UHGV virus genome: UHGV-0191815
Reading direction: 5' to 3' (one strand)
Origin: a virus
Length of the DNA stretch: 53,795 nt
Shown here piece after piece: positions 1 through 53,795 of this stretch. The notes under the pieces were generated by a model. It was not told where the DNA came from. It did no database searches and worked only from the letters and a program-made list of their open reading frames with translations. Both the position numbers and the translations under genes were made by a program. Numbering within the stretch: the stretch's first letter is position 1; every line of letters begins with the position of its first letter.

Positions 1-1
1 A

Positions 2-1363
2 GCCTCAATAAGCAATCTTGAAAGTAAAACTGACGCCAGCGTTTCACGTCTCGATCAGGCTATCGCTGACGAATCCAGCGCACGCAGCCAGGCAGTGAGC
101 AACGTTAACGCAAGCATTTCAACGCTCGACAAGAAAACCGACGCCAGCGTTAAACGCCTGGATCAGGCTATTGCTGACGAGGCCAGCGCACGCGCTGAAG
201 CTATCAGTGGTGTGAATGCATCAATTTCAACACTTGATGGCAAGGTCACAAGCAACGTGACTCGTATTGACAAGGCCATTGCCGACGAAACGAAGGCGCG
301 CACTGACGCGATAAGTAACCTTAACTCATCGCTTACCAGTACGATTAACTCGAAGGTGTCTGAAGTGTCAACGGCGCTTTCCACGCATGAAGCATCAAGC
401 GCGGAAAAATTTAGCCAGATTTCAGCGTCTTTCGAATCTGTAAACTCAAGCATTACAGAATGGTCGCAGTCTATGGCAACGGCTGACGAGGCACTATCAA
501 GCAAAATCGATCAGCTAACAGTGACCGTTAACGGGAACACAACGGCAATAGAAACGACGTCAAAAGCGTTAACCGACTTCAAGGGCAATGTTGATGCGAC
601 GTACTCCATCAAGCTGGCAACCGACAACAACGGCATGAAATACGCAACAGGTATGTCACTTGGTTTAACTGGCAGCGGTACTAACGTTCAATCGCAGTGT
701 ATTTTCCTTGTTGACCGCTTCGTATTGATGACCGCAGCAAACGGCACATATACAACGCCTTTCTATGTGTCTAATGGTGCAATGTATGTGAAAGAAGCGT
801 TTATTAAAAACGCATCAATAGGAACGGCTAAAATCGCAGATGCAGCCATTACTACGGCTAAAATTGCACAGCAGATACAGTCAACCAATTACGCCGCAGG
901 ATCTTCCGGGTGGATGATTAACAAAAACGGTAGCGCGGAGCTTAACAACGTAACGGTAAGAGGAACAGTGTATGCCAGCAGCGGTAAGTTCTCCGGGTCA
1001 CTTGAGGCTAAGACCTTTATCGGTGACGTTGCGAATATGTATACTGGATCTGACGTTAGCAGATTAGCCGATGGCGTACTGGAAAAAACAATAACATACA
1101 ATGACACATCTGACGCAGCGCACAGCCGACATATCTGCGTTATGGCAAACGTCAAAGGTTTTGGTGGCTGTACGATAATCATCGGCAGTTCAGAGAAAAG
1201 CCTATCTATGTCTGGCGACGAGCGCCTTGTTATGCACTCATCATCGGTAACTAGCAAGAGCGTTACAGTTAAAATTAGGGTATCCGCTCAAAATGGTAGG
1301 GGGGCTTATATAAATTCACCGACCGTCATTGTGTCGCGCGGTTCTGGTTCATTCTCAGGATAA
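2..1363 (+). CDS. J: C-terminal part of J-like tail tip / host-specificity protein; open from the window start, probably the continuation of 50603..53795 across the circular junction
   Basis: Frame starting at nt 2 has no stop from the window edge; translation begins with 36-aa repeats (NASISTLDKKTDASVKRLDQAIADExSAR) that match the repeats at the window end; the ORF-track start at 95 is an internal GTG. Confidence 0.6.
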   Translation, partial: ASISNLESKTDASVSRLDQAIADESSARSQAVSNVNASISTLDKKTDASVKRLDQAIADEASARAEAISGVNASISTLDGKVTSNVTRIDKAIADETKARTDAISNLNSSLTSTINSKVSEVSTALSTHEASSAEKFSQISASFESVNSSITEWSQSMATADEALSSKIDQLTVTVNGNTTAIETTSKALTDFKGNVDATYSIKLATDNNGMKYATGMSLGLTGSGTNVQSQCIFLVDRFVLMTAANGTYTTPFYVSNGAMYVKEAFIKNASIGTAKIADAAITTAKIAQQIQSTNYAAGSSGWMINKNGSAELNNVTVRGTVYASSGKFSGSLEAKTFIGDVANMYTGSDVSRLADGVLEKTITYNDTSDAAHSRHICVMANVKGFGGCTIIIGSSEKSLSMSGDERLVMHSSSVTSKSVTVKIRVSAQNGRGAYINSPTVIVSRGSGSFSG

Positions 1364-1368
1364 AAAAC

Positions 1369-1395
1369 AACCCCGCTTCGCGCGGGGTTTTCTTT
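1369..1395. terminator. Bidirectional intrinsic terminator between the J-like gene and the convergent lipoprotein gene
   Basis: GC stem ccccgc/gcgggg (1371-1376, 1382-1387) with an A-run upstream and a T-run downstream. Confidence 0.55.
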
Positions 1396-1643
1396 TAGTA
1401 GTTAGCTACACAGTTCGACGGGCTACCGATGCGGCGCATGTTGTGATCGAGTTCATGACACCATTGCCCAGTATACGGCAGTTTTTCAGTGTCATAGACA
1501 AGATGACCGCTTCCATCATATACAACATCTTGTGGAATCACTCCGCTATTCGGCAGGTTATGCAATGCAGCCTCTTTGTCAACAGCACAGCCAGTAAGAG
1601 ATACAGCCGCAGCAAACAAAACCACTTTGAACACGTTTTTCAT
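1395..1643 (-). CDS. Small lipoprotein (82 aa); possibly a Cor-like superinfection-exclusion protein
   Basis: N-terminus MKNVFKVVLFAAAVSLTGC has a signal peptide and lipobox (LTG|C); it sits just after the receptor-binding tail genes on the opposite strand, the position Cor takes in FhuA-dependent phages. Confidence 0.55.
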   Translation of the reverse strand: MKNVFKVVLFAAAVSLTGCAVDKEAALHNLPNSGVIPQDVVYDGSGHLVYDTEKLPYTGQWCHELDHNMRRIGSPSNCVANY

Positions 1644-1820
1644 TTTTGAATCCTCATTCTTGTTTGCTCATCCGGTTCATCCGGTGGCTTAAATATCCGA
1701 CAAAACCACATTTCGTATATTGACATAAATCAACAAATACATTTTGTGTAAGCAGAAAATGCAACATAGATCACAAAATGGTAGAATTATTCCGTTAATT
1801 AACATAATGGAGTCATTGCG

Positions 1821-4604
1821 ATGATTTACACAACTGGAACAATTGCCATTAATGGCAACACTGTTAATGGCGCGGGGACAAACTTCTCCGAGCCGCTTTC
1901 TCTCATTCGTGTGGGCTGCACGCTTATTGCTATCAGCAACCCTATCCAGATCTTTACAGTTACAGAAATCAAGAGCAGCACAGAACTGTCAGTAACGCCA
2001 GCGGCTAACCCTGCAATTGCTGCCGGAACAAAATTTAGCATTCTGCTTTCCGACTCGATCTCAGTTGATGGGCTTGCTCAGGACGTAGCTGAAACGCTGC
2101 GTTACTACCAGGGCAAGGAATCAGAGATCGCAACGGCGGTCGAGTGGTGGAATGAGTTCGGCGGTGATGGTCAGATGGAGCAACTTCTTGCCGACATTCG
2201 CACAGAAACGGCGCAATCAACCGCCAACGCTCAAAAAACAGAATCAGACAAAAACGCAGCGGCATCATCAAAAACAGCAGCAGCAAACTCAGCAACCGCA
2301 GCAAAAGCGTCACAGGATGCAGCAAAAGCCAGTGAAACAGCATCCAGCAACAGCAAAAAAGCGGCGGCTACCAGTGAAACCAATGCGGCAAAATCAGCAG
2401 CCGATGCGCTTAACTATCGCAACCAGGCACAGGCCATCACCGGATCTAACATCGGTCTTTCCTCAAATCCTCGAGACTGCCCGGATATTTCAGGAAACCC
2501 ATCAGGTTATCTTGGCTTTCTGCGCATCATGGAAGGGGCTACCGGGTGGCCTTCTATTGCTTCAGGTGAGCGCTATTTGTCTGGCTTTATTTGCCCGACT
2601 TTAGGCAGTGTCCCGGCATTTTCTGGTCTTTTTATAGGGCATATTACCGGCAGTGCTTACACTTATAAGTGGAGCGAATCAACAGGACCGCAATGGGCTA
2701 GACACGCAAGAAAAGATGAATTAGATGAGAATAGCTCACCACAGTTCAGATCTGTAAGTTTAAAAAGAGTTAGTGACTCGACTACCGGATGGGTTGCAGG
2801 AGGTCTTTTATCTAGCGTTTTGGTTGGTACATCAGGATCAGAACGTGTTTACGGTGGACTATACCCTGAGACAAACCTTTCTTTGCCTGACCAATTAACA
2901 CTACATTTGAGATCTGGCGGCGTGAACAGATACGCAAGCCTTAACGTAAACGGTGAATTTATAGCTGACTCTTTCAAACCTAAAAACGCTGAACAGACAA
3001 GGAGAAACATCAACATCCCAACCATAGGCGGTGGCGAGATAATAACAATCGAAGCACCGGAAGGCGTTGAGGATGGGAAGTATTACCCTATAATTATAAA
3101 CGCCAGTTATTACAGCGCGTACATAACTGGCTATCAGATCGATATTGTTACAGCGTCTGGCGCAGGTAATTACCCAATGAACTGTAACACCTTTTCGGGG
3201 TATGTAAGGACTGGTGGGTGGAGCGACAGAAAAGACGGCGGTTATGGTTACTATAATCGTTATAGTGATAAAGAAATCGCTTTACAATCTATCTGCAGTT
3301 CCAGCAAAGACAAAGATAATTTGCTCTTTGTTTTTGTTGAAGCAAGGGCATTTCCTGTTAAAATGCGCTTGCCTGTAGGCGTAACAGCAGAAGCACCAGC
3401 GGCCCAGGTTGTGTATGATAGTGGTAAAGATACAGAAACGATAATCCCGTGGGGTGTATCAGATCCGCTTAGTTCATATAAAAACCTGCAGGTTATGTTT
3501 GACTTCAGGATGGGTCGGTGCGGCTTTTATTCTGCAACGACTGAAGGACTTTATTATATTTGTAGCGGTGGCAGGGTCGGCCTGTTTAACGGAATTACCG
3601 TTGGCGAAGAAATATCTATGACGATGCCAAAGCTAACTATAAATGGCATGATAGGATCATCTAATGGTTACGTTGCACAAACTGACGCTGATTGGAATGG
3701 TCAGCAGTCAGATGGCATAAGCAAGTTTAAACCTATTGCTGGCAATGTTAACACGCCTGAAAACAGCCTAACTTATGGTGGTTTTCATGTTGGATTTAGC
3801 AATAGCCACGCAACTCAATTCGCCGGGCGCAATTCAAAATTCTACGCAAGAAGTTTTGAGGCCGGAGTAGATAAAGGTTGGCGTAGGCTTGCGACGCTTA
3901 ACGATAATCTTGTGCAAAGGTGGACGGGATACCAGGAATTTAAATCAACTGATTTTTATTCCGATACATTCTCAAGAAAACTATCTTTTAAAGTAACAAC
4001 GTCGACAGTAAGAAACGGAGCATTCGAGCTTTGGGGTGATCCAAACAGACCTACCGTTCTTGAGTATAAAATAAGAAATCCAGAGACAGATACAGCACTA
4101 AAATATGCGTTTTACGCGCAACAGAATACTGATGATTCAATAGTATTCAACGTTAACGGCGCTGTGACATGTGTTACAGTGACCCAATCATCAGATCGCG
4201 ATCTGAAGGACAACATTCAGGTTATAGGTGACGCTACCGAAGCAATCCGTAAAATGAACGGGTACACCTACACGCTCAAGGAAAACGGCCTGCCTTACGC
4301 TGGTGTTATCGCTCAGGAGGTCATGGAAGCGCTGCCGGAAGCTGTTGGATCGTTTACTCATTACGGTGAAGCGTTACAAGGCCCAACAGTTGACGGCAAC
4401 GAGCTACGCGAAGAAACTCGTTACCTAAATGTTGATTATGCAGCGGTTACTGGTTTACTTGTCCAGGTGGCACGCGAAACAGATAACCGCGTCACAGAAC
4501 TGGAAGAAGAAAACGCCAGCCTGCGAGCCAACATTGCCGCAATGGATGAGCGCATCGCAAAACTTGAAGCGCTTGTCAGTAAGTTGACCGGAAGCGAAAA
4601 ATAA
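1821..4604 (+). CDS. Side tail fibre protein with C-terminal intramolecular chaperone (peptidase S74-like) domain
   Basis: 927 aa; N-terminus has Ala/Ser/Thr-rich fibre repeats (KAAATSETNAAKS); C-terminus has SDRDLKDNI...YTYTLKE...GVIAQEV...coiled coil, typical of self-cleaving fibre chaperone domains; RBS ggag upstream. Confidence 0.75.
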   Translation: MIYTTGTIAINGNTVNGAGTNFSEPLSLIRVGCTLIAISNPIQIFTVTEIKSSTELSVTPAANPAIAAGTKFSILLSDSISVDGLAQDVAETLRYYQGKESEIATAVEWWNEFGGDGQMEQLLADIRTETAQSTANAQKTESDKNAAASSKTAAANSATAAKASQDAAKASETASSNSKKAAATSETNAAKSAADALNYRNQAQAITGSNIGLSSNPRDCPDISGNPSGYLGFLRIMEGATGWPSIASGERYLSGFICPTLGSVPAFSGLFIGHITGSAYTYKWSESTGPQWARHARKDELDENSSPQFRSVSLKRVSDSTTGWVAGGLLSSVLVGTSGSERVYGGLYPETNLSLPDQLTLHLRSGGVNRYASLNVNGEFIADSFKPKNAEQTRRNINIPTIGGGEIITIEAPEGVEDGKYYPIIINASYYSAYITGYQIDIVTASGAGNYPMNCNTFSGYVRTGGWSDRKDGGYGYYNRYSDKEIALQSICSSSKDKDNLLFVFVEARAFPVKMRLPVGVTAEAPAAQVVYDSGKDTETIIPWGVSDPLSSYKNLQVMFDFRMGRCGFYSATTEGLYYICSGGRVGLFNGITVGEEISMTMPKLTINGMIGSSNGYVAQTDADWNGQQSDGISKFKPIAGNVNTPENSLTYGGFHVGFSNSHATQFAGRNSKFYARSFEAGVDKGWRRLATLNDNLVQRWTGYQEFKSTDFYSDTFSRKLSFKVTTSTVRNGAFELWGDPNRPTVLEYKIRNPETDTALKYAFYAQQNTDDSIVFNVNGAVTCVTVTQSSDRDLKDNIQVIGDATEAIRKMNGYTYTLKENGLPYAGVIAQEVMEALPEAVGSFTHYGEALQGPTVDGNELREETRYLNVDYAAVTGLLVQVARETDNRVTELEEENASLRANIAAMDERIAKLEALVSKLTGSEK

Positions 4605-4634
4605 GAGGTGATGTGCGAAGAACATCGCCGCGCG

Positions 4635-4662
4635 AAACGAGGCTAACGCCTCGTTTCTTTTT
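4635..4662 (+). terminator. Intrinsic terminator after the tail fibre gene
   Basis: Stem aaacgaggc / gcctcgttt with loop taac, followed by cttttt. Confidence 0.6.
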
Positions 4663-4917
4663 GTGTACCAAATTGTGACCAAATTGATAAATCAAAAACA
4701 AAAACAAAACATAACACATTGAATACAAATGAATTTTTCATTAAGTTATCCATTCAAAAGATAAGTAGGTAACGCCATTTCTATCATTTCACATCGTGTC
4801 ACATCGTCACCGCTTCACATTGATTTTAAAAGAAATATTTATTCTATCGTGTCATATCGTTCCCTATCGTGTTACTATCCATGCGTAAAATGTGTGTACC
4901 AAATAGTGACCAAAATT
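4662..4917 (+). promoter_or_regulatory. Integrase upstream region with repeats; candidate attP / arm-type binding sites
   Basis: Two near-identical 23-bp direct repeats tgtgtaccaaatWgtgaccaaa (4662-4684 and 4893-4915) flank an AT-rich stretch carrying short 10-bp-phased repeats (acatcgtgtc / acatcgtcac at 4791-4810; tatcgt at 4845, 4855, 4865). Confidence 0.35.
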
Positions 4918-6117
4918 ATGCTTACAGATACCAAATTACGAAACATTCACGGCAAGCCATACGACGGCCCGGAAGAAGTACCGGACGCTGGCGGATTGTC
5001 TGCCAGGATAAGCCCGCGCGGAGTTATATCTTTCCAGTATCGCTACCGATTCAACGGCAAGCCTCGACGGATGAAGATTGGCACATACGGAGAAATAACA
5101 CTCAAAGAAGCGCGGGCGGCGGTGGCGGAGCATAAGGAAGTGCTAAACTCAGGCCGAGATCCATCGGTAGCAAAAAGAATGCACCTTTCCCGCGTTACGA
5201 CACGGGCAACGGTTGAGGATATTGTAAGGGAGTACATGGAATCGCCGCAGGCAAGGAACATGGTCAATTATAAGCAGGTTGAGGCCATGCTAGATAAGCA
5301 CGTCATAAAACCATACGGTAGCTATATAGTCGATGATATGGACGCTATGATGTGGGAGGGGGTTTTTAGAAAGGTAGCCAGCGGTGGCGCACCAGTTCAG
5401 GCAGGTATAGTTCTCAACAGAATGAAGGCCGTAATAAAATACGCCATTCGCCGCCGCCGCGTGGATCGTGACGATATATCATTGCTGTGCGTTAAAGACG
5501 TTGGCAAAAAACCAGCGCAAGGCAAGCGAGTTTTGTCAATACAGGAGATCCACCGCCTAATCGGCCTTATAGACAGTTCAAAAATGGCGCGGCTGAATCA
5601 GATATTGATGAAGCTGATTATATTTACCGGGTGCAGGACAAGCGAACTGACAAACGCAAGGCGCGAGCATTTCGATCTTGATAGCTGCGTGTGGACGGTT
5701 CCTGGTGCATTGAGTAAGAACAGGAATGAGTTTAAGCGCGGTTTATCGGGCGTTAGCGTGGCTTTATTGCGTGAGGCTATGGATCTGCATAGCTTTAATT
5801 TTGTCTTCGTTCCTGTGCTTTCTGGAAGGGATGAGGCGGTGGATAGAAGTGTACCAAAAACAGCAGCTAGGGATTTAATGATGAGGATGGGCGGCGAGCC
5901 GTGGTCATGTCACGATCTACGCCGCACCGTGAGGACAAACCTTTCAGCGCTTGGCGTTGCGCCTCACGTCGCGGAAAAGGTTTTGGGGCACAAGCTGGCG
6001 GGAATGTTGGCTATATACGATCAGTATGACTATGTGAGGGAACAAATAGAGGCGATGAATAAGCTGGCTGATTATTACATGAAGCCCATTGACTTACAAA
6101 ATGAAATAACATCCTGA
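4918..6117 (+). CDS. int: Tyrosine integrase, P4-like family
   Basis: N-terminus MLTDTKLRNIHGKPYDGPEEVPDAGGLSARISPRGVISFQYRYRFNGKPRRMKIGTYGEITLKEARAAV matches the P4-type integrase N-terminal domain; C-terminal catalytic region has HDLRRT and Y; the ORF-track start at 4849 is an upstream extension. Confidence 0.85.
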   Translation: MLTDTKLRNIHGKPYDGPEEVPDAGGLSARISPRGVISFQYRYRFNGKPRRMKIGTYGEITLKEARAAVAEHKEVLNSGRDPSVAKRMHLSRVTTRATVEDIVREYMESPQARNMVNYKQVEAMLDKHVIKPYGSYIVDDMDAMMWEGVFRKVASGGAPVQAGIVLNRMKAVIKYAIRRRRVDRDDISLLCVKDVGKKPAQGKRVLSIQEIHRLIGLIDSSKMARLNQILMKLIIFTGCRTSELTNARREHFDLDSCVWTVPGALSKNRNEFKRGLSGVSVALLREAMDLHSFNFVFVPVLSGRDEAVDRSVPKTAARDLMMRMGGEPWSCHDLRRTVRTNLSALGVAPHVAEKVLGHKLAGMLAIYDQYDYVREQIEAMNKLADYYMKPIDLQNEITS

Positions 6118-6173
6118 TAACGGTAAAGAGAACCGCCGCGCTTTAATGCTGGCATCCCCTTAACGGGTTCAGG

Positions 6174-6206
6174 GAATGGAGTACCTGAATCCTTCCATTT
6201 TTTAAT
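6174..6206 (+). terminator. Putative terminator after int
   Basis: Short hairpin (aatgga...tccatt) followed by ttttttaat. Confidence 0.3.
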
Positions 6207-6291
6207 CAGCTTAAAAAATGCCGACTTACTCAGCCCGCCCAACATTTTTTGCACTTGCTCACGATTAATAAGGATTGTCCGACCTTATCCA

Positions 6292-6945
6292 TTATCTTTC
6301 CCCCGTGTATTCAACGTGTCCGATACATCCATCAATAATAGCTTGCGCCATATTGCGATAATCACGCGTAAATTCACTGTCACGGCTAAAGTCGATCTCG
6401 CTTGCCGCGTCGTTACCCATAACCTTAGTGGCAAGTGCGAACGCTATTCCAGCGAGCGCCTTTTCTTTAGGATCTACATACAGCCTGAAAGAGTATGATG
6501 CCAATGATTGAGGCTTCTCTTCACAATCATCTTCCTTGCTTTCACATATGCCCCATTTATCACCAACATATTTAAATTTAACGACATCGAGAACCCTCCC
6601 GCTCGTAAGACCTACACAATCAAGCCACACACCAACCGGAGGCTTTTCGCCTGCCAGCCATTCCGTTTTTTCTGGTTGCGTTTCGCAATCACTGCGCTCA
6701 TCTTCGATTAATTCATCAATGATTTCACTTTCTTTATTCATACCGTCATCATCCTTTTCAGAGAAACGTATAAAGCGCCACGTATTAGCCATCAACGTAT
6801 AAGATTCGCCGCCAACCTTAGATCCTGCGTAATACTCCGTACCAAAATCGTAATAGCTCGAAAACGTTGTCACTTCGAAAGGCGGAATATCAACGCGGAA
6901 CCTGTGAAGCATTGTGCCTATTGCACGAGGTGTTTTATTTGCCAT
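6292..6945 (-). CDS. Hypothetical acidic protein (217 aa); last gene of the minus-strand operon
   Basis: Long ORF with ordinary composition and an acidic central region (DELIEDERSDCETQPEKTE); start codon sits 2 nt downstream of the stop of the 58-aa gene. Confidence 0.55.
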   Translation of the reverse strand: MANKTPRAIGTMLHRFRVDIPPFEVTTFSSYYDFGTEYYAGSKVGGESYTLMANTWRFIRFSEKDDDGMNKESEIIDELIEDERSDCETQPEKTEWLAGEKPPVGVWLDCVGLTSGRVLDVVKFKYVGDKWGICESKEDDCEEKPQSLASYSFRLYVDPKEKALAGIAFALATKVMGNDAASEIDFSRDSEFTRDYRNMAQAIIDGCIGHVEYTGER

Positions 6946-6947
6946 AT

Positions 6948-7123
6948 TACGCCACCGTTACATTGTCAACTTTGATAAAGTATTCAGGGTGATTTTCTAT
7001 TTCGTGCTTGAAGTGCGCGTGACACAATCGCCACTCCCGCGCCTGGTTGTGGAAGTAATAAACATATTCGCCATCAATCTTATACAAAATGCCCGTAGGT
7101 TTAGCCATGTAGTAACGAACCAT
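6948..7123 (-). CDS. Hypothetical small protein (58 aa)
   Basis: MVRYYMAKPTGILYKIDGEYVYYFHNQAREWRLCHAHFKHEIENHPEYFIKVDNVTVA; its ATG overlaps the ninB stop (TAATG), suggesting translational coupling; not in the ORF track because it is under 60 aa. Confidence 0.4.
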
Positions 7124-7554
7124 TATTGCCCCCAGCGTTTTATAAATTCCTCGTTTAACTTAGTATCGCCAGACCACTGAACACCGTGTTCAGCGCCGAA
7201 CGAGTAGATCAGTTCGATTAATTCGATAAATTCTGCTTTACTCATTCTGCTTGTTGACGTACCCAGTACAACAAACCCTGATTTATCCAGGTTAGGGACA
7301 ACGCCATATTTCTTAAGTCCGGCAGTAAATACCGCTTTCCAGTCTTCCGGTGACAGCTTTTTCCCGTACCAATTGACCTGCTCGCTAACGTCTGTCAGCA
7401 GCGCCCAAAGCAACGCGTTTTGACTCAGTGAGCGGGTCTTCTCCTGGATGGTAATGACCAGCGGGCTTTTGCTATCAGGCTGGATCTCTCTTATCTGCCT
7501 GATAGCATTTTCTTTCACGGCGTCGTTTACTATCTCAAATCTAATTTGCCTCAT
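7123..7554 (-). CDS. ninB: NinB-like recombination protein (lambda NinB/Orf family)
   Basis: Collinear similarity to lambda NinB: ...PLVITIQEKTRSLSQNALLWALLTDVSEQVNWYGKKLSPEDWKAVFTAGLKKYGVVPNL...GFVVLGTSTSRMSKAEF. Confidence 0.8.
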   Translation of the reverse strand: MRQIRFEIVNDAVKENAIRQIREIQPDSKSPLVITIQEKTRSLSQNALLWALLTDVSEQVNWYGKKLSPEDWKAVFTAGLKKYGVVPNLDKSGFVVLGTSTSRMSKAEFIELIELIYSFGAEHGVQWSGDTKLNEEFIKRWGQ

Positions 7555-7748
7555 GATACACCGTTACTATTTTCACGCGGTGCACGCGCATACATGATTG
7601 CCCATAAAGAAATAAGCCTTGAACTAGACATAAAATCGTTTTTAAGTTTTTTCATATCAATGACGACAGGGCGATCAGGATCATCGCCTCGCATGTATTC
7701 CGCAATAGTGCTCATGTCTTCAACAGTCAAATCAAGTTCTTTGTCCAT
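7551..7748 (-). CDS. Hypothetical protein (65 aa, start MDKELDL)
   Basis: Internal ATG preceded by RBS aaggtgggg; the ORF-track 5' extension (7551..7832) overlaps the upstream gene. Confidence 0.45.
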   Translation of the reverse strand: MDKELDLTVEDMSTIAEYMRGDDPDRPVVIDMKKLKNDFMSSSRLISLWAIMYARAPRENSNGVS

Positions 7749-7758
7749 AATCCCCACC

Positions 7759-7965
7759 TTACACAATACGCATTGTTTTTCGTAATTCACCGCGCAACGC
7801 CTGCAACGCGTAATGAATAGGCACAAAAGCACGGTTAAATTTTACGTGCCTGTATTTGCGCATTAGTGGCGGCGTATAAACCATCGCGCCGCAAGGATCG
7901 CATGGGAATTTAAAGTGAGATTCGTCAATAAACGTTTCTACTGAATAAAAAATTACCCGTCTCAT
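7759..7965 (-). CDS. Hypothetical protein (68 aa)
   Basis: Tightly packed ORF in the operon; start overlaps the stop of the upstream gene. Confidence 0.4.
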   Translation of the reverse strand: MRRVIFYSVETFIDESHFKFPCDPCGAMVYTPPLMRKYRHVKFNRAFVPIHYALQALRGELRKTMRIV

Positions 7966-8519
7966 AATTCCAACCCCGTTTCGCCGTTAAGTTTTTCGAT
8001 CTCAAATACTGGTTTATCAGGTAGCAGGCCGTTATTTTTCCGGTATTCGTTCAGACGGCTGTCAAAGTCAAACGCCAAATCATTAGCGTGACCGAATCGC
8101 CCAGGTTTAAACAATGAGTAAAAGTTAACCCCGTGTCGGTTAGGGTCAACGCAAAGCGTTTCATCAATAACCATTAAACGCAGAGTCCGAGATAGATAAT
8201 TCCACGGAATACCCGTTTCCGCGCTAATGTCGCGCATACGCTTTTTAACGCTGTAGTCACCAAATAACGCAGCGACGCGCTCGCGACGTTCAGCATATAA
8301 CTGTTTAATACGATAACCAAGCAGTCTGCGGCGGCGTCCAAAACATGTATACACGCGCTCGACGATGCCGTTTTTTATTAAGTGTTTAATTGTCTCAGGC
8401 ATGATTCCATCCTTATCATACCCGACCAATAATCCTGTTTTCTGTCGTAACTGGTGCATTGTTGCGATGCCATCAAGTTCAAGGATATTGATAATTTTTG
8501 TTTCAATTTCAGCGCTCAT
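7962..8519 (-). CDS. Hypothetical protein (185 aa), possible winged-helix protein
   Basis: ORF with RBS gagg; immediately downstream of the helicase gene. Confidence 0.5.
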   Translation of the reverse strand: MSAEIETKIINILELDGIATMHQLRQKTGLLVGYDKDGIMPETIKHLIKNGIVERVYTCFGRRRRLLGYRIKQLYAERRERVAALFGDYSVKKRMRDISAETGIPWNYLSRTLRLMVIDETLCVDPNRHGVNFYSLFKPGRFGHANDLAFDFDSRLNEYRKNNGLLPDKPVFEIEKLNGETGLEL

Positions 8520-8595
8520 TTTTAGCCTCGTTTAAAACGCGATAACAGCCACCAGAAAGCGGTAAACTTTCCGGCAAGCTGTTTGCTAATATTGA

Positions 8596-10011
8596 TTAAA
8601 AGGATGCGTTATTCTGATTGTTTCGTTGGTTAAAACGGCTTGTGCGATGATTCATTGACTGAATGCACGCTGCGGCTGCGCGCGCCTGGTCGCATGGCAA
8701 GATATTACCGTTGTCATCAAACCGCTGGTAAACAGTTCCAGACTTACCATGACGGTTTTTTGACACAATGATTTCCATATATTCGCGAGCAACAGACTGT
8801 TCGTCGTAATATCCATCGCGGTAAACCATGATGATCCTGTCGGCATCTTGCTCAAGGTTGCCAGAATCACGAAGATCAGAATTATTAGGGCGCTTGTTCG
8901 GTCGCTCCTCAACGCGGCGGGACAATTGCGCCAGCGCCAACACTGGTACACGCAATTCTTTAGCCATCATCTTTAACGACCACGACAATTGCCCTACGGC
9001 GAGATCATGACGTTCGGCCTTAGCCAGCTTCATTAACCCGATATAGTCAATCATTACCATACCCAGGTTCGGGTGATCCTGCTTCATGCGTTCCGTTGTT
9101 GCGCGTATTTCCTCAACCGTTAACTGCGACGCGTCAACGATCCACACATCAAGGTTAGCAAGTGCGCTCATACCCTGGCCGACATGCGCCCAACCTTCAT
9201 CATCAAGTTTTACCGGATTGCGCAGGCAGTCAGTTGATAAATTACCAGCGCCAGCGATAGCCCGCTCAGTCATCTGATCGAGTGACATTTCAAGCGTGAA
9301 CAGCAAAACGCCAACCCGCTGATCTTTACTGCCAGGGTAAGGGCGTTCAGCGGCTGCGCGGGCAATTGTCAGCGCCAACGCAGATTTACCAGACCCAGGG
9401 CGTCCGGCGAGAAGCACCAAATCAGTAGCGTTAATGCCGCCCAACATTTCGTCGAGTGGTTCTATACCTGTTTTGATGTTGTCAGAATTGACACCGCATT
9501 CCATGCGCTTACTTAAAACATCCGTATATTCCTGTACCGCATCGCGCAACAGAACAGGAATGATCTTGTCTTTCGTTACCTTTAATTTTGAATACCGGGA
9601 ATCAAAATCTTTCATCGTCTCTTTGACGACCTCAAGCGTCCCCGTCTCCAGTTTGTAGCGCATATCGTCGATTAGTTCCAACATCTGCCGCCGCTGGTGC
9701 TCTTCACGTAGTAACTGTGCGTATCCCTTCAGGTTGGCAGCAGACGGGCACGATCGCGCCGTTTGCATCAGCGGTACAAAGTTTTCATTGCCAATCTCAT
9801 CACCTACCAGCAATGCATCTATGAGATTTCTGTTTCTGGCTTGCGCCCGGATAACTTCAAACGCACGTTTATAGAGCGGGATCGTGAACACTTCAGGATC
9901 AAGCGTGGCGAGAACATCTTGCGCGTTAGGAGTAAGACCGCCCAACAGCAGCCCGCCGATAACTGACGCCTCACGTTCCTGCCGTAGCGAGTTTATTTGC
10001 TCAGTTACCAT
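8596..10011 (-). CDS. Replicative DNA helicase, DnaB-like
   Basis: Walker A GRPGSGKSALAL; DnaB-type N-terminal domain (SVIGGLLLG...) and RecA-like C-terminal domain (...VLALAQLSR...). Confidence 0.85.
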   Translation of the reverse strand: MVTEQINSLRQEREASVIGGLLLGGLTPNAQDVLATLDPEVFTIPLYKRAFEVIRAQARNRNLIDALLVGDEIGNENFVPLMQTARSCPSAANLKGYAQLLREEHQRRQMLELIDDMRYKLETGTLEVVKETMKDFDSRYSKLKVTKDKIIPVLLRDAVQEYTDVLSKRMECGVNSDNIKTGIEPLDEMLGGINATDLVLLAGRPGSGKSALALTIARAAAERPYPGSKDQRVGVLLFTLEMSLDQMTERAIAGAGNLSTDCLRNPVKLDDEGWAHVGQGMSALANLDVWIVDASQLTVEEIRATTERMKQDHPNLGMVMIDYIGLMKLAKAERHDLAVGQLSWSLKMMAKELRVPVLALAQLSRRVEERPNKRPNNSDLRDSGNLEQDADRIIMVYRDGYYDEQSVAREYMEIIVSKNRHGKSGTVYQRFDDNGNILPCDQARAAAACIQSMNHRTSRFNQRNNQNNASF

Positions 10012-10029
10012 TATGTTATTGCCTCCGGT

Positions 10030-11148
10030 TTACAAAATGGAAAATTCAGGGTAATAAACAAATCGCCCGATTTCACCATGATCCGGGCTGTAAATTATTA
10101 CCGCCGCCAGGCGACGCGACCTCCAGCCTCCATTAGTCGAATACGCATCCTTGCCAGCTAACGTGCCGTGGTGCTCAACAATTCCTAGTGACGTTTCAAT
10201 GACTGTTTGATGGTGCAGATGCCCAGTGTGAGCGTAAACAGCAACCGACTTCCCGAAATCTTCGCGCCAGTCAGCTACGCAAGCAGACAATAAATTTTCC
10301 GGTTTTTTGATAGTGTGCCCGTGGTGGTAAGCAAGGAATGTTTTCCCGTACTGCGTGTGGTGTACGATAGTAGGTGACACATCAACCGTCACGCGCGGTT
10401 CATCTTCGTAAAAAGCAGCCAGCGCCGCACGCAGCCAAATCATACCAGACTGGTCATGATTCCCTGATAACACCTGGATTTCCACATCCTTATGATTTAG
10501 CAACATCTTTCCGACCGCCCGCCGGACAGACCGGATCGCCACATAAACAAGTTTTGCGTAGCGCGAATCGCAATCAAGAACGTGATTGCTTGATGGCGTC
10601 ACTGGTAACAATCCGTCAGTGTGAAGCAGGTCGCCACCGAGAAGTAAGACCGCTTTTTCACTCATAGGAGCAGCGCCAACAGCATAATCAAAGAAGTCAT
10701 TTAACACGCGTTCAGCGATCCCAGTGTCGTAGCTCTCGCCACATTCAGCTTTGTGAGCAAGTGCCCCGATGTGCAGGTCAAACACCGGATAAAGTGCCAG
10801 GCTTTTTTGAAAATCAATTTCAGGCACTGACACAGCCTCCGCGCGTGGTATTTCATTCGTGAAAGCGTCGCGGGCGGCTTGCATTAGCCGTTCCATTTCG
10901 TCGCTGTCACGGGCCGTTTTAATCCAGCGCATGACCGTATTGCCAGCATTATCGACAAGAACAGATTCACCAGTAACGCTAAAACCAGGAGCGCGGCGCG
11001 TGGATATTAAACCGCGTTTTGCTAGTTTTGCGCCCAGGCGTTCGACATTGCGTTTAGACATGCCATATTTTTCAGCGATCTGTTTATACGTTAAACCGTT
11101 TTGGTATTCAGCGATTAACTGCTCATCGCTGATTTTTCTTTGCGACAT
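10030..11148 (-). CDS. HTH domain fused to calcineurin-like metallophosphoesterase
   Basis: N-terminal HTH (LTYKQIAEKYGMSKRNVERL); phosphoesterase motifs DLHIG, GDLLHTDG, GNHD, HTGHLHH; start chosen at MSQRK with RBS ggagg. Confidence 0.65.
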   Translation of the reverse strand: MSQRKISDEQLIAEYQNGLTYKQIAEKYGMSKRNVERLGAKLAKRGLISTRRAPGFSVTGESVLVDNAGNTVMRWIKTARDSDEMERLMQAARDAFTNEIPRAEAVSVPEIDFQKSLALYPVFDLHIGALAHKAECGESYDTGIAERVLNDFFDYAVGAAPMSEKAVLLLGGDLLHTDGLLPVTPSSNHVLDCDSRYAKLVYVAIRSVRRAVGKMLLNHKDVEIQVLSGNHDQSGMIWLRAALAAFYEDEPRVTVDVSPTIVHHTQYGKTFLAYHHGHTIKKPENLLSACVADWREDFGKSVAVYAHTGHLHHQTVIETSLGIVEHHGTLAGKDAYSTNGGWRSRRLAAVIIYSPDHGEIGRFVYYPEFSIL

Positions 11149-11181
11149 AATGTTAATTCCTCCAGTTAACAAAATGTATAC

Positions 11182-11924
11182 CTATTTGCACGCAAAAAGT
11201 TCAGACACCCAAAGTTGACCCTTAGCAGTAAATAGTGATTGTACATAACCAGCATCCGAACATTTTACCACTCCATAGCCTTTGTCTACGAACCACTGCT
11301 TGAACATACGCCCTCCGCGCTTAATTCGAGTATCGTACACGTCAACCTGTTCGAGTTTTTTGTTGAGTTGCGTAGCAGTCATACCCAAAGGCCTGGCAAC
11401 CTGTGTTGCGTTGCGATACTGTTTGTTTCTCACAATCGCATCACAGACAGCCGCTTTTGGCGCTAATTCCTTGTTTTCCAGCGCCAGCCGTTCAGCTTCT
11501 TTCTGTGCTAATAGTTTTTGTTCCACCTCATCAGCCCATGCGCGAGCCGCAGCAACCGGGTCAGTGAAATCCGGCAAAGCTGGTTTAAAACCGTAATGTC
11601 CATTTTCACGCAAAGCAGGGAGAACATCCTCGCACACCCAATCCTGGAAGCGCTCAGCCGATTCTATTTTTGATCGCATCACAAGGCGGTAAACATCTGA
11701 TTCATGGATTAGCGTTACGCCTTGCGGGATTGGAGCGAATCCCAAATGTTCCATTTCAGAACATTTTATTTTTATCAATGACTTACAGTGATCTTTGATA
11801 GCTTTTGTGGCGTAGCGTAACCAAGCGCCCGCGCCACATCCATTGCAACAAAAGCAGGTTTACCATCATAAATTACAGCAGTGATTTTATTGTCATCAAA
11901 ATTAAAGCACATCAACTCAGACAT
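11182..11924 (-). pseudogene. Antirepressor (Bro-N + KilAC/ANT domains) interrupted by a frameshift near 11775-11780
   Basis: Bro-N N-terminal half (MSELMCFNFDDNKITAVIYDGKPAFVAMDVARALGY) is in ORF 11775..11984; the rest (...FQDWVCEDVLPALRENGHY plus the KilAC region ATQVARPLGMTATQLNKKL) is in ORF 11182..11778 in another frame; junction lies in an A-rich run. Confidence 0.5.
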
Positions 11925-12056
11925 TGTAATTTCTCCGTAAAACGCGCTACAACGCAAAAATCCCACCGCGTAACCCGATTGCACAGGTTGCAGTGTTTTA
12001 TTGCGTCAGATGCGCTTTTAGGTGGCTAATTTTTGATTTACAGACTGATATGAAGG

Positions 12057-12158
12057 TTATGGATTGACGAGAAGGAACAAACCGCCGAACAAAGCGACGT
12101 TAACAGCGATTGCAGCAGCGATGGCAAAAGCCAGGGCGAAAACGTGTTTACCGTCCAT
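12057..12158 (-). CDS. Putative 33-aa transmembrane peptide
   Basis: MDGKHVFALAFAIAAAIAVNVALFGGLFLLVNP; short hydrophobic ORF in an otherwise non-coding gap. Confidence 0.3.
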   Translation of the reverse strand: MDGKHVFALAFAIAAAIAVNVALFGGLFLLVNP

Positions 12159-12186
12159 TTTCAAAATCCTCTCTAAAACGCTCTCT

Positions 12187-12242
12187 AGCGAGCTAAATAG
12201 CTAAAGGTATGCAAGTGTAGCACCACATGCGATTTAGCTCGC
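12187..12242. repeat. 12-bp perfect inverted repeat (agcgagctaaat ... atttagctcgct) separated by 32 bp
   Basis: Read directly from the sequence; lies between the antirepressor and the replication initiator gene. Confidence 0.5.
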
Positions 12243-12292
12243 TGGTGAGCTTGTTTTGCGGGTAATTTTTGATTTTTGCGGATCGTGGTTGG

Positions 12293-13345
12293 TCAAAGAG
12301 CGCCTGCGCGTGTATCACGTAGCGTTTTTGGTTTAAGCAGGAAATCAAGTGTCGCAGTGAAGCCATCGCCGAAGTAAAAATCTGAAGCATTGTTTTTGAA
12401 CGTTTCAAAGTAGGCGACAAAGCCGTTAATGCTTTTGTCTTTCAGGTAGTCGGTGAACGCGTAGATCTTGCGTTCAAGATCCCGATCCAGTTCGGCAGGT
12501 GGCAACAGGCCATCAAACGTGCTGTTAAATGCCTCCACTACGTCGGCAGCGTTTGCAGTGGCTGACAGGTTGCGCCATTTTTCAGCATCAGCCAGATACC
12601 CATCAAATTTAGTTACCCGGCAAATGTTAACAGGCTTAGGAGTTCCGCCACGACTACGCCATTGCGTTAAAGCCCACTCAATCACTAATGTGATCTCATC
12701 CTCTGTGTATGCTTTACGTGTTTTTGTTTCTGTCAGTAGTTCTGTAAATGGCTTGGCATCACGACATTTGCATCCTGCCTTGTCGTTGTAGAAGGCCAGG
12801 CAACGCAACGCCGCTTCGTTTATGCCATCATGACTGACTGTTTTTTGTTCACTTTCGACAATACACGTAGTGTATATATCTTTTTCTCTTTCTTCTTCTT
12901 CTTCTAATTCTAATTCATGACCCTTTCCTGACCCGGTCATGACCCTATCATGACCTTTTTGTGTTGGATTGATTAACTTTTCTAATTTTAATTGTTCCTT
13001 CGCTGTGTTTATTGCTGCCCTATATGCGCTTTTAGAAGTCATTGATTGGTCCAGCCTTTTTAATAACTTTAAACAAGTTATGTGGCCCTGAGAACATTCA
13101 AACAAACCAATTTCGATGAAGTATTTCATCATTTCTTCTATACGTTTTTCAGTCGATCCGACGTTTCGCGCAATGATTCTCGCGTCATGTCGTAGGTCAA
13201 AAGTCAGATTATGCTGATCTACGTCATAAGTTATTAGTTCGAGGCAATACCAATAAAGCCCGTACCCTTCCAGGCCATAATCTAACAAAACGTTTTGAAG
13301 TTTTTCATCGCGGTTAGCATCGCTATCGTGCTTAAACCACTTCAT
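12293..13345 (-). CDS. Replication initiation protein (replisome organiser, DUF4373-like N-terminus)
   Basis: N-terminus MKWFKHDSDANRDEKLQNVLLDYGLEGYGLYWYCLELI is typical of phage replication initiators; RBS ggagg; iterons lie inside the gene. Confidence 0.7.
   Translation of the reverse strand: MKWFKHDSDANRDEKLQNVLLDYGLEGYGLYWYCLELITYDVDQHNLTFDLRHDARIIARNVGSTEKRIEEMMKYFIEIGLFECSQGHITCLKLLKRLDQSMTSKSAYRAAINTAKEQLKLEKLINPTQKGHDRVMTGSGKGHELELEEEEEREKDIYTTCIVESEQKTVSHDGINEAALRCLAFYNDKAGCKCRDAKPFTELLTETKTRKAYTEDEITLVIEWALTQWRSRGGTPKPVNICRVTKFDGYLADAEKWRNLSATANAADVVEAFNSTFDGLLPPAELDRDLERKIYAFTDYLKDKSINGFVAYFETFKNNASDFYFGDGFTATLDFLLKPKTLRDTRAGAL
12915..12955. repeat. Candidate origin of replication: four iterons (tcatgaccc / tcctgaccc) with exact 11-bp phasing, next to a polypyrimidine/AT tract
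   Basis: Iteron starts at 12915, 12926, 12937 and 12948; flanking tract tttttctctttcttcttcttcttctaattctaatt (12875-12912); sits in the linker region of the initiator gene, as in lambda O. Confidence 0.55.
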
Positions 13346-13348
13346 AGA

Positions 13349-13603
13349 TCATTCCTCCGGCAATGCAATATCATAAATTTCGCCGTATTCGTCAGCGCGT
13401 TTAATGAATCCTTTGCGGATTAATGAGTTTAATGCGTCAACAGTAGTATGCAGTGGCAGTTCGCAGACTTTTGCGATCTCTTCGCGTGAAGCATGTGCGC
13501 GGCCCTTGTTGTCTGCCTTTTCTGCAAACGCCATTAAGACAATTTTTTGAATCGGGCTGTTAAGTTTTACGTTCCATGCTTTGCTAATCATGTTCATACT
13601 CAT
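13349..13603 (-). CDS. Small HTH DNA-binding protein, first gene of the minus-strand early operon (Cro/CII-like position)
   Basis: MSMNMISKAWNVKLNSPIQKIVLMAFAEKADNKGRAHASREEIAKVCELPLHTTVDALNSLIRKGFI; RBS aggag 9 nt upstream of this ATG; divergent from the repressor gene. Confidence 0.55.
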   Translation of the reverse strand: MSMNMISKAWNVKLNSPIQKIVLMAFAEKADNKGRAHASREEIAKVCELPLHTTVDALNSLIRKGFIKRADEYGEIYDIALPEE

Positions 13604-13909
13604 TGTGTTTTCTCCTATGGTTAAAATGAACGCGCTGGCGGGCATCCCATTATCATTAGATAGCAGTGATTGACCGCTGAACAGATCCCGCCGTTGCGTG
13701 ATATTTGTTTTTCGCATTGCAGCGACACCTGGTTTTTAAAGAGCTTTCAAGGTATGTGCCATTTGTGCTTTCCATTATCTTTTTTCTTGCATCCTTGCAA
13801 CTATGGCCTTACCTTGTCAGCAAGTTTACAGAATGTTGTTAATAGATCAAGGATTGAAAAATACATTTTGTGACTTGCATCAAAAATTTTTAGGTTATAG
13901 GGTAGCGAT
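13604..13909. promoter_or_regulatory. Divergent immunity-region control region (candidate operators and promoters for the repressor gene and the minus-strand early operon)
   Basis: About 300 bp non-coding between divergent HTH genes; contains atacattttgtgact (13861-13875), the palindromes ttgca-tcct-tgcaa and cttg-tcag-caag, and the nut-like element. Confidence 0.5.
13713..13750 (-). promoter_or_regulatory. nut-like element on the minus-strand transcript (boxA-like GCTCTTTAAAAA + hairpin CGCTGCAATGCG)
   Basis: Reverse complement reads agCTCTTTAAAAAccaggtgtCGCTGCAATGCG; near-identical to the plus-strand element at 22441-22474. Confidence 0.45.
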
Positions 13910-14557
13910 ATGAAAACAAAATGGTATGACTTGGCAAAACAACTCATGCGGGCGCAAGGCATGAGCCAGGATTCATTGGCTGATCTTATGGGGATAACCA
14001 AAGGTGGCCTTTCTCACTGGTTGAACGGTCGCCGTGAGCCGAATCTTGAAGATATTACGCGGATCATGCGGGCGCTTGGGCGTCGGCAATTCACTGTTAC
14101 TCATGATGGTATGGTCATTGATGATTCTGTTTCTAACACGTTGCCGGGAGCGCCACCGCGTGATTTAGGTAGTTACCCGGTTGTTGACTGGAAGGACGCA
14201 GCAAACAATATGGAAGACATACGCCGATCAACATTACCACACGTTACGACTAGCGTTATTTGTTCAGATGATAGTTACTGGCTGGTTGCTAAAGGTGAAT
14301 CAATGAACGCGCCGCAAGGGTTAAGCATCCCGGCGGGTACTATGATACTTGTTGACCCGCACGCGCCAGCTATTGATGGCAAACTGGTTATAGCCCAACT
14401 GGAGGAAGGGCAGACACCGACGTTTAAACAGTTGATTACTGATGGAGGCAGAAAACTTTTGCGTTCACTTAATCCGTTGTATCCTCCGATCCCTATGAAT
14501 CCAGAATCAAAAATCATTGGCGTGGTTGTTGATGCGAAGATCGTAAACCTGCCATAA
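13910..14557 (+). CDS. CI-like prophage repressor (HTH_XRE N-terminal domain + LexA-like S24 peptidase C-terminal domain)
   Basis: HTH (SQDSLADLMGITKGGLSHWLNGRR); C-terminal S24-type region (...LVAKGESMNAPQGLSIPAGTMILVD...KLVIAQLEEGQTPTFKQL) with Ser and Lys catalytic context. Confidence 0.85.
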   Translation: MKTKWYDLAKQLMRAQGMSQDSLADLMGITKGGLSHWLNGRREPNLEDITRIMRALGRRQFTVTHDGMVIDDSVSNTLPGAPPRDLGSYPVVDWKDAANNMEDIRRSTLPHVTTSVICSDDSYWLVAKGESMNAPQGLSIPAGTMILVDPHAPAIDGKLVIAQLEEGQTPTFKQLITDGGRKLLRSLNPLYPPIPMNPESKIIGVVVDAKIVNLP

Positions 14558-14562
14558 ACATT

Positions 14563-14587
14563 AGCCGCCCGGTGGCGGCTTTTCTTT
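14563..14587 (+). terminator. Terminator after the repressor gene
   Basis: Stem agccgcc / ggcggct followed by tttcttt. Confidence 0.5.
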
Positions 14588-14679
14588 GCCATAAAAACGC
14601 CAAAACGTAAACAGAAAACCGTGTTTATTGTTTAAATATCAATGGCTTATAAATTTTATAAAAAAGTATACAAAATGTG

Positions 14680-14708
14680 TTGACTGGTGTTTTTACGTGG
14701 CGTATATT
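14680..14708 (+). promoter_or_regulatory. Sigma70-type promoter for the plus-strand early operon (PL-like), with an operator-like sequence abutting the -35
   Basis: -35 TTGACT (14680-14685), 17-bp spacer, -10 TATATT (14703-14708); gTATACAAAATGTG lies at 14666-14679. Confidence 0.6.
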
Positions 14709-14962
14709 GCGAATCAAAGGAAGGATGCAGGTAACAAAATCAACTTCCTGGCACTTTAAAAATCAGGCTTAACACCTTGTCAACCGTGGAGTAACTCCCC
14801 GATGGGGGACCGAAAGCGGCACTGATAACAAGGCGCATGGGGTGTTTAAAGCGTTACATCCCCCACGAAACCGCACGCAAGGCGACGAGTCAGCTTGCTT
14901 GGAGTGAGCAGGGTCACACCGGAAACGGCGATGATTGCGGGATTAGTTGAAAGATGTTAAGC

Positions 14963-15000
14963 CATTCTTTAACAATCTGGTCAGCCGCTGGAAGTGCGGC
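14963..15000 (+). promoter_or_regulatory. nut-like site: boxA-like (cattCTTTAACAAt) followed by hairpin GCCGC-tggaagt-GCGGC
   Basis: Lies in the roughly 340-nt leader between the promoter and the first early gene; boxA resembles the rrn/lambda boxA consensus. Confidence 0.45.
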
Positions 15001-15056
15001 AATTAACGAAGATGATTTTTTATTAAGTATCATCAAGGATATAAGGAGATCAGATC

Positions 15057-15347
15057 ATGGCAGTTACAATCATGTATGGCAAATGTGACAGTAAACTGAA
15101 TGCCAGGGAACGCAGAAGAATAAAAAGAGAAAACGAAAGAAAATCATCACCTGCAATTAATAAAACAGACAATGTGGATAAAGCTATTCGCTTTGCAAAC
15201 GAGGAAAGATGCAAACCAAATAGCATTAAAGAACATCGCAAAGGAGCAACAAAATGGTATGCGGAAAGTGAAAGCGGAAACTACTTCCACGCAACGCAAC
15301 CGCGCCAGCTTGGTGAAATCCCGCTAGACAAAGTTCGATACCATTAA
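15057..15347 (+). CDS. Putative N-like transcription antiterminator (arginine-rich motif protein)
   Basis: 96 aa; N-terminal arginine-rich motif NARERRRIKRENERK; first gene after the promoter and nut-like site; RBS aaggag. Confidence 0.45.
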   Translation: MAVTIMYGKCDSKLNARERRRIKRENERKSSPAINKTDNVDKAIRFANEERCKPNSIKEHRKGATKWYAESESGNYFHATQPRQLGEIPLDKVRYH

Positions 15348-15377
15348 TACATATCGTAAACAATATGAGGTGACGTT

Positions 15378-15500
15378 ATGGTTATTAAGGCGCTTCAATT
15401 CAAACTGGCGGTAGCGGAAATGCTTCACGATGCCGAAATGTGGAGCGCCGCGAATAAAGCCTTGTATGTAGTGTTAACAGCGAAGGAGATTAAAGAGTGA
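15378..15500 (+). CDS. Hypothetical small protein (40 aa)
   Basis: MVIKALQFKLAVAEMLHDAEMWSAANKALYVVLTAKEIKE; RBS gaggtga; stop overlaps the erf GTG start. Confidence 0.4.
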   Translation: MVIKALQFKLAVAEMLHDAEMWSAANKALYVVLTAKEIKE

Positions 15501-16138
15501 AAACAGAGTTACACAAAAAGCTGTGGACGATTCAACAAACGTTGAACGCTCCGAAAAATCAGCGTAATAATTTTGGTGGGTACAATTACAGATCGGCGGA
15601 GGATATTTTGGAGGCGGTTAAGCCACTTCTTCAAAATATAACGCTGACTGTTAGCGATGAAATCGTCCTGATCGGCAATCGCTATTATGTGAAAGCCACT
15701 GCCACACTAAGCGACGGAGAAGATGAAATTGCGGTAACTGCTTACGCCAGGGAAGAAGAAAGCAAGAAGGGAATGGATGCAAGCCAGCTAACTGGCGCGA
15801 CATCAAGTTATGCTCGTAAATACGCGTTGAACGGGTTGTTCTGTATTGACGATGCGCGAGATCCTGATACTGACGCATACGCTAAGCAGACAGGCCAGCA
15901 GCCTCGCCAACAGAAAAACCCACCAAAACAACAACCACAGCAGCAGAAAGCGCCGCCAAATCCTGATGAAGTGTTAGCGCGTTTCTGTGATGCGGCAGCG
16001 AAAGCGCCGGACGCTAACAAGTTGCGCGAGATATTCGGGAAGTGCTGGAAGCTACTTCCTAAAGATTCAGAGCAGCAACAGAAAGCCAAAGACGTTTATG
16101 ATATTCGCTTAAAAGAGATTAACGGGGAGATCGGTTAA
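15497..16138 (+). CDS. erf: Erf-family single-strand annealing recombinase
   Basis: Strong collinear similarity to P22 Erf: LNAPKNQ..FGGYNYRSAEDILEAVKPLL...DEIVLIGNRYYVKATAT..DGE...REEESKKGMDASQLTGATSSYARKYALNGLFCIDDA. Confidence 0.85.
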   Translation: MKTELHKKLWTIQQTLNAPKNQRNNFGGYNYRSAEDILEAVKPLLQNITLTVSDEIVLIGNRYYVKATATLSDGEDEIAVTAYAREEESKKGMDASQLTGATSSYARKYALNGLFCIDDARDPDTDAYAKQTGQQPRQQKNPPKQQPQQQKAPPNPDEVLARFCDAAAKAPDANKLREIFGKCWKLLPKDSEQQQKAKDVYDIRLKEINGEIG

Positions 16139-16608
16139 TGAGCTTAAATTCAATCACGCTGGGCGGTAATATCGGAAATGATATGGAAGTTCGCCACACG
16201 CAAAACGGTAAAGCTATTGGTAGCTTTCCGTTAGCTGTAACGAATGGCTACGGTGATAATAAAAGGACTATGTGGATCACTTGCCTGGTATTTGGCGAGC
16301 GCGCTGAAAAAATAGCGCCACATATTCGTAAGGGTGGAAAAATAGTGGTAAGCGGTCGCCTGGATGTTCGGCAATATGACCGGAACGACGGCACGAAGGG
16401 GACTGCGGTGGAAGTGGCTGTCAATGAGTTCGAATTCATGAACGTTAACCAGCAAGGCCAGCAGCAAGGCCAACAGCAGAAAGCGCCACCGCAGCAGCAG
16501 AGTAATAACGGTGGATATAAAGAACCGCCAATGGACTTCGACGATGATATTCCATTTGCTCCTGTAGGGTTACAATATGGCAAAAGCAGGATCTACGCGC
16601 TATCTTGA
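16138..16608 (+). CDS. ssb: Single-stranded DNA-binding protein
   Basis: OB-fold N-terminal region (ITLGGNIGNDMEVRHTQNGKAIGSFPLAVTNGYGD), Gln-rich linker, acidic C-terminal tail DFDDDIPF. Confidence 0.85.
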   Translation: MSLNSITLGGNIGNDMEVRHTQNGKAIGSFPLAVTNGYGDNKRTMWITCLVFGERAEKIAPHIRKGGKIVVSGRLDVRQYDRNDGTKGTAVEVAVNEFEFMNVNQQGQQQGQQQKAPPQQQSNNGGYKEPPMDFDDDIPFAPVGLQYGKSRIYALS

Positions 16609-16870
16609 TGCGCCGCCGATTCCGCGAACAAAAGAGCAAGTTCTCAAAGAAGCCCGTGATCAAATCGATCATGGGCTTTTTTTATGCGGCACGGCAGCGG
16701 AACGGATGGCAAAAAGATTTAGTGACCTGTACGCAAAGCAAATATGGTTCGACAACTGGCAGGCAAGTTTTTATCCACTACAAAGAAAACCGGATATGCA
16801 CTGGCCTGAATATGTCGATCCACGTATGCGCAAATATCGCGGGCGTATGGGCCAGGTCATTAACGATTAA
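16577..16870 (+). CDS. Hypothetical protein (start uncertain; 5' end overlaps ssb)
   Basis: ORF continuing the operon. Confidence 0.35.
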   Translation: MAKAGSTRYLDAPPIPRTKEQVLKEARDQIDHGLFLCGTAAERMAKRFSDLYAKQIWFDNWQASFYPLQRKPDMHWPEYVDPRMRKYRGRMGQVIND

Positions 16871-17109
16871 TGAGGTATCAAATCATGATCGAGGAAAAAG
16901 AAGTTGATAAGGAAATGCCTGACACAGCAGATGACTACGTTACTTTTGATGGTGGCCTGTATGAGTTCGATACGTCGGCTGGGTGGACTGATAAGTGGCC
17001 TCTTCCTACTCGCCAGGAACTAATGGCGCGCAAATCATTCGGCGAAGATGCGGAACGCCTTGCCAATAACAAGTGGCTTAACAAGTTTATTGCGGAGGGT
17101 GGAAAATGA
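16870..17109 (+). CDS. Hypothetical protein (79 aa)
   Basis: ORF with ATGA overlap to the next gene. Confidence 0.45.
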   Translation: MRYQIMIEEKEVDKEMPDTADDYVTFDGGLYEFDTSAGWTDKWPLPTRQELMARKSFGEDAERLANNKWLNKFIAEGGK

Positions 17110-17219
17110 ACCTTGCAAAAATTGCCGCACTGATTGCGGCCTTGTCTGTCGCTGTTGTGTATCTCAGCGTATCTCTTTATATCACGGTAGCGATCATTAA
17201 ACTTATTACTAACATGTGA
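17106..17219 (+). CDS. Small transmembrane peptide (37 aa)
   Basis: MNLAKIAALIAALSVAVVYLSVSLYITVAIIKLITNM; ATG overlaps the upstream stop. Confidence 0.4.
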   Translation: MNLAKIAALIAALSVAVVYLSVSLYITVAIIKLITNM

Positions 17220-17228
17220 GGCCAAATC

Positions 17229-17348
17229 ATGAAAGTCGGTAAGGATATTGTGACGGTCGCGTTTTGCATTATTTGTTTCCTGTTTGTGGTTGTGTTTTGC
17301 GGCGGATTTGCTGCGTTGGTTAGTCTTATTTTCAGGGGGCTGTTGTGA
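17229..17348 (+). CDS. Small transmembrane peptide (39 aa)
   Basis: MKVGKDIVTVAFCIICFLFVVVFCGGFAALVSLIFRGLL; stop overlaps the next start (TGATG). Confidence 0.4.
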   Translation: MKVGKDIVTVAFCIICFLFVVVFCGGFAALVSLIFRGLL

Positions 17349-17620
17349 TGAAAACATGGGATGCAAAGGCTGGTGATCTTGTCGTGTTGCCTGAATATCG
17401 TAATGACCCCGGCCTGGTTGTGCTTAACAGATCTGATTGCAATATGGCCCGTCCGATTCTGGTCAGATATTTGGATGGGGTGATTATAGTTCCAGTTTAC
17501 TTTGCTCGAATTGAGCTAATGGCCCGCAATGTTCGCGTTAAGCCGTTCCGGGCTTATGTTGAAGATCACTGGCGGAAATTGTTCGCCGGACTGAATGGGA
17601 TGTACGGCGTATGGCTATAA
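17348..17620 (+). CDS. Hypothetical protein (90 aa)
   Basis: ORF in translationally coupled series. Confidence 0.45.
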   Translation: MKTWDAKAGDLVVLPEYRNDPGLVVLNRSDCNMARPILVRYLDGVIIVPVYFARIELMARNVRVKPFRAYVEDHWRKLFAGLNGMYGVWL

Positions 17621-17802
17621 AATTGGTGAAGGTCAAACACCTGAAAGGCGGCGAAAAATTAATGTCATGGTGGGGGTATGAATTTATCGCCACTGCCTTT
17701 CATTTCGGACCAGGGGGCCAGGTGACAATTTTTGATGAAGATTTCGACGAGGTGGGGCAGTGGCATCTTGAGCAATATATCGAGGTGTTAGATGAAAATT
17801 AA
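17611..17802 (+). CDS. Hypothetical protein (63 aa)
   Basis: ORF in coupled series. Confidence 0.4.
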   Translation: MAIKLVKVKHLKGGEKLMSWWGYEFIATAFHFGPGGQVTIFDEDFDEVGQWHLEQYIEVLDEN

Positions 17803-18124
17803 ATTTCATAAAGCGTATGACGCTGAAAGTAACAAGCTGTCGCTATTTATTGAGTTCGAGCGCCGGATCGTGGTTGTTCCTTATGCGCGTCGCTTCAATG
17901 ATGCGGCAGGGCGGCGGCAGTTCGCGTTAGATATGCTGTTACGTGGCTGCGGCCTTATGCGCCCGCTATCTGATTTGAAACGGATGATGCCTGGATCGTT
18001 CGGTCAGATTGATGAAATTGAAATAAGCAAGGAAGAGCTAAACCGGGCGCGTGATTTGTTCCTTTCAAGCGAAGGAAACCCGTTTAATCCAGAAACTGAA
18101 ATGAGATGGCATCACCCACTATAA
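17792..18124 (+). CDS. Hypothetical protein (110 aa)
   Basis: ORF in coupled series. Confidence 0.45.
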   Translation: MKIKFHKAYDAESNKLSLFIEFERRIVVVPYARRFNDAAGRRQFALDMLLRGCGLMRPLSDLKRMMPGSFGQIDEIEISKEELNRARDLFLSSEGNPFNPETEMRWHHPL

Positions 18125-18137
18125 AAGGACAAATATC

Positions 18138-18758
18138 ATGAAAGACATCAAAACAGCTTATTCACTCGGCAGCGATGGCATGTTAATCACTCGTTACACT
18201 GAAGACGCAAGTTATCATGAAGTTGAAACGAAGGATTATCACGAAGTGATTAAAGATATGGAATCTGGCGCGTATGACGCAGATTTGAACCTGGCGTTGC
18301 AGGTTGCTGATATTGTTATGGATGCGTCGATGCGCGATTATGTGTCTTTAGACGCTGAAGAAAAAACTGCTATAGCTCGTTATGTCTTCTGCCTCACTTT
18401 CGTGAAACGCATGGAAGAGGAATATGGTCGCGTGCCAGTGCCGGAAGATCTTGATCCTCTGGCGTTCGGTAGTGCTGTTATCTTCCCGTTAGATGAAAAC
18501 CGCATGGTTAGCGCTGCACTGTATTCTGTGCGCGGTGTGATGAAGAAAATATTTGAGGCCAAAGCGCTACAGAAGTGCATTGATGAAGGGCACAACGAAG
18601 AAGACGTAAGAGCAATCATGCCGATGTTTTATGGCGAAATGGTTGATATTAACATGCGTGCGAATGATTTAGGCGTGCAGGCGGTAATAAGCGTGCTTAA
18701 TGAAGCGCGTAAAATGGCACAGCCAATGCCTGAACCTGAAAAGCGCGTACTCCATTAA
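18138..18758 (+). CDS. Hypothetical protein (206 aa)
   Basis: Long ORF with RBS; no recognisable motif. Confidence 0.55.
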   Translation: MKDIKTAYSLGSDGMLITRYTEDASYHEVETKDYHEVIKDMESGAYDADLNLALQVADIVMDASMRDYVSLDAEEKTAIARYVFCLTFVKRMEEEYGRVPVPEDLDPLAFGSAVIFPLDENRMVSAALYSVRGVMKKIFEAKALQKCIDEGHNEEDVRAIMPMFYGEMVDINMRANDLGVQAVISVLNEARKMAQPMPEPEKRVLH

Positions 18759-18857
18759 TATTGTGATTGCGATTACATAACTATACGTTTTGTGTTGTGA
18801 TCGCAAATCCGTTTTGTAAACTGAAATCGAAAGGTTTACAGCACGGAGGGAAACAAG

Positions 18858-19076
18858 ATGGCACGCGAATTGATGCTTTATTGCGTAGAAGGTGGCGTGG
18901 GACATGATTCCTACGTCGCCGGGAAAAGCTATCCAGCAGATGAAGTGCTTTCTAATATGCACTTCCGGGAAAATGAACAACAGGTGTCTGTATGGAAGCG
19001 GTGCGCTGATGGCGTTGAGATAGTCAGCCTTGAAAGATATTTGGGCAAATTTGACTACGCATTGTTCGAGGCTTAA
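18858..19076 (+). CDS. Hypothetical protein (72 aa)
   Basis: ORF with RBS ggaggg. Confidence 0.45.
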   Translation: MARELMLYCVEGGVGHDSYVAGKSYPADEVLSNMHFRENEQQVSVWKRCADGVEIVSLERYLGKFDYALFEA

Positions 19077-19167
19077 CTATGGACGATTCATTGCTATTTA
19101 TGTGCATTTGCTGGGGTTTTATTGCCTTATGCCTGTTTGTCAGATGGTTTATTGAATATCACATGAG

Positions 19168-19365
19168 GTGATCTATGAAAAGGTTGGCGAATACATGATA
19201 CCGGATAACGCTAAATTAGCCGGAATCGGTCAATTTGGTTGTTATTACTATAACTGCGTAGGTGATATTTATCAGGTCAGTATTGTTGGTGGTGTACAAC
19301 ATTTTCGTCTTATGCACTTTGAATTAAGCGCACTTAAAAAGGCGGTGTTAATGTATGAAGTTTAA
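19168..19365 (+). CDS. Hypothetical protein (start uncertain)
   Basis: ORF; possible GTG or internal ATG start. Confidence 0.35.
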   Translation: MIYEKVGEYMIPDNAKLAGIGQFGCYYYNCVGDIYQVSIVGGVQHFRLMHFELSALKKAVLMYEV

Positions 19366-19558
19366 ACAGTACAAAGACTGGAAGATTCCAGAAGAAGCAA
19401 CAAAGGCAGCGCCCGGAATTTTTTCGGGCGTTTATTTTTATATGGAAGGTAAATGGTATTTCGGCAGCAGGCCGGATCATTATTATCAAGAATTATGCAA
19501 GTCTCACACATGGGATATTAAGGAACGCGTGCAAGGTGGTGTAATAGACGAGGTTTAA
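19355..19558 (+). CDS. Hypothetical protein (67 aa)
   Basis: ORF in coupled series. Confidence 0.4.
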   Translation: MKFKQYKDWKIPEEATKAAPGIFSGVYFYMEGKWYFGSRPDHYYQELCKSHTWDIKERVQGGVIDEV

Positions 19559-19559
19559 A

Positions 19560-19796
19560 ATGGTTAAGTGTTTTTTAAACTGGTTAAAGACGTGGCTTTT
19601 GTGTACGCTTCGTGTTTTTTTGGTGTTCGGTTGCGCTATCGTCGTATTTACGCTGGGTGTGATGTTTGTTACATGGTCAGTTCCTGAATTTAACGACATT
19701 GATGGTATTCTTTTTACGGTGCGTGTTTTATTGGCTGTTAGCGCATTCATTGGTTTTTGCTGGACTGTAGCGCCTGATTGGGAAGATGAATGGTGA
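19560..19796 (+). CDS. Small integral membrane protein (78 aa, 2-3 predicted TM segments)
   Basis: Hydrophobic stretches LLCTLRVFLVFGCAIVVFTLGVMFV and LLAVSAFIGFCWTV. Confidence 0.45.
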   Translation: MVKCFLNWLKTWLLCTLRVFLVFGCAIVVFTLGVMFVTWSVPEFNDIDGILFTVRVLLAVSAFIGFCWTVAPDWEDEW

Positions 19797-20034
19797 TCCT
19801 ATGGCTTTGTTTAATATGTCAGAGCCGCAATTCAACGCCGTAAAAACTGCCGCGCGTGCGGCGCTTTCTGCCTGCAAAGCAGAGGCGGAAAGAAACGGCT
19901 ACAGCGATAAAGCTACGCGGCTGATATTAGAAAAGCATTATCGCAAGGTCGCCCCGCTAATCAGCATTGAGCGTTTTGTGTGGTTGGTTGGGTATCTCAA
20001 TAATAGATGGGGGACTGACCAGGATTATTTTTAG
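19786..20034 (+). CDS. Hypothetical protein (about 80 aa)
   Basis: ORF in coupled series. Confidence 0.4.
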   Translation: MNGDPMALFNMSEPQFNAVKTAARAALSACKAEAERNGYSDKATRLILEKHYRKVAPLISIERFVWLVGYLNNRWGTDQDYF

Positions 20035-20042
20035 TGGGGGTA

Positions 20043-20585
20043 ATGATGAAAAATGATTTCGGAGGCAGCAACACGCCAAAGGAAATTAAAGACCTGTGGC
20101 AGACGCCAAAACCAGTATTCAGGGGAATGGATCGTGAGTTCGAATTCGTCGCTGACGTTGCGGCAAATAAGGAAAATGCGCTAGTTCCGCGATATATAAC
20201 CGAAGAAATGGACACGTTGCATTATCCGTGGGGAGCGGTGGCAATGCCTGGTGATTATGTGTGGATGAATCCGCCATACTCAAATCCGGGTCCATTTGTT
20301 GATAAAGCTGCGCTCGAACATCAACGGAATCACATCGGTTGCGTGATGTTGTTGCCCGCTGACATTTCTGTTAGCTGGTTCATGAACGGCGTTGAGACGG
20401 CAAACGAGTGCCGATTGGTAACGCGCGGGCGGCTGGCGTTTATTAATGCTGCGACTGGTAAGCCAGTAAGCGGAAACAACAAAGGCAGCTTGTTTTTGAT
20501 CTGGCATCCACGGTGCAAACATGAATGCATTTTTACTCACATAACACGTAAAGAGCTATATGCAAGAGGTGCAGATAATGACTAA
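20043..20585 (+). CDS. Phage-type DNA N6-adenine methyltransferase (Dam family)
   Basis: Catalytic NPPY motif (YVWMNPPYS) and overall layout of small phage Dam methyltransferases; RBS ggggg. Confidence 0.75.
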   Translation: MMKNDFGGSNTPKEIKDLWQTPKPVFRGMDREFEFVADVAANKENALVPRYITEEMDTLHYPWGAVAMPGDYVWMNPPYSNPGPFVDKAALEHQRNHIGCVMLLPADISVSWFMNGVETANECRLVTRGRLAFINAATGKPVSGNNKGSLFLIWHPRCKHECIFTHITRKELYARGADND

Positions 20586-21075
20586 TGCAGCAGATTTACT
20601 ACGACTTGCAGCGGAAACAATAGAGCAAAGGGGCAAACAAAACGGATACGACAGAAAGCAGGAAAAATCAGCGCCTAAAATAGCCACTATATACAACGCT
20701 AAGAAGGGAGCAAATTTAACCCCACTTGATGTATGGGATCTGATGATTTGTCTTAAGGAGGCGCGTTTAGAGGCCATTTTAGCCAATGGCAGCGATCCTA
20801 CTGACACTTTAGTTGACCTAATCAGCTACAGCGCACTAAAAGCTGAGCAAATATTGAATAATCGGGATGAAGAGTTAAAGAAAAATAAGTTCACTGAAGA
20901 CAATATTAATGATGGAATAATAAATGACGCAGCAATAACAAGCTGTAAGGGATTGCCACCTTCAATGCTTAACCCTCAATGCGGTTGTATTTCAACTCGG
21001 CTTGATTTTAATTTCAAAAGATCTGAGGCTATTCGCGATAAGAGGTATGACCCAAATGAAGAAGGTGACAATTGA
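20578..21075 (+). CDS. Hypothetical protein (165 aa)
   Basis: ORF between the two methyltransferase genes. Confidence 0.45.
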   Translation: MTNAADLLRLAAETIEQRGKQNGYDRKQEKSAPKIATIYNAKKGANLTPLDVWDLMICLKEARLEAILANGSDPTDTLVDLISYSALKAEQILNNRDEELKKNKFTEDNINDGIINDAAITSCKGLPPSMLNPQCGCISTRLDFNFKRSEAIRDKRYDPNEEGDN

Positions 21076-21559
21076 CAGGTTATTGGCCTGCGTTTATGTC
21101 GCCGTTTTCGTGATCATCAACCTCATTGTTAACCATTGCGGCCCGTGTGTAATTCCGATCACTACGGTAGCCGCAGTGTGTGTAAATATGATGATCCGCG
21201 ACTTTTTGTTATATGACGGCGGTATTAAGTGGTCGGCTACAACATGCGCAGCCGCTGGCGCAATCACGGTAATGATAAATTACGATGCGGGAATGGTGGC
21301 AATTGCGTCATTTGTCGCGGTTGTTTCCGGTGCGCTTATTTCTGGCTGTGTTTACCGTGTTTTGCCTGGTGATTTCGATTCTAAGCGCTGGCCTGCAAAT
21401 ATAGCTTCAGCCATCGGGGATGCGCTGATTTTTCCCACGCTGTCGTTCATGGCGTTTATGCCGGAAATATCAGCCATGCAATTCATCTCAAAAATGGCAG
21501 CGGTGACAGTGATCACTATCATCATGCGCCGCTATTTCACGTTTGAGGGAAGAAAATGA
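21056..21559 (+). CDS. Integral membrane protein (about 4 TM segments)
   Basis: MKKVTIDRLLACVYVAVFVIINLIV...; multiple hydrophobic helices; RBS aagagg. Confidence 0.5.
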   Translation: MKKVTIDRLLACVYVAVFVIINLIVNHCGPCVIPITTVAAVCVNMMIRDFLLYDGGIKWSATTCAAAGAITVMINYDAGMVAIASFVAVVSGALISGCVYRVLPGDFDSKRWPANIASAIGDALIFPTLSFMAFMPEISAMQFISKMAAVTVITIIMRRYFTFEGRK

Positions 21560-22344
21560 GAAAGGCTAAACACTGGTTAAATAATTGGCTAAGAAACTGG
21601 GTTGTGTGGTCGCTGTACGACGGCAGCGGGTACGCCGTTAAAGACTGGGCGGAAGCGGGATATAAGTGCTATTGCTTCAACTATGACGGCGCAAATCACG
21701 GCGATTATGAAGGCGTTAAAATCATTCACCCGAATATTGAATACGTTAACGTATGGATTGATAGTCACTTCCTGGTGATGTTCTCGCCTGAATTGTCTGT
21801 TTATCCAGAGCCTGATATTATCCTGGGCTTCCCGCCGTGCGACGATCTCGCCGTGTCTGGCGCTCGCTGGTTCGCTGATAAACGGAAAAAAGATCCTGAC
21901 TTCCAGGTGAAGGCGGCTAATAGCGCAAAACTGGTAGAAAAGCTGGCGAATATGCACAACGTGCCGTGGATGGTGGAAAATCCGGTGGGAGCACTGTCAA
22001 CGCTATGGCGTAAACCGGATTTTATCTTCAATCCTTGCGCTTACGGTGGCTACCTTCCGGAAGATGACAAACATCCTGCCTTCCCTGAATACATAGCCGC
22101 CCGCGACGCATACACGAAGAAAACTTGTATTTGGTGCGGCAACGGATTTAAACAGCCGCTGTTTCGGCCTGTACCAATGCCGGACGAATTGGAAGACAGT
22201 AAACAGCACGCTAAGTTAGGAGGAAAGTCAAAGCGCACTAAGATGATCCGCTCACTAACGCCGCGAGGCTTTGCCCGTGCTGTATTCCTGGCTAACGACA
22301 GGGCCATCAATCGTAATACGCTCAACAGCGTTTTACCGGACTGA
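21556..22344 (+). CDS. Putative DNA (cytosine-5) methyltransferase
   Basis: Motif I-like LYDGSGY, motif IV-like GFPPCDDLAVSG, motif VI-like ENPVGAL. Confidence 0.55.
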   Translation: MRKAKHWLNNWLRNWVVWSLYDGSGYAVKDWAEAGYKCYCFNYDGANHGDYEGVKIIHPNIEYVNVWIDSHFLVMFSPELSVYPEPDIILGFPPCDDLAVSGARWFADKRKKDPDFQVKAANSAKLVEKLANMHNVPWMVENPVGALSTLWRKPDFIFNPCAYGGYLPEDDKHPAFPEYIAARDAYTKKTCIWCGNGFKQPLFRPVPMPDELEDSKQHAKLGGKSKRTKMIRSLTPRGFARAVFLANDRAINRNTLNSVLPD

Positions 22345-22366
22345 AATTTACAAAATGGCGTCATTG

Positions 22367-22382
22367 TGTGATTTGTGTCACA
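22367..22382. promoter_or_regulatory. Perfect palindrome TGTGA-tttgtg-TCACA (CRP-consensus-like, or a phage operator)
   Basis: Read directly; lies just upstream of a candidate promoter. Confidence 0.4.
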
Positions 22383-22398
22383 TAATGGCGCTTTTCTT

Positions 22399-22427
22399 CT
22401 TGTTTACGTGTATCCATTTTGTATACT
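22399..22427 (+). promoter_or_regulatory. Candidate internal promoter (-35 cttgtt, -10 TATACT)
   Basis: -10 TATACT at 22422-22427 with a 17-bp spacer; overlaps ccattttgtatac, a copy of the recurring motif. Confidence 0.35.
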
Positions 22428-22440
22428 GCAAACAAAATAA

Positions 22441-22474
22441 ACGCTCTTTAAAAATCCGGTGGCGCTGCAATGCG
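22441..22474 (+). promoter_or_regulatory. nut-like element: boxA CGCTCTTTAAAAA + hairpin CGCTGCAATGCG
   Basis: boxA matches lambda nut boxA (CGCTCTTA) closely; the whole element is near-identical to the minus-strand copy at 13713-13750. Confidence 0.45.
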
Positions 22475-22502
22475 TAAAAGTCACATGAAAGGAGTGTGAG
22501 CT

Positions 22503-22679
22503 ATGTCTTTCGATTATTACCAATGGCATGACGACTATGAACGAGAAAGCGTCATGCGTGCGATGTGCAACATGTGCGATACGAAGAAAGGAGAATGTAA
22601 CGAGTGCAACGAGTGTTTAGATCATTGGCTAAAGGCCGGACGCGACGAAAGGCGGAGCGAAACAGAAAATCAAAAATAA
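22503..22679 (+). CDS. Small Cys-rich protein (58 aa), possible zinc ribbon
   Basis: MSFDYYQWHDDYERESVMRAMCNMCDTKKGECNECNECLDHWLKAGRDERRSETENQK; under 60 aa so absent from the ORF track. Confidence 0.4.
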   Translation: MSFDYYQWHDDYERESVMRAMCNMCDTKKGECNECNECLDHWLKAGRDERRSETENQK

Positions 22680-22693
22680 TAGGGGTGATTTTT

Positions 22694-23305
22694 ATGCAAA
22701 ACCCTAAGAAACCAATCAGAAGGCGATGCAAATGCTGTGGCGCTTTCTTCGAACCTAAATACCACAATCAAACGTGGTGCAGTGATGACTGCCTGGATCA
22801 ACTTAAGTTCGAACAGCTATGCCGTGACCGTGAAAACGCAATGAAGGCGATTGAACGGAAAAAGCGCCGCGACAGCCAGCGGGAAGAGCGCAACCGGAAG
22901 CGGAAGGAGAAGCAGTTACACCCGCGAAGCTACTGGATACACCAAGCACAAACTGTATTTAACGCATACATCCGCGAACGTGATGCGGGGCAACCGTGTA
23001 TATCTTGCGGTACTTACTACGGTGATCAATGCGGTTGGGATGCCGGACATTACAGGACAGTAGCGGCAGCAGGACATCTTCGATTCAATGAAGATAACGT
23101 GCATCGTCAATGCAAACACTGCAATCAGAGACTGGACGGCAACATAGGAGGGTATCGCCCAGCACTGATTAGAAAAATTGGCCTTGCCAGGGTGGAAGTG
23201 CTGGAGAACAACAACGAAGTTCACAAATGGACTATCGAAGAATGTAAGGAGATCGCAAAAGTTTATCAGGCTAAGTTAAACGCCTTAAGGAGAAAGGCAG
23301 CATGA
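22694..23305 (+). CDS. ninG: NinG (Rap) recombination endonuclease
   Basis: Collinear similarity to lambda NinG: RRRCK.C...F......WCS..C...PRSYWI.QAQ...NA.IRERD...PCISCGT....QCGWDAGHYRT.AAA..LRFNE.N.H.QC..CNQ; start at ATG 22694 with RBS aggggtga. Confidence 0.85.
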   Translation: MQNPKKPIRRRCKCCGAFFEPKYHNQTWCSDDCLDQLKFEQLCRDRENAMKAIERKKRRDSQREERNRKRKEKQLHPRSYWIHQAQTVFNAYIRERDAGQPCISCGTYYGDQCGWDAGHYRTVAAAGHLRFNEDNVHRQCKHCNQRLDGNIGGYRPALIRKIGLARVEVLENNNEVHKWTIEECKEIAKVYQAKLNALRRKAA

Positions 23306-23709
23306 ACGAGTATACATTTAGCCTACCATACCCGCCATCGAACAACCGCTATTACCGACATTCACGCGGTATTCACTATATCAGCAAGGTTGGGAAAGAA
23401 TACAGGGAGCAAGTAAAAGACATCATCGAGCTATTAAATTTAAATATTAACCTGCCTTGCCGACTGGCAATAGCCATTTATGCCGCGCCGCCGGATAACC
23501 GGATCAGAGATCTGGATAATATCCCCAAATGCCTTTTTGATAGCCTTACTTATGCCGGATTCTGGAAGGATGACGGACAAATCGACGCAATAAAAATTGT
23601 TCGCTGCCAGAAGATAAAAAGCGGGCGCTTGTTTATTAAGGTACGCGAGCGCGGCGACCTGCTACCTGACATTGACGAATACGCGACTAATATGTGGGGT
23701 GACAAATGA
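23302..23709 (+). CDS. rusA: RusA Holliday junction resolvase
   Basis: LPYPPSNNRYYRHSRG....S..G..YR...........IAIY..PPDNRIRDLDNIPKCLFDSLTYAGFWKDDGQI matches E. coli / lambdoid RusA. Confidence 0.85.
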   Translation: MNEYTFSLPYPPSNNRYYRHSRGIHYISKVGKEYREQVKDIIELLNLNINLPCRLAIAIYAAPPDNRIRDLDNIPKCLFDSLTYAGFWKDDGQIDAIKIVRCQKIKSGRLFIKVRERGDLLPDIDEYATNMWGDK

Positions 23710-23888
23710 AAAACGAAATTAAAGATCTGCAAATAGATATTCAGCGCGACGAGCATGATTTAGAAACTGTGCGACAAATACAGGCTTTCCACATGCGAGA
23801 ATTGCTTGCGCTGAAAGAGCTTGAAAGAAAGCTAGTGCAGGCAATATCTGATCGCAAAAGACTGGTTGCGCGTTACTGGGGGAAATAA
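23706..23888 (+). CDS. Hypothetical protein (60 aa)
   Basis: ORF in coupled series. Confidence 0.4.
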   Translation: MKNEIKDLQIDIQRDEHDLETVRQIQAFHMRELLALKELERKLVQAISDRKRLVARYWGK

Positions 23889-24616
23889 TGAATCTGGAAT
23901 CAATTCTTAAATTCCACTTCCCAAAATCGCCGCGTTTATCAGATGAAAGCCGTGGTACGTCCCCGGATGCGCTTAATACTACGGATGCACTAACTGCCGC
24001 AGGTATGGCGCAATCGCGCGTAGAGCTTGGTTACAGTGCTTTTTTGGGGAAGATGGAACTATCACAAGCCGAAAAACATAAGGCCGTAGTTTTGCTTATA
24101 GAGCGCTTAAAGGCTATGGCAAAAGATTATGAATACGTTATTGAACTGGACGAGGCAAAACGCAATGATCTCATTATTCTTGTTGCCGTTTTCGCGTTTC
24201 GGGATTATTGCCAGAGTGCAGCGACCGAAAAAGTTTGCCCTAAGTGCGGCGGCAACGGGCTTTTACCAAATCCATATTGCGAATACACATCGACAGTTTG
24301 TTCGCGGTGCGGCGGCAAAGGCTACGTTAAAAACCATTGCCAACGTTGCAAGGGGCGCGGCGAAATACCGGATAAAGCAGCCAGTGAAGCGGCGGAAATG
24401 CCAGTGTTCAAAACGTGCCAGCACTGCGGCGGGCGCGGGTACTCGCGTTTCCCTGTAGATCTTGTCCGGCAGGCTGTTAATCAGCTTGTATTTCCGGTAA
24501 GCCGATCAACATGGTGGAAGAAATACCGCGCTTTCTATGAAGACGCCATTGCTGAGTTGTTCAAAGAAGAGGCGCGGGCTGACAACGAAATAAAACGAGT
24601 GACGCGGGGTGAATAA
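23888..24616 (+). CDS. DnaJ-type zinc-finger protein; possible late-gene regulator (Q-like position)
   Basis: Four CxxCxGxG repeats (CPKCGGNG, CSRCGGKG, CQRCKGRG, CQHCGGRG); located after ninG-rusA where lambdoid phages carry Q; function not established from sequence. Confidence 0.4.
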   Translation: MNLESILKFHFPKSPRLSDESRGTSPDALNTTDALTAAGMAQSRVELGYSAFLGKMELSQAEKHKAVVLLIERLKAMAKDYEYVIELDEAKRNDLIILVAVFAFRDYCQSAATEKVCPKCGGNGLLPNPYCEYTSTVCSRCGGKGYVKNHCQRCKGRGEIPDKAASEAAEMPVFKTCQHCGGRGYSRFPVDLVRQAVNQLVFPVSRSTWWKKYRAFYEDAIAELFKEEARADNEIKRVTRGE

Positions 24617-24816
24617 TGGATAAGCTGGAAATAAACGATCAGTTTGCTGTTATCTTGTTCGAAGATAAAACTGGCGGCGCATGGTGTAAGAAAGTAACTG
24701 GCGCGGAAGCGCGTTTAATATTGGGTATGGCAAGCGCGTTAAATGAAGGCGAATTGCCAGCCATCCCTATTAAGCCTGTCAAAATTTACAAGCGTGGTGA
24801 CGATAATGAAGCCTAA
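24616..24816 (+). CDS. Hypothetical protein (66 aa)
   Basis: ATG overlaps the upstream stop; first gene of the small-gene block. Confidence 0.45.
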   Translation: MDKLEINDQFAVILFEDKTGGAWCKKVTGAEARLILGMASALNEGELPAIPIKPVKIYKRGDDNEA

Positions 24817-25078
24817 ATTAAAAGAACATATTTACCGCCAGTTGATTAACGAGCTTGCGGATACAGCCCGATATTACGCAGGAACACAACAGCTACGCGG
24901 GCGGCTATCTTCGGTTGTTAACCGCTATATTGATGCCGGATGTCATCGCAAAGGTGAAATCACGATGGACGAGGCCATCAAGCGCCGGACGGCTGAATGG
25001 TCAGTGAGTAACACCGGATTAACCGGATACATTGAAGGCTATAACGACTGTTTACAGGATCATAGCGATGGCAAGTAA
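24806..25078 (+). CDS. Hypothetical protein (90 aa)
   Basis: ORF in coupled series. Confidence 0.45.
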   Translation: MKPKLKEHIYRQLINELADTARYYAGTQQLRGRLSSVVNRYIDAGCHRKGEITMDEAIKRRTAEWSVSNTGLTGYIEGYNDCLQDHSDGK

Positions 25079-25373
25079 AGACCTACACTTGAATCTGAAA
25101 GGGGAATATTTCCACGCTATCCGGGCTGGAAAGAAGGTGGAGGAATACCGGCTTTATAATAATTATTGGCGTAAACGCCTGGAAGGGCGTGAATATGAAC
25201 GCCTGATCATTAAATGGGGTTATCCAGCAGGACACGAAGCACACCGGATTATAAACCTGCCTTATTTTGGCTATGAAGTTAAAACTATCACGCATCCATT
25301 ATTCAGCCCTGATCCTGTTAAGGTATTCGCAATTAAATGTGATGTTAATTGGATGCTAAGAGGTGAAAAATGA
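25068..25373 (+). CDS. Possible ASCH/PUA-like domain protein (101 aa)
   Basis: LNLKGEYFHAIRAGKKVEEYRLYNNYWRKRL resembles the ASCH domain N-terminal strand-helix region. Confidence 0.4.
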   Translation: MASKDLHLNLKGEYFHAIRAGKKVEEYRLYNNYWRKRLEGREYERLIIKWGYPAGHEAHRIINLPYFGYEVKTITHPLFSPDPVKVFAIKCDVNWMLRGEK

Positions 25374-32754: not shown

Positions 32755-33240
32755 ATGACCCGCACGAAAAAGGCAAAGGCTGACGATAAAAAACCAGCCG
32801 CCAAAAAGACGGGCCGTCCACATGGCTATACAGAAGAAAAGGCATTGGAGATCTGCGAGCTTGTGTCGGACGGCGAAAGCATTAACAAGATTTCGAAGAT
32901 GCCTGGTATGCCTGCGCGTTCAACAATCCTTAAATGGTTCCGTGATGTGCCAGAGTTTTCGGACATGTACATACGCGCGAAGGAGATCGGATTCGAGGTG
33001 TTAGCTGATGAGATCATCGATCTTGCTGACGCGCCAGAGAACATCAAAAAGGAAGAATTGAACAGACACCATTTGATGATTGAGACTCGTAAATGGCTAT
33101 TAGCAAAACTGCAACCGCGTAAGTATGGCGAACGCGTTACGCAGGAGATCGTAGGCAACAGGGAAGAAGCACCCGTCCAAGTAGAAGTCACGAAAGAAGA
33201 GATCGCCCGCATTGTCCAGGAAGTAGAAGACGAGGTGTGA
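32755..33240 (+). CDS. Terminase small subunit
   Basis: Basic N-terminus, HTH-like segment (INKISKMPGMPARSTILKWF), position directly upstream of the large subunit; RBS aagagg. Confidence 0.65.
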   Translation: MTRTKKAKADDKKPAAKKTGRPHGYTEEKALEICELVSDGESINKISKMPGMPARSTILKWFRDVPEFSDMYIRAKEIGFEVLADEIIDLADAPENIKKEELNRHHLMIETRKWLLAKLQPRKYGERVTQEIVGNREEAPVQVEVTKEEIARIVQEVEDEV

Positions 33241-34721
33241 TTATGTTGACAGTCAAAGAACGAATTATTCAGTCCAAATGTGAAAACGATGGCCTGTTTT
33301 TCAATCGCTACTTTTACAAGCAAGCGAACGGAACGAAGATGTTAATCTCAGGCCATCACTTAGCTATCCGTGACGCACTGCAACGCGTTGTCAATGGTGA
33401 GATAACCCGACTCATCATCAACATTCCCCCAGGGTACGGTAAAACCATGATCGCTACCATCAACATGATGGCACGGTCCCTCGCAATAAATCCCCACACA
33501 AGATTCCTTCACGTTTCCTATTCCAACAACCTTGCGTTACTCAACTCCTCGACCGTAAGAAACATGATCTGCACGCCTGAGTATCAGGCAATGTGGCCCA
33601 TGAAGATCCGCAACGATGCTAACTCAAAATCTATGTGGTGGACCGAATACGATGGCGGCGTGTATGCAACGTCATCACTTGGACAGGTGACGGGGTTTAG
33701 GGCTGGTTACATGGAGCCAGGATTCAACGGTGCGTTAATCATCGACGACCCATTAAAACCCGCTGACGCTTATTCTGACGTGGTGAGAAAGCAGGTAAAC
33801 ACTAACTATAACGACACACTTGCTTCACGTCTGGCAGTGCAAACGACGCCTGTTATCGTCATCATGCAGCGCATCCATTACGATGATTTGTCCGGCTACC
33901 TGCTACGCGGTGGCAGTGGTGAAAAATGGCATCACCTGAACCTGCCAGTGAAGATCGACAACAGCGTTGACTACTGGGATTTGTACCCTGAAAACCAGTT
34001 CGCGATCCCTATTGCTCACAACCTGCCTGATGGCTGGCTGTGGCCTAAAAAGCACAATGACGCCCATGAAGCTGGACTGAAAGCACACAGGCGGTCATTT
34101 GAGACCCAGTACATGCAGCGCCCGCGTAAATTCGACGAAGAAGGCGCGTTATGGACTGAAGCCATGATAACCGCTGCACACCGGATGCAGATAACGCAGG
34201 ACAAGATCCGCACGGTAATAGCCATCGACCCGGCGACAACATCATCGGAGGAATCGGACGAAACCGGGATCATGGCATGTTCCGCTTACGGTGGCGGTAA
34301 GAATGCTCAGTATTCTGTTGATGGTGACTACTCAGGCCGCATGTCGCCTAATGCCTGGGCGCAAGCAGCAATGAACGCCTATGACATCCATGAGGCTGAC
34401 GCGATAGTTATCGAAACAAACCAGGGCGGTGAAATGGCAGAGGCCACGCTACGCAATGCCGGATTCAAAGGCCGCATTGTTAAGGTGCACGCAAGCAAGG
34501 GTAAATTCGCCCGCGCTGAACCAATATCTGCACTGTATGCACAAGGAAGGGTGGTCCACACTGGTGAACTGTACACGCTGGAAAATCAAATGATGGAATA
34601 CGTGCCAGCCACCGCCAAAAAATCCCCGGACCGTATGGACGCGATGGTATGGGGCATTACCGAATTAAGCCAGCCACAGGCGATGGGCCTCATGTTACCG
34701 AAGCGCCTGCGCGGATTTTAA
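33237..34721 (+). CDS. Terminase large subunit
   Basis: Walker A IPPGYGKT in the N-terminal ATPase domain, acidic nuclease-type C-terminal domain; about 494 aa. Confidence 0.85.
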   Translation: MIMLTVKERIIQSKCENDGLFFNRYFYKQANGTKMLISGHHLAIRDALQRVVNGEITRLIINIPPGYGKTMIATINMMARSLAINPHTRFLHVSYSNNLALLNSSTVRNMICTPEYQAMWPMKIRNDANSKSMWWTEYDGGVYATSSLGQVTGFRAGYMEPGFNGALIIDDPLKPADAYSDVVRKQVNTNYNDTLASRLAVQTTPVIVIMQRIHYDDLSGYLLRGGSGEKWHHLNLPVKIDNSVDYWDLYPENQFAIPIAHNLPDGWLWPKKHNDAHEAGLKAHRRSFETQYMQRPRKFDEEGALWTEAMITAAHRMQITQDKIRTVIAIDPATTSSEESDETGIMACSAYGGGKNAQYSVDGDYSGRMSPNAWAQAAMNAYDIHEADAIVIETNQGGEMAEATLRNAGFKGRIVKVHASKGKFARAEPISALYAQGRVVHTGELYTLENQMMEYVPATAKKSPDRMDAMVWGITELSQPQAMGLMLPKRLRGF

Positions 34722-34799
34722 AATCTGCCTCACAACTACCCACAAGTTTTTCTATTTTTCGCGTAGCAACGCGTAAACATGTATTCAGGAGTAAACATT

Positions 34800-36170
34800 A
34801 TGCCATCCAATTTAGAATTGGCGGTTAATGCTGCCTTGTCTCAACGCCAGGCGGCCTACGCCCGCTATGCCGCAGCCCACCCATTCACTATGGGGATAGA
34901 TGCCAAACGTGATGCCGCGTGGAGTGAATACGGATTCAAGGAAGAAATAACCTATGACGATTTGTACAAGCTGTATCGTCGCGGTGGCATTGCTCATGGT
35001 GCTGTAGAGAAGATTGTCACCACTTGCTGGAGAACCATGCCAACGCTAATCGAGGGAACCGAAGACGAGAAAGCGGAAAAGGAAACACCCTGGGAAAGAG
35101 AAATCAAGAAACAATTCGCCAACAGATTTTGGCGTGTCATTGCCGAATGTGACCGCCGCCGCCTCATCGGTCGTTATGCTGGCCTGTTGATTCACGTCAG
35201 AGATAGCCAGCCGTGGGATAAGCCTGTGACGAAAGGCACAGGTATTGCCAAATTTACCCCGGTGTGGGCTGGCGCACTGACGCCGAAGGACTTCGAAGAA
35301 GACCCGGACAGCGAAAACTATGGCCTGCCGACATGGTGGGAATACAAGGAACGCATTAACAGTAAGACCATTGCAAGAAAGATTCACCCGGATCGCATTT
35401 TCATCTTCGGTGACTATTCTGATGATGCAATAGCCTTCCTTGAGCCGTCCTATAACGCCTTTGTGTCGCTTGAGAAAGTGGAAGGGGGTAGCGGTGAATC
35501 ATTCCTGAAAAACGCTGCCCGCCAGCTTGCTATCTCATTCGATAAAGAGATTGACTTCCGTTCCCTGGCTGCAACATACGGATGCGACGTCACAGAGCTG
35601 CGCGAAAAATTCAACGAGGCGGCGGATGAAATGAATAAGGGTAACGACGTGATGATGGCATTACAAGGGGCCACAGTTAGCCCGCTGGTGACTGCCGTAT
35701 CTGACCCGTCAGCAACCTATGACGTCAACCTGCAAACCGCCGCCGCTGGTATTGATATTCCGACCCGCATCCTGGTAGGGAACCAGCAGGGCGAACGCGC
35801 ATCAACCGAAGACCTCCGCTACTTCAACAGCCGCTGTATGACCCGCAGGGAGGAAATCGGCGGTGAACTTGAGGATCTATTCCGCAAGATGGCAGATCTC
35901 CGCCTTATCAGCATGCCAATTGACGTATCAGTGATATGGGACGACCTGAACGCCATGACCAAAGCCGAACTACTGGAAGCGGCACACAAAATGGCACAAA
36001 TCAATCAGGCTTGTCTGGCTACTGGTGAAGAAATATTTAGCGGTGACGAGATCCGCGAGGCTGCCGGATACGATGGCCCAGCCAGTGTAGTAGAAACGGA
36101 AGAGGAGGACGATGATGAGGGTGAAGAAGATAATCAGGCGAATACCTCCAGCCGCGATAATGCCATCTAA
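34800..36170 (+). CDS. Portal protein
   Basis: 457-aa ORF directly after the terminase, with an acidic C-terminal tail (ETEEEDDDEGEEDN); start at ATG 34800 with RBS aggag. Confidence 0.65.
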   Translation: MPSNLELAVNAALSQRQAAYARYAAAHPFTMGIDAKRDAAWSEYGFKEEITYDDLYKLYRRGGIAHGAVEKIVTTCWRTMPTLIEGTEDEKAEKETPWEREIKKQFANRFWRVIAECDRRRLIGRYAGLLIHVRDSQPWDKPVTKGTGIAKFTPVWAGALTPKDFEEDPDSENYGLPTWWEYKERINSKTIARKIHPDRIFIFGDYSDDAIAFLEPSYNAFVSLEKVEGGSGESFLKNAARQLAISFDKEIDFRSLAATYGCDVTELREKFNEAADEMNKGNDVMMALQGATVSPLVTAVSDPSATYDVNLQTAAAGIDIPTRILVGNQQGERASTEDLRYFNSRCMTRREEIGGELEDLFRKMADLRLISMPIDVSVIWDDLNAMTKAELLEAAHKMAQINQACLATGEEIFSGDEIREAAGYDGPASVVETEEEDDDEGEEDNQANTSSRDNAI

Positions 36171-37056
36171 CACCGAAGACCCGACCATGACAGGGAAGTT
36201 ACGGTCTGGAGCTATCAAGCGTTTTAAAGCCTGCCTGAAGAAAGTTGCGGATCCGTATATTGCCATACTGGACAGGATGCAATATAGCCTGGCTGTTAAT
36301 AAGAAATACACTTTCCAGATCTACATTGACGAATTGCATGATTTGCTGGAAGACGCCAGCGACATGATTGATGAAATATTCGAGTTAACAGACCCGGAAA
36401 ACTTCTGGTTCTGGCAGGAATACGTGAAAGTGGCATATCAGCGCGGCACTTCACAGGAATATGCCAACCTCGCTAACCAGTCGGTCACATATTCCAGGGC
36501 TTATCCTGAAGTGTCGGCGGTATTAACCAGTCAGACCTATCGCACACGTCTTGCCCTGGTCCGTACCCGTGTATTTGAAGAGATGCGCGGGCTTACCGCA
36601 CAGATCAAGAAGGATATGGCCCGCCGATTAACCGAAGGCATGGCCCGTGGCTTAAACCCACTCGAAATAGCGCGCACATTGCAGCAGGAAACGCAATTGC
36701 CGCTATACAGGTGCAAACGTATTGCCCGCACTGAAATATGCACAGCGTTGCGCACAGCGCGTATGGATGAGGCAGAGGCCGCATCGGATGAGCTTAATTT
36801 GCGCACTATGCAGATGCACATTTCGGCATTGTCACCGACTACCAGGTTATCACACGCACAGCGTCACGGGAAAACGTACACCATAGAAGAGCAGCGCGAA
36901 TGGTGGAGCAAATCCCCTAATTCAATTAACTGCAAATGTAGCACTATTACCGTGCTGGTGGATGAATCTGGTAACATATTAAACAAACGAATCCTTGAGC
37001 GAGCGCAAGAGAATTACAAAGTTGCGCACGCTAAATATGGCGAAGATTGGGAGTAA
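36160..37056 (+). CDS. Head morphogenesis protein (Mu gpF-like minor head protein)
   Basis: Position after portal; about 300 aa; start uncertain (36160 or 36187). Confidence 0.5.
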   Translation: MPSNTEDPTMTGKLRSGAIKRFKACLKKVADPYIAILDRMQYSLAVNKKYTFQIYIDELHDLLEDASDMIDEIFELTDPENFWFWQEYVKVAYQRGTSQEYANLANQSVTYSRAYPEVSAVLTSQTYRTRLALVRTRVFEEMRGLTAQIKKDMARRLTEGMARGLNPLEIARTLQQETQLPLYRCKRIARTEICTALRTARMDEAEAASDELNLRTMQMHISALSPTTRLSHAQRHGKTYTIEEQREWWSKSPNSINCKCSTITVLVDESGNILNKRILERAQENYKVAHAKYGEDWE

Positions 37057-37061
37057 AAACC

Positions 37062-38330
37062 GTGAATAAAGAACTAATTCAGGTTAATACCAAATTAACC
37101 GCTAATACCATCCGCAGGGAAACGTATAACGGTCGTGAGCATATTGTTGTTCCGTCGTATACGTTGCCATTCAATATCGTTATGAATCGTGAATATTACC
37201 CGGAAGCCGAAATTATTGCTAATTATCAATCTCTGGAAGGCACGCTCGCACCACTGGGCCATCCTACGGTTAACGGTGAATTCGTTTCCGCATTTAGCCC
37301 GGAAGGTCTGAATATTGGCTTTTGTGGAGCATGGAACAGAAATGTTGAATTACGCGGCAATCGTGTCTATGTGGAAAAATGGGTGGATGTTGAAACAGCC
37401 AGCCATTCAGAACAAGGCCGCGAATTATTAAGCCGACTTGAAGCGCTGGAGAAAGGCGAAAGCAAAGATCCGATCTGGTCATCTGTTGCCGTATATCGCC
37501 AGCGTATGCCAGCTACTGAAGAAATGAAAGCCCAGGGTGCTGACAGCGTGGTTAAAATCATGTCAATCGACCACGACGCTATCCTGCTTCATGAACCGCC
37601 AGCCGCATCGCCTGAACAGGGCGTTGGCCTGATGGTTAACACTGACCAGGCGAAGCCGTTAATGGCGGTGGCAATGAAAGAAAACAGCTATCGCACGCTT
37701 GAAAGACAATTGGAAGAAGCGGCGCGTAAACTGTTCCCTGACGCCGATTATGTATATGTCGTGGACTTCACTGATAAAGAAGTGACGATTGCTACTAATG
37801 CCGAAAGTGCTCAAGTTTGCACGTATGAAAAACAGGCTGATAAAATAATTCTCAATAATGGCGAGCTTGCAACCAATGAGGAAAGTAAATCATGGTTCGC
37901 TCAGTTCGCTGAACACCTATCCAATCTTTTCTCATTAAACGAAAAAATTAAGGCCAATAAATCGGAGGACGATCCCATGCCTTTGACCAAAGAAGAACGC
38001 GCCGAACTGGTGAAAGAAATTAACGAAAGCATCACCGCAAATATGGCTAATGCAATCGCTGAAGCGCTTAAACCAGTACAGGCAAGCGTTGAAGAATTAC
38101 AGACCAATCAAAAAGCGATTAAAGAAGAGATCGCAGCAAACGCAGATAAAGAAGTAGCAGAAAAACGCGCCGCAGTAGCAAAAGTTCACGGCGAGATTGT
38201 TGCTAACGCATTAAATGGTGAAGCGTTAGAAGCAATGTTTAAATCCATGGGCAAAGCCGCGCCGATGGCAACCAACGCAGCAAGCGAAGGTAAAAAAGGC
38301 GAAGTTCCAGACTTTAACACTTATTTCTAA
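37062..38330 (+). CDS. Putative scaffolding / head maturation protein
   Basis: Position before the capsid gene; C-terminal half is coiled-coil-like and Ala/Glu/Lys-rich; GTG start with RBS ggag. Confidence 0.4.
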   Translation: MNKELIQVNTKLTANTIRRETYNGREHIVVPSYTLPFNIVMNREYYPEAEIIANYQSLEGTLAPLGHPTVNGEFVSAFSPEGLNIGFCGAWNRNVELRGNRVYVEKWVDVETASHSEQGRELLSRLEALEKGESKDPIWSSVAVYRQRMPATEEMKAQGADSVVKIMSIDHDAILLHEPPAASPEQGVGLMVNTDQAKPLMAVAMKENSYRTLERQLEEAARKLFPDADYVYVVDFTDKEVTIATNAESAQVCTYEKQADKIILNNGELATNEESKSWFAQFAEHLSNLFSLNEKIKANKSEDDPMPLTKEERAELVKEINESITANMANAIAEALKPVQASVEELQTNQKAIKEEIAANADKEVAEKRAAVAKVHGEIVANALNGEALEAMFKSMGKAAPMATNAASEGKKGEVPDFNTYF

Positions 38331-38346
38331 TTAAAAGGGGATCACA

Positions 38347-38718
38347 ATGTTTCGTTTTCGTCGTGTAAATATTGATGGCAAGTCCATCACCGAAACCCGC
38401 GCAGCAGGTGCTGAATTAAAACCTGGTGAACTGGTTAAACTGGAAGGCGGTAAATTTGTTAAAGCTACCACGGCAGAAGGTCGCTTGTATATCGTTAACC
38501 CTGCTTTCCATGAAGGCAAAACCATCGCTGATGCCATCGCAATGGGTGAAACCGTTGTTGCTGACTACTTTGAAACAGGCCGCGAATTCGCAATGCGTGT
38601 TGCACTTGGCACTTACACCAAAGATCAGGCCATCCAGGTAAACGAAGTTACTGTCGCGTACTGCCAGGAAGACGTGAAACTGGAAGCTGAAGACTTCATC
38701 CGCGTTCGCGTAGCTTAA
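38347..38718 (+). CDS. Hypothetical head protein (123 aa)
   Basis: ORF between scaffold and capsid genes; RBS aaagggga. Confidence 0.45.
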   Translation: MFRFRRVNIDGKSITETRAAGAELKPGELVKLEGGKFVKATTAEGRLYIVNPAFHEGKTIADAIAMGETVVADYFETGREFAMRVALGTYTKDQAIQVNEVTVAYCQEDVKLEAEDFIRVRVA

Positions 38719-38735
38719 TTTAAAAGGGGAAAAAC

Positions 38736-39785
38736 ATGTACTTTACTAAAGAAAACCTCGCTACCAACGCCCGTATGCAGGGCCATTGGAACGAACTGTG
38801 GGCGCAACGCAATATCTTCAACGCTCAACATGACGCCATGATTGCAGCGAACAAAGCAAACATGACTTCTGAAATGTTGGCCTGCAACGCTGTTGGTGGC
38901 TTCGCAAAAGAGTTCTGGAAAGAAATTGATAACCAGATCATCGAACTGAACACCGAGGAAATCGGTATTGAAATCGTCAACGACCTGATGGGTGTGCAAA
39001 CCGTACTGCCTATCGGTAAAACGCTGAAAATGTACAGCGTATCCGGCGACATTAGCGATGAGGTCGTGATGTCTATGGATGGCCAGGCACCGCACGGCTT
39101 TGATCACACCGAATACGGCAGCGATGGCGACCCGATCCCGATGTTTACCGCTGGTTACGGTGTCAACTGGCGTTTAGCTCATGGCTTAAACACTGTGGGC
39201 ATTGACCTTGCCCTGGACAGCCAGCGCCTGAAACTGAAAAAATTCAACAAACGCCGCGTTAAATTCTACCTCGAAGGGAATGAAAACATGGTTGTTGATG
39301 GTCATAAGGCAATGGGTATTAAAAACCACAAAAACACCCAACCACTGACCCTGACCACTAACCTGACCACTGCAACATTCGACCAACTGATCGACTTCTT
39401 CACCATTGGTGAATTCGGTGTTCTGGCCCGCAATAACTTCGTTGCAAAATACGATGTTATGTGGGTGTCACCTGAAATCATGGCTAACCTGGCCCGCCCG
39501 CACATCGTTAACGGTGCTGTCGTTGGTAGCGTGCTGCAAACGGTTATGCCGTTCGCCCCGGTTGGTGAAATTCGTCAGACCTTCGCACTGAAAGGCAACG
39601 AAATCATTGCTTATCAGCGCCGTCGTGATGTTATCAGCCCGCTGATCGGTATGACTACTGGCGTAGTGCCTGTTCCTCGCACCATGCCTACCGATAACTA
39701 CAATTTCAAAATCATGTCTGCCGAAGGTTTACAAATCACCTGCGACATGCTGGGCCGTTCCGGCGTCGTTTACGGTCATCAATAA
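38736..39785 (+). CDS. Major capsid protein
   Basis: 349-aa ORF after the scaffold gene, followed by a strong terminator; RBS aaagggga. Confidence 0.6.
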   Translation: MYFTKENLATNARMQGHWNELWAQRNIFNAQHDAMIAANKANMTSEMLACNAVGGFAKEFWKEIDNQIIELNTEEIGIEIVNDLMGVQTVLPIGKTLKMYSVSGDISDEVVMSMDGQAPHGFDHTEYGSDGDPIPMFTAGYGVNWRLAHGLNTVGIDLALDSQRLKLKKFNKRRVKFYLEGNENMVVDGHKAMGIKNHKNTQPLTLTTNLTTATFDQLIDFFTIGEFGVLARNNFVAKYDVMWVSPEIMANLARPHIVNGAVVGSVLQTVMPFAPVGEIRQTFALKGNEIIAYQRRRDVISPLIGMTTGVVPVPRTMPTDNYNFKIMSAEGLQITCDMLGRSGVVYGHQ

Positions 39786-39805
39786 TTCTTGCATTTCCTG
39801 TAACT

Positions 39806-39833
39806 CCCCGGCGCGATGCCGGGGATTTTTTTT
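39806..39833 (+). terminator. Strong intrinsic terminator after the capsid gene
   Basis: Stem ccccggc / gccgggg with loop gcgat, then attttttttg. Confidence 0.65.
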
Positions 39834-39851
39834 GTATGTGGAGTAAACAAA

Positions 39852-40238
39852 ATGGTCACTACAGAACAGGCGCGGGAATATCTTGAAAGCCAGGGTATTA
39901 ACCTGCCAGACGTTATCTTATCCTTGCTGGTGGAGCAGGCAAACATCGTTAACGAATGCCTTGATGCCAACTATCCGGCCTCCACTGCAACATTAATTCA
40001 ACTTTACCTGATTGGCCTGTTAGGACTTACCCAGGCTAACAAATACGTTTCCTCGCATACTGGTACGAACGGCGCAAGCCAGTCATACAGATATGTCGAT
40101 TTCAACCAAAAATGGAAAGCAGCCTATTCGTTGCTTTACTCCCTCGATAAACATCACTGCACCGCTGAATTGGTTCCGGCAGATCCACAGAATACCGCGC
40201 ACGCTGGGCTGTGGATAGGTAAGAGCGGGAGGATGTAA
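39852..40238 (+). CDS. Head-tail connector / head completion protein (hypothetical)
   Basis: ORF in the structural operon; RBS gtggag. Confidence 0.4.
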   Translation: MVTTEQAREYLESQGINLPDVILSLLVEQANIVNECLDANYPASTATLIQLYLIGLLGLTQANKYVSSHTGTNGASQSYRYVDFNQKWKAAYSLLYSLDKHHCTAELVPADPQNTAHAGLWIGKSGRM

Positions 40239-40240
40239 CA

Positions 40241-40426
40241 ATGTGGAACGACCTTACGTTACCTAAACCGCTATTGCCGAAGCCGTTTACCCGCGTGTGG
40301 GTGAAGACTGACACCGGGCGACAGGTGGCGGCATATCTCAATGACGCTGGCGAATGGGTAATTCTTTGCCCGCGCGTGGCTGAAACCCATCCGAGAGTCA
40401 TCAAATGGAGCAATGGCTATGAGTAA
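40241..40426 (+). CDS. Hypothetical structural protein (61 aa)
   Basis: ORF in coupled series. Confidence 0.35.
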   Translation: MWNDLTLPKPLLPKPFTRVWVKTDTGRQVAAYLNDAGEWVILCPRVAETHPRVIKWSNGYE

Positions 40427-40787
40427 GCTATCACGATTCACTTACAAGGCACTAGCCACCATTTACCCCGTGACGCGTGACGATTGGACTAACTCAGATG
40501 TCTACGGAACCCCATATCTGATTGATTGTGCATGGGAACGCACTGACGGAACCGCAACAGACGCAAACGGGAATGAGGTTAGCAACACGATAACCGTATA
40601 TACCGAACTTCTTTACAAGATGCAGCCAGTGCAGCGCCCGGAAAAAGGGTGGATGATTGCCACTGGCGACACTACTGCTATCGCTGACCCGCTGGCGGCT
40701 GGGGCCAACTTTATAACCGGGATCGTTGAATGGGACATGAGCATGTTTAACGACACACAGGATTATAAGATCGTCACAGGAGGTTAA
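40413..40787 (+). CDS. Hypothetical head-tail joining protein (124 aa)
   Basis: ORF in coupled series. Confidence 0.4.
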   Translation: MAMSKLSRFTYKALATIYPVTRDDWTNSDVYGTPYLIDCAWERTDGTATDANGNEVSNTITVYTELLYKMQPVQRPEKGWMIATGDTTAIADPLAAGANFITGIVEWDMSMFNDTQDYKIVTGG

Positions 40788-40789
40788 TC

Positions 40790-41263
40790 ATGCCACTGAA
40801 AGGCGTCAGACGAGTCCGTATGAAAATGACGGAAGAAATCAGGAGCATAGCAGAGAAAAAGACCTATGAAGTGCTATGGATGGTGGGCAACGTTGCATCC
40901 GGTATTGCATCTGGAATGACGCCAGTCGATACAGGTTTTTTGATTAACAGCATGTACCAGGATGTCGAGAAGAGCGGCAACGGCCTTCGTCTCAGGGTTG
41001 GATACACCGCCCGCTATGCTGAATGGGTGCATGACATGCCAGGGACATTAATGGGACAGCCTCGCGAGCATTTCGGGAAAACCAATAACCTTTCAGATTT
41101 CGGCCCGAAACAGGTAGTTGAGTTCGGCGGCGGTACTGGTAAGGGTTATTACTGGGCTCCTAACGCTGAACCGGAATTTTTGCGCAAGGCGTTCGAGGAA
41201 CCAGACAATTTCAATGAAATCTGGAACACGATAAAACTTGGGTACTGGACGAAACAATCATGA
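40790..41263 (+). CDS. Putative neck / tail completion protein (HK97 gp10-like)
   Basis: 157 aa; position and weak motif resemblance. Confidence 0.4.
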   Translation: MPLKGVRRVRMKMTEEIRSIAEKKTYEVLWMVGNVASGIASGMTPVDTGFLINSMYQDVEKSGNGLRLRVGYTARYAEWVHDMPGTLMGQPREHFGKTNNLSDFGPKQVVEFGGGTGKGYYWAPNAEPEFLRKAFEEPDNFNEIWNTIKLGYWTKQS

Positions 41264-41646
41264 AACGCAGCGAAGTATATGACGAAATAAGGGATTGGAT
41301 TAAGTCCCACGGGTACGACGAAGGTTATATTTTGCAGGCCCGTTTCTGGAATGAGCGATCCAATTCGAATAACGACAGGTACATTGTCATACAGCAAAAC
41401 GGCGGCGCGGCTGGTGAAGAAGCAGTAACCCGTGACTACTTCCGCATTCTGGTTATTTCAGCGCGCAATGACGCAAATATCAGTGAAGTGGAAGACCTCG
41501 CAGACGCAATACGCCAGAGTATGATAACCGAATACAAAACTGATAAAATTACACACATGAAACCAATTGGCGCTATTCCTGCAATGCAGACAAGAGAAGG
41601 GCGCTTCATCTTTACCGTAGCTTTCCAAACCATCATATCTAGATAA
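41260..41646 (+). CDS. Hypothetical tail-associated protein (128 aa)
   Basis: ORF in coupled series. Confidence 0.4.
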   Translation: MKRSEVYDEIRDWIKSHGYDEGYILQARFWNERSNSNNDRYIVIQQNGGAAGEEAVTRDYFRILVISARNDANISEVEDLADAIRQSMITEYKTDKITHMKPIGAIPAMQTREGRFIFTVAFQTIISR

Positions 41647-41658
41647 GAGGTAACTAAC

Positions 41659-42135
41659 ATGTCTCAGACTTGTGAAAAAGGTTCGTTCTTAGGCCGTGAC
41701 GTTGCCGTATTTTACGCTATCGCCTGCCCTAAAACGAAACCTGAAGAAAGCGCTTATAAAGCGTTAGGCATGATGCGTGGCAAATCTCTTTCCGTAGAAT
41801 GGGAAACCGCAGACGCCACCGCTGATAAATCAGCAGACTATACCAAAGAATCATTGGTGACTTACAAATCTGTTGCCTTCTCCGGCGACGGCGTATCCCG
41901 CACCGAAGAGATCCACAACCAGAAAGCACTTAAACGCCACGTTATTAACCCTGGCGAAACAACTGGTGCGCAGCCTTACGTCTGGTTGAAACTCGTTTCA
42001 CCGCTTGATGTAACAGAGGGTCCGTTCCTTTGCACTTCCTTTAAGGAAGAAGATCCGCACGACGATGTGTCCACCTGGTCAATTGAGTGCGAAAGCGCTG
42101 GCAAGGTCACAGTAGGTGACGTTCCTGTATTGTAA
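41659..42135 (+). CDS. Putative major tail tube protein
   Basis: 158 aa; position upstream of the chaperone and tape measure genes; RBS agaggt. Confidence 0.45.
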   Translation: MSQTCEKGSFLGRDVAVFYAIACPKTKPEESAYKALGMMRGKSLSVEWETADATADKSADYTKESLVTYKSVAFSGDGVSRTEEIHNQKALKRHVINPGETTGAQPYVWLKLVSPLDVTEGPFLCTSFKEEDPHDDVSTWSIECESAGKVTVGDVPVL

Positions 42136-42189
42136 CAGTAAATATTGACATCGGGGCCGCTTGGCCCCTTTATTTTTAAGGTGACAACT

Positions 42190-42870
42190 ATGATTCACGT
42201 TCGAACAGGACAGTTTGCGGTTGTGGTTGATGGCAGACGTTACGAATTTAATCCCTGCTTTGCTGCAATGGCTAAGATCGGCAGTGACAGGGAACTGGTC
42301 GAATACTTCGCAACGGTTCACGGTGGCAGATACCCACGGCGTATGCCGATGGATACAGACCTCCGCAATCGCATTCTGGCGCGTTGTTATGGTGAACTGG
42401 TGCAAACGTCCATACACATATTGAAATGTTGCTCAGAATGCGAAATAGGCCCGTTATTGGGCGAATGCAGCTTTACTCCTTCTGGTAAGTTGAGACTGAA
42501 ACCTGGATTGATGCCCACCAGCGATGTTATCACGCTGGCGCAACACTGCATGTTCCACGGTTTAATTGGTGACGGTCCAGAAGAAGACACTGGAGAAAAC
42601 CAGGATGGCGAGTACAAGCCCACATTCGACATCCTTGAGTATGTTTATTCTGCCGTTGCTCACCTGGGATTGTCTGAGTCTGAAGCGTGGGGCATGACAA
42701 TGACCGGATATAGGGCCGCTGTACGCGCTAAAACGCCACCAGACGAAAGAAACGAGAAAGGTAAACCAAACGTTCATATAAATAAACGTGATTATGATGA
42801 GCAAATGGGAGCGGCTAAAAGGGTGCTGGAATTAATGAAAAAACGCGAGCAAGAAAAAGCCCGGAATTAA
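42190..42870 (+). CDS. Putative tail assembly chaperone (G/GT-like position)
   Basis: Position between the tail tube gene and the tape measure gene; no frameshift evident. Confidence 0.35.
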   Translation: MIHVRTGQFAVVVDGRRYEFNPCFAAMAKIGSDRELVEYFATVHGGRYPRRMPMDTDLRNRILARCYGELVQTSIHILKCCSECEIGPLLGECSFTPSGKLRLKPGLMPTSDVITLAQHCMFHGLIGDGPEEDTGENQDGEYKPTFDILEYVYSAVAHLGLSESEAWGMTMTGYRAAVRAKTPPDERNEKGKPNVHINKRDYDEQMGAAKRVLELMKKREQEKARN

Positions 42871-42884
42871 CCGGGCCTTTATCT

Positions 42885-43187
42885 TTATTTGTATGCTGCG
42901 AATCGGCATCTTGCTTCATCAAGGTCATGAACATCGTACACGTTATCGTAAATGTAAGTTGCTACCTGTGCTTTCTGTACGTCAGTTGCGTTCGGGAACT
43001 CCATGCTTACGAAAGTCACTGCATCAACGTAGTGTTTGAACATCTTTTTGTTAACGCACAGCGCGTAAATCAATACAGCAGGCCAGCAAATCAGCGCACC
43101 AAAGAATGCCAGGAGCATATTCAGATGTTTTTTCTGAGCTACAACCATAGTTGCGACGAAGCCGATGAAGCAAATTACCAGTTCCAT
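42885..43187 (-). CDS. Membrane protein (100 aa) in reverse-oriented cassette 1
   Basis: MELVICFIGFVATMVVAQKKHLNMLLAFFGALICWPAVLIYALCV (two TM segments) then a soluble tail. Confidence 0.5.
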   Translation of the reverse strand: MELVICFIGFVATMVVAQKKHLNMLLAFFGALICWPAVLIYALCVNKKMFKHYVDAVTFVSMEFPNATDVQKAQVATYIYDNVYDVHDLDEARCRFAAYK

Positions 43188-43197
43188 GATACACCTC

Positions 43198-43305
43198 TCA
43201 ATTGCGTTTATCTTCTGTTGTCATTGCCAGCACCAGCACAGCCATCACATTAAATGCTAACCATGCTGTAATATATACATCTATAACCGTTTTGATTGCG
43301 TCCAT
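43198..43305 (-). CDS. 35-aa TM peptide (cassette 1)
   Basis: MDAIKTVIDVYITAWLAFNVMAVLVLAMTTEDKRN. Confidence 0.3.
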   Translation of the reverse strand: MDAIKTVIDVYITAWLAFNVMAVLVLAMTTEDKRN

Positions 43306-43318
43306 TCACCCGCCCCGC

Positions 43319-43405
43319 TTATTTCTTGTTTTTAAGTGCTTTCAGCATTTCTTCGATAAAGTCGGCATAATGCTCATGCTCGTTGGGTCGGTAGTAGCCT
43401 TTCAT
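43319..43405 (-). CDS. 28-aa peptide (cassette 1)
   Basis: MKGYYRPNEHEHYADFIEEMLKALKNKK; RBS gaggataag. Confidence 0.3.
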   Translation of the reverse strand: MKGYYRPNEHEHYADFIEEMLKALKNKK

Positions 43406-43574
43406 TTTCTTATCCTCTTTTGCTTCCTCCGGTTCATCCGGTCTTTTAAATCCTTTTTCTGTTTCCTGTTAGTTTTAGGGGTTTTCGCCTCCCTCGTTCC
43501 TTCGGTTGGCTGTGCCTCAAGTCTTAATCCCTTATTCCTTCGACCTTCTTTTCTCTCTCTTCCTTTGACTTCTT

Positions 43575-43614
43575 TATACAAAATGTATACGTTGAAGTGA
43601 AGACATTTTGTATA
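43575..43614. promoter_or_regulatory. Pair of inverted palindromic motifs (TATACAAAATGTATAC and ACATTTTGTATA) flanking gttgaagtgaag
   Basis: Read directly; about 40 bp upstream of the tape measure start and upstream of minus-strand cassette 1. Confidence 0.5.
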
Positions 43615-43654
43615 AAATAGGGATCTGGATCACGCTTTTTAGTGAGGTAAAATC

Positions 43655-45994
43655 ATGTCGGGTAGTTTAGGTACAATCTATTACGAAGTTGATGCAAAAA
43701 CTGGTCAGCTTCTTGTCGCTCAGAGACAGGCAGACCAGGCTTTTGACAGCATCGAGCGTGGCGCAAAACGCGCTGACCGCCAGGTGAATACGCTTAAGAC
43801 TTCAATCAAAGCACTATCCAGGGTCATCCATCTGTTACTTGCTGCTGAGGCTGTGCGCCAGTTTATTGACATGGCGGAACAAGCAAAAATGCTTCGCGTA
43901 AAAATCAAACTGCTTACAGGTGAAGCGGAGGCCACGGAACGTGTTTTCAACAGACTGAAAGATATATCAAAAGAAACAGGCCAAAGCCTCGAGGATACTG
44001 GCGACCTGTGGCAAGGGCTTGCTATATCGCTAAAAAACACATCCGCTACAGAAGGCCAGGTCTTAAACCTGGTCAGCACGCTGCAAAAACTAGGCAACCT
44101 GGGCGGCGTGTCTGCGGAACAGCTATCTAACTCCATGCGCCAGTTCCGCCAGGCTATTGATGCTGGCGTGTTGCAGGCTGAAGAATTTAACTCAATACGT
44201 GACAACACACCAACAATCATACAGGAAATGGCCCGCCAAATGGGGTTATCAATGGGTCAGTTCCGCGCTGAAATGCTGGACGGTAAGATCACGGCTGAAA
44301 GGATGCTTAACGCGATCCAGGCCGCTACGCAGGAAACAAACGAGAAGTTCGCACAGTTGCCGCGCACATCAGACATGGCCTTCAACGAGCTAAAAGTTGA
44401 GGTGATGGGCTTTGTCGAACAGTTAGACGATCTTTTCGGCATATCAGATGGCGTTGTGTCAGCAATAGACTTAATCACTGGTGGCGCTGAGGGATTAGGT
44501 AAAGGCGCAAAATTCGCCGCAACCTGTTTCAACACACTGAAAACCGCTGGTAGCGAGTTCATCGACATGTTTGACGATGTTGCTGTTAAAGCTGGTGAGG
44601 TGGCGGAAGAAATCATCAGAATGGTGACGCCAATCAAGGCGCTAATGGATGGCTACAAATGGATGAAGGAAATCATTGACAAACGCAAGGAAGAGCTAAA
44701 CAGCAACAACGAGAAGAAATTTGGCCCTACCATTGGCAAATTTATGACATTCAAGAATGACATAGAAAAAGCCACAGCCGCCTATGATGAGTTTATGCAG
44801 AAACAGGGTGAGGCTGACGATGGCAAGATCACGGGATTCGATCAGCCAGTTGGTAAGCCGAAAAAAGGCAAAAAGAACAAGAAATCAGAAGCTGATCGGC
44901 TTGGTGATGAAGGTATAAAAGTCTCCGACCAGTACAACAAGGACGCCGCCGCCATGCGTAAGGCACTGGAGAACGGCAAGGCCATTGATGCTGCGTTCGC
45001 TCAGGGCAAAATAACCCTCCTTGAGTACAAGGCCGCGCAGAAAGGGATAGGCAAGGAACTGAAAGACGAATTGGCGCAAATACCTGTCGATGAGCTACGC
45101 GACAAATGGGACCACATAGTCAGCCCGATGGACCAGCTTAAGGGCGAAATTGACCCAATCAAGCAGGCGCAAAATGAATGGGCTGTTCGAAAACAAATGC
45201 TGATAGACCTGGGCGCTACAGAGGCGCAACAGAAACAGGCGCTATTGGAATACGAACAACAGATCCGGGATCTGAAATGGGAACAATGGCAGGCGCAAAG
45301 CGACACAAACGGCCTGATTGGTGCGTGCGTCAGCGGCCTGAAAGGTGGCATGGGTAATGCCCTTACCGGACTGCTAAACGGTACTCAATCGCTAAGTGAG
45401 GTTTTCGCCAACCTGGGAAGCAGCATACTCAATACTGTTGGCAATAAACTATCAGAAATTGCCGCTAACTGGATAGCAGATCAATTGATGATGGAAACGC
45501 AAAGCAAGGCTACACAGGCAAGTACAACGGCTGGCGCTGTTGCTGCCCAGGGTGAGATCGCGGCTGCTGCGGCCCCGGCGGCGGCGGCAACTGCTGCATC
45601 GACTGGCGGTAGCTGGGCGGCGGCTGGTGCTGCGGCGCTTTCTGCGATCATGTCACTGGCAACGTCAATTTTTGGTGGCGGGCGTTATAATGGTGGTTCT
45701 GTGAATGGTGGAAGTCTGTACCGCGTAGGTGAGCACGGGATTCCTGAGCTATTCCAGACGAGCAACGGGCGTCAGTATATGATTCCTGGCGAAAATGGTA
45801 GGGTAATTCCTGGCCGCGATCTCTTTAATGGTGGCGGCATCAATATGCCTGTTAACATCACCGTACAGACCACAAACGGATTTAGCGACGAAGACGGTCG
45901 CAGACTTGAACAGACGATGGAACGCGTAGCAATGAAAATGATGGCAAGGGAATCGCAACGACCTGGAGGAATGTTGCAACCGCGCCGCAAATAA
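43655..45994 (+). CDS. Tail tape measure protein
   Basis: 779 aa, alpha-helical, Ala/Gly-rich segments; position before the tail tip genes. Confidence 0.85.
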   Translation: MSGSLGTIYYEVDAKTGQLLVAQRQADQAFDSIERGAKRADRQVNTLKTSIKALSRVIHLLLAAEAVRQFIDMAEQAKMLRVKIKLLTGEAEATERVFNRLKDISKETGQSLEDTGDLWQGLAISLKNTSATEGQVLNLVSTLQKLGNLGGVSAEQLSNSMRQFRQAIDAGVLQAEEFNSIRDNTPTIIQEMARQMGLSMGQFRAEMLDGKITAERMLNAIQAATQETNEKFAQLPRTSDMAFNELKVEVMGFVEQLDDLFGISDGVVSAIDLITGGAEGLGKGAKFAATCFNTLKTAGSEFIDMFDDVAVKAGEVAEEIIRMVTPIKALMDGYKWMKEIIDKRKEELNSNNEKKFGPTIGKFMTFKNDIEKATAAYDEFMQKQGEADDGKITGFDQPVGKPKKGKKNKKSEADRLGDEGIKVSDQYNKDAAAMRKALENGKAIDAAFAQGKITLLEYKAAQKGIGKELKDELAQIPVDELRDKWDHIVSPMDQLKGEIDPIKQAQNEWAVRKQMLIDLGATEAQQKQALLEYEQQIRDLKWEQWQAQSDTNGLIGACVSGLKGGMGNALTGLLNGTQSLSEVFANLGSSILNTVGNKLSEIAANWIADQLMMETQSKATQASTTAGAVAAQGEIAAAAAPAAAATAASTGGSWAAAGAAALSAIMSLATSIFGGGRYNGGSVNGGSLYRVGEHGIPELFQTSNGRQYMIPGENGRVIPGRDLFNGGGINMPVNITVQTTNGFSDEDGRRLEQTMERVAMKMMARESQRPGGMLQPRRK

Positions 45995-45999
45995 TTAAA

Positions 46000-46030
46000 A
46001 CCCCGGTACAATGCCGGGGTTATCTTTATT
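46000..46030 (+). terminator. Terminator after the tape measure gene
   Basis: Stem accccgg / ccggggt with loop tacaatg, then T-rich tract. Confidence 0.55.
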
Positions 46031-46205
46031 CAATTTCATCATTCTTAAATTCGCCGTTTGCATAAAGCTGTAATGCGCTTATCAGTTCGTCGGCTTGCTT
46101 TTTGTCTATTACAATCATCTCGCAGTCGCTAACGATCCATAATCTTCCATCATCTTCAACACTAAGATCAATCCTTCTGCATTCTTCAGTCTCGTTAATA
46201 ATCAT
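46026..46205 (-). CDS. 59-aa acidic protein (cassette 2)
   Basis: MIINETEECRRIDLSVEDDGRLWIVSDCEMIVIDKKQADELISALQLYANGEFKNDEIE. Confidence 0.35.
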   Translation of the reverse strand: MIINETEECRRIDLSVEDDGRLWIVSDCEMIVIDKKQADELISALQLYANGEFKNDEIE

Positions 46206-46243
46206 TATAAACCTTCATTATTTTATTAATTTAGTGAATAAAT

Positions 46244-46414
46244 TTACTCAAATCTTGTATACCCTCTTTCAATTTTCCCTCCTCTTACACTTCTTGCGAA
46301 TACGGCATCTGTGTATCTGAAAAACGGTTCTTTGTATGTCTCGCCTTTACTATCCATCCATTTTAGCACCCATGCCATACGTTTTACATTGCTTTTATTT
46401 GCCGGGTTTTTCAT
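46244..46414 (-). CDS. 56-aa basic protein (cassette 2)
   Basis: MKNPANKSNVKRMAWVLKWMDSKGETYKEPFFRYTDAVFARSVRGGKIERGYTRFE. Confidence 0.35.
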   Translation of the reverse strand: MKNPANKSNVKRMAWVLKWMDSKGETYKEPFFRYTDAVFARSVRGGKIERGYTRFE

Positions 46415-46435
46415 TTTATTTTCCTCCGCAAATCA

Positions 46436-46525
46436 CAACCTGCCGTTTCTTGCTATGTAGCTGCGAGCAAACATCACCTGCCAGATGTTCCAGATCTCCC
46501 GCCATGTGAATTTATCGTCATCCAT
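46436..46525 (-). CDS. 29-aa peptide (cassette 2)
   Basis: MDDDKFTWREIWNIWQVMFARSYIARNGRL. Confidence 0.25.
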
Positions 46526-46533
46526 ATTTCACC

Positions 46534-46788
46534 TCATTTATGCGCACCTTTTACGCCACAGTGGCGGTTGTATTCCAGATGGTCAATAATTAACCACATC
46601 TTTAAATCTTCGCTGAATAACCGCCAATCGGGGTTGATGTCAAATTTATAGCCGTAGCCATCGCGTAATTTTTTGGGGTTGGCCTCTTTTTTCAGGAAAG
46701 AATTTAATAAAGCCTTGCCTTTCTTGATGATCCGTTCCTGGGCGTTTTTCTGTGCTTTCAGGTTTTTGCTAATCATTACCAATTTCAT
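46534..46788 (-). CDS. 84-aa basic protein (cassette 2)
   Basis: MKLVMISKNLKAQKNAQERIIKKGKALLNSFLKKEANPKKLRDGYGYKFDINPDWRLFSEDLKMWLIIDHLEYNRHCGVKGAHK; RBS aaaggggga. Confidence 0.5.
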   Translation of the reverse strand: MKLVMISKNLKAQKNAQERIIKKGKALLNSFLKKEANPKKLRDGYGYKFDINPDWRLFSEDLKMWLIIDHLEYNRHCGVKGAHK

Positions 46789-46826
46789 AACATCCCCCTT
46801 TGTGCAACGTCTTTCTTATTTGCTTT

Positions 46827-46884
46827 CTGTATACAATATGTAATTGCCGAAGTGAAGCCATTTTGAAAACTAGCTATAATCATT
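46827..46884. promoter_or_regulatory. Palindromic motif ctgTATACAATATGTAa plus candidate plus-strand promoter for the tail tip operon (-35 GTGAAG, -10 TATAAT)
   Basis: -10 TATAAT at 46875-46880 with a 17-bp spacer; motif 46830-46842; gaagtgaag box shared with the site at 43591-43600. Confidence 0.45.
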
Positions 46885-46955
46885 GTGACGAAGTTCTCAT
46901 TTTTCGCGTATAAGCGCGTAAAGATGTATGCAATATGTAACTTATAGGGGGAATC

Positions 46956-47309
46956 ATGCCAGAAGTTTTCAAATGGACGCCGCAAAGAAGCTACAGCGTG
47001 ACCAGGGAACCAAATGTGTCGGTCGTTAAACTTGGTGATGGTTATGAACAGCGCCAGGTGAAAGGGATTAACACGTTGCTTGATAGCTATACCCTGGTTT
47101 TTAAAGGAAGTAGCGCCGGATGTGGTGATGGTGGAAACGTGGCGATCCAGGCTGAAGCATTTTTGAGGGCGCGCGGCGCTGTCGAGACTTTTTACTGGAC
47201 GCCTTCGATGGATGGTGTGCAAAGGCTTTTCGTTTGTCGTAGCTGGAGTATGACCAAAGACGGGCCTGTGTACACGTTAAACGCAACGTTTGAACAAGTT
47301 GTTGGCTAA
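46956..47309 (+). CDS. M: Tail tip protein M
   Basis: Collinear similarity to lambda gpM: ...KLGDGYEQRQ...SYTLVFKG...FYWTP...ATFEQVV. Confidence 0.8.
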   Translation: MPEVFKWTPQRSYSVTREPNVSVVKLGDGYEQRQVKGINTLLDSYTLVFKGSSAGCGDGGNVAIQAEAFLRARGAVETFYWTPSMDGVQRLFVCRSWSMTKDGPVYTLNATFEQVVG

Positions 47310-47324
47310 TGGTGGGGGGTTGTT

Positions 47325-47510
47325 ATGTACGGTTTTTGTGTGGTTGATAAGACTGAATCTTTTACATTATTCGCAGACTATGAGATCAACGACCTTGCTG
47401 TAAAAGCTGACAATGGCGATACATGGTATTTGCATGATATGGGTGACGGGTATGTCGGGTGCAGATCCAGGGAGGGTAAGGAGGTTTTATTTTTGGTTGA
47501 TGGTGTATAA
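47325..47510 (+). CDS. Hypothetical small protein (61 aa) inserted after M
   Basis: MYGFCVVDKTESFTLFADYEINDLAVKADNGDTWYLHDMGDGYVGCRSREGKEVLFLVDGV; followed by a terminator. Confidence 0.45.
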   Translation: MYGFCVVDKTESFTLFADYEINDLAVKADNGDTWYLHDMGDGYVGCRSREGKEVLFLVDGV

Positions 47511-47516
47511 AAACAA

Positions 47517-47540
47517 CCCCGCGCGAAGCGGGGTTTTTCT
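47517..47540. terminator. Bidirectional terminator between M-orf61 and minus-strand cassette 3
   Basis: Stem ccccgc / gcgggg with an A-run upstream and a T-run downstream. Confidence 0.55.
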
Positions 47541-47542
47541 TG

Positions 47543-47680
47543 TTAGAAATTCATGTACATCAATCCCATTGGGTGAGCGTGCGCCATGTTGTTTGCTATT
47601 GCCGCCCAGTCCCAATCAGCAGCGTGAACACCGAAGACGATCAAGCCCATTGCGATTAGCGCTAAAACTTCGATTTTCAT
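47543..47680 (-). CDS. 45-aa peptide with signal-peptide-like N-terminus (cassette 3)
   Basis: MKIEVLALIAMGLIVFGVHA|ADWDWAAIANNMAHAHPMGLMYMNF. Confidence 0.3.
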   Translation of the reverse strand: MKIEVLALIAMGLIVFGVHAADWDWAAIANNMAHAHPMGLMYMNF

Positions 47681-47691
47681 GATCCACCCCA

Positions 47692-47763
47692 TTAGCTCAG
47701 AAAGGCATAAACTATGGCAATTGCGCCAGCCACTACCAAAACATCTTCGATAACCTTATCCAT
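47692..47763 (-). CDS. 23-aa TM peptide (cassette 3)
   Basis: MDKVIEDVLVVAGAIAIVYAFLS. Confidence 0.25.
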   Translation of the reverse strand: MDKVIEDVLVVAGAIAIVYAFLS

Positions 47764-47772
47764 AATTGCCGC

Positions 47773-48021
47773 CTATAAGTTATCGCGCAGATAATTAACT
47801 CCTTTATCGGTGACGAACGAATGATTGACCTGGTTTTCGTCCGTCATGATGATGAATAGCTTTTCCTGCAGGTATTTCGCTTTTGGGTACAGCGTTAAAC
47901 AGACCTGGTACAGTATCCCGCGCTCAATCAGCAAATCAATAAATTCGTGCTCATGATAACCGATTAGGCGGGCGGCCTGTTTCAACGTGTACACATAATC
48001 GCCGTGATTGCGCCGCCCCAT
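47773..48021 (-). CDS. 82-aa protein with possible HTH (cassette 3)
   Basis: MGRRNHGDYVYTLKQAARLIGYHEHEFIDLLIERGILYQV... Confidence 0.5.
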   Translation of the reverse strand: MGRRNHGDYVYTLKQAARLIGYHEHEFIDLLIERGILYQVCLTLYPKAKYLQEKLFIIMTDENQVNHSFVTDKGVNYLRDNL

Positions 48022-48030
48022 GTTGCCGCC

Positions 48031-48381
48031 TTATTTATCGAATGCGCCCAGGTTATCAATGCAGAAGTCTTTCGCCGCTTTTTCGTATTCGCGTTTTGCC
48101 TCAGGATCGTCAGCCGGGAAGCCTTTTGCGTGGATTTCACCAGGGCAAGATTGATCCATAGAGTCTGCAAATTCAACATTGACATTGAAGTTAATATCTT
48201 TCGGGTTCATCTCTTCCACCTTATCCGGCACCTGGACCGGAGTAATATCAAAATCACGAGCGTTAGACCAACAGAGAAGCAATTCTCGACCTTCATCACG
48301 CGCTGCGGCATATGTATCAAACAGGCCCATGCGCTCCCATTCACATTTATCAGTCCACACGTCTAACCTGTATTTTTGCAT
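48031..48381 (-). CDS. 116-aa acidic hypothetical protein (cassette 3)
   Basis: MQKYRLDVWTDKCEWERMGLFDTYAAARDEGRELLLCWSNARDFDITPVQVPDKVEEMNPKD...; the overlapping plus-strand ORFs are Ser-rich and look like antisense artefacts. Confidence 0.55.
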   Translation of the reverse strand: MQKYRLDVWTDKCEWERMGLFDTYAAARDEGRELLLCWSNARDFDITPVQVPDKVEEMNPKDINFNVNVEFADSMDQSCPGEIHAKGFPADDPEAKREYEKAAKDFCIDNLGAFDK

Positions 48382-48388
48382 TTCGTTA

Positions 48389-48565
48389 ACCTCTCATTTG
48401 ACAGGTTCGATCTCGTACCCCAAAACGCGTTCGTCTTCAGCAAGTAAAAGTGCGTCAACCAGTGCCTCTCCTTCATCTTTATACATGGCAACAAGCATTT
48501 CCCTGCCATCCGCTAGGAACACCGTCAACCTCCACACCTTATCGTCCACATCACACCTCCGCGCC
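48389..48565 (-). CDS. 58-aa hypothetical protein (first gene of cassette 3)
   Basis: MARRCDVDDKVWRLTVFLADGREMLVAMYKDEGEALVDALLLAEDERVLGYEIEPVK; RBS gcaggg. Confidence 0.4.
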
Positions 48566-48592
48566 ATTTTGTTAACCCTGCTTCATTTTGAG

Positions 48593-48610
48593 TACAATAT
48601 ACATATTGTA
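48593..48610. promoter_or_regulatory. Perfect 8-bp inverted repeat TACAATAT-ac-ATATTGTA upstream of cassette 3 and of gene L
   Basis: Read directly; a candidate -35 TTGATC for the minus-strand cassette lies nearby. Confidence 0.5.
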
Positions 48611-48677
48611 AAAAACGCGATCAACCGTTCTGGTATGGTTTAGTGTGATGGCGATCACAAAATGACAAGGTGATAAA

Positions 48678-49382
48678 ATGCGCAACATACCTACAGAGAT
48701 GATTATTGATTCCGTTGATGCCGGAGTCGGCGCGGTAATTGACTTATTCGAACTGGACCTGACGCCCCTGGGTGGCGAGGTTATCCGCTTCCATTCCGGC
48801 GCGAATGGCTATTACGGCCCGGTTATCTGGAAGGGAGTGACTTACAACAGCTACCCAATCGAGGCGACTGGCTTCGAAATGAAAAACGAAGGCGTTTACT
48901 CACGCCCACAAATGGTAGTGGCAAACATTGGCGGCCTAATCACTGGGATGAATAACGATTTTAACGACCTGCGAGGGATGAAGGTTACGCGCCGCCAGGT
49001 GGAGGTGAAATACCTGGACGCCGTCAACTTCCCCAATGGCAACCCGGATGCGGATCCATCTATCGAGGCAGTATCTTTTTACGTCATTGAGGCGATGAGC
49101 GAAGAAACAGCAGACCAGGTGCAGTATGAACTGTCAACGCCAATTGATGCTGACAAGGCAGTTATCCCTGGGCGCACAATCCTCGCTGACGTTTGCCAGT
49201 GGCAATACCGGGGCGACGGTTGCGGATACAGTGGCGGGCCTGTAGCTACTGAGAAAGACGAATCTACCAGCGATCCAAAGCTGGATAAATGCAGCCACCG
49301 CCTGAGCGGTTGCCGTTTGCGTTTTCCGCGCCCGAATCCGTTACCAATTTCATGTTTCCCCGGATCAAGCAAGGTCGGTTAA
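48678..49382 (+). CDS. L: Tail tip protein L
   Basis: Collinear similarity to lambda gpL, including the C-terminal Cys cluster (...WQYRGDGCGYSG...DKCSHRLSGCRLRF). Confidence 0.85.
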   Translation: MRNIPTEMIIDSVDAGVGAVIDLFELDLTPLGGEVIRFHSGANGYYGPVIWKGVTYNSYPIEATGFEMKNEGVYSRPQMVVANIGGLITGMNNDFNDLRGMKVTRRQVEVKYLDAVNFPNGNPDADPSIEAVSFYVIEAMSEETADQVQYELSTPIDADKAVIPGRTILADVCQWQYRGDGCGYSGGPVATEKDESTSDPKLDKCSHRLSGCRLRFPRPNPLPISCFPGSSKVG

Positions 49383-49384
49383 TT

Positions 49385-50116
49385 ATGGCACTTGAAGATA
49401 AAATGATTCGCTATGCGGCAGCCCACCAGGAAGAGGAAGTGTGCGGGCTGGTGATAGATAACGATTATTTTTACCCGTGCGCTAACGTGTCTGAAACGCC
49501 TCACAACAGCTTTAAAATCTCGCCTGACGATTATATCAAAGCTGACGAATTTGGCGTTATAACCGCCGTTTTTCACTCCCATACTGACAATTCGTTGATA
49601 TTGTCAGCACGGGATCGACAACAGCAGGTTATTTCCGGCCTGCCGTGGTATTTGTGTTCCGGCGGCAGGGTGAGAAAATTTCGCCCTGTAGCGCATCTGT
49701 TAGGCCGTAAATTTGAGCACGGGAAAACAGACTGCTACTCGCTTTTTCGTGACGCATATCACCTTTGCGGCGTGGATCTGCCGGACTTTGAGCGCCACGA
49801 TGGGTGGTGGCTGCGTGGGGAAAACCTGTACATAAAGAACCTGCCATTGCACGGGTTTTTCATGGTTGACGCTCAAAGCATTCAGCCCGGTGATGTGATT
49901 ATCCGTCGGCCGTTTAAAGGCGCTGACCCATGCCACGCGATGATTTACCTGGGCGATAACACTGTTTTGCATCATGACAATGCCGGACTGTTAAGCCGCC
50001 GAGAGCAAATGCGGCCAGCGTATGTTCGGCAGACCAACTCAATATGGAGATCTGACAAATGCTCAAGTTTAGATTTACGGGCAATCTTCGAAGATATTAC
50101 GGCAAGGTGTGTTTGA
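49385..50116 (+). CDS. K: Tail tip protein K (JAB/MPN + NlpC/P60-like)
   Basis: Resembles lambda gpK (...GVITAVFHSHTDNS... and a C-terminal Cys-His region); start at ATG 49385. Confidence 0.8.
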   Translation: MALEDKMIRYAAAHQEEEVCGLVIDNDYFYPCANVSETPHNSFKISPDDYIKADEFGVITAVFHSHTDNSLILSARDRQQQVISGLPWYLCSGGRVRKFRPVAHLLGRKFEHGKTDCYSLFRDAYHLCGVDLPDFERHDGWWLRGENLYIKNLPLHGFFMVDAQSIQPGDVIIRRPFKGADPCHAMIYLGDNTVLHHDNAGLLSRREQMRPAYVRQTNSIWRSDKCSSLDLRAIFEDITARCV

Positions 50117-50589
50117 ACGTTGATACGCCAGCCCAGGGACTTGGCTTGCTGGTTGCGCAGAATCATGAGTTCAAAAAGGCGTTTTTAAGCACCCCGTTGC
50201 GCTTACGAATTGCCGGGAAAGATTATGACGAAAAGACCGCGCCCGCAGCGGTTAACAGTAAATACCCGGACGGAACCACAGTCATTGTTGCGCCAGTGGT
50301 GGAAGGTGGTATTGCGGGGATTGGCGTTGTAGGTTGGATTTTGATCGGTGTTTCGGTTGTTAGCGTTGCATTCTCGATCTTTATGTCACGCAACATGAAG
50401 ATAAAAACATCAGCAGAAAGCGCACAAGATAACACCATATCTAACAACACATACACCAGCGTTGAAAACAAGGTAGGCCAGGGTAGACCAGTGCCGATCC
50501 TGTTGGGTGAAATGAAAATAGGTTCAAACGTCGGATCGTTAGGCATAGACACAAACAACAACAGAGACGCTCTAGACGTTGTAAGTTAA
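50059..50589 (+). CDS. I: Tail assembly protein I
   Basis: Similarity to lambda gpI: N-terminal ubiquitin-like region, hydrophobic Gly-rich middle (VVEGGIAGIGVVGWILIGVSVVSVAF), C-terminal ...PVPILLGEMKIGSNV. Confidence 0.8.
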   Translation: MLKFRFTGNLRRYYGKVCLNVDTPAQGLGLLVAQNHEFKKAFLSTPLRLRIAGKDYDEKTAPAAVNSKYPDGTTVIVAPVVEGGIAGIGVVGWILIGVSVVSVAFSIFMSRNMKIKTSAESAQDNTISNNTYTSVENKVGQGRPVPILLGEMKIGSNVGSLGIDTNNNRDALDVVS

Positions 50590-50602
50590 CAGGAGAAAAA
50601 CC

Positions 50603-53795: not shown

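Follow-up and report, generated by a model that had tools for sequence, protein, structure and literature searches.

A probable LamB-linked exclusion lipoprotein beside the tail tip gene and a separate S74 side tail fibre in a temperate Escherichia coli siphophage

Which receptor is guarded by a small phage lipoprotein whose gene lies between the tail tip gene J and a side tail fibre gene, the position that is occupied by cor in N15? The question is raised by the viral genome UHGV-0191815, the whole 53,795-nt stretch of which is referred to here as the window, and for which a preliminary description had proposed a Cor-like lipoprotein that blocks FhuA and forms a matched pair with the adjoining fibre. 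The window is a near-complete genome of the mEpimmI (mEp021-like) group of temperate E. coli siphophages, and the region in question is the ordinary host-recognition end of this known phage group. Upon circularising the window across J, the reading frames failed to join; thus, the ends of the contig are located within the J repeats, and some sequence is missing or collapsed. We consider it likely that the region comprises two separate devices, namely a LamB receptor-plus-exclusion cassette, consisting of the J end (~941-1363), a bidirectional terminator and a convergent 82-aa lipoprotein gene, and an independent S74 lateral fibre. The region is composed of the following features:

2-940, plus strand: 3' part of J (central tail fibre or tail tip protein), open from base 2
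941-1363, plus strand: C-terminal receptor-binding end of J, last ~140 aa, of the HK97/mEp554 type
1369-1389, both strands: bidirectional intrinsic terminator serving the convergent J and lipoprotein genes
1395-1643, minus strand: exclusion lipoprotein, 82 aa, mEpimmI 'type-C' Lpp, phrog_12984
1644-1820: divergent intergenic spacer between the starts of the lipoprotein and fibre genes
1821-4604, plus strand: side tail fibre, 927 aa
1821-2381, plus strand: N-terminal anchor of the fibre, aa 1-187, followed by an Ala/Ser/Lys-rich linker
2382-4190, plus strand: shaft and distal tip of the fibre, aa 188-790, mosaic
4191-4601, plus strand: S74 intramolecular chaperone domain, the C-terminal 137 aa (791-927)
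4191-4193 and 4206-4208: catalytic dyad, Ser791 and Lys796
4634-4657, plus strand: intrinsic terminator closing the fibre transcription unit, 10-bp stem (6 G-C pairs) plus T-run

The order is J (plus), terminator, lipoprotein (minus), spacer, fibre (plus) and terminator. As already recognized in the preliminary description, the 82-aa lipoprotein (open reading frame 1395-1643, minus strand) is encoded convergently with J, the stop of which is located at 1363, and upstream of the fibre gene, from which it diverges across the 177-bp spacer. The hairpin at 1369-1389 has an 8-bp stem, 6 pairs of which are G-C, as well as T-runs on both strands; its RNA fold is calculated at -15.4 kcal/mol (z = -3.72), and 0 of 200 shuffled sequences were as stable. 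Terminators after J and after the fibre gene are annotated at the same positions in mEp010, mEp013, mEp044 and mEp554. The spacer, which has a mean column identity of 97% across six phages, must carry the promoter and the ribosome-binding site (GAGGA, 7 nt before the ATG) of the lipoprotein gene, and a fibre promoter may also be present; a sigma-70 promoter scan returned no site at 1644-1820, with an overall site count not above that of shuffled sequences. Two small reading frames within the spacer, 1689-1805 (minus strand, 38 aa) and 1654-1767 (minus strand, 37 aa), are probably not genes; they are annotated in relatives, but the frames differ between the records, and the products are rich in Cys, Ile and Leu with no family match. 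The arrangement of J, a convergent lipoprotein gene and a lateral fibre gene recurs in Seuratvirus, Nonagvirus and Dhillonvirus.

The lipoprotein starts with MKNVFKVVLFAAAVSLTGC and possesses a signal peptide (aa 1-18) and an L-T-G-C lipobox with the lipid-modified Cys19 (nt 1587-1589), where the Ala at position +2 predicts sorting to the outer membrane. The protein matches phrog_12984 with an E value of 2.8e-27 and is 98.8% identical to gp116 of mEp010, designated Lpp010, the sole difference being Ser15 in the window versus Ala15 in Lpp010. Since this residue is located within the signal peptide, the mature forms of both proteins are 100% identical; the mature part of the window lipoprotein is also 100% identical to that of mEp013 and 98.4% and 96.9% identical to those of mEp044 and mEp554, respectively. 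Throughout the family alignment the lipobox Cys19 as well as Cys62 and Cys78 are invariant, 0 homologues have Asp at +2, and the family motifs PNSGV, DTEKLPxTGQWC and RIGSPSNC are all found in the window lipoprotein. In keeping with a type-C lipoprotein, its gene is convergent with J, shares a terminator with it and adjoins a J end of the HK97/mEp type. Searches of Pfam, NCBIfam and PADLOC with the lipoprotein gave no meaningful match, a search of the PDB sequences gave one chance match at E = 1 and hence no link in sequence to either Llp or Rtp45, and an AlphaFold2 model based on a 22-sequence alignment was judged unusable (mean pLDDT 54, pTM 0.28).

With respect to its position, the lipoprotein resembles Cor of HK022, N15, phi80 and T1, a small outer-membrane lipoprotein that is encoded directly after J and blocks the phage's own terminal receptor. 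A small lipobox lipoprotein between J and a side-fibre gene is found in the window just as cor is in N15, and in a sister prophage of the same phage group in E. coli UMNK88, whose J is shared up to nt ~941 and whose S74 fibre is kept (66-79% identical), the true cor gene together with homologues of N15 gp22 and gp23 occupies exactly the same slot. Slot, lipobox and the common size class are the features which would be expected of a Cor-type FhuA inactivator, forming a receptor-plus-exclusion pair with the side fibre, but this explanation is already largely refuted and in our estimation scarcely credible. In BLASTP comparisons, the lipoprotein gave no alignment to HK022 Cor at E<=100 and a mere 11-residue match to UMNK88 Cor (E 0.087), and it has no sequence similarity to N15 Cor; HK022 and N15 Cor match phrog_1119 at 1e-32 to 1e-37, whereas the window lipoprotein matches phrog_12984 and not phrog_1119. 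In FhuA-dependent phages, cor is accompanied by two upstream genes similar to N15 gp22 and gp23 (PMC13164509). Between J and the lipoprotein gene of the window lies solely the terminator and both of these membrane-protein genes are absent, and a tblastn search of the whole window with N15 gp22 and gp23, their UMNK88 homologues and Cor returned nothing at E<=1. Further arguments against an FhuA inactivator are that the nearest relatives require LamB, that homologues occur in 0 of 9 FhuA-dependent BASEL small siphophages, and that variation among the fibre alleles is unlinked to the lipoprotein. A lipobox and this slot are insufficient to define a Cor protein, as both are common to several unrelated exclusion lipoproteins; at least three unrelated cassettes occupy the same slot in this phage group, type C being linked to LamB, type A together with gp80 to OmpA, and true cor to FhuA. 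The designation as Cor-like is thus appropriate for an exclusion lipoprotein residing in the cor slot, as supported by the identity to Lpp010, but not for homology to Cor.

The partner of the lipoprotein is the J end and not the side fibre, and both travel as one cassette. The part of J at 2-940, which contains ~33-aa tandem coiled-coil repeats and a Phage_Tail_Tip domain (Pfam PF09327, E 1.6e-40), is common to all members of the phage group irrespective of the receptor. Along the 422-aa J reading frame, identity to both mEp021 J and UMNK88 prophage J amounts to 84% until aa 282-292, with divergence beyond, and the homology breakpoint with UMNK88 J is located at aa 282 (nt ~941). In CSP1C, which belongs to another lineage, DNA similarity begins at nt 943, and nt 943-1496 are shared at 84%. 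The last 199 aa of J are 84% identical to those of mEp554 and mEp044, 77% to mEp013, 59% to mEp010, 54% to HK97 and 51% to KurtStettler. HK97 uses LamB. LamB dependence of mEp010, mEp013, mEp044, mEp554 and KurtStettler has been demonstrated in the data presented in PMC11893012 and PMC8594841. The J end at ~941-1363 is accordingly the putative LamB-binding domain, and it has no similarity to the receptor-binding end of lambda J (last ~100 aa); similarity to lambda J ends at about aa 997 of the latter and is confined to the conserved tip-fibre domain.

The closest known system is that of mEp010, where Lpp010 agrees with the window lipoprotein in mature sequence, location between J and fibre, terminator and phage group, and is described in PMC11893012 as a proven exclusion factor for LamB phages; apart from Ser15 and the divergent J end, the window differs by its fibre, a different mosaic of 927 aa compared to 655 aa in mEp010. 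In the experiments reported there, Lpp010 expressed from a plasmid excluded mEp010, mEp044, mEp554 and lambda, all of which depend on LamB, but not the likewise LamB-dependent mEp013, whose mature lipoprotein is identical (PMC11893012). As mEp013 is spared, exclusion depends on the J variant of the incoming phage, and self-exclusion of the window phage is therefore not guaranteed. In a set of 31 receptor-typed phages, homologues of the lipoprotein were present in 8 of the 8 LamB users (mEp010, mEp013, mEp044, mEp554 and BASEL phages Bas21-24) and in 0 of the 23 phages using other receptors (Bas01-20, Bas25, mEp021 and mEp515), counts that are not phylogenetically independent. Because the mature protein equals Lpp010, which excludes LamB phages, and all eight receptor-typed carriers of a homologue use LamB, the receptor of the window phage is very probably LamB and not FhuA, which had been suggested as the blocked receptor in the preliminary description. 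Several observations count against this assignment: HK97 lacks a lipoprotein gene after J despite a J end of this type, MagusPhagus keeps the lipoprotein next to a divergent J end, and the J end of the window shares just 59% identity with that of mEp010.

Based on these comparisons, we consider it likely that the J end attaches to the terminal receptor, in all probability the maltoporin LamB, and that the lipoprotein renders this receptor unusable to incoming phages. To this end, the lipoprotein would bind LamB directly from the periplasm and thereby alter or occlude the surface needed by the phage tips. The proposed block is modelled on T5 Llp acting on FhuA and on Rtp45 of phage Rtp acting on LptDE, both of which have been solved in complex with the receptor; the presumed likeness is that of a periplasm-facing lipoprotein which binds the receptor and stops the receptor-binding protein. 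The window lipoprotein differs from both in that it has no sequence similarity to either and that its putative target is a trimeric porin without a plug domain.

The escape of mEp013 could also be taken to mean that the lipoprotein acts after adsorption, on the periplasmic transit of DNA or the triggering of ejection, without inactivating LamB itself, as LamB continues to serve mEp013 when Lpp010 is expressed, according to PMC11893012, so that LamB is at least partly accessible. We regard this as unlikely, since lambda as well as mEp phages are excluded despite sequence-unrelated J ends and LamB is the only common element shown, since the presence of the lipoprotein strictly tracks LamB use across lineages, and since the receptor is the point of action of the two analogues with solved structures, Llp and Rtp45, as presented in PMC9586334 and PMC12685063, respectively. 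Another conceivable role is that of a 'moron' which mainly serves host fitness, exclusion being a by-product of overexpression. The exclusion data for Lpp010 reported in PMC11893012 were obtained with an IPTG-inducible Ptac plasmid, and the sigma-70 scan located no native promoter, both of which would fit such a role. Exclusion is, however, receptor-specific, Lpp021 and Lpp010 being described in the same study as excluding different, receptor-matched sets of phages (PMC11893012), and the gene is kept beside J in the strictly lytic Seuratvirus and Nonagvirus, where there is no lysogen to benefit; a primary function in host fitness is thus very improbable. It might further be speculated that the phrog_12984 lipoproteins represent a third, sequence-independent receptor-blocking class, next to Llp/Cor on FhuA and Rtp45 on LptDE, that acts on the LamB trimer from the periplasm and has spread with the J ends through at least four siphophage lineages (mEpimmI, Seuratvirus, Nonagvirus and Dhillonvirus), a generalization for and against which we see equal weight.

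The second device is the side tail fibre, which appears to be independent of the cassette. Residues 4-187 of its anchor match the N-termini of the PDB 'Depolymerase' entries 7VZ3, 7VYV and 7LZJ in sequence (E 1.5e-30), and the anchor is 87-93% identical to mEp fibres (over aa 1-108 or 1-301) and 61% identical to gp82 of mEp021; aa 1-187 are the tail-attachment part common to the phage group. Over its full length the fibre is a mosaic, with aa 1-301 being 93% identical to mEp013, aa 608-927 80% identical to mEp044, and the middle at most 35-38% identical to mEp010, mEp013, mEp044 and mEp554; aa 387-927 are 59% identical to MagusPhagus, and lateral tail fibres of T5-like and Seuratvirus phages match aa ~416-790 at 46-51% identity. 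Pfam identified no domain in the fibre besides S74, and a fibre-family profile matched PDB sequences at the N-terminal anchor and the S74 domain only, with none for shaft and tip. When the C-terminal 527 aa were modelled as a monomer with AlphaFold2, the mean pLDDT was 62.5, confidence was confined to aa ~410-570, and the S74 part was wrongly rendered as long helices; Foldseek found no PDB match to this model at E<=0.001 and a weak resemblance to pieces of pyocin and T4 fibres and to galectin-like sandwiches. The fibre alleles are mosaic and range from 655 to 1160 aa beside a nearly invariant lipoprotein, and similar S74 fibres also adjoin true cor and the type-A lipoprotein. The lipoprotein is therefore not matched to the side fibre, and the pairing suggested earlier has to be replaced by that with the J end. 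The fibre rather is a common mosaic lateral fibre, the target of which is probably a surface glycan.

That the fibre ends in an S74-type chaperone was correctly recognized from the start. Pfam PF13884 (Peptidase_S74) matches aa 791-842 with E 3.4e-14 and 53.3 bits at a cut-off of 22, the motif SDRDLKDNI begins at Ser791 (window nt 4191), the dyad is intact, and S-D-R-D-L-K is invariant in 23 homologues. The domain aligns to the chaperone of phage S16 gp37 ('SSDRRIKKDI', PDB 6F45) and to the MYRF domain 7DC3, and its heptad region at aa ~885-925 gives matches to coiled coils of designed proteins and of phages. It shares with the chaperones of the L-shaped tail fibre pb1 of T5 and the K1F endosialidase a C-terminal position, a length of ~135 aa, the Ser/Lys(i+5) dyad, a trimeric coiled coil and, by prediction, release after folding; in T5 pb1, the same spacing (Ser1264/Lys1269) is found in a chaperone of 133 aa (PMC4690869). 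In contrast, the mature tip is sequence-unrelated to the pb1 bullet domain, and the window fibre has no enzymatic domain. By analogy, the S74 domain is predicted to be released by autoproteolysis; it would drive folding of the trimer and subsequently cleave itself from the fibre before Ser791 by means of Ser791 and Lys796, leaving a mature fibre of 790 aa, with which the phage probably engages a surface glycan in an initial, reversible step.

Taken together, the initial reading of the locus is partly supported, being correct in kind and wrong with regard to family, receptor and pairing. As a discovery the result matters little, as exclusion by the identical mature protein and the LamB requirement of the nearest phages were already published in 2025 (reported in PMC11893012), and S74 tail fibres abound among prophages of E. 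coli. It does provide a correction, in that the position after J alone is no ground for naming a small lipoprotein Cor or for assigning FhuA as its target. Among the receptor-typed phages, the presence of this lipoprotein family predicts the use of LamB and may thus serve as an in-silico receptor marker. If the phrog_12984 lipoproteins do form such a third class, a structure of LamB with the lipoprotein would reveal how a plug-less porin is blocked for both lambda-type and HK97-type tips, and would also explain the escape of mEp013.

The part of the window concerned with host recognition is arranged as follows.

2-1363, plus strand: 3' part of the central tail fibre gene J, open from base 2 with its stop at 1363; matches Pfam Phage_Tail_Tip (E 1.6e-40)
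1369-1389, both strands with T-runs: G+C-rich hairpin inside the gap between J and the lipoprotein gene
1395-1643, minus strand: lipoprotein gene, 82 aa, MKNVFKVVLFAAAVSLTGC followed by AVDK (ORF list)
1821-4604, plus strand: side tail fibre gene, 927 aa (ORF list)
2193-2444, within the fibre gene: Ala/Ser/Lys/Thr-rich low-complexity linker, fibre aa 125-208

J and the lipoprotein gene run towards each other with 31 bp between them, and the hairpin in this gap has a folding energy of -15.4 kcal/mol (z = -3.7). The lipoprotein possesses a classical lipobox (L-T-G-C, Cys19) with Ala at position +2, and its ATG is preceded by a GAGGA ribosome-binding site. Together with the ORF list and the Peptidase_S74 match of the fibre, the lipobox confirms that both genes are present as previously described. 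The 177-bp spacer between the divergent lipoprotein and fibre genes (1644-1820) shows 97% conservation in six phages, and no sigma-70 consensus promoter was found within it. A tandem CCGGATGA(A)CCGGATGA motif is located immediately upstream of the lipoprotein ribosome-binding site. Small ORFs annotated in the spacer of relatives differ in frame from record to record; those at 1644-1820 are probably not genes.

In family searches, the lipoprotein was assigned to phrog_12984 ('lipoprotein', E 2.8e-27), with no match in Pfam, NCBIfam or PADLOC. It is 98.8% identical to gp116 of mEp010 (Lpp010), 97.6% to the counterpart in mEp013, 96.3% to those in mEp044 and mEp554, and 91.5% to that of MagusPhagus. 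A single residue within the signal peptide (Ser15 vs Ala15) separates it from mEp010 gp116, and over the mature part (Cys19-Tyr82) it does not differ from the mEp010 and mEp013 counterparts (100% identity). As reported in PMC11893012, a lamB knockout does not support plating of mEp010, mEp013, mEp044 or mEp554, OmpA is needed by mEp021 and mEp515, and Lpp010 expressed from a plasmid excludes mEp010, mEp044, mEp554 and lambda, not mEp013; the type-A lipoprotein of mEp021, which is unrelated to type C, excludes mEp021 and mEp515. Thus, the exclusion function proposed for this region has already been demonstrated with a mature protein of identical sequence, and is tied to LamB, not to FhuA.

The preliminary description had regarded the lipoprotein as Cor-like. 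Using HK022 and N15 Cor, taken from their own records, as comparison sequences, BLASTP gave no alignment with the window lipoprotein even at E<=100, and both Cor proteins match phrog_1119 ('Cor superinfection exclusion protein') at 1e-32 to 1e-37, a different family from phrog_12984. In FhuA-dependent phages, cor is described as being accompanied by two upstream membrane-protein genes (PMC13164509); a search of the whole window for these two companion proteins and for Cor found nothing. Membership in the Cor family was accordingly dropped. The proposed cor position is nevertheless sound, as the sister prophage of E. coli UMNK88 (NC_017641.1, 1666083-1674173), which also resides in abgT, carries a full FhuA-type cor cassette (locus positions 2565-3744) in the slot that the type-C lipoprotein fills in the window. 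This cassette comprises homologues of N15 gp22 (51%) and gp23 (42%) and a Cor 38% identical to that of HK022. The J of this prophage is shorter, and its S74 fibre is similar to that of the window.

When 50,697 phage records were searched by tblastn with the mature lipoprotein, 44 contained a homologue: mEp-type phages, many Seuratvirus, Nonagvirus 9g, the Dhillonvirus members EP23, PNS1, HH3 and Maverick, and a small number of others. In every case, the gene is convergent with a J-like gene, and a lateral fibre gene comes after it. For 25 small siphophages of the BASEL collection, terminal receptors have been found experimentally (PMC8594841, S5 table). The four that possess a homologue are precisely the LamB users Bas21-24, while none of the 21 users of LptD, FhuA, BtuB, TolC or YncD has one, the Seuratvirus VogelGryff included. 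When the six mEp phages are added, the homologue occurs in 8/8 LamB users and 0/23 others, an exact split with a chance of 1 in C(31,8) (~1e-7) if independence is assumed, although the phages are not independent. This distribution supports LamB as the putative functional partner of the lipoprotein and, with the exclusion of LamB-dependent phages by Lpp010, argues against FhuA, which had been suggested as the blocked receptor.

Similarly, the suggested pairing of lipoprotein and side fibre gives way to a pairing with the exchangeable receptor-binding end of J.

Identity of the last 199 aa of the window J to other J proteins
mEp554, mEp044: 84%
mEp013: 77%
CSP1C: 69%
mEp010: 59%
9g: 55%
HK97 J: 54%
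KurtStettler: 51%

No similarity was found between these 199 aa and the receptor-binding end of lambda J. The J proteins of mEp021 (OmpA) and the UMNK88 prophage (cor) are 84% identical to that of the window until aa 282-292 of the 422-aa ORF (nt ~941) and diverge beyond, and the DNA match to the unrelated phage CSP1C covers nt 943-1496 (84%), across the terminator into the lipoprotein gene. Thus, J end, terminator and lipoprotein form the exchangeable unit. The fibres beside near-identical lipoproteins are mosaic and vary in length (655, 841, 849, 854, 927 and 1160 aa), and the UMNK88 fibre, located beside a true cor, is 66-79% identical to the window fibre at both ends; the matched partner is therefore something other than the fibre. 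Two cases depart from strict linkage: HK97 has the same J end type without the lipoprotein gene, and in MagusPhagus the 91.5% identical lipoprotein is located beside a divergent J end (positions ~3400-3751 of its locus, PP925836.1), indicating that the two are not always co-inherited. The MagusPhagus J follows that of the window until aa 313 of the 422-aa ORF, then diverges, and terminates in ...SGSWA. In mEp021, the slot (positions 2297-3450 of the MH706966.1 locus) is occupied by gp80, a 311-aa 'virion structural protein', and the 72-aa type-A lipoprotein, both opposite to J's strand. The arrangement is similar to that in T5- and T1-like phages, where the receptor-binding protein has a locus of its own, and gp80 may be the OmpA-binding protein.

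With regard to the fibre itself, aa 4-187 match the N-termini of the PDB 'Depolymerase' entries 7VZ3, 7VYV and 7LZJ (E 1.5e-30), and identity in this part is 61-93% across the fibres of the group, with mEp021 gp82 among them; this segment is the tail-attachment domain. The linker coincides with local peaks in AT skew (0.32) and G+C (0.52), and a comparable stretch comes after the anchor domain of those PDB entries. The shaft and tip are mosaic, with 93% identity to mEp013 at aa 1-301, 80% to mEp044 at aa 608-927, and at most 35-38% to mEp010/013/044/554 in the middle. Residues 387-927 are 59% identical to MagusPhagus. Over aa ~416-790, the fibre shares 46-51% identity with the lateral fibres of Seuratvirus phages and of the T5-like phages HildyBeyeler and JLBYU43, for which the BASEL authors list LPS or O-antigen, with a question mark, as primary receptor (PMC8594841). 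A profile-to-PDB search, and Foldseek on a mediocre model, gave no usable clue to the ligand. The C-terminal half is common to hundreds of E. coli prophage proteins, all with PF13884. The only Pfam domain of the fibre is Peptidase_S74 (aa 791-842, E 3.4e-14), as previously noted; the chaperone starts at Ser791, its S-D-R-D-L-K motif is invariant in 23 homologues, and this stretch can be aligned to the chaperone of S16 gp37 (phage; 6F45) and to MYRF (7DC3). In T5 pb1, Lys1269 activates Ser1264, cleavage takes place between Thr1263 and Ser1264, and a coiled-coil chaperone of 133 residues is released (PMC4690869). As the window fibre has the same Ser/Lys spacing and a 137-residue tail with heptads at its end, cleavage is predicted, with high likelihood, to yield a 790-aa mature fibre.

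By megablast, the region groups with mEpimmI (mEp021-like), Nus-dependent non-lambdoid temperate coliphages. The closest records (MagusPhagus, mEp013, mEp554, mEp044, mEp010) show 86-90% identity at partial coverage and the identical gene order of J, convergent lipoprotein gene, fibre, att site and int; no complete E. coli genome had the region at >=80% coverage. Related prophages are located in abgT, one published integration site of the group. E. coli chromosome matches stop at 4765-4766 on the fibre side and start at 4756 on the integrase side, both adjoining abgT, which places an attachment core of ~10 bp at 4756-4765. The features outside the host-recognition genes are listed below.

4849-6117: int; would be of the published mEpimmI 'type II' (abgT) kind
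30797-30991, plus strand: 64 aa, the only other window ORF with a convincing lipobox (...VLSGC); proline-rich past Cys, it looks like an outer-membrane spanin (Rz1-type) of a lysis cassette
50603-53795, at the other window end: N-terminal part of J, 1064 aa, the C-terminal 453 aa being at 2-1363

The two J reading frames do not join, and the break falls within a run of ~33-aa tandem repeats (ASISxLxxKTDASVxRLDQAIADE...). The window thus looks like a near-complete phage contig with an assembler break or collapse inside the J repeats.

The lipoprotein sequence shows a signal peptide and lipobox; in an alignment of 22 family members, every +2 residue is Ala, Gly or Ser and none is Asp, and the motifs PNSGV, DTEKLPxTGQWC and RIGSPSNC are conserved. 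Cys62 and Cys78 are invariant and may form a periplasmic disulfide. The structure prediction failed (pLDDT 54). Exclusion affects both lambda and phages with HK97-type J, whose tips are unrelated in sequence, and LamB is the sole common component among those examined; direct binding of LamB from the periplasm is therefore the best model, to which we assign an even chance. The lipoprotein would bind LamB from the periplasmic side and thereby stop productive binding or triggering of the tip, in parallel to Llp on FhuA (PMC9586334) and Rtp45 on LptDE (PMC12685063). The main rival explanation is a block that acts after adsorption. As mEp013 escapes Lpp010, exclusion is incomplete and varies with the J variant that the incoming phage carries. 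Overall, this is a typical host-recognition end, from a phage group that has already been published.

Follow-up and report, generated by a model that had tools for sequence, protein, structure and literature searches.

A group-specific leader module with a small conserved CCGG hairpin or dyad precedes two accessory operons of mEpimmI-group coliphages

Two distant accessory operons in the genome of a temperate coliphage begin with homologous leader and ribosome-binding sequences, within which a small hairpin or dyad, made of two CCGG tetramers 5 nt apart, is conserved. The stretch of DNA analyzed here, referred to as the window, is 53,795 bp long and holds both copies. This group-specific leader module is real and was previously undescribed; the genome paper of the phage group makes no mention of the shared leader (PMC11893012), and Rfam 15 gave no match at the gathering threshold over the whole window on both strands. 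As for its role, the reading we tentatively prefer from sequence comparison, to which we would give slightly less than an even chance, is that the tetramers pair in the mRNA to give a small stem-loop, which borders the ribosome-binding site on its 5′ side and tunes the translation or decay of the accessory genes.

The phage and its two accessory loci

The window is 90-93% identical to Escherichia phages mEp554, mEp013, mEp044, and mEp010, with mEp021 and mEp515 as more distant kin, and represents a temperate coliphage of the mEpimmI (mEp021) group. The mEpimmI group, to which all six of these phages belong, comprises Nus-dependent, non-lambdoid temperate coliphages (PMC11893012). The genes of the two accessory loci are as follows.

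1395..1643, minus strand: type-C Lpp superinfection-exclusion lipoprotein gene (82 aa; lipobox LTGC; phrog_12984 "lipoprotein," E 2.8e-27)
43319..43405, minus strand: orf28 (MKGYYRPNEHEHYADFIEEMLKALKNKK), 28 aa, head gene of a small cassette
43198-43305, minus strand: 35-aa ORF of the orf28 cassette, hydrophobic product
42885-43187, minus strand: 100-aa ORF of the orf28 cassette, hydrophobic product

The lipoprotein gene lies between the J gene, which ends at 1363, and the tail-fiber gene, which starts at 1821, and exclusion of LamB-dependent phages, lambda included, by type-C Lpp has been shown experimentally (PMC11893012). Every Lpp homologue in IMG/VR belonged to the phage group except for one chimera in another phage (L226), in which the N-terminus and the leader are both different. 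In two relatives from IMG/VR (L134 and L138), the lipoprotein start is ATA, not ATG (...tttaaaaATAaaaaac...), and the leader hairpin is kept; the ATA start suggests that lpp is inactivated or alternatively initiated in these phages.

The orf28 cassette sits between a 241-aa rightward tail-chaperone-like gene and the tape-measure gene, and the part of it downstream of orf28 (42885..43305) differs between relatives. With a dN/dS of about 0.11 over 17 protein variants, orf28 is a conserved protein-coding gene that is absent from most annotations: it is annotated in mEp515 only, is missing from the mEp021 and MagusPhagus records, and 20 of 21 E. coli prophage copies have no annotated feature over its leader and first three codons. 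Its product had no Pfam or PHROG match, and no homologue was confirmed in 185,579 species genomes. Two further leftward cassette genes lie between the tape-measure gene and the downstream tail genes, one with a ParE-like toxin domain (46534-46788, minus strand; PF24732, E 1.6e-11) and one with a KilAC/ANT domain (47773-48021, minus strand; PF03374, E 7e-7).

Occurrence and position of the shared sequence

An earlier note on this DNA, made from the letters alone, had reported CCGGATGAACCGGA(T/G)GA in the leaders of both genes. We confirmed this sequence at 1668-1684 and 43425-43441 on the minus strand and nowhere else in the window; both ORFs exist.

1668..1684, minus strand: 17-mer copy 1, CCGGATGAACCGGATGA (...aagccaCCGGATGAACCGGATGAgcaaacaagaatgaggattcaaaaATG), with hairpin core CCGG-ATGAA-CCGG at 1672-1684
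43425..43441, minus strand: 17-mer copy 2, CCGGATGAACCGGAGGA (...aaagaCCGGATGAACCGGAGGAagcaaaagaggataagaaaATG), with hairpin core at 43429-43441

The two copies had also been said to sit at the same distance from the start codon. The distances are indeed similar, yet they differ by 5 nt: relative to the lipoprotein ATG at 1643 and the orf28 ATG at 43405, the 17-mer occupies -41..-25 and -36..-20, respectively, so that copy 1 ends 24 nt and copy 2 ends 19 nt upstream of its own ATG. With up to two mismatches allowed, CCGGATGAACCGGAKGA matched the window twice (0.01 expected; 0 of 100 shuffles gave two matches). When IMG/VR was scanned for exact matches, 79 turned up in 77 loci, 8 of which are related phages, each with the match at one of these two positions; the remaining matches are in unrelated contigs, many of them within apparent Pro-Asp-Glu coding repeats. 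Short-query BLAST of 50,697 phage records found neither leader outside the phage group, the orf28 leader was present in 21 of 5,426 complete E. coli genomes at one copy each, and a degenerate leader pattern had no enterobacterial match in 185,579 species-representative genomes, only chance matches in unrelated phyla. Unbiased occurrence elsewhere, which would speak against a special element, was looked for directly, and the phage matches fell in this group only and at the two positions. From these scans of the window, IMG/VR, phage records, E. coli, and species genomes, we conclude that the 17-mer is real, non-random, and position-specific.

A common leader module separable from promoter and cargo

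The likeness of the two leaders extends well beyond the 17-mer and takes in the whole translation-initiation region.

1638..1694, minus strand: leader/translation-initiation module, lipoprotein copy (ATTTAAG...GAGGAT...ATGAAA), with Shine-Dalgarno GAGGA at 1651-1655
43400..43451, minus strand: leader/translation-initiation module, orf28 copy, from local alignment, with Shine-Dalgarno GAGGA at 43413-43417

Local alignment of the two leaders over 52-57 nt, from ATTTAA to ATGAAA, scored 45 against a background of 18.5 ± 2.5 (z about 10), and none of 500 dinucleotide shuffles reached that score. The homology runs from about -50 to +6 or +11, Shine-Dalgarno sequence included, and in relatives continues through ATGAAAAACGT, the first three to four codons, giving a module of about 55 nt in the window and up to about 70 nt in relatives. 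Of the two explanations offered in the earlier note, a common origin is well supported by this extended homology, including the Shine-Dalgarno sequence and, in relatives, the first codons, and we regard the two leaders as copies descended from one module; a common regulatory or translational-control element in both leaders is plausible. The orf28 leader of the window also carries an extra purine-rich segment of ~93 nt (about 43452-43545, minus strand), which is common to L088, L119, and L120 and missing from most relatives; GGATT(T)AA(AA)GAC repeats on both sides of it indicate an insertion or duplication within the leader.

The regions that flank the modules contain the following predicted signals.

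43573..43601, minus strand: predicted sigma-70 promoter of the orf28 cassette (TTCACT 43596-43601, 17 nt, TATAAA 43573-43578)
1708..1780, minus strand: region upstream of the lipoprotein leader, with TAYACRAAATGT motifs (1708-1719, 1739-1750) and CRP-like TGTGAtctatgTTGCA (1760-1775)
1369..1389, strand unassigned: predicted hairpin of a bidirectional intrinsic terminator, with the stop codons of J (1363) and of the lipoprotein gene (1395) on either side
42855..42880, strand unassigned: inverted repeat AAAAGCCCGG/CCGGGCCTTT that has T-runs on both strands and probably acts as a bidirectional terminator where the orf28 cassette ends

The predicted orf28 promoter reads TTCACT/TTTACT...TATAAA/TATAAG in relatives and is paralogous to the promoter of cassette 2 at 46828-46856; it went uncalled by a consensus scanner because of the A at position 6 of its -10 element. 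Its position upstream would place the hairpin inside the transcript, at about +35 to +47 in most relatives and, owing to the extra ~93-nt segment, much farther downstream in the window. For the lipoprotein gene, several weak promoter candidates were found and none was convincing; from one of them, TATACG-16-GATATT, the mRNA would start at the base of the hairpin. The terminator at 42855-42880 itself holds GCCCGG-AATTAA-CCGGGC, another CCGG...CCGG palindrome with a 6-nt spacer.

Comparison of the orf28 promoter region with that of cassette 2 (46828-46900, leftward) gave a score of 48 against 17.6 ± 2.4, and cassette 2 lacks the CCGG element despite its paralogous promoter. In 13 relatives without orf28 and its leader, the same promoter is joined straight to a lipoprotein gene. 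At the fiber-side site, other cargo genes replace type-C lpp with the junction just 3′ of ...gatttatgtcaat, and their leaders are unrelated. It follows from these three arrangements that promoter, leader/ribosome-binding module, and cargo are separable units, and the separability of the module from both promoters and cargo points to its spread by recombination. The element was found with two cargo genes only, orf28 and type-C lpp, and in this phage group only; since other cargo at these sites has unrelated leaders, it is not general to insertions there.

Conservation in relatives and predicted folding

The comparative set comprised 87 loci anchored on tape-measure or fiber N-termini, 80 of them from the phage group, to which GenBank phages and E. 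coli prophages were added. Both CCGG tetramers are almost invariant in about 45 relatives, and the 5-nt spacer varies freely, with nine forms observed (ATGAA, ATTAA, ATAAA, ACAAA, GTTAA, GTGAA, ATTGA, ATGTC, and ATAAG). The earlier description of the conserved part thus needs changing: relatives keep CCGG-N5-CCGG, but not the CCGGATGA direct repeat; a 9-mer direct repeat (CCGGATGAA twice), considered as a pair of iteron-like sites, was rejected on the same ground. The exact identity of the 17-mers in the window, including the perfect 13 nt, is due in part to the ATGAA spacer in both copies. In other genomes, the spacers at a genome's two sites differ and do not track each other, so there is no sign of ongoing gene conversion. 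It is also this freely changing spacer that leaves the direct repeat, and the upstream ORF and MalT readings considered below, without conservation.

In the orf28 context, we counted 0.12 parsimony steps per site in the stems, 2.6 in the loop, 1.74 in the upstream leader, 0.61 in the downstream leader, and 1.10 at third codon positions; the corresponding values in the lipoprotein context were 0.25 for stems versus 0.6 for the loop, where divergence is too low to show selection. These rates bear on the possibility that there is no discrete element. Recombination would then have copied an efficient purine-rich initiation region, the CCGG pair would merely have been carried along as a passenger, and the 5-mer would vary only because constraint is weakest, or mutation most frequent, at that place. 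Conservation (0.61 steps per site) extends over the entire stretch that begins with the first CCGG and reaches the ATG, the stems (0.12) are only marginally better, the phages are closely related, and, as described below, there is no covariation and longer-context folds are not significant, all of which speak for a passenger. However, the stems show 1 step over 8 sites where ~9 to 14 would be expected at third-codon or upstream-leader rates, and the tetramers persist in the most divergent lineage (the L099 group), in which the upstream flank and the loop have been wholly replaced; we consider this explanation unlikely without being negligible.

Short folds contained one hairpin, a 4-bp CCGG stem with a pentaloop, at -5.5 kcal/mol for the orf28 copy and at -9.3 kcal/mol for the lipoprotein copy, in which CA/UG pairs lengthen the stem. 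For an alignment of 27 distinct leaders, RNAalifold returned the same 4 pairs as the sole consensus structure (-5.4 kcal/mol), and 97% of the stem cells in this alignment are paired. Across the 27 sequences, each of the 4 pairs changes at most on one side; with no covariation, it is conservation that carries the case for the structure. Single disruptive and uncompensated stem changes occur in three lineages (ACGG; CCTG in the first tetramer; CCTG in the second). In mEp021, a single case outside the 27-leader alignment, the sequence is UCGG...CCGG, which allows a G-U pair on the sense strand of the cassette and leaves a C-A mismatch on the opposite strand; this G-U-compatible change is suggestive support for RNA pairing. 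Apart from the predicted hairpin, the leader has no stable local structure: the remainder is purine-rich and unpaired, with the Shine-Dalgarno sequence unsequestered. The core of the hairpin (-41..-29 in the lipoprotein leader, -36..-24 in the orf28 leader) falls at the upstream edge of the 30S ribosome footprint. Folds in longer context were no more stable than shuffles (z of -0.11, +0.34, and -0.26). A 9-bp long-range pairing, AGCAAACAA/TTGTTTGCT, around the lipoprotein start region was discarded, as it is not kept in relatives, and a search of the phage for an antisense or sRNA partner found no complementary stretch of at least 13 nt, with 11-12-mers at chance level.

Because CCGG is palindromic, the conservation would be explained just as well by a bipartite site in duplex DNA. 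The two CCGG half-sites, 9 bp apart center to center, would then be bound by a dimeric transcription factor of the host or the phage, which would sit between promoter and start codon as a roadblock or repressor. It is the tetramer sequence itself that is invariant, not just its pairing, and the spacer is free, as is typical of bipartite protein sites. CRP-like sites and a recurring dyad also make it seem that regulation is dense upstream of both operons (see below). CCGG-N5-CCGG is also over-represented in the window (4 observed versus 0.42 expected), but the two occurrences other than ours, CCGGACAGACCGG at 10522 and CCGGATTAACCGG at 25014, lie within ORFs and have unrelated flanks, and were rejected as further copies. 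The TCGG of mEp021, tolerated as G-U on the sense RNA, alters a DNA half-site; a compensatory change in a 4-bp stem is not expected at such divergence; and we know of no E. coli or phage factor with CCGG-N5-CCGG specificity. On balance, we treat a DNA operator as a minor, still serious possibility. CCGG as a depleted restriction or methylation target was dismissed, since the window has 163 occurrences versus 155 expected.

In the mRNA stem-loop reading that we prefer, the 17-mer is the best-preserved core of a leader and ribosome-binding module carried in two copies by mEpimmI-group prophages, and both operons would be transcribed through it from upstream promoters. The two CCGG tetramers, 5 nt apart, would pair in vivo as a 4-bp G+C stem with a pentaloop, and the hairpin would act in the mRNA, either as a small structural element or as a recognition site for a trans-acting factor, to tune the translation or decay of the accessory genes. 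RNase E is expected to scan past a bare internal stem-loop (PMC9943677), so that a simple stabilizing mechanism is unlikely unless a protein binds; a barrier to RNase E scanning was accordingly set aside as unlikely for a bare orthogonal stem-loop (PMC9943677). At the RNA level, a binding site or structural spacer may be likelier than a nuclease block, unless the hairpin is 5′-terminal in the lipoprotein mRNA. A more ambitious proposal, in which the CCGG-N5-CCGG hairpin is a dedicated translational operator whose stem and flanks are read by one trans factor that co-regulates both distant operons, for superinfection exclusion or lysogenic conversion, as a small post-transcriptional prophage regulon, strikes us as rather improbable; the factor would be a host RNA-binding protein or a phage product, conceivably even the orf28 peptide.

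Other readings of the leader

We strongly doubt that the leaders are controlled by CsrA, whose dimers would bind the repeated GGA(U) motifs and repress translation. The lipoprotein leader contains four GGAU motifs, the orf28 leader GGAU, GGAU, GGAGGA, and GGAU; both leaders have at least two GGA motifs, of which the last is the Shine-Dalgarno sequence, as looked for in CsrA targets. At 14-22 nt, the distance of the GGA motifs from the Shine-Dalgarno GGA would be suitable for a CsrA dimer to bridge, and CGGAUGAA resembles characterized RsmE/CsrA targets. Nevertheless, the ~7 GGA seen versus ~4 expected from base composition, a rough estimate, are near composition level; each GGA is preceded by a conserved CC, which puts C in place of the preferred A at -2 (ANGGA); both G residues are paired in the predicted hairpin instead of being presented in a loop; and GGA is changed to GGG in several relatives.

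A second reading takes the conserved sequence as MalT boxes, with two core hexamers GGA(T/G)GA in direct repeat tying the exclusion lipoprotein to the maltose regulon. The MalT box is GGGGA(T/G)GAGG with core hexamer GGA(T/G)GA (PMC7567727); both window copies read GGATGA-ACC-GGA(T/G)GA and are the only two tandem pairs among 50 such hexamers in the window, and type-C Lpp excludes LamB-dependent phages, among them lambda (PMC11893012). In addition, the 10-nt ATTTAAGCCA (1685-1694, minus strand) is common to the malK promoter-proximal box region of E. coli K-12 (L253, 1202-1211); the likeness is to the sequence right after the proximal MalT box and is probably due to chance (roughly p 0.08, post hoc). 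The relatives largely refute this reading, which we consider highly unlikely: the first hexamer becomes GGATTA, GGATAA, GGACAA, GGGTTA, GGATTG, or GGATGT, and about half of the lipoprotein leaders have GGACGA or GGATTA as the second. Where GGGGAKGAGG has GG on either side, the leaders have CC (5′) and AC, GC, or AG (3′); the spacing of the hexamers is 9 bp versus 10 and 13 in the malK distal boxes (L253); and the element lies 19-24 nt from the ATG, a misfit for a box centered near -37.5 and for the layout of the mal promoters, in which a proximal box overlaps -35 and distal boxes form direct repeats. Nor are hexamers enriched, with 50 seen versus roughly 52 estimated from the window length, and the best decamer matches in the window are at 5827 and 40569, away from the leaders. 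What the leaders share with MalT boxes, namely two perfect core hexamers in direct repeat and one cargo that acts on LamB, a porin regulated by MalT, amounts to a resemblance and does not make them MalT boxes; the comparison with malE-malK fails on flanks, spacing, gene-relative position, and, decisively, conservation in relatives.

In both window copies, the spacer ATG opens a short ORF with ATGAACCGG in frame, which could be read as a leader peptide (MNRMSKQE* before the lipoprotein gene, MNRRKQKRIRK* before the cassette), and the cassette ORF ends at ATGA, overlapping the orf28 start codon. No Shine-Dalgarno sequence precedes the spacer ATG, however, and most relatives have ATT, ATA, ACA, or GTT in its place; as most relatives lack the ATG, we rejected the upstream ORF and give a leader peptide next to no chance.

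It is also most improbable that the leaders are nut-like sites, in which a boxA and boxB hairpin would be read by the N-like antiterminator Gp17. As in lambda-type nut sites, a small hairpin whose pentaloop is A-rich is preceded, at a distance of 3-5 nt, by a stretch that includes TTTAA, a superficial boxA-boxB likeness. The nut sites of the mEpimmI group are located in the early operons (PMC11893012), which counts against the leaders, as these lie outside early operons. The candidate nut sites of this phage consist of boxA-like GCTCTTTAAAAA at 13733 (minus), 14751 (plus), and 22443 (plus) followed by putative boxB CGCTGCAATGCG, and differ in sequence from the leaders, GGATATTTAAG and GGATTTAAAAG, which lack both the CTCTT core of the boxA-like sequence and the putative boxB; we rejected the reading on this comparison. 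Moreover, antiterminators read boxB loops, whereas no part of the element varies more than its loop (2.6 steps per site).

Relation to known systems

Stem-loops in E. coli 5′ untranslated regions, such as the ompA 5′ hairpins, modulate mRNA stability or translation. The predicted hairpin resembles them in being short and G+C and in lying 5′ of the Shine-Dalgarno sequence within a leader that is single-stranded elsewhere; it differs in having a 4-bp stem and in being probably internal (about +35 to +47 in most relatives) instead of 5′-terminal.

Phage morons, such as lambda bor and lom or the exclusion lipoprotein genes of the cor type, are autonomous accessory units in late operons. Both units described here likewise run leftward inside the rightward tail-gene cluster; each has a candidate regulatory region upstream and ends in a predicted bidirectional terminator hairpin, and the cargo includes an experimentally tested exclusion lipoprotein (PMC11893012). 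Unlike morons, the two distant units share a homologous leader/ribosome-binding module while their promoters and cargo are different.

If the hairpin is functional, it would offer a handle on the levels of the exclusion lipoprotein and the neighboring cassette in mEp021-type prophages, which are reportedly as common as lambdoid phages in a human-feces collection, and would provide a clear case of a leader/ribosome-binding module moving between accessory operons apart from promoter and cargo. The element is small and limited to one phage group, and does not overturn current understanding.

Other possible regulatory sequences near the cassettes

Two further kinds of sequence recur around the accessory cassettes and elsewhere in the window.

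43575-43589, 43600-43614, 46830-46844, 48598-48612, 22347-22358, 22411-22425, 14667-14681, 14692-14706, 13825-13836, 13863-13874, 1708-1719, and 1736-1750: dyad sites
48644-48659, 22367-22382, 46884-46899, 13869-13884, 1760-1775, 43619-43634, and others: CRP-like sites

The first is a 15-bp dyad, TATACA-N3-TGTATA (half-site TAYACAAAATGT), which recurs at predicted promoters. In three leftward cassette promoters it overlaps the -10 element; at a PR-like promoter (TTGACT-17-TATATT) it adjoins the -35 and spans the -10. It also flanks a PL-like promoter beside a CI-like repressor gene (13910-14557), and precedes the boxA-like sequence at 22443, which is probably nutR2. The dyad looks like an operator to which the phage repressor or Cro would bind. 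In that case immunity control would extend to the accessory cassettes, a surprising arrangement for exclusion genes that a lysogen expresses.

The second is the CRP-like site (TGTGA-N6-TCACA), of which the window contains 11 with at most one mismatch versus 1.66 expected; none of 100 shuffles reached 11. The accessory cassettes may be cAMP-CRP dependent, and the sequence suggests that they combine CRP-like sites with a dyad shared with candidate immunity-region promoters. A perfect CRP-like site is centered ~61.5 bp upstream of the predicted start of cassette 3 (TTGATC-17-TATATT, 48596-48624), another lies ~70.5 bp upstream of the cassette-2 start, and weaker sites, outside the 11, precede orf28 and lpp.

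Follow-up and report, generated by a model that had tools for sequence, protein, structure and literature searches.

Does the repeat-rich interval upstream of the integrase gene (int) serve as the phage attachment site (attP), and, if so, which of its repeats would be read by the integrase and into which bacterial gene does the phage insert? The interval lies in a window of 53,795 nucleotides, by which we mean the whole stretch of DNA analysed here. As the initial annotation described, it is bordered by the terminator of the tail fibre gene on the left and the int start codon on the right:

4634-4661 (+): intrinsic terminator of the tail fibre gene; abuts the P arm and is conserved in all related loci
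4918-6117 (+): tyrosine integrase (Int), 399 aa, with P4-type domain order (Arm-DNA-bind_3, Phage_int_M, Phage_integrase)

The terminator stem (4634-4657) comprises 10 bp, six of them GC pairs, with a 4-nt loop and a following T run, and the fibre gene before it encodes 927 aa with a Peptidase_S74 domain. Int matches PF13356 (7.9e-20), PF22022, and PF00589 in Pfam, and its N-domain matches the structures of CP4-like integrase N-domains (3ju0 and 3jtz).

Judged from its sequence, the window is a temperate coliphage of the mEpimmI group with a type II, P4-type tyrosine integrase. DNA identity of the region is 94-96% with phages mEp010, mEp013, and mEp044 and 89% with phage MagusPhagus, and Int shares 97.5% amino-acid identity with that of mEp010. 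The mEpimmI group is comprised of Nus-dependent non-lambdoid coliphages (PMC11893012). Their integrases fall into four types, each tied to one host site (type II to the 3' end of abgT, types Ia and Ib to ydaM, and type III to mppA); the N-terminal DNA-binding region is conserved among the types, and the insertion site of the isolated type II phages was inferred via integrase homology (PMC11893012, Front Microbiol 2025). The phage described here shares its group, integrase type, and abgT 3'-end site with the known type II members (mEp010, mEp013, mEp044, and prophages). What differs is the subject: the published work deals with the insertion motif and with how integrase type corresponds to site rather than with arm architecture, and a search of its text for attP, arm-type sites, direct repeats, and an excisionase was negative (PMC11893012).

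Prophage junctions and the abgT target

The query was matched by 50 complete E. coli genomes, 13 of which contain at least 80% of it. In all 13, the prophage lies at the 3' end of abgT, with ogt and abgT as annotated neighbours. On the int side (attL), the match between type II prophages in E. coli chromosomes and the window starts at 4756 and runs rightwards; on the fibre side (attR), it ends at approximately 4703-4706 because the DNA between there and the core is variable. In strain 2017C-4173W12, for example, the int side adjoins ogt and a 99-nt 3' fragment of abgT, and the fibre side adjoins abgT without its 3' end. The prophage order is ogt-'abgT-P' arm-int at one end and fibre-P arm-abgT' at the other. 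The following features at the core are needed to interpret these junctions:

4750-4775 (no strand): core region, with imperfect identity to attB throughout; 4756-4765 (AAAAGATAAG) is exact and contains the crossover
4754-4756 (-): phage-supplied in-frame TGA that ends AbgT after integration

The junction data derive from relatives that are 88-95% identical to the window, and the empty bacterial site (attB) was taken from strain 7/2. The block AAAAGATAAG is identical in attP, attL, attR, and attB, both in a four-way alignment and in all fetched loci, and on the host side it falls in codons close to the 3' end of abgT. Its left flank reads CCATTC in the phage and CCACCA in the host, and on its right side the two sequences diverge starting at 4766. 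In two attL/attR pairs (L001/L003 and L035/L025), the switch from bacterial to phage sequence takes place across 4756-4765 only, and the crossover therefore lies within this block. Positions 4750-4764 are invariant among phages in the type II att sequences, and the supplementary prophage sequences of PMC11893012 end at the same AAAAGATAAG motif. Overall, the evidence supports 4662-4915 as attP, with insertion into the 3' end of E. coli abgT.

The initial annotation had placed a candidate attP upstream of int, had left its core to be defined from prophage junctions in bacterial genomes, and had suggested the 3' end of a tRNA gene as a possible target. The first of these proposals holds, as the junctions fall inside the interval it marked, at 4756-4765, and attL and attR together define the core. 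The suggested target does not: it is a protein gene, abgT, and the window itself contains no tRNA or tmRNA gene. A search for RNA families across 4300-6400 likewise returned a single, chance-level Rfam match. An attP on the other side of int, at 6118-6291, would have prophage junctions there, the outcome that the initial annotation named as refuting its proposal. All of them map to 4756-4765 instead, and 6075-6292 encodes a conserved 72-aa protein in relatives, so that the downstream region holds a convergent small winged-helix gene and no att site; we assign this alternative next to no probability.

Insertion shortens the product of the target gene. In the abgT frame, the phage contributes a TGA at bases 4756-4754 (minus strand), and AbgT therefore stops at residue 481 (ending ...YPLIF*) instead of the native 508; 27 residues are lost with no repair. 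This differs from the P4-type pattern of insertion at a tRNA 3' end with restoration of the gene. The target of P4 itself is the 3' end of a tRNA-Leu gene. The shortening of AbgT in lysogens removes a hydrophobic C-terminal segment.

One contig departs from this arrangement. In IMG/VR 3300045988_111075 (L009, position 2392, minus strand), the fibre-side junction AAAAGATAAGTGG runs into the end of an open reading frame (ORF) whose translation seems to resemble AlpA-type excisionases, and not into abgT, which could reflect a tandem element or a secondary site.

Outer repeats and the layout of the arms

The core is flanked by two direct repeats, 4662-4684 (TGTGTACCAAATTGTGACCAAAT) and 4893-4915 (TGTGTACCAAATAGTGACCAAAA), which lie 231 bp apart. 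The arm features are:

4662-4684 (+): P-arm pair of candidate Int arm-type sites, P1 at 4662-4673 (TGTGTACCAAAT) and P2 at 4674-4684 (TGTGACCAAAT)
4712-4724 (-): IHF-like site ATTCAATGTGTTA, one mismatch from WATCAANNNNTTR
4725-4749 (no strand): hypervariable spacer from the IHF-like site to the core, variable at 19 of its 25 columns in type II att sequences
4893-4915 (+): P'-arm pair of candidate Int arm-type sites, P'1 at 4893-4904 (TGTGTACCAAAT) and P'2 at 4905-4915 (AGTGACCAAAA)

The two copies differ by one mismatch over 22 bp or two over 23, with 89% identity over 27 nt. When the pattern TGTGTACCAAAT[T/A]GTGACCAAA was searched with up to three mismatches, no match other than these two was present in the 53.8-kb window, and 100 shuffles gave none. 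The pair of 23-bp direct repeats that had been noted around an AT-rich segment is real and unique in the window. Each 23-mer resolves into two tandem units of 11-12 bp, TGTGTACCAAAT followed by (T/A)GTGACCAAA(T/A), and the right pair stops 2 nt short of the int ATG.

This layout closely resembles that of P4, for which the comparison used the core, the arm sequence repeats, and int as annotated in NC_001609. In both attachment sites, each arm carries a tandem pair of repeats of approximately 12 bp, in one orientation throughout, with the right pair just upstream of int (15 bp before the ATG in P4). The two pairs are separated by 209 bp in P4 and by 231 bp here, and the distance from core to right pair is 113 bp and 127 bp, respectively. 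The similarity extends to an upstream terminator and an Arm-DNA-bind_3 domain at the N-terminus of Int, and perhaps to a partner protein with an AlpA-type fold, for which this phage has a candidate. The arm motif itself is different, (T/A)GGGGGCA in P4 and GT(G/T)ACCAAA here; the integrases are approximately 25% identical over 63% of their length; and this phage lacks the additional inverted arm repeat that overlaps the int start in P4.

P4 also has an annotated arm repeat inside int. The exact arm-type units occur elsewhere once only in this phage, as GTGTACCAAAA within int (5849-5859, +). It was considered as an arm site and set aside as a probable chance match; the mEp021 integrase differs at the aligned residues. 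A further candidate, a third P' arm site at 4926-4937 (GATACCAAATT), was also rejected: it codes for the conserved residues DTKL, and neither L022 nor the type I phages retain its DNA sequence.

Other integrase types provide a second line of comparison. A scan of viral contigs with the 23-mer pattern yielded 37 loci, and the P-arm pair occupies the same position in type Ia, Ib, and II attP regions. Phages of type Ib (mEp021 and L037) and type Ia (L013, L029, L040, and L043) carry a different core (CATTCCAGACAGG) within unrelated DNA. Their target is the gene named ydaM in PMC11893012 and dgcM in RefSeq. Nevertheless, the first 23-mer follows right after the terminator and the second lies 5-15 bp before the int ATG, with a spacing of 241-242 bp. 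Between the window and L037, the right 23-mer is identical at 21 of 22 positions, compared with 35-42% in the DNA directly upstream and 55-75% in the int coding DNA downstream. Within type II (20 att sequences), the right 23-mer has no variable column and the left varies at positions 13, 15, and 23 of the 23-mer.

The integrase protein follows the same division. Identity between types is 64% over residues 1-90, 35% in the middle domain, and 52% in the catalytic domain; the arm sites and the arm-binding domain are thus kept jointly, and the core and the core-reading domains change jointly. We therefore read the 23-mers as putative integrase arm-type sites, two tandem units per arm, because (i) their layout matches the annotated P4 attP, (ii) the 21/22 identity is kept in phages with other cores and targets, and (iii) their conservation goes along with that of the N-terminal arm-binding domain of Int. 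For the 23-mers, the arm-site role first suggested for this region is supported by both the P4 comparison and the other integrase types.

Two IMG/VR contigs, 3300045988_076816 (L021, position 3148, minus strand) and 3300045988_064823 (L033, position 536, plus strand), precisely lack the 231 bp between the 23-mers. The terminator, one 23-mer, and the int ATG stand in direct succession, and the core and inner repeats are gone; in L021, the excisionase gene is frameshifted as well. They do not count as two independent deletions, as they come from the same metagenomic population with no mismatch between the contigs, which represents either a non-integrating variant or an assembly collapse. A third contig, 3300045988_049781 (L023, position 7082, minus strand), contains a type I P arm and the core CATTCCAGACAGG, followed by approximately 110 nt of other sequence and then DNA like window 6250-6340; the int and excisionase genes are seemingly missing.

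Direct repeats around a segment can come from insertion, and the 23-mers might on that basis be a functionless duplication, left behind, for instance, when the 231-bp core segment was once inserted. A phage population without exactly the inter-repeat segment would suit this explanation. It does not account for a sequence that is nearly unchanged in three attP types with unrelated intervening DNA, for the lack of a single variable column in the right copy among type II sequences, or for the internal two-unit tandem structure of each 23-mer, as in P4. We consider it very improbable and retain the arm-site reading.

Left of the core, the P arm contains an IHF-like site. No exact IHF consensus is present in the region, which counts against our explanation. 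Among the 20 type II att sequences, the consensus positions at 4712-4724 are invariant and the four N positions (4715-4718) are hypervariable, a pattern of variation that fits a real IHF site.

Inner repeats, a candidate excisionase, and int expression

Between the core and the P' arm sites lie shorter repeats, which lead to a small gene beyond int:

4781-4810 (+): inner repeats set 1, CTATCATTTC (degenerate), ACATCGTGTC, and ACATCGTCAC
4844-4884 (+): inner repeats set 2, CTATCGTGTC, ATATCGTTCC, CTATCGTGTT, and CTATCCATGC (degenerate); candidate excisionase or regulator sites
4870-4878 (+): candidate extended -10 element of the int promoter, TGTTACTAT, from alignments only
6075-6292 (-): candidate recombination directionality factor (RDF), an AlpA-fold winged helix; convergent with int and frameshifted in the window

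The motif YATCGT starts at 4792, 4802, 4845, 4855, and 4865, always on the plus strand, with degenerate copies at 4781-4790 and 4875-4884. Five copies in 107 nt compare with 0.076 expected from the window's own density, an approximately 65-fold excess, and no other 107-nt stretch on either strand of the window holds more than two. Spacing within set 2 is 10, 10, and 11 bp, and a distance of 43 bp from set 1 to the start of set 2 places every copy on one side of the helix. Type II phages show next to no variation in the ATCGT cores. In type I phages, YATCGT is absent and two to three copies of TAAT(A)TCCGT(T/A)C are found instead; unlike the 23-mers, the inner repeats therefore follow the integrase type.

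The initial annotation was correct that short repeats in 10-bp phase occur between the 23-mers. Its view of them as integrase arm sites fares less well, as they are more likely to be excisionase or regulator sites. If the roles were swapped, the YATCGT repeats would be the integrase arm-type sites and the 23-mers would either bind another factor or mark the edges of an exchangeable cassette. The number and phasing of the YATCGT repeats are compatible with this, as is the position of the left 23-mer at the border between a conserved structural module and a variable att-int module. Yet YATCGT occurs on one arm only and is replaced in type I phages despite a conserved Int N-domain; the annotated arm repeats of P4 share the layout of the 23-mers; and a module border offers no explanation for the right 23-mer, whose identity stands out from diverged DNA to its left and right alike. 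We regard swapped roles as improbable and continue with the 23-mers as candidate arm-type sites.

The inner repeats are probably bound by the AlpA-fold excisionase candidate whose gene lies beyond int. In ten relatives, the ORF for this protein is intact; the product is 72 aa long and begins MDK(I/V)GTILINREQVQKML... (MDKVGTILINRE...); it is 44% identical to its mEp021 counterpart. Its best fold match is an AlpA-family excisionase, although Foldseek against the PDB returned nothing significant. Pfam gave no significant match (none, or Phage_AlpA at E 0.19) and NCBIfam no match; in PHROGs, the window-type and mEp021 proteins both match phrog_4745 (DNA binding protein), and the mEp021 protein has an additional weak match to an excisionase family. 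The inner repeats and the small protein co-vary with integrase type, which is weak evidence because only two or three types were compared. That this protein would bind the YATCGT repeats, direct excision, and help to repress int is a proposal we hold to be evenly poised between right and wrong.

In the window itself, the gene has a 1-nt deletion after codon 5, near 6278 (ATGGATAAGGTCGG-ACA). The ATG frame stops after 20 codons, leaving a GTG restart at 6254 that would encode 59 aa. Either a sequencing error in the G run or a real excision defect would explain the frameshift.

Alternatively, the inner repeats could be operators at which a host factor or a phage repressor regulates the int promoter, rather than excisionase sites. 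Set 2 overlaps the candidate extended -10 element, and the excisionase assignment draws on fold similarity only. The arrangement nonetheless points the other way: direct repeats one helical turn apart are the typical form of RDF sites (PMC7498355), and, placed on the int-proximal arm, they follow the usual RDF layout (PMC3509656). In addition, the repeats change along with the int/RDF module, and YATCGT clusters nowhere else in the window. Operators are in our estimation an unlikely reading, although the most credible of the competing ones, and we favour excisionase sites.

The candidate promoter itself was recognized from alignments. A constant TGnTACTAT (n = T, A, or G) is found in relatives, and type I phages carry TGTTAATAT at that position, from which we infer that TGTTACTAT may be an extended -10 element. 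A sigma-70 consensus scan found no promoter in the P' arm, and this too counts against our explanation.

The int start is assigned to ATG 4918 because, counted from that codon, the Pfam arm-binding domain opens at residue 2, and because indels of 1-2 nt are found in relatives immediately before the ATG. The longest ORF, from GTG 4849, was rejected on the same two grounds. In the annotation of MagusPhagus (PP925836, L045), a 30-aa hypothetical ORF (697-789) is placed in the P' arm and int (782-2017) begins at an upstream codon; given the upstream indels in relatives, both look like artefacts. No Shine-Dalgarno sequence can be recognised ahead of the type II int start, ATG 4918 (...GACCAAAATTATG; window 4915-4920), and the ribosome-site position holds AGAGGTG in type Ib phages and a G run in type Ia. 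This suggests that the type II integrase may be weakly translated.

Proposed integration model and significance

Taken as a whole, we consider it very probable that 4662-4915 is the attP of a type II, P4-type Int from an mEpimmI-group phage. In this model, the N-terminal domain of Int would bind two tandem 11-12-bp sites per arm (the 23-mers) and its core-binding and catalytic domains would work at the core. The P arm would be bent by IHF at 4712-4724. On the P' arm, five to seven YATCGT repeats in 10-bp phase would be bound cooperatively by the small AlpA-fold protein, and this binding would direct excision. The candidate int promoter (4870-4878) would sit between the inner repeats and the P' arm sites; from such a position, Int and the excisionase would also be expected to repress int.

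Similar to lambda attP, the site is predicted to combine arm-type sites on either arm with a heterobivalent integrase, a bend induced by IHF in the DNA that joins arm and core, and RDF sites in the form of phased direct repeats. Lambda differs in the family of its Int N-domain, in the orientation of int, whose 3' end points to the att site, and in the binding of Xis to the P arm. The KplE1/HK620 system (IntS and TorI) places the int promoter inside the int-proximal arm (attL), as the candidate promoter would be here (PMC2951348, PMC3509656). That arm contains Int arm-type sites and several cooperative RDF sites, five of them for TorI in KplE1 attL (PMC3509656), and candidate counterparts of both are present in this phage. 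In KplE1 and P4, repression of int by Int and the RDF, a consequence of the promoter lying within attL, has been shown experimentally (PMC2951348). KplE1 differs in that it inserts in the argW tRNA gene and encodes its RDF at the opposite end of the prophage, rather than convergent with int.

With its protein-DNA contacts predicted, the attP is an ordinary, well-built member of a familiar type. As the abgT insertion site has already been published (2025, PMC11893012), the gain is modest. The new detail consists of the arm-site layout, a candidate excisionase with candidate sites, a candidate self-repressed int promoter, and a candidate IHF site. With a 10-bp crossover block and arms of approximately 255 bp, the attP is now fixed to the base and provides a site map for a recently described group of gut coliphages. 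Lysogeny truncates AbgT, the p-aminobenzoyl-glutamate transporter, and a host phenotype may follow.

Finally, the arm sites and the Int N-domain together might form a fixed scaffold for at least three integration specificities within one phage group, namely abgT and two motifs in ydaM (dgcM in RefSeq), in which only the core/inner-repeat cassette of approximately 200 bp, the core-binding and catalytic domains of Int, and the excisionase change. We advance this tentatively, at slightly less than an even chance. If true, it would represent a natural retargeting of integrases with the intasome frame kept. It would also mean that recombination between the 23-mers can delete the core precisely and produce phages unable to integrate, of which one metagenome population would be an example. 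Arms that are common to several integrase specificities could, in turn, help to retarget P4-type integrases.

Follow-up and report, generated by a model that had tools for sequence, protein, structure and literature searches.

We have followed two adjacent genes, p58 and p217, that lie between ninB and the integrase gene in a stretch of viral DNA of 53,795 nucleotides (UHGV-0191815; the whole stretch is hereafter called the window). Both are core genes of the mEpimmI (mEp021-like) phage family, not mobile cargo, and both belong to a chain of translationally coupled genes, NinB-p58-p217-Xis, with which the leftward early operon closes. According to structural models, the two proteins comprise between them three small SH3/Tudor/Sm-like beta-barrels, an acidic amphipathic segment, and a helical domain, all of them typical binding modules. 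What is new here is the domain architecture of p217, its invariant motif, and the exchange of its parts as cassettes; the genes themselves had already been deposited as hypothetical proteins. The binding, the partners, and the biological role of p217 we can only infer, and the pair so far represents well-described ORFan genes rather than a discovery.

A coupled gene chain between ninB and int

The window comes from a temperate coliphage of the mEpimmI group. Between 5.9 and 8.6 kb, it shares 84-94% identity with phages mEp044, mEp013, mEp010, mEp554, mEp021, mEp515, and MagusPhagus. Phages of this group have been described and reported to be as common as lambdoid phages in the human gut, and their leftward early operon has a nutL site and needs the N-like antiterminator Gp17 (PMC11893012). 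In the window, the genes on the minus strand follow one another in the order O-like replication initiator, Ant-like ORFs, DNA-repair exonuclease, DnaB-like helicase, a 185-aa winged-helix protein, two small ORFs, NinB, p58, and p217. The distal part and the genes next to it comprise the following features.

7123..7554, minus strand: ninB, Orf-family recombination mediator of 143 aa, directly upstream of p58
6947..7123, minus strand: p58, 58 aa, modelled as a small SH3/Sm-like beta-barrel
6292..6945, minus strand: p217, 217 aa, modular (coordinates include the stop codon)
6075..6292, minus strand: Xis/AlpA-like HTH gene, 72 aa in relatives, frameshifted in the window
4849..6117, plus strand: tyrosine integrase (phrog_1, E=3e-64), convergent with the operon

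NinB belongs to Pfam family PF05772 (E=2.2e-47; 160.6 bits against a cut-off of 23.8) and also matches phrog_72 (E=1.6e-44). Relatives carry it at 93-98% identity, and its pN/pS is 0.05. As the first-pass annotation of this DNA had it, the start of the 58-aa ORF (6947-7123, minus strand) overlaps the ninB stop, one base being common to both codons (TAATG at 7123). The p217 ATG lies 1 nt past the p58 stop, and motifs resembling Shine-Dalgarno sequences upstream of both starts are kept across relatives. We rejected a programmed frameshift that would fuse p58 to p217, the frame relation being different in the two classes of junction, which have gaps of 1 nt and 14 nt.

The same annotation let the operon end with this pair. 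In relatives, a fourth coupled gene, encoding an HTH protein of 72 or 76 aa, starts on the p217 stop; the junction is again TAATG in nearly all of them, the exception being mEp021 with a gap of 3 nt. The operon seemed to end at p217 because the HTH gene is broken in the window by a 1-nt deletion. Alignment with five relatives places the deletion after codon 5, between positions 6279 and 6278, where the window reads GGTCGG-ACAAT and the relatives read GATCGGNACAAT. The normal 72-aa product is thereby truncated, and what is left is a 59-aa GTG-initiated ORF (6075-6254). The deletion may be an assembly error, or it may be a real lesion, which would impair excision.

The relatives' HTH proteins match phrog_4745 ('DNA binding protein') with E values of 7.6e-5 and 4.8e-11, and no match was found in Pfam or NCBIfam. 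There are two types, of 72 and 76 aa, that are 44% identical to each other and accompany different int modules. Judged by sequence, the HTH protein is probably an excisionase or an AlpA-like factor. The integrase itself likely starts at the ATG at 4918, giving the 399 aa annotated in mEp044. Its gene and the oppositely oriented xis-like gene overlap at their 3' ends by 43 nt (6075-6117). The overlap is kept in relatives (for instance at 1343-1385 of mEp044) and leaves room for antisense or retroregulation effects. Upstream of int, at 4634-4657 on the plus strand, a strong hairpin resembling an intrinsic terminator (a 10-bp stem with six G-C pairs, then a T run) stands directly 3' of a 927-aa tail-fibre-like gene (1821-4604).

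A scan of positions 4600-8700, the stretch between ninB and int included, revealed no promoter or terminator signal above chance; upstream of p58 likewise no promoter exceeded chance in a consensus scan, a method that can miss weak promoters. The pair is situated inside an antiterminated leftward operon, and the scans gave no sign of internal promoters or terminators beyond chance; its products should therefore appear early in lytic growth or following induction, and not in the lysogen.

Two irregularities were seen elsewhere on the minus strand. At 11182-11984 (minus strand), two adjacent, overlapping ORFs of 69 and 198 aa match consecutive parts of one anti-repressor family (phrog_130, positions 155-198 and 215-408), which suggests from sequence that the Ant gene is split or frameshifted. 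At 12293-13717 (minus strand), the replication initiator appears as two ORFs 3 nt apart, one of 122 aa matching the N-terminal 72 positions of O-like initiator families and one of 350 aa matching the remainder.

Integrity and distribution of p58 and p217

We gathered 83 related loci in all, 41 through p217 and 42 through NinB, the latter independently of the pair. The p58 and p217 reading frames are intact in essentially all 83. For p58, pN/pS is 0.24 at a pS of 0.44, and for p217 it is 0.42 at a pS of 0.49. Because the frames have stayed open at such substantial synonymous divergence, with pN/pS values this low, p58 and p217 are real genes and not chance ORFs. It is thus very improbable that either of them is non-functional, p58 being a chance ORF in a spacer or p217 a gene in decay. 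Such a reading could appeal to the fact that p58 is seldom called by gene finders, is represented by only seven database clusters, is unannotated in mEp021, and is frameshifted in MagusPhagus, and to the rather high overall pN/pS of p217. It conflicts with open frames over about 80 loci at a pS of 0.4-0.5, with the p58 ratio and values of 0.07-0.30 within the p217 modules, with the conserved Shine-Dalgarno motifs, and with folded domains that are modelled confidently. In MagusPhagus, a plaque-forming isolate, the frame of p58 (3822-3962) is broken after residue 46, and the annotation gives a product of 46 aa; if the break does not stem from a sequencing error, p58 can do without its C-terminal strand.

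The p58 protein is mostly 90-98% identical in relatives. Its model is a small SH3/Sm-like beta-barrel of the order b-b-b-b-a-b, built on an alignment of two sequences and confident in only one of five models. Its fold class is probably that of the small barrels (SH3/Tudor/KOW/Sm/WYL). The idea that p58 is a paralogue of a p217 barrel, or that p217 itself contains an internal duplication, was dropped, the hhalign E values of 0.08-0.25 not being significant.

The position of the pair next to int had led the first-pass annotation to propose accessory cargo, a proposal that our survey overturns. Each of the 41 NinB-anchored loci that reach far enough has both genes in this position, as do 7/7 sequenced isolates. 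Neither the patchy presence nor the atypical composition of a moron was observed: the GC content of the pair is 0.43-0.45 against 0.40-0.46 in neighbour genes, and a foreign origin found no support in composition.

The sole exception is a rare lineage of two loci, in which a 246-aa Bro-N/Ant-like gene stands in place of p58. Here p217 is a short form of 127 aa (P0127), in which the N-terminal barrel is joined straight to the C-terminal helices and the acidic motif and the middle barrel are missing. As all these elements are absent together, in what is a single event, p58 may partner the acidic and middle-barrel part of p217; the lineage thus hints that p58, the acidic motif, and the middle barrel work together. 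Both loci are Logan contigs (SRR32406413, positions 4517-5637, and SRR32406926), and they carry an extra Rha-like gene of 68 aa upstream of ninB. In another locus, a 152-aa HNH endonuclease ending in KYWGQ is encoded (3365-3823) between p58 and a chimeric ninB that is 54% identical overall; the TAATG junction with p58 is retained and the pair is undisturbed. This looks like the insertion of a homing endonuclease that brought flanking ninB sequence along.

Beyond the mEpimmI group the pair disappears from view. In databases, p217 forms 422 clusters at 90% identity, every one of them from E. coli or Shigella and every one hypothetical, and an exhaustive HMMER search of 1.84 billion proteins returned only 10 representatives, mostly fragments. 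For p58, seven clusters were found. Of 5426 complete E. coli genomes, 34 contain the p58-p217 region, as a single chromosomal copy. A tblastn search of 50,697 phage records found relatives in mEpimmI phages only; the species-representative genomes of GTDB contained none, and neither did NinB-containing phages outside the mEpimmI family. The two families are thus confined to this phage group. Orthologues occupy the same position in mEp021 (gp03, AXN54122.1), mEp044 (gp03 and gp04, WWQ70501.1 and WWQ70502.1), and MagusPhagus (CDS0014 and CDS0015), with p217 52-79% and p58 91-98% identical. They are annotated as hypothetical only, and the paper on the mEpimmI family does not discuss them (PMC11893012).

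Known families offered no foothold either. The 217-aa protein had been described as lacking recognisable motifs, and indeed no family match was found in Pfam, PHROGs, NCBIfam, PADLOC, or PDB sequences, nor did these sources yield an enzymatic or known-family signature for either member of the pair. The result was the same for both families in the first four of these collections when 27 diverse members were also scanned singly, with no PADLOC family at E<=1. For p58, Pfam gave nothing, and the best PHROG match was an unrelated family of unknown function at E=0.06. Matches to Ail_Lom and IBIN, each to a single member and under the cut-off, were treated as noise; sequence-profile matches to PDB entries were at chance level (MMP2, E=0.57; the ELF5 wing, E=0.012; APLF, E=2.3). 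No homologue with a conserved role in replication or recombination turned up, since none of the homologues has a known role of any kind.

Could the pair be a toxin-antitoxin system, or a superinfection-exclusion or defence cassette expressed from the prophage, as had also been suggested? A small-plus-large two-gene unit near int would fit, and so would the high diversity of p217 and a slot that in one lineage took up a Bro-N/Ant-like gene. We nevertheless hold this to be quite improbable. Searches of Pfam, NCBIfam, and PADLOC linked neither protein to a family of toxins, antitoxins, or defence proteins; the pair is core and not patchy; no promoter of its own was detected above chance, and it is coupled to ninB upstream and to xis downstream within an antiterminated early lytic operon. 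Neither protein has transmembrane or lipoprotein features, and the exclusion function of the group has already been attributed to Lpp lipoproteins (PMC11893012).

Modular architecture and allele exchange in p217

The AF2 model of p217 has a pLDDT of 76.5 overall and of about 85 in its folded domains, and it divides the protein as follows.

6760..6945, minus strand: N-terminal small beta-barrel, aa 1-62, basic (pI 9.2), three allele classes
6661..6759, minus strand: acidic segment, aa 63-95, predicted to be disordered (aa 63-90 in the model, pLDDT 33-47)
6694-6744, minus strand: motif GMNKESE[IV]IDELIEDER, aa 68-84, within the acidic segment
6475..6660, minus strand: middle small beta-barrel, aa 96-157, hypervariable, seven allele classes
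6295..6474, minus strand: C-terminal helical domain, aa 158-217, conserved and kept in the 127-aa P0127

Calling p217 an acidic protein is correct for the whole (pI 4.6; 41 D+E against 26 K+R) but not for its parts, the acidity being concentrated in aa 63-95 and the N-terminal domain being basic. Both barrels are modelled with five strands, in the N-terminal barrel (aa 10-60) at residues 10-14, 23-33, 36-43, 48-52, and 56-60, and in the middle barrel within aa 107-155. Both superpose on solved examples of SH3/Tudor/KOW-like folds. They share their fold class, as p58 probably does, with the C-terminal Tudor domain of UvrD/PcrA (7egs, 5dma) and the KOW domains of Spt5 (5ohq, 2do3). Small beta-barrels of the SH3/Tudor/KOW/Sm/WYL kind bind proteins or nucleic acids and perform no catalysis. 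Helices of the C-terminal domain are predicted at residues 159-176, 178-181, and 194-204; column identity in this domain is 0.82-0.95 and pN/pS 0.25.

The acidic motif is near-invariant in 149 unique sequences. With a column identity of 0.96-0.97, the acidic segment is the most conserved part of p217, and nowhere in the gene is purifying selection stronger than on the motif, with its pN/pS of 0.07 at a pS of 0.41. Because synonymous divergence there is normal, the constraint acts on the peptide and not on the DNA. A DNA-level constraint or an RNA element beneath the motif was rejected on the same ground, and Rfam gave no match. The helical hydrophobic moment of the protein also peaks at the motif. 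Read from sequence, this pattern is the signature of a putative binding motif that would fold on contact with a conserved partner.

Met69, the first residue past a DDDG run (codon at 6739-6741), is present in 148/149 sequences. An AAGGA (6752-6756) lies 10 nt upstream of it in most alleles, replaced by AAAGA in 7/42 loci. That an internal start at this codon might yield a 149-aa isoform beginning exactly at the invariant motif is only an idea.

In contrast to the motif, p217 as a whole diverges more than any other gene of the operon, with a median identity to the window of 65% compared with 95% for DnaB, NinB, and p58. Its diversity resides in the barrels. Three N-terminal, seven middle, and four C-terminal allele classes occur in 14 combinations among the 149 unique proteins, and middle-barrel classes are as little as 21% identical. 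Within an allele class, the barrels show pN/pS values of 0.24-0.30 (0.24 for the N-terminal barrel), whereas between classes synonymous sites are near saturation. Purifying selection within classes combined with saturation between them means that these are old functional cassettes exchanged by recombination and not products of decay. No positive selection was detected in p217, pN/pS being below 1 everywhere. Shuffling of this kind commonly marks proteins of specificity or conflict.

The two small ORFs upstream of ninB (7551-7965, minus strand; 65 and 68 aa), with median identities to the window of 77% and 72% and several allele classes, form a second variable patch in an operon that is otherwise 95% conserved. 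Among nearby genes, no co-varying partner of p217 emerged (AMI<=0.21), and no meaningful co-variation of its modules was found with the alleles of these upstream ORFs, with p58 alleles, or with xis type; the module classes assort freely with one another, with p58 alleles, and with xis type.

This free assortment bears on a possible part of the pair in the directionality of excision and integration, as accessories of the Xis-like HTH protein and the integrase. The pair adjoins the int-xis module, and nearly all relatives have the stop of p217 overlapping the start of xis. Even so, every common middle-barrel allele was found with both xis/int types, and mEp554 and mEp044 have a common p217 allele together with different int-xis modules. 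Nor can an invariant motif be adapted to two Xis types with just 44% identity between them. An excision function is therefore improbable in our judgement.

Possible roles of the pair

Our best guess from sequence, offered tentatively, is that p217 acts as a non-enzymatic adaptor or inhibitor for early interference with a variable function of the host or of a competitor. The invariant acidic motif would fold on binding and, with the C-terminal helices, would hold an invariant partner, namely a conserved phage or E. coli protein that probably has a basic nucleic-acid-binding surface. The two barrels, exchanged between phages as pre-existing allele cassettes, would recognise a polymorphic target, and p217 would serve host takeover or anti-defence early in lytic growth or after induction. 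Of the accessory functions listed by the first-pass annotation, anti-defence is thus the one that retains some appeal, through the divergence of p217 and its reshuffled allele classes. A weak point of the proposal is that pN/pS never exceeds 1, so that a direct arms-race signature is missing. The diversity of p217 could have arisen from relaxed constraint plus recombination, and a core gene in such close coupling with NinB and Xis could just as well have a part in recombination or excision.

An accessory function in recombination or replication alongside NinB is the foremost rival reading, even if we deem it unlikely on balance. The pair might bridge NinB to SSB, to ssDNA, or to the DnaB-like helicase, the barrels binding nucleic acid and the motif contacting a basic DNA-binding protein. 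Coupling to ninB and core status speak for such a function. It is harder to reconcile with NinB, DnaB, and other machinery being about 95% conserved when p217 barrels fall to 21-29% identity, with an HNH endonuclease inserted between ninB and p58 that leaves the pair undisturbed, and with NinB phages outside the mEpimmI family lacking relatives of the pair. Were the role related to recombination, the pair would add partners to NinB/Orf-mediated recombination.

An elaboration of the interference proposal, which we rate as a rather long shot, would make p217 a 'plug-and-play' early effector. The acidic helix and the C-terminal domain would be a fixed anchor or warhead on one conserved E. coli protein, the barrels would redirect it to polymorphic proteins of host defence or of rival phages, and p58 would be the dedicated partner of the acidic and middle-barrel part. 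If true, this would define a new anti-defence or host-takeover family whose specificity evolves by cassette exchange. With a near-invariant peptide beside barrels that are swapped as cassettes, p217 offers a testable way to look for a new phage-host or phage-phage interaction.

Several known systems resemble the pair in part. In the acidic domain of APLF (6yn1) and the C-terminal tail of SSB, a short conserved acidic-hydrophobic peptide within a disordered region docks on basic nucleic-acid-binding proteins. We use the likeness to the p217 motif as a working analogy only; the APLF match is not significant, as its E value indicates, and the SSB tip, DFDDDIPF, differs from the motif. The DNA-mimic anti-restriction proteins Ocr and ArdA are, like p217, acidic early proteins of phages or plasmids. 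Unlike them, p217 confines its acidity to some 30 residues, the remainder being barrels and helices, and no match of p217 to the Ocr/ArdA family or fold was found.

The small proteins encoded in the nin and ea regions of lambdoid phages (NinD, NinE, NinF, Ea8.5, and Ea22 of lambda; the ea genes of P22) resemble the pair in setting. The pair has no sequence relation to the Nin small proteins (NinD/E/F/H) or to the ea families, all of which are contained in Pfam and PHROGs, but it is like them in position and in being small and non-enzymatic. In lambda and P22, too, small genes follow ninB, or separate the recombination genes from xis-int, within an early operon that is antiterminated by N.

Follow-up and report, generated by a model that had tools for sequence, protein, structure and literature searches.

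The closest described counterparts of the gene considered here are found among the calcineurin-like metallophosphoesterases (MPEs), a superfamily to which belong both Mre11/SbcD, represented in this comparison by S. aureus SbcD (7dog) and M. jannaschii Mre11 (4tug), and the lambda protein NinI, a member of the PPP family which is likewise located in an early operon of the lambdoid type. Bacterial Pnkp also contains a calcineurin-type phosphoesterase domain, which serves end healing. Pseudomonas putida has a bacterial MPE of 216 aa, with the DNA-specific residues His81 and His113, which acts as a Mn-dependent endonuclease on ssDNA and whose gene belongs to an Exo-Lig-Lhr-MPE cluster (PMC7826289). 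As regards phages, the Cluster A mycobacteriophages carry MPEs of about 255 aa (Bxb1 gp47, L5 gp54 and A10ZJ24 gp48) which also lie among replication genes; Bxb1 gp47 has a second function, as directionality factor for a serine integrase, and A10ZJ24 gp48 is an early nuclease which degrades host DNA (PMC12287305). Neither the P. putida enzyme nor the Cluster A proteins have an HTH, and, when compared with Mre11/SbcD, the phage family described below is alone in having an N-terminal HTH.

The window, that is, the whole 53,795-nt stretch of DNA analysed (UHGV virus genome UHGV-0191815), belongs to a temperate coliphage of the mEpimmI group, a group which has been described (PMC11893012) in a paper where the present gene is not discussed. 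Its region 7000-14600 shares 87-95% DNA identity with mEp515, mEp554, mEp044, MagusPhagus, mEp010, mEp021 and mEp013. On the complementary strand, the CDS 10030..11148, with its stop codon at 10030-10032, encodes an HTH-MPE protein of 372 aa, as supported by the ORF list, a match to PHROG 704 and the homologues. The mechanical ORF list runs the frame out to a TTG at 11172 (10030..11172); translation probably starts at the ATG at 11148, since a Shine-Dalgarno GGAGG (11159..11163, complementary strand) is located 10 nt 5' of it and the homologues begin at the same methionine. The gene is genuine and strongly conserved, and no chance ORF, since tblastn found homologues in 2,036 phage records.

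Immediately downstream, on the same strand, lies a DnaB-family replicative helicase (8596..10011; DnaB_C 2.5e-75, DnaB N-terminal domain 5.4e-12, PHROG 19), whose ATG at 10011 follows the HTH-MPE stop after 18 nt and is preceded by its own GGAGG at 10022-10026, which bears out the position directly upstream of a DnaB-like helicase reported by the first-pass annotation. The helicase is of the P22 gp12 type, with 57.6% identity to that protein. On the other side, also on the complementary strand and identified through Pfam and PHROG, are found a Bro-N/KilAC antirepressor-like (Ant-like) gene (11182..11984), split into two ORFs (11775-11984 and 11182-11778), and a pair of replication initiator proteins, one Lin1244_N/O-like (12293-13345) and the other of the HTH_36 type (13349-13717), beyond which a cI-like S24 repressor (13910-14557) is divergently transcribed. 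The phage also encodes Erf, SSB, NinB, NinG and RusA, and no lambda-Exo/RecE-type exonuclease was found among the annotated ORFs of the window. The lysis genes are located elsewhere in the window, an arrangement shared with relatives, MagusPhagus among them. At the left end there are two ORFs of 422 aa each, which were considered as a possible duplication and proved to be unrelated, one being a tail-tip fibre and the other an integrase.

The AlphaFold2 model of the protein (mean pLDDT 82.3) shows a three-helix HTH at residues 8-44 (helices at 8-16, 21-27 and 32-44), a beta-hairpin and long helix at 58-97 and an MPE sandwich at 114-364. Combining the model with Pfam, fold matches and motifs, three modules can be delimited on the complementary strand: an N-terminal three-helix HTH domain similar to sigma-70 region 4 and LuxR-GerE (residues 1-55, 10984..11148), a linker formed by a beta-hairpin (58-78) and a long helix (79-97) (residues 56-100, 10849..10983), and a calcineurin-like MPE core (residues 113-372, 10033..10812) which is not followed by a capping domain, the last core strand ending at residue 364 of 372. 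The core has the four-layer alpha/beta/beta/alpha sandwich fold of the calcineurin-like MPE superfamily. The linker is common to the family, with G60, W75 and P101 conserved, and a conserved Arg-rich loop (K333, D334 and G340-R346), probably flexible, is compatible with nucleic-acid binding.

All five MPE motifs (DxH / GD / GNH[D/E] / H / GHxH), which provide the di-metal ligands, are present and essentially invariant, a result which holds for 43 close homologues, for 8 phage homologues with identities as low as 22% and for 71 representatives with identities as low as about 20%. Motif I (D124-L-H126, 10771..10779, as for the following on the complementary strand) is invariant in the 71 members. 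In motif II (G172-D173-L-L-H176, 10621..10635), a GDxxH of Mre11-like type, D173 is invariant, and the conservation of G172 and H176 reaches at least 90%; in motif III (G229-N230-H231-D232, 10453..10464) the same holds for N230 and H231, on the one hand, and for G229 and D232, on the other. Motif IV (H275-H276-G277-H278, 10315..10326) contributes the invariant H276, while motif V (G309-H310-L-H312, 10213..10224) contributes H312, with H310 and G309 conserved in at least 90%. Seven residues (D124, H126, D173, N230, H231, H276 and H312) are thus invariant across the 71 family members.

The Pfam scan of the protein returned no phosphoesterase domain, even at E<=10, and neither an MPE nor a phosphatase was matched when Pfam and NCBIfam were applied to the full protein and to the 274 aa of its C-terminal part; nor did single-sequence and profile searches of PDB sequences return anything significant for the catalytic domain. 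Among the 71 relatives, PF00149 (Metallophos) was matched by 16 (best 5.6e-5) and PF12850 (Metallophos_2) by 11. Similarly, the HTH matches of the window protein itself (residues 10-55) remain below the Pfam gathering score (20.3 against 24.6 bits for HTH_23), and the N-termini of its relatives match Sigma70_r4_2 (1.5e-9), GerE (2.4e-8) and other HTH families, the N-terminal domain being a predicted DNA-binding HTH of the sigma-70 region 4 / LuxR-GerE type. The fusion of an HTH with a calcineurin-like phosphoesterase bearing the full motif set, as noticed in the first-pass annotation from the sequence alone, is confirmed by three independent lines, namely the motifs, transitive homology through the Pfam matches of the relatives, and structure.

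The position of the protein within the superfamily was approached by comparing the model with known structures. The highest structural scores corresponded to SbcD (12.7), MJ0936 (12.5), the Pol delta B subunit (12.2), three Mre11 entries (12.2, 12.1 and 12.0), PolD DP1 (11.9), LpxH (11.7) and YfcE (11.4), whereas the P. putida nuclease MPE (8.2, with 20% identity) ranked below SbcD/Mre11 and the PPP phosphatases, represented by PP5, reached about 8. The best Foldseek matches were Mre11-DNA complexes, with TM-scores of only about 0.4, and a search by fold in BFVD yielded uncharacterised viral MPEs and nothing else. The predicted fold neighbourhood is therefore that of Mre11/SbcD, PolD-DP1 and YfcE, with a catalytically intact binuclear centre, and the ranking of the scores places the modelled protein on the nuclease/phosphodiesterase side of the superfamily, away from NinI/PPP. 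This placement agrees with the missing PPP signatures in the sequence: the protein has neither the GDxHG / GDxVDRG / GNHE signature nor a match to the PPP HMM. As a consequence of the same data, a protein phosphatase comparable to lambda NinI (PPP type), which would remove phosphate from Ser/Thr or Tyr in phosphoproteins of the host or of the phage, is effectively excluded, in spite of the common superfamily and of a relative in Salmonella phage Ent3 annotated as 'putative serine/threonine protein phosphatase'. Clear homology to NinI-type phosphatases, which the first-pass annotation had named, in combination with the lack of a replication link, as the finding that would overturn its proposal, was looked for and not found.

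The comparison with Mre11/SbcD suggested at the same time gave a divided answer, since the closest folds do include SbcD and Mre11, but the sequence profile of the family matched T. maritima SbcD/Mre11 among PDB sequences only at a non-significant E of 0.44-1.2. Moreover, no Rad50/SbcC ABC-ATPase partner appeared among the 25 commonest neighbour clusters over the 47 lineages defined below, and in the window the gene is flanked by the Ant-like gene and DnaB, with no Rad50/SbcC-like gene. Orthology to Mre11/SbcD was consequently rejected, considering the lack of a capping domain and of a Rad50/SbcC partner and the non-significant profile match (E 0.44). The relation to the Cluster A mycobacteriophage MPEs is at superfamily level only (hhalign probability 16%, E 0.0016, aligned over motifs III-V only). 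Moonlighting as a recombination directionality factor, as in Bxb1, was also rejected, because the integrase of the window phage is a tyrosine recombinase.

The fold matches also include Rv0805, YfcE and an Ap4A hydrolase, and the HTH is of a type found in sigma-70 region 4 and LuxR, so two further activities come into consideration, namely a small-molecule or cyclic-nucleotide phosphodiesterase (Rv0805/CpdA-like) and an HTH regulator of late or lysis genes with the MPE domain as sensor. In some phages the genomic position would suit the latter: the MPE is beside or immediately upstream of lysis cassettes in T1-like, Rhodobacter, Sulfitobacter and Vibrio phages, about 40 T1-like loci showing the order Dam methylase ... 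MPE, holin, endolysin. Nevertheless, this positional association reaches only 7 of the 47 lineages, with no such link in the window, and an enzyme degrading a signal needs no DNA-binding domain, for which reasons we regard this pair of activities as very improbable.

As far as the family is concerned, the match to PHROG 704 covers the full length (2.5e-139, residues 4-368 aligning to 2-387 of the 390 profile positions), and a profile search of 1.84 billion representatives yielded 5,584 family clusters at 50% identity, 1,445 of them at E<=1e-30. Nearly all are 370-420 aa long, so the HTH-MPE fusion is the standard architecture of the whole family. Identity to the window protein is 90-95% in the mEpimmI phages (94.9% in mEp044), 55-66% in the T1-like Drexlerviridae, 40-45% in Jersey-like and related siphoviruses, and 22-40% in Vibrio, Rhodobacter, Sulfitobacter and cyanophage members. 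In the loci examined, the family was present throughout the T1-like, Jersey-like and mEpimmI phages and also in Autographiviridae and Campylobacter phages. Other members of PHROG 704, such as mEp044_10, mEp021_11, tunus CDS0044 (T1-like), SE2 gp52 (Salmonella) and AAS23 gp38 (Pantoea), share with the window protein the architecture of HTH, linker and MPE and the invariant residues, and the window lineage differs from them in its neighbourhood alone, the gene being located between initiator and DnaB. The window protein is an ordinary representative of a phage family which is very large and has already been annotated.

Public annotations of this family vary widely (phosphoesterase, metallophosphoesterase, DNA repair exonuclease, sigma-70 r4 protein, transcriptional regulator, Ser/Thr phosphatase), and the name of PHROG 704 itself, 'DNA repair exonuclease', is a computational annotation. 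Literature searches found no biochemical or genetic study of any member, and those on Drexlerviridae/T1-like phosphoesterases and on phage MPEs with an HTH returned genome notes only.

The genomic context was examined in 171 loci with an HTH-MPE gene, which were grouped into 47 lineages at 80% MPE identity, the neighbours being clustered de novo across them. The most frequent neighbours were an HNH_3 homing endonuclease, directly flanking the gene (8 of the 47 lineages), an endolysin (7) and a VRR-NUC nuclease (6), both nearby, and, in 5 lineages each, a HAD 3'-phosphatase of the PNKP type at position +1 (Pfam HAD_PNKP, 4.5e-20) and a P-loop dNMP-kinase-like protein at +2. In addition, an SF2 helicase lies just upstream of the MPE at one locus (L045). 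In Pectobacterium phage PP99 (Autographiviridae) the order is exonuclease, endonuclease VII, MPE, PNK, dNMP kinase and DNA ligase; Campylobacter phage PC14 has the ligase and then the MPE; and the succession MPE, PNK, kinase is found in Yersinia phage 526-1 as well as in T1-like phages of Klebsiella and Pantoea (PMC8994998, PMC8004638). In these particular arrangements the neighbours of the MPE are enzymes of nucleic-acid end processing and repair, in a manner which recalls the bacterial Exo-Lig-Lhr-MPE cluster.

This context raises the possibility of an end-healing phosphoesterase, that is, a 2',3'-cyclic phosphodiesterase or an enzyme cleaning 3' ends, which would work with the PNKP-type phosphatase, the kinase and a ligase. 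Such a role, which would comprise the repair of nicked DNA or of cleaved tRNA, for example countering host nucleases, finds some support in the strictness of the order MPE, HAD_PNKP, P-loop kinase in unrelated phage groups, and in the ligase which follows this run in PP99 or adjoins the MPE in PC14. However, the association is limited to about 11% of the lineages, both genes being missing from the window and from all mEpimmI and Escherichia T1-like loci, and the HTH suits DNA better than tRNA. End healing is consequently considered unlikely.

The location upstream of the helicase had also led the first-pass annotation to expect a helicase loader at this point, and to propose that the protein could be a non-canonical one. 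Such a loader would attach to the origin or to the initiator and bring in the DnaB-like helicase, in replacement of lambda P or DnaC. Synteny within the group is indeed complete, the MPE being placed between the O-like initiator and the helicase in 42 of 42 mEpimmI-lineage loci, usually about 20 nt upstream of DnaB, and in MagusPhagus just three tiny ORFs separate it from the initiator. Nevertheless, the mEpimmI group is the only one of the 47 lineages where a DnaB-type helicase adjoins the MPE, and it consists of closely related phages (MPE at least 89% identical), so this synteny may reflect mere common descent. Even there, an HNH gene is inserted between MPE and DnaB in mEp021 and in three metagenomic loci (L032, L042 and L046). 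In the about 40 T1-like loci, no DnaB-like match was found within 8-kb flanks, and the helicase which they do have is a different one, encoded on the opposite strand. In 3 other lineages a DnaB-like gene is located 3-4.5 kb upstream of the MPE on the same strand, an order opposite to that expected for a loader.

The expectation of a loader at this position is itself not upheld, the nearest relatives of the helicase outside the group being of the P22 gp12 type: in P22-like phages such as ST104 gene 12 begins within the end of gene 18, which encodes the initiator, and the two enclose no further gene. This P22 18/12 pair is not known to depend on a dedicated loader for its replication. Furthermore, searches of Pfam, PHROGs, NCBIfam and folds gave no similarity to lambda P, AAA+ DnaC/IstB or DnaD-like proteins, with which the HTH-MPE has only the gene position in common, and that in one lineage, and catalytic residues so strictly conserved point to an enzyme, not to a scaffold. 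A loader function is, in view of these data, highly unlikely. The slot between the O-like initiator and the MPE varies among mEpimmI phages, holding Ant fragments in the window, a zinc-ribbon protein in mEp021, DNA-binding proteins in mEp044 and the three tiny ORFs of MagusPhagus; therefore, the MPE looks like a conserved accessory gene inserted in a P22-type replication module, and not like a substitute of lambda P. It is conceivable, and improbable in our judgement, that within this module the mEpimmI MPE might nick or process origin DNA for helicase entry, or bridge initiator and helicase, which, if true, would represent a nuclease-based, non-AAA+ route to helicase loading.

The reading which we favour, to which a probability of roughly 0.55 is assigned, is that the HTH-MPE is an HTH-tethered di-metal phosphodiesterase or nuclease of phage DNA metabolism. 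The HTH would keep the enzyme tethered to DNA, where a centre of two metal ions, probably Mn2+, would hydrolyse phosphodiester bonds at DNA ends, in single-stranded regions or at damaged termini, the protein serving as an accessory nuclease or end-processing enzyme for replication, recombination or repair, and possibly also in the breakdown of host DNA. In the window phage, which is of the mEpimmI type, the gene is transcribed as part of the early rightward operon, with the P22-type initiator on one side and the P22 gp12-like helicase on the other, a position which denotes membership of a DNA-metabolism gene block and not a role in helicase loading. Of the activities put forward in the first-pass annotation, a nuclease or phosphatase in replication or recombination stays the best reading, in the form of a nuclease/phosphoesterase, as suggested by fold and context and with DNA as the presumed substrate.

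Several observations speak against a nuclease. The context varies widely and the gene often adjoins lysis genes; the PNKP link, confined to its 5 lineages, does not extend to the window; and the resemblance to SbcD/Mre11 comes with a non-significant profile, no capping domain and no Rad50/SbcC partner. As a more specific role, that of the missing resection exonuclease for Erf was considered and downgraded: T1-like relatives already have a RecE-like exonuclease and Erf besides the MPE (PMC8004638), and therefore the MPE is not simply the missing resection nuclease.

Closely related to the preferred nuclease reading, as is end healing, is the alternative of a nuclease for host takeover or anti-defence, an early MPE which would degrade host DNA, silence defence genes and supply nucleotides. 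There is an experimental precedent for a phage MPE in A10ZJ24 gp48 (PMC12287305), the gene is part of the early operon in the window phage, and the family is widespread in virulent phages (T1-like, Jersey-like, Autographiviridae). In addition, the homologue gp38 of AAS23 was found by mass spectrometry in a virion preparation (PMC8004638), which would permit action immediately on infection. On the other hand, the mycobacteriophage MPEs are only superfamily-level relatives and have no HTH, and wholesale destruction of host DNA is less expected from a temperate phage such as that of the window; we consider host takeover the most credible of the alternatives, if still a rather unlikely one.

The novelty of the window instance is low, and the main interest lies in the family itself, with its about 5,600 clusters at 50% identity. 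Taken as a whole, the family is reasonably well suited to biochemical study. In two phage MPEs unrelated to each other, Bxb1 gp47 and A10ZJ24 gp48, the protein proved essential for replication or for the evasion of host defence. If the function were known, thousands of phage genomes could be better annotated, among them those of many therapeutic T1-like phages of Klebsiella and E. coli. Moreover, phages in general could use an MPE nuclease tethered to DNA for the processing of ends, the repair of host-inflicted nicks or the destruction of host DNA.

A gene order in which the HTH-metallophosphoesterase (MPE) gene is followed by a gene for a PNKP-type HAD 3'-phosphatase and then by one for a P-loop 'dNMP kinase' is conserved in unrelated phage families, as seen in the collected phage loci L092 (4734-7026), L093 (4737-7994), and L087 and L088 (8001-10200). 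The 3'-phosphatase of this string is a protein of about 150-190 aa without a kinase domain, and in PP99 a DNA ligase gene comes after the three genes. The string resembles a polynucleotide kinase/phosphatase repair module in split form.

Between the MPE and the DnaB-family helicase genes, otherwise collinear mEpimmI phages either have or lack a gene of about 540 nt for an HNH homing endonuclease; it is found in mEp021 (L005, 5286-5789) as well as in L032, L042 and L046. Moreover, the MPE gene is flanked by HNH_3/AP2 endonucleases in 8 of the 47 lineages defined at 80% MPE identity, which suggests that it is a favoured homing target. In several unrelated lineages (L002, L006, L007 and L004, from T1-like, Rhodobacter, Sulfitobacter and Vibrio phages) the gene directly adjoins the holin/endolysin cassette, often with a DNA methyltransferase nearby.

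In the RefSeq record of mycobacteriophage Bxb1 (L174, 5876-6788), gp46 is labelled 'site-specific recombination directionality factor RDF' and gp47 metallo-phosphoesterase, whereas the published RDF of this phage is gp47; the label on gp46 looks like a slip in annotation transfer.

Upstream of MPE in the window, a Bro-N/KilAC antirepressor-like gene (11182-11984, minus strand) is split into two ORFs, 11775-11984 and 11182-11778, which overlap by 4 nt and match separate parts of the Bro-N profile. Related loci, such as L019, encode a single intact 266-aa protein, and the split may stem from a sequencing error, from a programmed shift or from a frameshift that has left the gene a pseudogene. On the same strand, two adjacent ORFs appear to constitute the replication initiator, encoding a 122-aa HTH_36/DnaD_N-like protein (13349-13717) and a 350-aa Lin1244_N/O-like protein (12293-13345), the former being far more variable (40-93% identity among relatives) than the latter.

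As regards the overall layout, the left end of the window falls within the tail-fibre region, where a tail-tip fibre is encoded at 95-1363 and a fibre of 927 aa carrying an S74 chaperone domain at 1821-4604, followed by the tyrosine integrase (4849-6117), the gene at which mEpimmI-type GenBank records start. The window is therefore an mEpimmI-type genome, apparently complete and permuted relative to those records.

Finally, gp38 of Pantoea phage AAS23, a homologue of the window phosphoesterase, has been detected by LC-MS/MS in purified virions (PMC8004638). If this detection is genuine, the phosphoesterase could be injected along with the DNA.

Follow-up and report, generated by a model that had tools for sequence, protein, structure and literature searches.

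The window, by which we mean the whole stretch of 53,795 nucleotides that was analyzed, is DNA of a temperate coliphage of the mEpimmI (mEp021) group. At the locus described here, its identity is 94.6% to phage mEp515, 94.0% to MagusPhagus, and 89-94% to prophages that were found in 28 complete E. coli genomes. The central gene encodes a replication initiator and is the second gene of an early operon that adjoins a repressor gene, which is the position of gene O in lambdoid phages. The first gene encodes a small HTH_36 protein and is probably co-transcribed with the initiator gene. Downstream genes on the same strand encode Ant/Bro-type and phrog_704 'DNA repair exonuclease'-type proteins, a DnaB-type helicase, a MarR-like protein, and NinB. 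The helicase matched TIGR03600 phage_DnaB (E 4e-83) and TIGR00665 (E 1e-95), with both scores under the curated cut-offs, and it is the presumed client of the initiator C-domain. The features are listed in Table 1.

The initiator has an N-terminal Lin1244_N domain (about aa 1-125), a linker (aa 129-170), and a C-terminal domain (aa 171-350). The Lin1244_N match (PF14297, formerly DUF4373) covers aa 3-87 with an E-value of 8.2e-11 and a score of 42.9 bits, against a cutoff of 25. RefSeq likewise labels the prophage orthologues as proteins with a Lin1244/Lin1753-like N-terminal domain. The protein also matched PHROGs 20981, 428, and 345 ('replication initiation'); the match to PHROG 345, 'replication initiation O-like', had an E-value of 6e-19, and this label is that of a remote-homology cluster. 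The C-domain is common to the 'DNA replication protein O' of mEp021-group coliphages and forms a narrow family restricted to E. coli. Together, the Lin1244_N domain, the PHROG families, and the shared C-domain agree with the initial annotation, which had called this open reading frame an initiator.

PF14297 was the only Pfam family that matched the initiator at E ≤ 0.01; neither Phage_rep_O (PF04492) nor PF09524 did so. No NCBIfam model matched the initiator or the small HTH protein. A search with the whole initiator against the sequences of solved structures gave nothing below an E-value of 0.4, and a Foldseek search of the full-length model against the PDB gave nothing below 0.26. The Foldseek list consisted mostly of winged-helix regulators, and the Lin1244_N domain may resemble a winged helix. 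AlphaFold predicted two folded parts joined by the disordered linker, aa 129-170, with a pLDDT of about 30. Because it is predicted to be disordered, this linker can tolerate codons that are imposed by the DNA.

Table 1. Positions of genes and sequence elements at the initiator locus
Feature	Position	Strand	Description
Phage DnaB-type replicative helicase	8596..10011	-	downstream of the initiator gene, same strand; Pfam DnaB_C, E 2.5e-75; PHROG 19
Replication initiator / replisome-organizer gene	12293..13345	-	350 aa; Pfam PF14297, PHROGs, alignment with mEp phage proteins
Candidate DNA-unwinding element	12873..12914	-	coding strand (GAATTA)2 (GAA)n AGAGAAAAAGATATATA; AT-rich, purine-rich; encodes ELELEEEEEREKDIY
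Iteron array	12915..12955	-	four GGTCATGA units (coding strand), exact 11-bp phasing; proposed initiator-binding part of the origin
Iteron 4	12915..12923	-	GGGTCATGA, GGT-CAT-GAA = G-H-E
Iteron 3, imperfect copy	12926..12934	-	GGGTCAGGA, GGG-TCA-GGA = G-S-G
Iteron 2	12937..12945	-	GGGTCATGA, (A)GG-GTC-ATG-A(CC) = R-V-M-T
Iteron 1 (coding order)	12948..12955	-	GGTCATGA, GGT-CAT-GAT = G-H-D
Second AT-rich stretch, opposite side of the iterons	12956..13010	-	encodes the end of the last helix of the N-domain (KEQLKLEKLINPTQK)
Small HTH_36 protein	13349..13603	-	84 aa from an internal ATG; open frame reaches 13717; directly upstream of the initiator gene
cI/LexA-type repressor gene	13910-14557		divergent to the initiator operon

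An array of 11-bp-phased repeats in the linker-coding DNA

Four short repeats, reported in the initial annotation as iterons with exact 11-bp phasing, lie in the middle of the initiator gene. Both a reading of the sequence and Tandem Repeats Finder confirmed them. On the plus strand, the units TCATGACC(C)/TCCTGACCC start at 12915, 12926, 12937, and 12948, in steps of 11, 11, and 11 bp. They read tcatgaccc (12915-12923), tcctgaccc (12926-12934), tcatgaccc (12937-12945), and tcatgacc (12948-12955). In their context (plus strand, 12860-12960), the sequence is ...gtgtatatat ctttttctct ttcttcttct tcttctaatt ctaa-TTCATGACCCT-TTCCTGACCCG-GTCATGACCCT-ATCATGACCTT-tttg. Tandem Repeats Finder placed the repeat at 12914-12959, with a period of 11 and 4.2 copies, and a second repeat search returned the same 11-bp register. 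Iteron 2 and its flank form a perfect 10-bp palindrome, GGTCATGACC, at 12935-12944, and the motif matches there on both strands (12935 and 12937). A terminator-like hairpin on the plus strand (12935-12955) reflects pairing between iterons 1 and 2, and we judged it to be a by-product.

The array is not due to chance. The motif TCMTGACC occurs seven times in the 53.8-kb window, against an expectation of 1.95, and none of 100 shuffles reached seven. Five of the seven matches lie inside 12915-12955, and the remaining two are isolated copies elsewhere. We also searched the full 53,795 bases for 8-mers that, with at most one mismatch, occur in at least four copies at one fixed period of 8 to 30 bp. 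The sole array found was the one at 12915-12955, and 20 block shuffles gave none.

The repeats had also been placed inside the initiator frame at an acidic linker, and this position was borne out. The frame around the array translates as ...QKGHDRVMTGSGKGHELELEEEEEREKD..., in which the iterons correspond to aa 131-144 (GHDRVMTGSGKGHE) of the 350 residues and aa 144-155 form the acidic stretch. The pyrimidine-rich tract beside the iterons encodes aa 144-158 (ELELEEEEEREKDIY). This tract had been described as homopyrimidine. It is indeed pyrimidine-rich on the plus strand (91% over 12877-12911, which ties for the most strand-asymmetric 35-mer in the window), but it is not strictly homopyrimidine, because its taattctaatt segment contains A. 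By nearest-neighbor energy, 12873-12912 ranks third among the least stable 40-mers in the window (99.9th percentile), although it codes for protein. At the opposite side of the iterons, the best 40-mer of the second AT-rich stretch reaches the 99.7th percentile of low duplex stability. In the coding direction, the order is thus N-domain, iterons, AT-rich asymmetric tract, and C-domain.

Conservation of the repeats as DNA

Successive copies of the repeat fall in different reading frames, because 11 is not a multiple of 3. In the window they are read as GGT-CAT-GAT (H-D), GTC-ATG-ACC (V-M), GGG-TCA-GGA (S-G), and GGT-CAT-GAA (H-E). A perfect copy in the frame of iteron 3 would contain TCA-TGA, a stop codon, and exactly that copy is imperfect (TCCTGACCC on the plus strand, at 12926). 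The lone mismatch of iteron 3 is therefore explained by the stop codon that a perfect TCATGA would create. Homologues avoid the stop in other ways, namely by TCA-TGC in XM1, by TCA-GAA in most marine phages, and by a 10-bp spacing in PdC23.

We then compared synonymous codon use in the linker with that elsewhere in the same genes, using 45 non-redundant genes and anchoring on the amino acid context rather than on the DNA motif. The genes are related sequences that are not fully independent, and the p values of the following three comparisons are to be read with this in mind: the Val or Ile codon before Met was xTC in 63 of 63 linker cases, versus 202 of 977 (21%) elsewhere (p 9e-41); His before Asp or Glu was CAT in 46 of 48 linker cases, versus 96 of 178 elsewhere (p 7e-9); and the codon before that His ended in T in 44 of 48 linker cases, versus 28% elsewhere (p 4e-20). 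Synonymous positions in the motif were thus 92-100% fixed, against a background of about 21-54%. A separate tally of third bases was anchored on the TCATG motif and is circular, so only its control figures for the N-domain were used. At N-domain residues that are at least 90% conserved, the majority base at the third position accounted for only 52% (4-fold sites) or 70% (2/3-fold sites). The fixation in the linker is therefore not a matter of phylogenetic inertia. Codon use indicates that the repeats are under selection as DNA, beyond what coding needs. The short peptide HDxVM is itself conserved in homologues, and there may also be some selection at the peptide level.

The array is kept in eight close relatives, whose substitutions inside it affect only the degenerate copy and the spacer that precedes it. 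Among the same eight relatives, the flanking tract contains 1-5 copies of GAATTA and also differs in its number of GAA copies. Farther away, about 1,690 homologues of the N-domain were detectable. Pantoea PdC23, Vibrio vB_VpP_1, XM1, douglas 12A4, Pseudoalteromonas Pq0, and Pseudomonas 15b have N-domains that are about 65-70% identical and C-domains that are quite different. All of these Pantoea, Vibrio, Pseudoalteromonas, and Pseudomonas phages have three to five copies of (G/A)TCATGA, 11 bp apart (once 10 bp), right after the DNA coding for the N-domain. The repeats are then followed by a simple tract that is purine-rich and AT-rich.

We compared 43 non-redundant genes of phages and IMG/VR contigs; in 35 of them, two copies of TCATG lie exactly 11 bp apart at the linker position. 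The consensus is TCATGAc....TCATGAct...TCaG.......CATGCAAGAtaAGAttAGAttAGA, or more fully AAaAaTCATGAcg.agTCATGAct.aaTCaGaaaaa.tCATGCAAGAtaAGAttAGAttAGAtaAGAatAgA. On the family average, the 35 nt after the array are 76% purine and 74% AT, compared with 57% and 59%, respectively, in the DNA coding for the N-domain.

Change of the repeats with the N-domain

Five phages of the mEp group (mEp021, mEp010, mEp044, mEp554, and mEp013) carry a C-domain that is about 95% identical to that of the window, but their N-terminal 110 or so residues are an unrelated HTH_36 domain. At the equivalent spot of the linker, these five genes have four repeats of 22-23 bp (GGTGACTCTGTGACACTACCCCC type) with internal dyad symmetry, followed by an AT-rich stretch. 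The mEp021-type module is otherwise like that of the window in gene position, in the layout of repeats and then AT-rich DNA in the linker, in its neighboring genes, and in the C-domain. It differs in pairing an HTH_36 N-domain with lambda-like dyad repeats, whereas the window pairs Lin1244_N with 11-bp-phased units. The alignments indicate that among the mEp phages the DNA-binding domain and the repeats have been swapped jointly, with the remainder of the protein retained. The mEp021-type N-domain with its repeats looks like an alternative specificity cassette. In lambdoid phages, joint exchange of the N-terminal part of O and its iterons is known.

The motif also changes within the Lin1244_N family. 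In two IMG/VR contigs, L056 and L057, the C-domain is the same, the Lin1244_N domain is 75% identical, and five copies of (A/G)CCATG, at exactly 11 bp, replace GGTCATGA. More distant homologues, from metagenome-assembled genomes binned to several phyla, have N-domains that are 30-57% identical. At the linker position these carry the motifs GTCCCGAC/GTCGGGA, GTCAGGAG, TCCGG, and ATCCCGA, spaced by 10-11 bp or sometimes by 21-22 bp, and purine-rich tracts of the AGAAGAGAAGAG type follow. What is conserved across these genes is where the repeats lie, how they are phased, and the tract that flanks them; the motif varies with the N-domain.

A candidate replication origin inside the initiator gene

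We suggest that 12873-12955 is probably the theta-type replication origin of the phage, lying within its initiator gene where that gene codes for the linker. The initial annotation had proposed an origin here, and every part of that proposal that the sequence can test was supported; the joint change of N-domain and repeats, the constraint at the DNA level, and the conservation across the family add to it. As in origins of this kind, which have at least three direct repeats, there are four such repeats, an adjacent AT-rich tract, a position between two protein domains, covariation with the N-domain, and selection at the DNA level. The cumulative GC skew has its minimum at 12-14 kb, where it coincides with the switch between divergent directions of transcription, and it does not discriminate. 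DnaA boxes (TTWTNCACA) have three matches in the window, which is below expectation, and none is near the array.

In the proposed scenario, the early leftward operon, starting beside the cI-type repressor gene, would express the 350-aa initiator, and its N-terminal Lin1244_N domain would bind the four GGTCATGA iterons. Spaced by 11 bp, the four sites would lie almost in line along one side of the double helix, so that a compact complex like the lambda 'O-some' may form. This complex would strain and melt the adjoining AT-rich, strand-asymmetric tract at 12873-12914. The C-terminal domain would then bring in the phage DnaB-type helicase (8596-10011), and the host replisome would come next. Transcription of the early operon would cross the origin, as in lambda, and transcriptional activation is possible. 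We infer that the N-domain is the binder, and that unwinding of the flanking tract, helicase recruitment, and the start of replication take place there. No helicase loader was recognized among the phage genes, including any G39P-like gene, and the recruitment step is therefore conjecture.

An unlikely alternative is that the initiator binds these repeats for another purpose, such as autoregulation, copy control, a transcription roadblock, or an auxiliary site like SPP1 oriR, and that replication starts at another site, perhaps an AT-rich intergenic region. Initiators of iteron plasmids commonly regulate themselves through their own iterons, which counts for an autoregulatory role. So does SPP1, whose G38P binds two regions, oriL and oriR (PMC5737612). 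Intergenic regions that are as unstable as the flanking tract, or more so, include 46195-46254, 14624-14683, and 4686-4745, but the window holds no further iteron-like cluster, the motif being found elsewhere only as its two isolated copies. An operator, moreover, would not account for the purine- and AT-rich tract that directly follows the repeats throughout the family and is an origin signature. A promoter scan of the coding strand gave nothing convincing within the array, and no sigma-70-like promoter on that strand overlaps it.

We consider it very unlikely that another protein binds the repeats, either the small HTH_36 protein (13349-13603) or a host factor, and that Lin1244_N has some other role. 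In favor of the small protein, it is a winged-helix/HTH protein that resembles the N terminus of O-like initiators, and its identity between the two mEp replication-module types is only 35-37%. However, the repeat sequence tracks the divergence of Lin1244_N and not that of the small protein. In the E. coli prophages L008 and L009, the small protein is 63-66% identical, and yet the iterons match those of the window except for the degenerate copy and a spacer base. It varies by 34-45% among phages with identical iterons, and it is 55% identical in L057, one of the contigs with the replaced motif. Distant phages with TCATGA repeats do not have the small HTH_36 gene at all; their upstream neighbors encode KilA-N proteins, a Cro-like regulator, or hypothetical proteins. 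This comparison indicates that the iterons follow the Lin1244_N domain and not the small upstream HTH protein.

Least probable is that the repeats have no function as DNA and are a by-product of a repetitive or low-complexity peptide linker or of chance. In favor of this, the linker is of low complexity as well as disordered, and HDxVM recurs in homologues. Against it, the repeats use three frames with near-fixed synonymous positions; no second array of this kind occurs in the window, and none in the shuffles; and a phasing of 10-11 or 21-22 bp persists across motifs that differ with the N-domain.

The candidate origin resembles several known systems. The initial annotation had drawn a parallel with the lambda origin in the middle of gene O, and this parallel holds: there, too, iterons and then an AT-rich tract lie inside the initiator gene, between the N-terminal DNA-binding part and the C-terminal part, and N-domain, repeats, and AT-rich tract come in the same order (PMC7466680). 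Lambda has four initiator-binding iterons (six in Stx phages) and the window has four, and both initiator genes belong to an early operon beside a repressor gene. The AT-rich region of lambda is strand-asymmetric. The differences lie in the details. The lambda iterons are inverted repeats of about 19 bp, roughly two helical turns apart, whereas the units in the window are 8-9 bp and occur once per turn (11 bp). Lambda O belongs to Phage_rep_O, whereas the N-domain of the window's initiator is Lin1244_N, with no match to PF04492. A P-type protein hijacks the host helicase in lambda, whereas this phage has a DnaB-type helicase of its own. In P22, gene 18 is an O-like initiator gene containing the origin, and it is paired with gene 12, for a phage DnaB-type helicase, with no lambda P-type protein. 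The arrangement in the window, in which no loader gene was recognized, is similar to that of P22, but the initiator family and the iterons differ.

The oriL of SPP1 consists of AB boxes and an AT-rich DNA-unwinding element inside gene 38, whose product, G38P, belongs to PF09524 (PMC5737612). As in the window, repeats and an AT-rich tract lie in the organizer's own gene, and the organizer has no AAA+ domain. The window's initiator differs from G38P in having no PF09524 domain, although many Lin1244_N homologues with TCATGA iterons do have one, including that of Vibrio vB_VpP_1, with an N-domain about 65% identical and the same iterons. The genome paper on the mEpimmI / mEp021 group does not mention an origin (PMC11893012). 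In the literature that we covered, which is incomplete and whose silence is not proof, no origin was described for mEpimmI phages or for Lin1244_N/DUF4373 proteins, and no binding or initiation experiment was found for this phage or for any Lin1244_N protein. The element is thus very probably one of a known kind, that of lambda ori and SPP1 oriL, that has not been described for the Lin1244_N initiator family.

On balance, we favor a wider reading, with less assurance than we place in the origin itself. Lin1244_N may be the module that recognizes the origin in a very large class of phage replisome organizers, one that spans several bacterial phyla. The origin would always lie in the linker, with three to six iterons phased at 10-11 bp and then a purine-rich unwinding tract; the iteron sequence would coevolve with the domain, and any copy read as TCA-TGA would have to degenerate. 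If this reading of Lin1244_N is true, it would offer a readable specificity code, assign a function to the domain, and make origins predictable in many uncultured phages.

These results locate a probable origin for a prevalent and little-studied group of gut coliphages (mEpimmI / mEp021), and they give Lin1244_N/DUF4373 a testable function, the recognition of 11-bp-phased iterons. From the two or three N-domain/iteron cassettes of the mEp group, one would expect types of replication specificity like those of lambdoid phages. The segment 12850-13020, together with the initiator, is a possible phage-derived replicon, or a decoy for interference with replication. The main interest lies in the family-wide pattern and in the stop-codon constraint: the reading frame and the DNA element that acts in cis each limit the other, such that one 6-mer is read as H-D, as V-M, or as a forbidden stop.

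Hairpin and putative unwinding tract of the candidate origin

On the + strand, which is antisense to the initiator gene, window positions 12935-12955 form a terminator-like hairpin followed by TTTTTGTGTT. Since GGTCATGACC is perfectly palindromic, two neighbouring iterons make up the hairpin. The hairpin probably arises as a by-product of the iterons, although it could put a stop to antisense transcription.

The GAATTA hexamer (encoding Glu-Leu) at window positions 12903-12914 is present in 1 to 5 copies at the homologous position of related sequences (L008-L013, L001, and L003). The prophages that differ in copy number are near-identical otherwise. Therefore, the candidate unwinding tract is length-polymorphic, presumably as a result of slippage.

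Putative attP and other segments of the window

Short direct repeats with a phasing of about 10 bp lie in an AT-rich gap at window positions 4789-4872, together with 4661-4686. They comprise two copies of TCACATCGTG and three of the TATCGTGTCA type; two copies of TTGTGTACCAAA are present in addition. The gap is directly upstream of the integrase gene and extends into its start, and the repeats probably represent arm-type integrase sites within a putative attP.

Within the window, DNA stability is lowest in the segments 46162-46261 and 14624-14683, the latter directly downstream of the cI-type repressor gene. At the start of the tail-tip fibre gene, a 108-bp unit is present in 1.9 tandem copies that match at 75% (positions 26-231).

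Genes of the window and repeats of mEp021-type phages
Feature	Sequence	Coordinates	Family or group
Tail-tip fibre protein	Window	ORF 95-1363	PF09327
Tyrosine integrase with Arm DNA-binding domain	Window	ORF 4849-6117	PF13356, PF00589
Four 22-23-bp dyad-symmetric repeats, linker of HTH_36-type initiator gene	L002	3627-3714	mEp021-type phages
Same	L005	2127-2214	mEp021-type phages
Same	L004	2121-2209	mEp021-type phages
Same	L007	2118-2207	mEp021-type phages

Linker-coding DNA of related initiator genes

The dyad-symmetric repeats of the mEp021-type initiator genes are a candidate lambda-like origin, of which the genome paper of that group makes no mention.

L100, a Vibrio MAG sequence, carries a variant array of three to four copies of GGTGTCATGACGTCTGCTGAC with a 21-bp period (gene nt 347-430), which encodes the exact peptide repeat GVMTSAD three times. 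Since this period is divisible by three, the DNA and peptide repeats coincide.

In two Lin1244_N homologues of the initiator, L090 (an IMG/VR contig; gene nt ~340-700) and L103, an inserted domain, about 100 aa long, splits the linker at the usual place of the iterons. In L090 the usual ..VMQDKIR.. motif comes after the insert. Judging by its sequence (..GYVYFI..KIGRSKNP..NEWF..), the inserted domain looks like a GIY-YIG/T5orf172-type nuclease. We suggest that it may be a mobile endonuclease domain placed in the origin.

Follow-up and report, generated by a model that had tools for sequence, protein, structure and literature searches.

A probable mEp021-type immunity and early-control region in a temperate coliphage genome, with predicted repressor operators and a putative leaderless-type repressor start

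The window analysed here is the whole 53,795-nt stretch of UHGV virus genome UHGV-0191815, read as one strand. Within it, a prophage repressor gene (13910–14557, plus strand) is followed by an intrinsic terminator, a strong rightward early promoter, a nut element and a gene for an N-like antiterminator, and on its left a 306-bp intergenic region (13604–13909) separates it from the first gene of a leftward operon. We consider it likely that this region governs immunity and early transcription in a temperate coliphage belonging to the mEpimmI (mEp021-like) group, and that it is organized as in the circuit proposed below. Seven matching phage records, including mEp515, mEp021, mEp010, mEp044, mEp554 and mEp013, share 90.6–93.2% nucleotide identity with the window and keep its gene order; the nearest genome, IMG/VR contig L045, reaches 96%, and identities across the group range from about 90 to 96%. 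The window has both a Rep021-type repressor and the early-region synteny that mark membership of the group. As in mEp021, a gp14-like HTH gene, the repressor gene, the terminator t1, the gp17 antiterminator gene, kil, erf and ssb follow in matching order, the positions of nutL, nutR1 and nutR2 agree, and the Ala-Gly dipeptide is missing from both repressors. The difference is that the window carries another replication-module allele, its HTH protein being only 35% identical in amino acid sequence to gp14. Rep021, Gp17, the three nut sites and the post-repressor terminator of the mEpimmI group have been studied experimentally (Negrete-Mendez et al. 2025, PMC11893012); immunity by Rep021 and Gp17/nut antitermination were shown for mEp021, and among isolates from human faeces these phages are reported to match lambdoid phages in frequency (PMC11893012).

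The repressor, which a sequence-only reading of this DNA had already taken for a rightward CI-like S24 protein, is a 215-aa member of the lambda-CI family with an N-terminal HTH domain (Pfam HTH_3, E 4e-13, residues 10–57) and a C-terminal Peptidase_S24 domain (E 5e-19). Its best solved relative is lambda CI (3BDN, E 2.5e-19), to which it aligns over lambda residues 28–227, and the catalytic dyad is retained, with GESM in place of lambda GNSM (Ser149) and TFKQL in place of TFKKL (Lys192). By tblastn, the repressors of seven sequenced mEpimmI-type phages are 94–98% identical to it (96% for mEp021), and a repressor search of the genome contigs gave a single irrelevant distant HTH match. The start at 13910 is backed by the N-terminus MKTKWYDLAK, which is kept in relatives of 36–50% identity. 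We rejected the ATG at 13961 used in the mEp021 GenBank annotation, as the first 17 residues are conserved at 36–50% identity and HTH_3 begins at residue 10. In the GenBank record MH706966 the gene is made to start 51 nt too late. The terminator expected behind the gene is present as t1 (14563–14588, plus strand), a hairpin at 14563–14580 with a 7-bp stem containing six GC pairs, followed by the T run TTTTCTTT; transcription of the repressor gene would stop there. Its counterpart in mEp021 is annotated TERM_1, and t1 is among the experimentally demonstrated terminators (PMC11893012).

To the left, the leftward early operon opens with a gene at 13349–13603 (minus strand) that is preceded by the ribosome-binding site GGAGAA and encodes an 84-aa winged helix of the replication-initiator type (O-like, N-terminal domain). 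It matches Pfam HTH_36 (E 4e-7) and, over residues 1–72, the PHROG families 4617, 1032 and 8540 ('replication initiation protein / O-like', E 6e-19 to 5e-10, phrog_4617 giving 6e-19). A mosaic joint lies at about 13604–13610. A 122-aa extension of this ORF to 13717 was discarded, since most relatives have CTT in place of its ATG and the ATG at 13603 is preceded by a proper ribosome-binding site. We found no cro or cII homologue by tblastn and HMM searches of all 759 window ORFs of at least 35 aa, in which only the repressor's own HTH matched; a profile of four XRE-type cro proteins from relatives likewise matched the repressor alone in the window. Two small cro-like ORFs (13656–13775, minus strand; 13670–13873, plus strand) were discarded, since a 2-nt indel at 13745/6 interrupts every frame across the relatives, and this indel together with the lost start codon excludes a conserved small gene from 13604–13909. 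We infer that the window phage has no Cro function; a Cro analogue unlike known Cro proteins in sequence may exist.

To locate repressor operators, we used a matrix trained solely on the operators of six classical relatives. These belong to a set of seven with 36–50% repressor identity (IMG/VR L048 and L050, Klebsiella KPP5665-2, Erwinia Midgardsormr38, Enterobacter ENT1, Vibrio P2 and Salmonella phage L), from which L048 was omitted as a near-duplicate of L050. All seven carry three TAC-N5-GT sites, at −74 to −77, −42 to −44 and −16 to −18 from the repressor ATG, and in the control phage ST64T the matrix matches essentially OL and OR only. Four sites of the window rank 8th, 11th, 16th and 35th of 53,779 positions. 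The highest of them (14.8 bits) is a predicted OR2-like operator, AATACATTTTGTGAC, at 13860–13874 with its dyad centre at 13867, 43 nt ahead of the ATG and within the best-conserved block of the region; it corresponds to the palindrome atacattttgtgact, for which an operator role had been suggested and which is supported at the OR2 position with a matrix derived from distant relatives. ATACATTTTGTGACT, at 13861–13875, is a partial dyad only (ACA..TGT). The OR1-like site TTTACAGAATGTTGT (13825–13839, dyad centre 13832, −78 from the ATG) has 7.2 bits (rank 35) and a single good half-site, and reads TTTACAAAATGGAAG in most relatives, with a right half of GG instead of GT. In the OR3 slot over the maintenance promoter the top score is −4.1 bits (rank 1513), so that sites on this side occur only at −78 and −43. 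The other palindrome put forward as an operator, TTGCA-TCCT-TGCAA (13787–13800), did not hold up: it scores −9 to −21 bits against a background mean of −18.6, and its symmetry is broken in most relatives. It was rejected as an RNA hairpin too, as changes at 13791 and 13794 are uncompensated.

The −78 site overlaps the spacer and −10 of a predicted leftward early promoter, the PR equivalent (13823–13850, minus strand), with the −35 TTGATC (13850→13845), a 16-nt spacer and the −10 TAAACT (13828→13823). This promoter matches the consensus at 8/12 positions and was missed by the consensus scan; among 30 distinct relatives its hexamers are kept and its spacer varies. Transcription would start at about 13816, 72 nt ahead of the nutL boxA, and read via nutL into the replication genes. 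A second leftward candidate, TTGCAA-15-GATAAT (13800→13774), was set aside, as most relatives do not keep the final T of its −10. The control region of roughly 300 bp described earlier has the right length between the genes, but its operators and promoters are confined to about 13817–13909, and some 210 of the 306 bp are predicted transcribed leader bearing nutL.

On the right side of the repressor gene, the anticipated PL-like promoter TTGACT-17-TATATT is found at 14680–14708 (plus strand, predicted start about 14715). With conserved hexamers and a 10/12 match, it is the sole promoter of that quality in 13300–15400, where promoter-like matches overall number 4 against 4.6 expected from shuffles. 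A second operator cluster is present here, with two predicted sites 25 bp apart over the −35 and −10. The OL2-like operator TATACAAAATGTGTT (14667–14681; 13.1 bits, rank 11) abuts the −35 and has a core that is invariant in relatives, and the OL1-like operator TTTACGTGGCGTATA (14692–14706; 11.0 bits, rank 16) forms a TAC-N5-GTA dyad over the spacer and −10. The first base of this −10 is 4 nt from the dyad centre. Exactly this spacing is found at the other early promoter of the window, at PR of six classical relatives and at PRM of the relatives. A possible third site on this side, GTTTACGTTTTGGCGT (14597–14612, minus-strand reading), lies 69 bp upstream of OL2 and is weak (6.7 bits, rank 43), conserved in relatives and syntenic in mEp021. 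To judge from these matches, the repressor would most likely bind TAC-N5-GTA at two sites left of its own gene and at two or three to the right, and its binding would shut both early promoters. The rightward promoter would read via nutR1 into gp17, kil, erf and ssb, and then into nin, Q, lysis and virion genes.

Both early transcripts are predicted to carry nut sites. nutL (13713–13744, minus strand) consists of the boxA GCTCTTTAAAAA (13744→13733), an 8-nt spacer and the boxB CGCU-GCAA-UGCG (13724→13713), whose short stem is capped by a GNRA-type loop; mEp021 has the loops GCGA and GAAA at the matching boxB places. Both words, boxA and boxB, occur again in nutR2, at 22443 and 22463 of the plus strand. 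Behind the rightward promoter, where a nut-like site had been noticed, a nutR1 boxA-like element, GCACTTTAAAAA, lies at 14751–14762 (plus strand) and includes CTTTAAAAA, which is common to nutL and nutR2. Each nut site stands 9–72 nt past a predicted promoter start, and in the published account nutL lies upstream of the repressor gene and nutR1 upstream of gp17 (PMC11893012). The N-like gene proposed next in order is the Gp17 homologue at 15057–15347 (plus strand), which matches PHROG 271 ('anti-termination protein N-like', E 7e-11) and Pfam N_peptide at E 0.009, a match that falls short of the cut-off of that family. It has an Arg-rich N-terminal motif (residues 16–25, ARERRRIKRE), with Arg at 17, 19, 20, 21 and 24. 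Gp17 of mEp021 was reportedly the subject of work by Valencia-Toxqui et al. in 2023. R17, R19, R20 and R24 are invariant in Gp17, and these arginine positions are conserved and functional (PMC11893012). As far as the sequence goes, the nut sites and the N-like protein of the window fit N-type processive antitermination.

Downstream of nutL, the leftward leader includes a conserved non-coding stretch (13611–13706, minus strand) with a predicted branched GC stem, in which GGCGGG (13694–13689) pairs with CCCGCC (13645–13640). Its mean pairwise identity of 0.98 among 27 distinct relatives equals that of repressor codon positions 1 and 2 (third positions, 0.875). The fold z-score is −1.4 on the minus strand and −2.2 on the plus strand, and the stretch varies too little for covariation. 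It may be a terminator or an antitermination target; an intrinsic terminator for leftward transcripts past nutL was rejected as a candidate, the U-run being UUCACUCU in most relatives.

The S24 domain had led to an expectation of SOS inducibility, which our analysis does not bear out. Where lambda has Ala111-Gly112, the hinge dipeptide of the window repressor aligns as Ala-Ala. Among 46 close relatives this dipeptide is TV in 28, VV, AV and AA in four each, and VA and AG in three each, whereas AG is intact in lambda and all classical relatives. S24 repressors that cleave themselves have Ala-Gly (or Cys-Gly) here, so by this alignment the RecA cleavage dipeptide of the window has decayed. No LexA box of the form CTGT-N8-ACAG occurs within the window. 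Lysogens of mEpimmI phages are reported not to be induced by UV (PMC11893012, citing Kameyama 1999). Because Ala-Gly is replaced and UV fails to induce these lysogens, SOS induction of the window phage is unlikely.

Transcription of the repressor gene probably starts at a weak PRM-like maintenance promoter, TTGCAT-17-TAGGGT, which would give a leaderless mRNA. This promoter occupies 13875–13903 (plus strand), with its −35 at 13875–13880, a 17-nt spacer and its −10 at 13898–13903. With TAGGGT ending 6 nt short of the ATG, the +1 is predicted to fall on A13910, the first letter of the start codon itself; the transcript would then have no leader, as is the case for lambda cI mRNA from PRM (PMC10491246). 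A leaderless-looking start had been recognized before, and this part is supported by a TAGGGT that is invariant in the register of the relatives, but the −10 named at the time, TTATAG (13895–13900, 9 nt ahead of the ATG), is set aside. It is without A2 and T6; TATAGG (13896–13901) lacks T6, and TAGGTT (13891–13896) is TGGGTT or GAGGTT in most relatives. All three were dropped because TAGGGT is invariant, occurring at −12 to −7 in 46/46 close relatives, with TTGCAT at −35 to −30 in 41/46. The −10 of the classical relatives (TATAAT, TATGAT, TATCAT or AATAAT) lies at −12 to −7 or −13 to −8, and six of them share the register of the window.

That the mRNA instead has a leader and starts upstream, for example at TTAATA-17-TACATT (13839–13867) or at an establishment promoter in the leader region, strikes us as rather unlikely. 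The upstream hexamers match the consensus at 8/12 positions, against only 6/12 (3/6 + 3/6) for the leaderless candidate. Translation would then use AGGG (13899–13902), a weak Shine-Dalgarno sequence inside TAGGGT that could serve any transcript started further upstream; its spacing of 7 nt to the ATG is workable, and its pairing energy of −4.6 kcal/mol tops that of the relatives compared. However, TACATT becomes CACGTT and TTAATA is altered in most relatives, whereas TAGGGT and TTGCAT are essentially invariant and line up exactly with the consensus −10 of the relatives. The −4.6 kcal/mol is also far below the −6.9 to −9.5 kcal/mol of each neighbouring gene tested, and in six classical relatives a Shine-Dalgarno sequence is wholly absent. 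The 84-aa leftward protein was called Cro-like in the sequence-only reading and might in principle be a functional Cro that binds the repressor operators and turns down the repressor promoter: its gene comes first after the promoter divergent from the repressor gene, and the product is small with a DNA-binding fold. We regard this as very improbable, given its resemblance to the N-terminal domain of replication-initiator families, the Lin1244/O-like replication protein that directly follows it, and its low identity to mEp021 gp14 in the presence of a common repressor and common operators. Some 210 nt and a nut site also separate it from its promoter, unlike the cro genes of the classical relatives, whose starts are about 100–120 bp from the repressor gene. 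We assign it to the replication module as a winged helix.

The operator motif occurs at about 20 places, mostly intergenic and many of them distant from the immunity region, which raises the question of whether TAC-N5-GTA is a repressor operator at all, or only that. It could be bound by a different protein of the phage or host, or be a promoter module with a −10 of its own, as the right half GTATA or GTAAA alone makes a −10-like hexamer and several sites have a single good half-site. Against this reading, which we think improbable, the motif forms three-operator arrays at lambda-like positions before seven homologous repressor genes, and in ST64T it is limited to OL and OR. Moreover, no plausible promoter accompanies the sites at 10036, 11173 and 15353, from which it follows that the motif is more than a promoter element. 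Taking the motif as the repressor operator, at least five operator-type sites overlap predicted promoters, namely the two early ones, those at 18795–18822 and 22400–22427 (of which the second lies 9 nt ahead of nutR2), and one at 48624–48596 that points leftward. Further sites precede genes for the tape measure and tail, at places where the late operon is interrupted by moron cassettes on the minus strand. The gp71 repressor of mycobacteriophage L5 binds dispersed 'stoperator' sites. The window resembles L5 in its many genome-wide copies of a repressor-type site, mostly in short intergenic spaces; it differs in that its repressor comes from another family and that many of its sites overlap promoters, while L5-type sites lie within operons, and no orientation rule is established for it.

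The closest repressor relatives outside the mEpimmI group are those of the immC regions of Salmonella phage L / ST64T, and of KPP5665-2, Midgardsormr38, ENT1 and Vibrio P2, with 39–50% identity. They share with the window the N-terminus MK.KW.DLAK, the operator motif, two of three right-operator positions, a −10 that falls within an operator half-site and a repressor start predicted to be of the leaderless type. Unlike the window, they have an XRE-type cro about 100–120 bp from the repressor gene, cII (annotated in three), a palindromic OR1, an OR3 over a consensus-like −10 and an intact Ala-Gly, and in ST64T the operator motif is restricted to OL and OR. The comparison with lambda, of which this region had been called a mirror image, holds for the order of repressor, terminator, strong early promoter, nut and N-like gene, which parallels cI, timm, PL, nutL and N and is as published for mEp021. 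As in lambda, a CI-family repressor is transcribed toward a terminator, a strong promoter with predicted operator control comes ahead of a nut site and the N-like gene, and the start of the repressor is predicted to be of the leaderless type; the −43 operator is placed like lambda OR2 and by that analogy might activate the maintenance promoter. Antitermination in mEp021 is N/nut/Nus-dependent, another likeness to lambda (PMC11893012). The genome-wide layout, in contrast, is unlike that of lambda: the arm with the N-like gene leads on to the nin, Q, lysis and virion genes, and the opposite arm bears the replication genes. The window also has three nut sites and an operator of about 15 bp (17 bp in lambda), is without cro, cII and OR3, and carries Ala-Ala at the cleavage dipeptide.

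The observation followed up here mostly rediscovers the published immunity/antitermination region of the mEp021 group and so leaves current knowledge unchanged; its value is a map with testable coordinates for the predicted operators, three early promoters and the putative leaderless-type repressor start. PMC11893012 contains no operator or promoter descriptions. To this known system we add, as unpublished detail, predicted TAC-N5-GTA operators at −78 and −43 only, without an OR3, and the recurrence of the motif across the genome with several copies overlapping promoters. A tentative reading, to which we give somewhat less than an even chance, is that of a stripped-down, rewired CI-family switch, which no longer has cro, cII, OR3 or a RecA cleavage site and whose repressor would act as a genome-wide silencer through its operator-type sites. 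If it is true, the three nut sites mark three separately repressed, N-dependent transcription units, the repressor also polices promoters within the virion gene cluster, and the lysis-lysogeny decision and induction must run without Cro, CII and SOS. Such a natural CI-type switch, also free of negative autoregulation and RecA cleavage, would bear on which parts of the lambda circuit stable lysogeny can do without.

Between nutR1 and the N-like gene lies an optional GC-rich insert of about 198 bp (14768–14965, plus strand), with inverted repeats (14766–14784 and 14946–14963) at its edges. The 9-mer AAGGATGCA, common to both leaders, was dismissed as a shared element, as it is not conserved on the right side. 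The insert has no Rfam match, and a search of 12000–17000 that admitted E values up to 1 turned up just a chance Thr_leader match (16580–16685). It is missing from seven distinct relatives and 0.987 identical where present. Its GC content is 0.58, compared with 0.3–0.4 in the flanks, its fold z-scores are −2.4 and −3.0, and it holds a 37-aa ORF that is annotated as gp16 in mEp021.

The region behaves like a lambda-type immunity region and is a member of a published group. With megablast, seven phage records matched 13300-15400 at 90.6-93.2% identity (the Escherichia phages mEp515, mEp021, mEp010, mEp044, mEp554 and mEp013 of the mEp series, and MagusPhagus), as did 35 E. coli prophages at 80-95% (best listed, 91.6%). 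IMG/VR added 44 further contigs with a repressor 91-98% identical, the closest (L045) at 96% DNA identity. These phages and contigs are the 'mEpimmI' phages of Negrete-Mendez et al. 2025 (PMC11893012), who reported that plasmid-expressed mEp021 repressor (Rep021, gp15) stops infection by six group phages and that Gp17 is an N-like antiterminator with sites nutL (upstream of gp15), nutR1 (upstream of gp17) and nutR2. They also listed terminators t1, t2 and t5 as shown by experiment, and described a repressor without an Ala-Gly cleavage site and lysogens that are not UV-inducible; no operators or promoters are described there. The sequence-only reading of 13604-14708 as a mirror-image lambda-like immunity region is correct but largely known, and one gene assignment, one operator and one prediction in it are wrong. 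What appears to be new, as far as the literature was checked, comprises a predicted operator and promoter map, the apparent absence of Cro and CII, and putative dispersed operator sites. Compared with a classical cI-OR-cro switch, three defining features are missing in the window, namely cro, OR3 and Ala-Gly.

Every feature named in that reading was recovered at its position. The layout comprises a minus-strand HTH ORF ending at 13603 and preceded by the RBS GGAGAA, a gap of 306 bp, the 215-aa repressor ORF (13910-14557; HTH_3 and Peptidase_S24), terminator t1 (14563-14588; GC hairpin and T run), the rightward promoter TTGACT-17-TATATT (14680-14708), which is the sole 10/12 promoter match in 2.1 kb, and a 96-aa N-like ORF (15057-15347; PHROG 271 'anti-termination protein N-like', E 7e-11). 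This Gp17 homologue carries the published arginines R17, R19, R20, (R21) and R24, and is followed by Kil-like, ERF and SSB genes. After the ssb gene, a terminator-like hairpin at 16580-16685 (AAGCCCGUGAUC...GAUCAUGGGCUUUUUUU) gave a weak Rfam match to Thr_leader (23.6 bits vs a gathering score of 55, E 0.35), very likely by chance.

The next repressor relatives by tblastn (39-50% identity) come from Klebsiella KPP5665-2, Erwinia Midgardsormr38, Enterobacter ENT1, Salmonella phage L / ST64T and Vibrio P2, and each is part of a classical lambdoid immunity region; the same holds for two IMG/VR contigs (L048 and L050) with a 36% identical repressor. Where the flank was examined, through the annotation of four annotated phage records and an ORF listing of L050, an XRE-type cro lies ~100-120 bp away; phage L, ST64T and the Erwinia phage also have an annotated cII, and L050 has a candidate ORF after its cro. 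All classical relatives carry three WWTAC-N5-GTWW sites, centred at -74 to -77, -42 to -44 and -16 to -18 from the repressor ATG. In the window and in mEp021, sites lie at -78 (OR1-like candidate TTTACAGAATGTTGT, 13825-13839) and -43 (OR2-like candidate AATACATTTTGTGAC, 13860-13874), with none at -17 in either. A matrix trained solely on 18 operators, taken from six classical relatives, ranked the -43 site, a palindrome already proposed as an operator, 8th of 53,779 window positions (14.8 bits), followed by candidates for OL2 (14666-14682; rank 11, 13.1 bits) and OL1 (14691-14707; rank 16, 11.0 bits), the -78 site (rank 35, 7.2 bits) and a possible OL3 (14596-14612; rank 43, 6.7 bits); the best score in the OR3 slot was -4.1 bits (rank 1513). 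The other proposed operator, TTGCA-TCCT-TGCAA, can be set aside, with a background score (-9 to -21 bits; background mean -18.6) and a symmetry that is broken in most relatives. PR and PRM of every relative have a -10 that begins exactly 4 nt from an operator dyad centre, and the same spacing is found at both early promoters of the window. At TTGACT-17-TATATT, one candidate operator covers the spacer and -10 and a second, 25 bp away, abuts the -35. Conservation in the operator region peaks at TGTGA-CTTGCA-TCAAA (13869-13884), a block similar to a CRP site (TGTGA-N6-TCACA). The block shares bases with the right half of the -43 operator and with the repressor promoter's -35. It is centred ~-60.5 from the predicted leftward start, and its TGTG may be the ordinary right half of the family's OR2-type sites.

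The classical relatives have a good -10 (TATAAT, TATGAT, TATCAT or AATAAT) ending 6-7 nt before the repressor ATG, and no Shine-Dalgarno sequence. The window has TAGGGT at -12 to -7 (46/46 close relatives), compared with TAGATT at lambda PRM; TAGGGT has both critical bases, A2 and T6, and a 17-nt spacer gives TTGCAT as -35 (41/46). Anti-SD pairing of the 20 nt upstream amounts to -4.6 kcal/mol vs -6.9 to -9.5 for seven neighbouring genes. Lambda cI mRNA from PRM likewise starts at the A of the ATG (PMC10491246). From geometry and conservation, we infer with moderate confidence that the repressor mRNA is leaderless, with a predicted +1 at the A of the ATG; the -43 site would therefore be placed, relative to the predicted repressor promoter, as lambda OR2 is. 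The leaderless start suggested earlier agrees with the -10 register, the conservation and the weak SD pairing.

The leftward gene had been taken for Cro-like. Its 84-aa product matches Pfam HTH_36 and also the first 72 residues of the replication-initiator families phrog_4617 (E 6e-19), phrog_1032 and phrog_8540 'O-like', and a Lin1244_N / O-like replication protein gene comes next. Between the window and mEp021, the repressors are 96% identical and the operator sites match, whereas the 84-aa proteins are only 35% identical, and DNA-level similarity to mEp021-type genomes ends exactly at 13609. The protein is therefore part of an exchangeable replication module, not of the immunity module, and the Cro assignment falls. 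Searches of the window with the Cro and CII of relatives, lambda and P22 (tblastn, plus profile or phmmer searches against the full set of 759 stop-to-stop ORFs of 35 aa or more) returned nothing but the repressor's own HTH. No conserved ORF lies within 13604-13909, where most relatives lack ATG 13717 and all frames are interrupted by a 2-nt indel at 13745/6.

On the minus strand of this gap, a boxA (GCTCTTTAAAAA, 13744->13733) and a boxB hairpin (CGCU-GCAA-UGCG, 13724->13713) are nutL. Both words reappear as nutR2 on the plus strand (22443 and 22463), and the mEp021 loops at matching nut positions are GCGA and GAAA, all of GNRA type. Given nutL, the leftward early promoter must lie between 13745 and 13909, and TTGATC-16-TAAACT (13850->13823), the sole candidate there with conserved hexamers and a variable spacer, is its predicted position. 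Since the predicted start is near 13816, ~13604-13816 would be a transcribed leader. The non-coding ~96 nt between nutL and the first leftward gene (13611-13706) are conserved at 0.98, the level of the repressor's non-synonymous codon positions (third positions, 0.875), next to a highly variable leftward gene (0.82). Folding predicts a branched GC stem here on both strands, followed on the plus strand by an invariant UUUGUUUUU run. In the rightward leader, a ~198-bp GC-rich insert (14768-14965, GC 0.58) separates the boxA-like element of nutR1 (GCACTTTAAAAA, 14751-14762) from gp17. It is flanked by 18-19-nt imperfect inverted repeats (GGCTTAACACCTTGTCAAC / GTTGAAAGATGTTAAGCC, 14766-14963), holds the ORF annotated gp16 in mEp021, and has no Rfam match; most relatives carry it (identity 0.987), and it is cleanly missing from seven distinct ones.

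The best solved relative of the repressor is lambda CI (3BDN, E 2.5e-19), and lambda Ser149 and Lys192 have their aligned counterparts in the S24 serine (GESM) and lysine (TFKQL). Opposite the lambda cleavage site 'VQAGMF' stands 'KDAANN'. Among the 46 close relatives, the dipeptide is TV, VV, AV, VA or AA, and AG in only 3; lambda and all classical relatives keep AG. With a dipeptide drifting so freely, selection no longer acts on the cleavage site, in keeping with the reported absence of UV induction. The expected SOS inducibility is unsupported, given this drift, the lack of a LexA box in the window, and the state of an antirepressor-type gene. This minus-strand Bro-N + KilAC gene (11182-11984), within the repressed leftward operon, is broken into two ORFs, one with Bro-N profile positions 2-32 and the next with 61-96 and the ANT domain, and is therefore probably a pseudogene in this phage. 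The true repressor start is ATG 13910. GenBank annotates the mEp021 repressor (MH706966, L001 2853-3449) as 198 aa from an ATG 51 nt downstream of the conserved one (window 13961); the 215-aa form is backed by 2024 sister-phage records and all relatives, the N-terminus MKTKWYDLAK is kept in the 36-50% identical relatives, and the HTH domain starts at residue 10.

Operator-type sites are not confined to the immunity region; they are spread over the whole genome and are mostly intergenic. TACRWWWYGK occurs 23 times vs 7.9 +/- 2.7 in shuffles and TACAWWWTGT 11 times vs 1.35 +/- 1.16 expected; of 19 loci, 15 are outside any ORF of 90 aa or longer (P about 2e-6), and about a dozen are syntenic in mEp021. 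Matrix matches of at least 10 bits number 22 in the window and 15 in mEp021, vs 5.2 +/- 2.3 in locally shuffled window copies; ST64T, a classical control, has only OL (three matches), OR (two) and two weak matches. Scattered TAC-N5-GTA sites are found at 1705-1750, 10028-10043, 11166-11181, 15345-15361, 18781-18821, 22346-22426, 43574-43615, 46829-46845 and 48597-48613, with strong ones ahead of the tape-measure gene (43574-43615) and tail genes (46829, 48597 and 1705-1750). The fixed +4 geometry with a plausible -35 recurs at 18795-18822, 22400-22427 and 48624-48596 (minus strand). Within 22400-22427, an operator-type site covers the -10 of a predicted promoter (TTGTTT-16-TATACT), which lies 9 nt upstream of the plus-strand nutR2 boxA (22443-22454; boxB 22463-22474) and closely follows a terminator-like hairpin. 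nutR2 thus appears to stand at the start of a repressible transcription unit of its own. All three nut sites would then each follow a predicted operator-bearing promoter, which would explain why the group has three.

A 13-nt word, CCGGTTCATCCGG, occurs in two intergenic regions (1672-1684 and 43429-43441), each copy with a similar TTAAAT-containing flank after it and a short way upstream of an operator-type site cluster. Minus-strand cassettes of small function-unassigned genes break up the tail cluster (42885-43187 in the window; gp63, gp65-68 and gp71-74 in mEp021, one annotated 'putative antirepressor'); each is divergent from the next tail gene, and the intergenic region between them holds operator-type sites.
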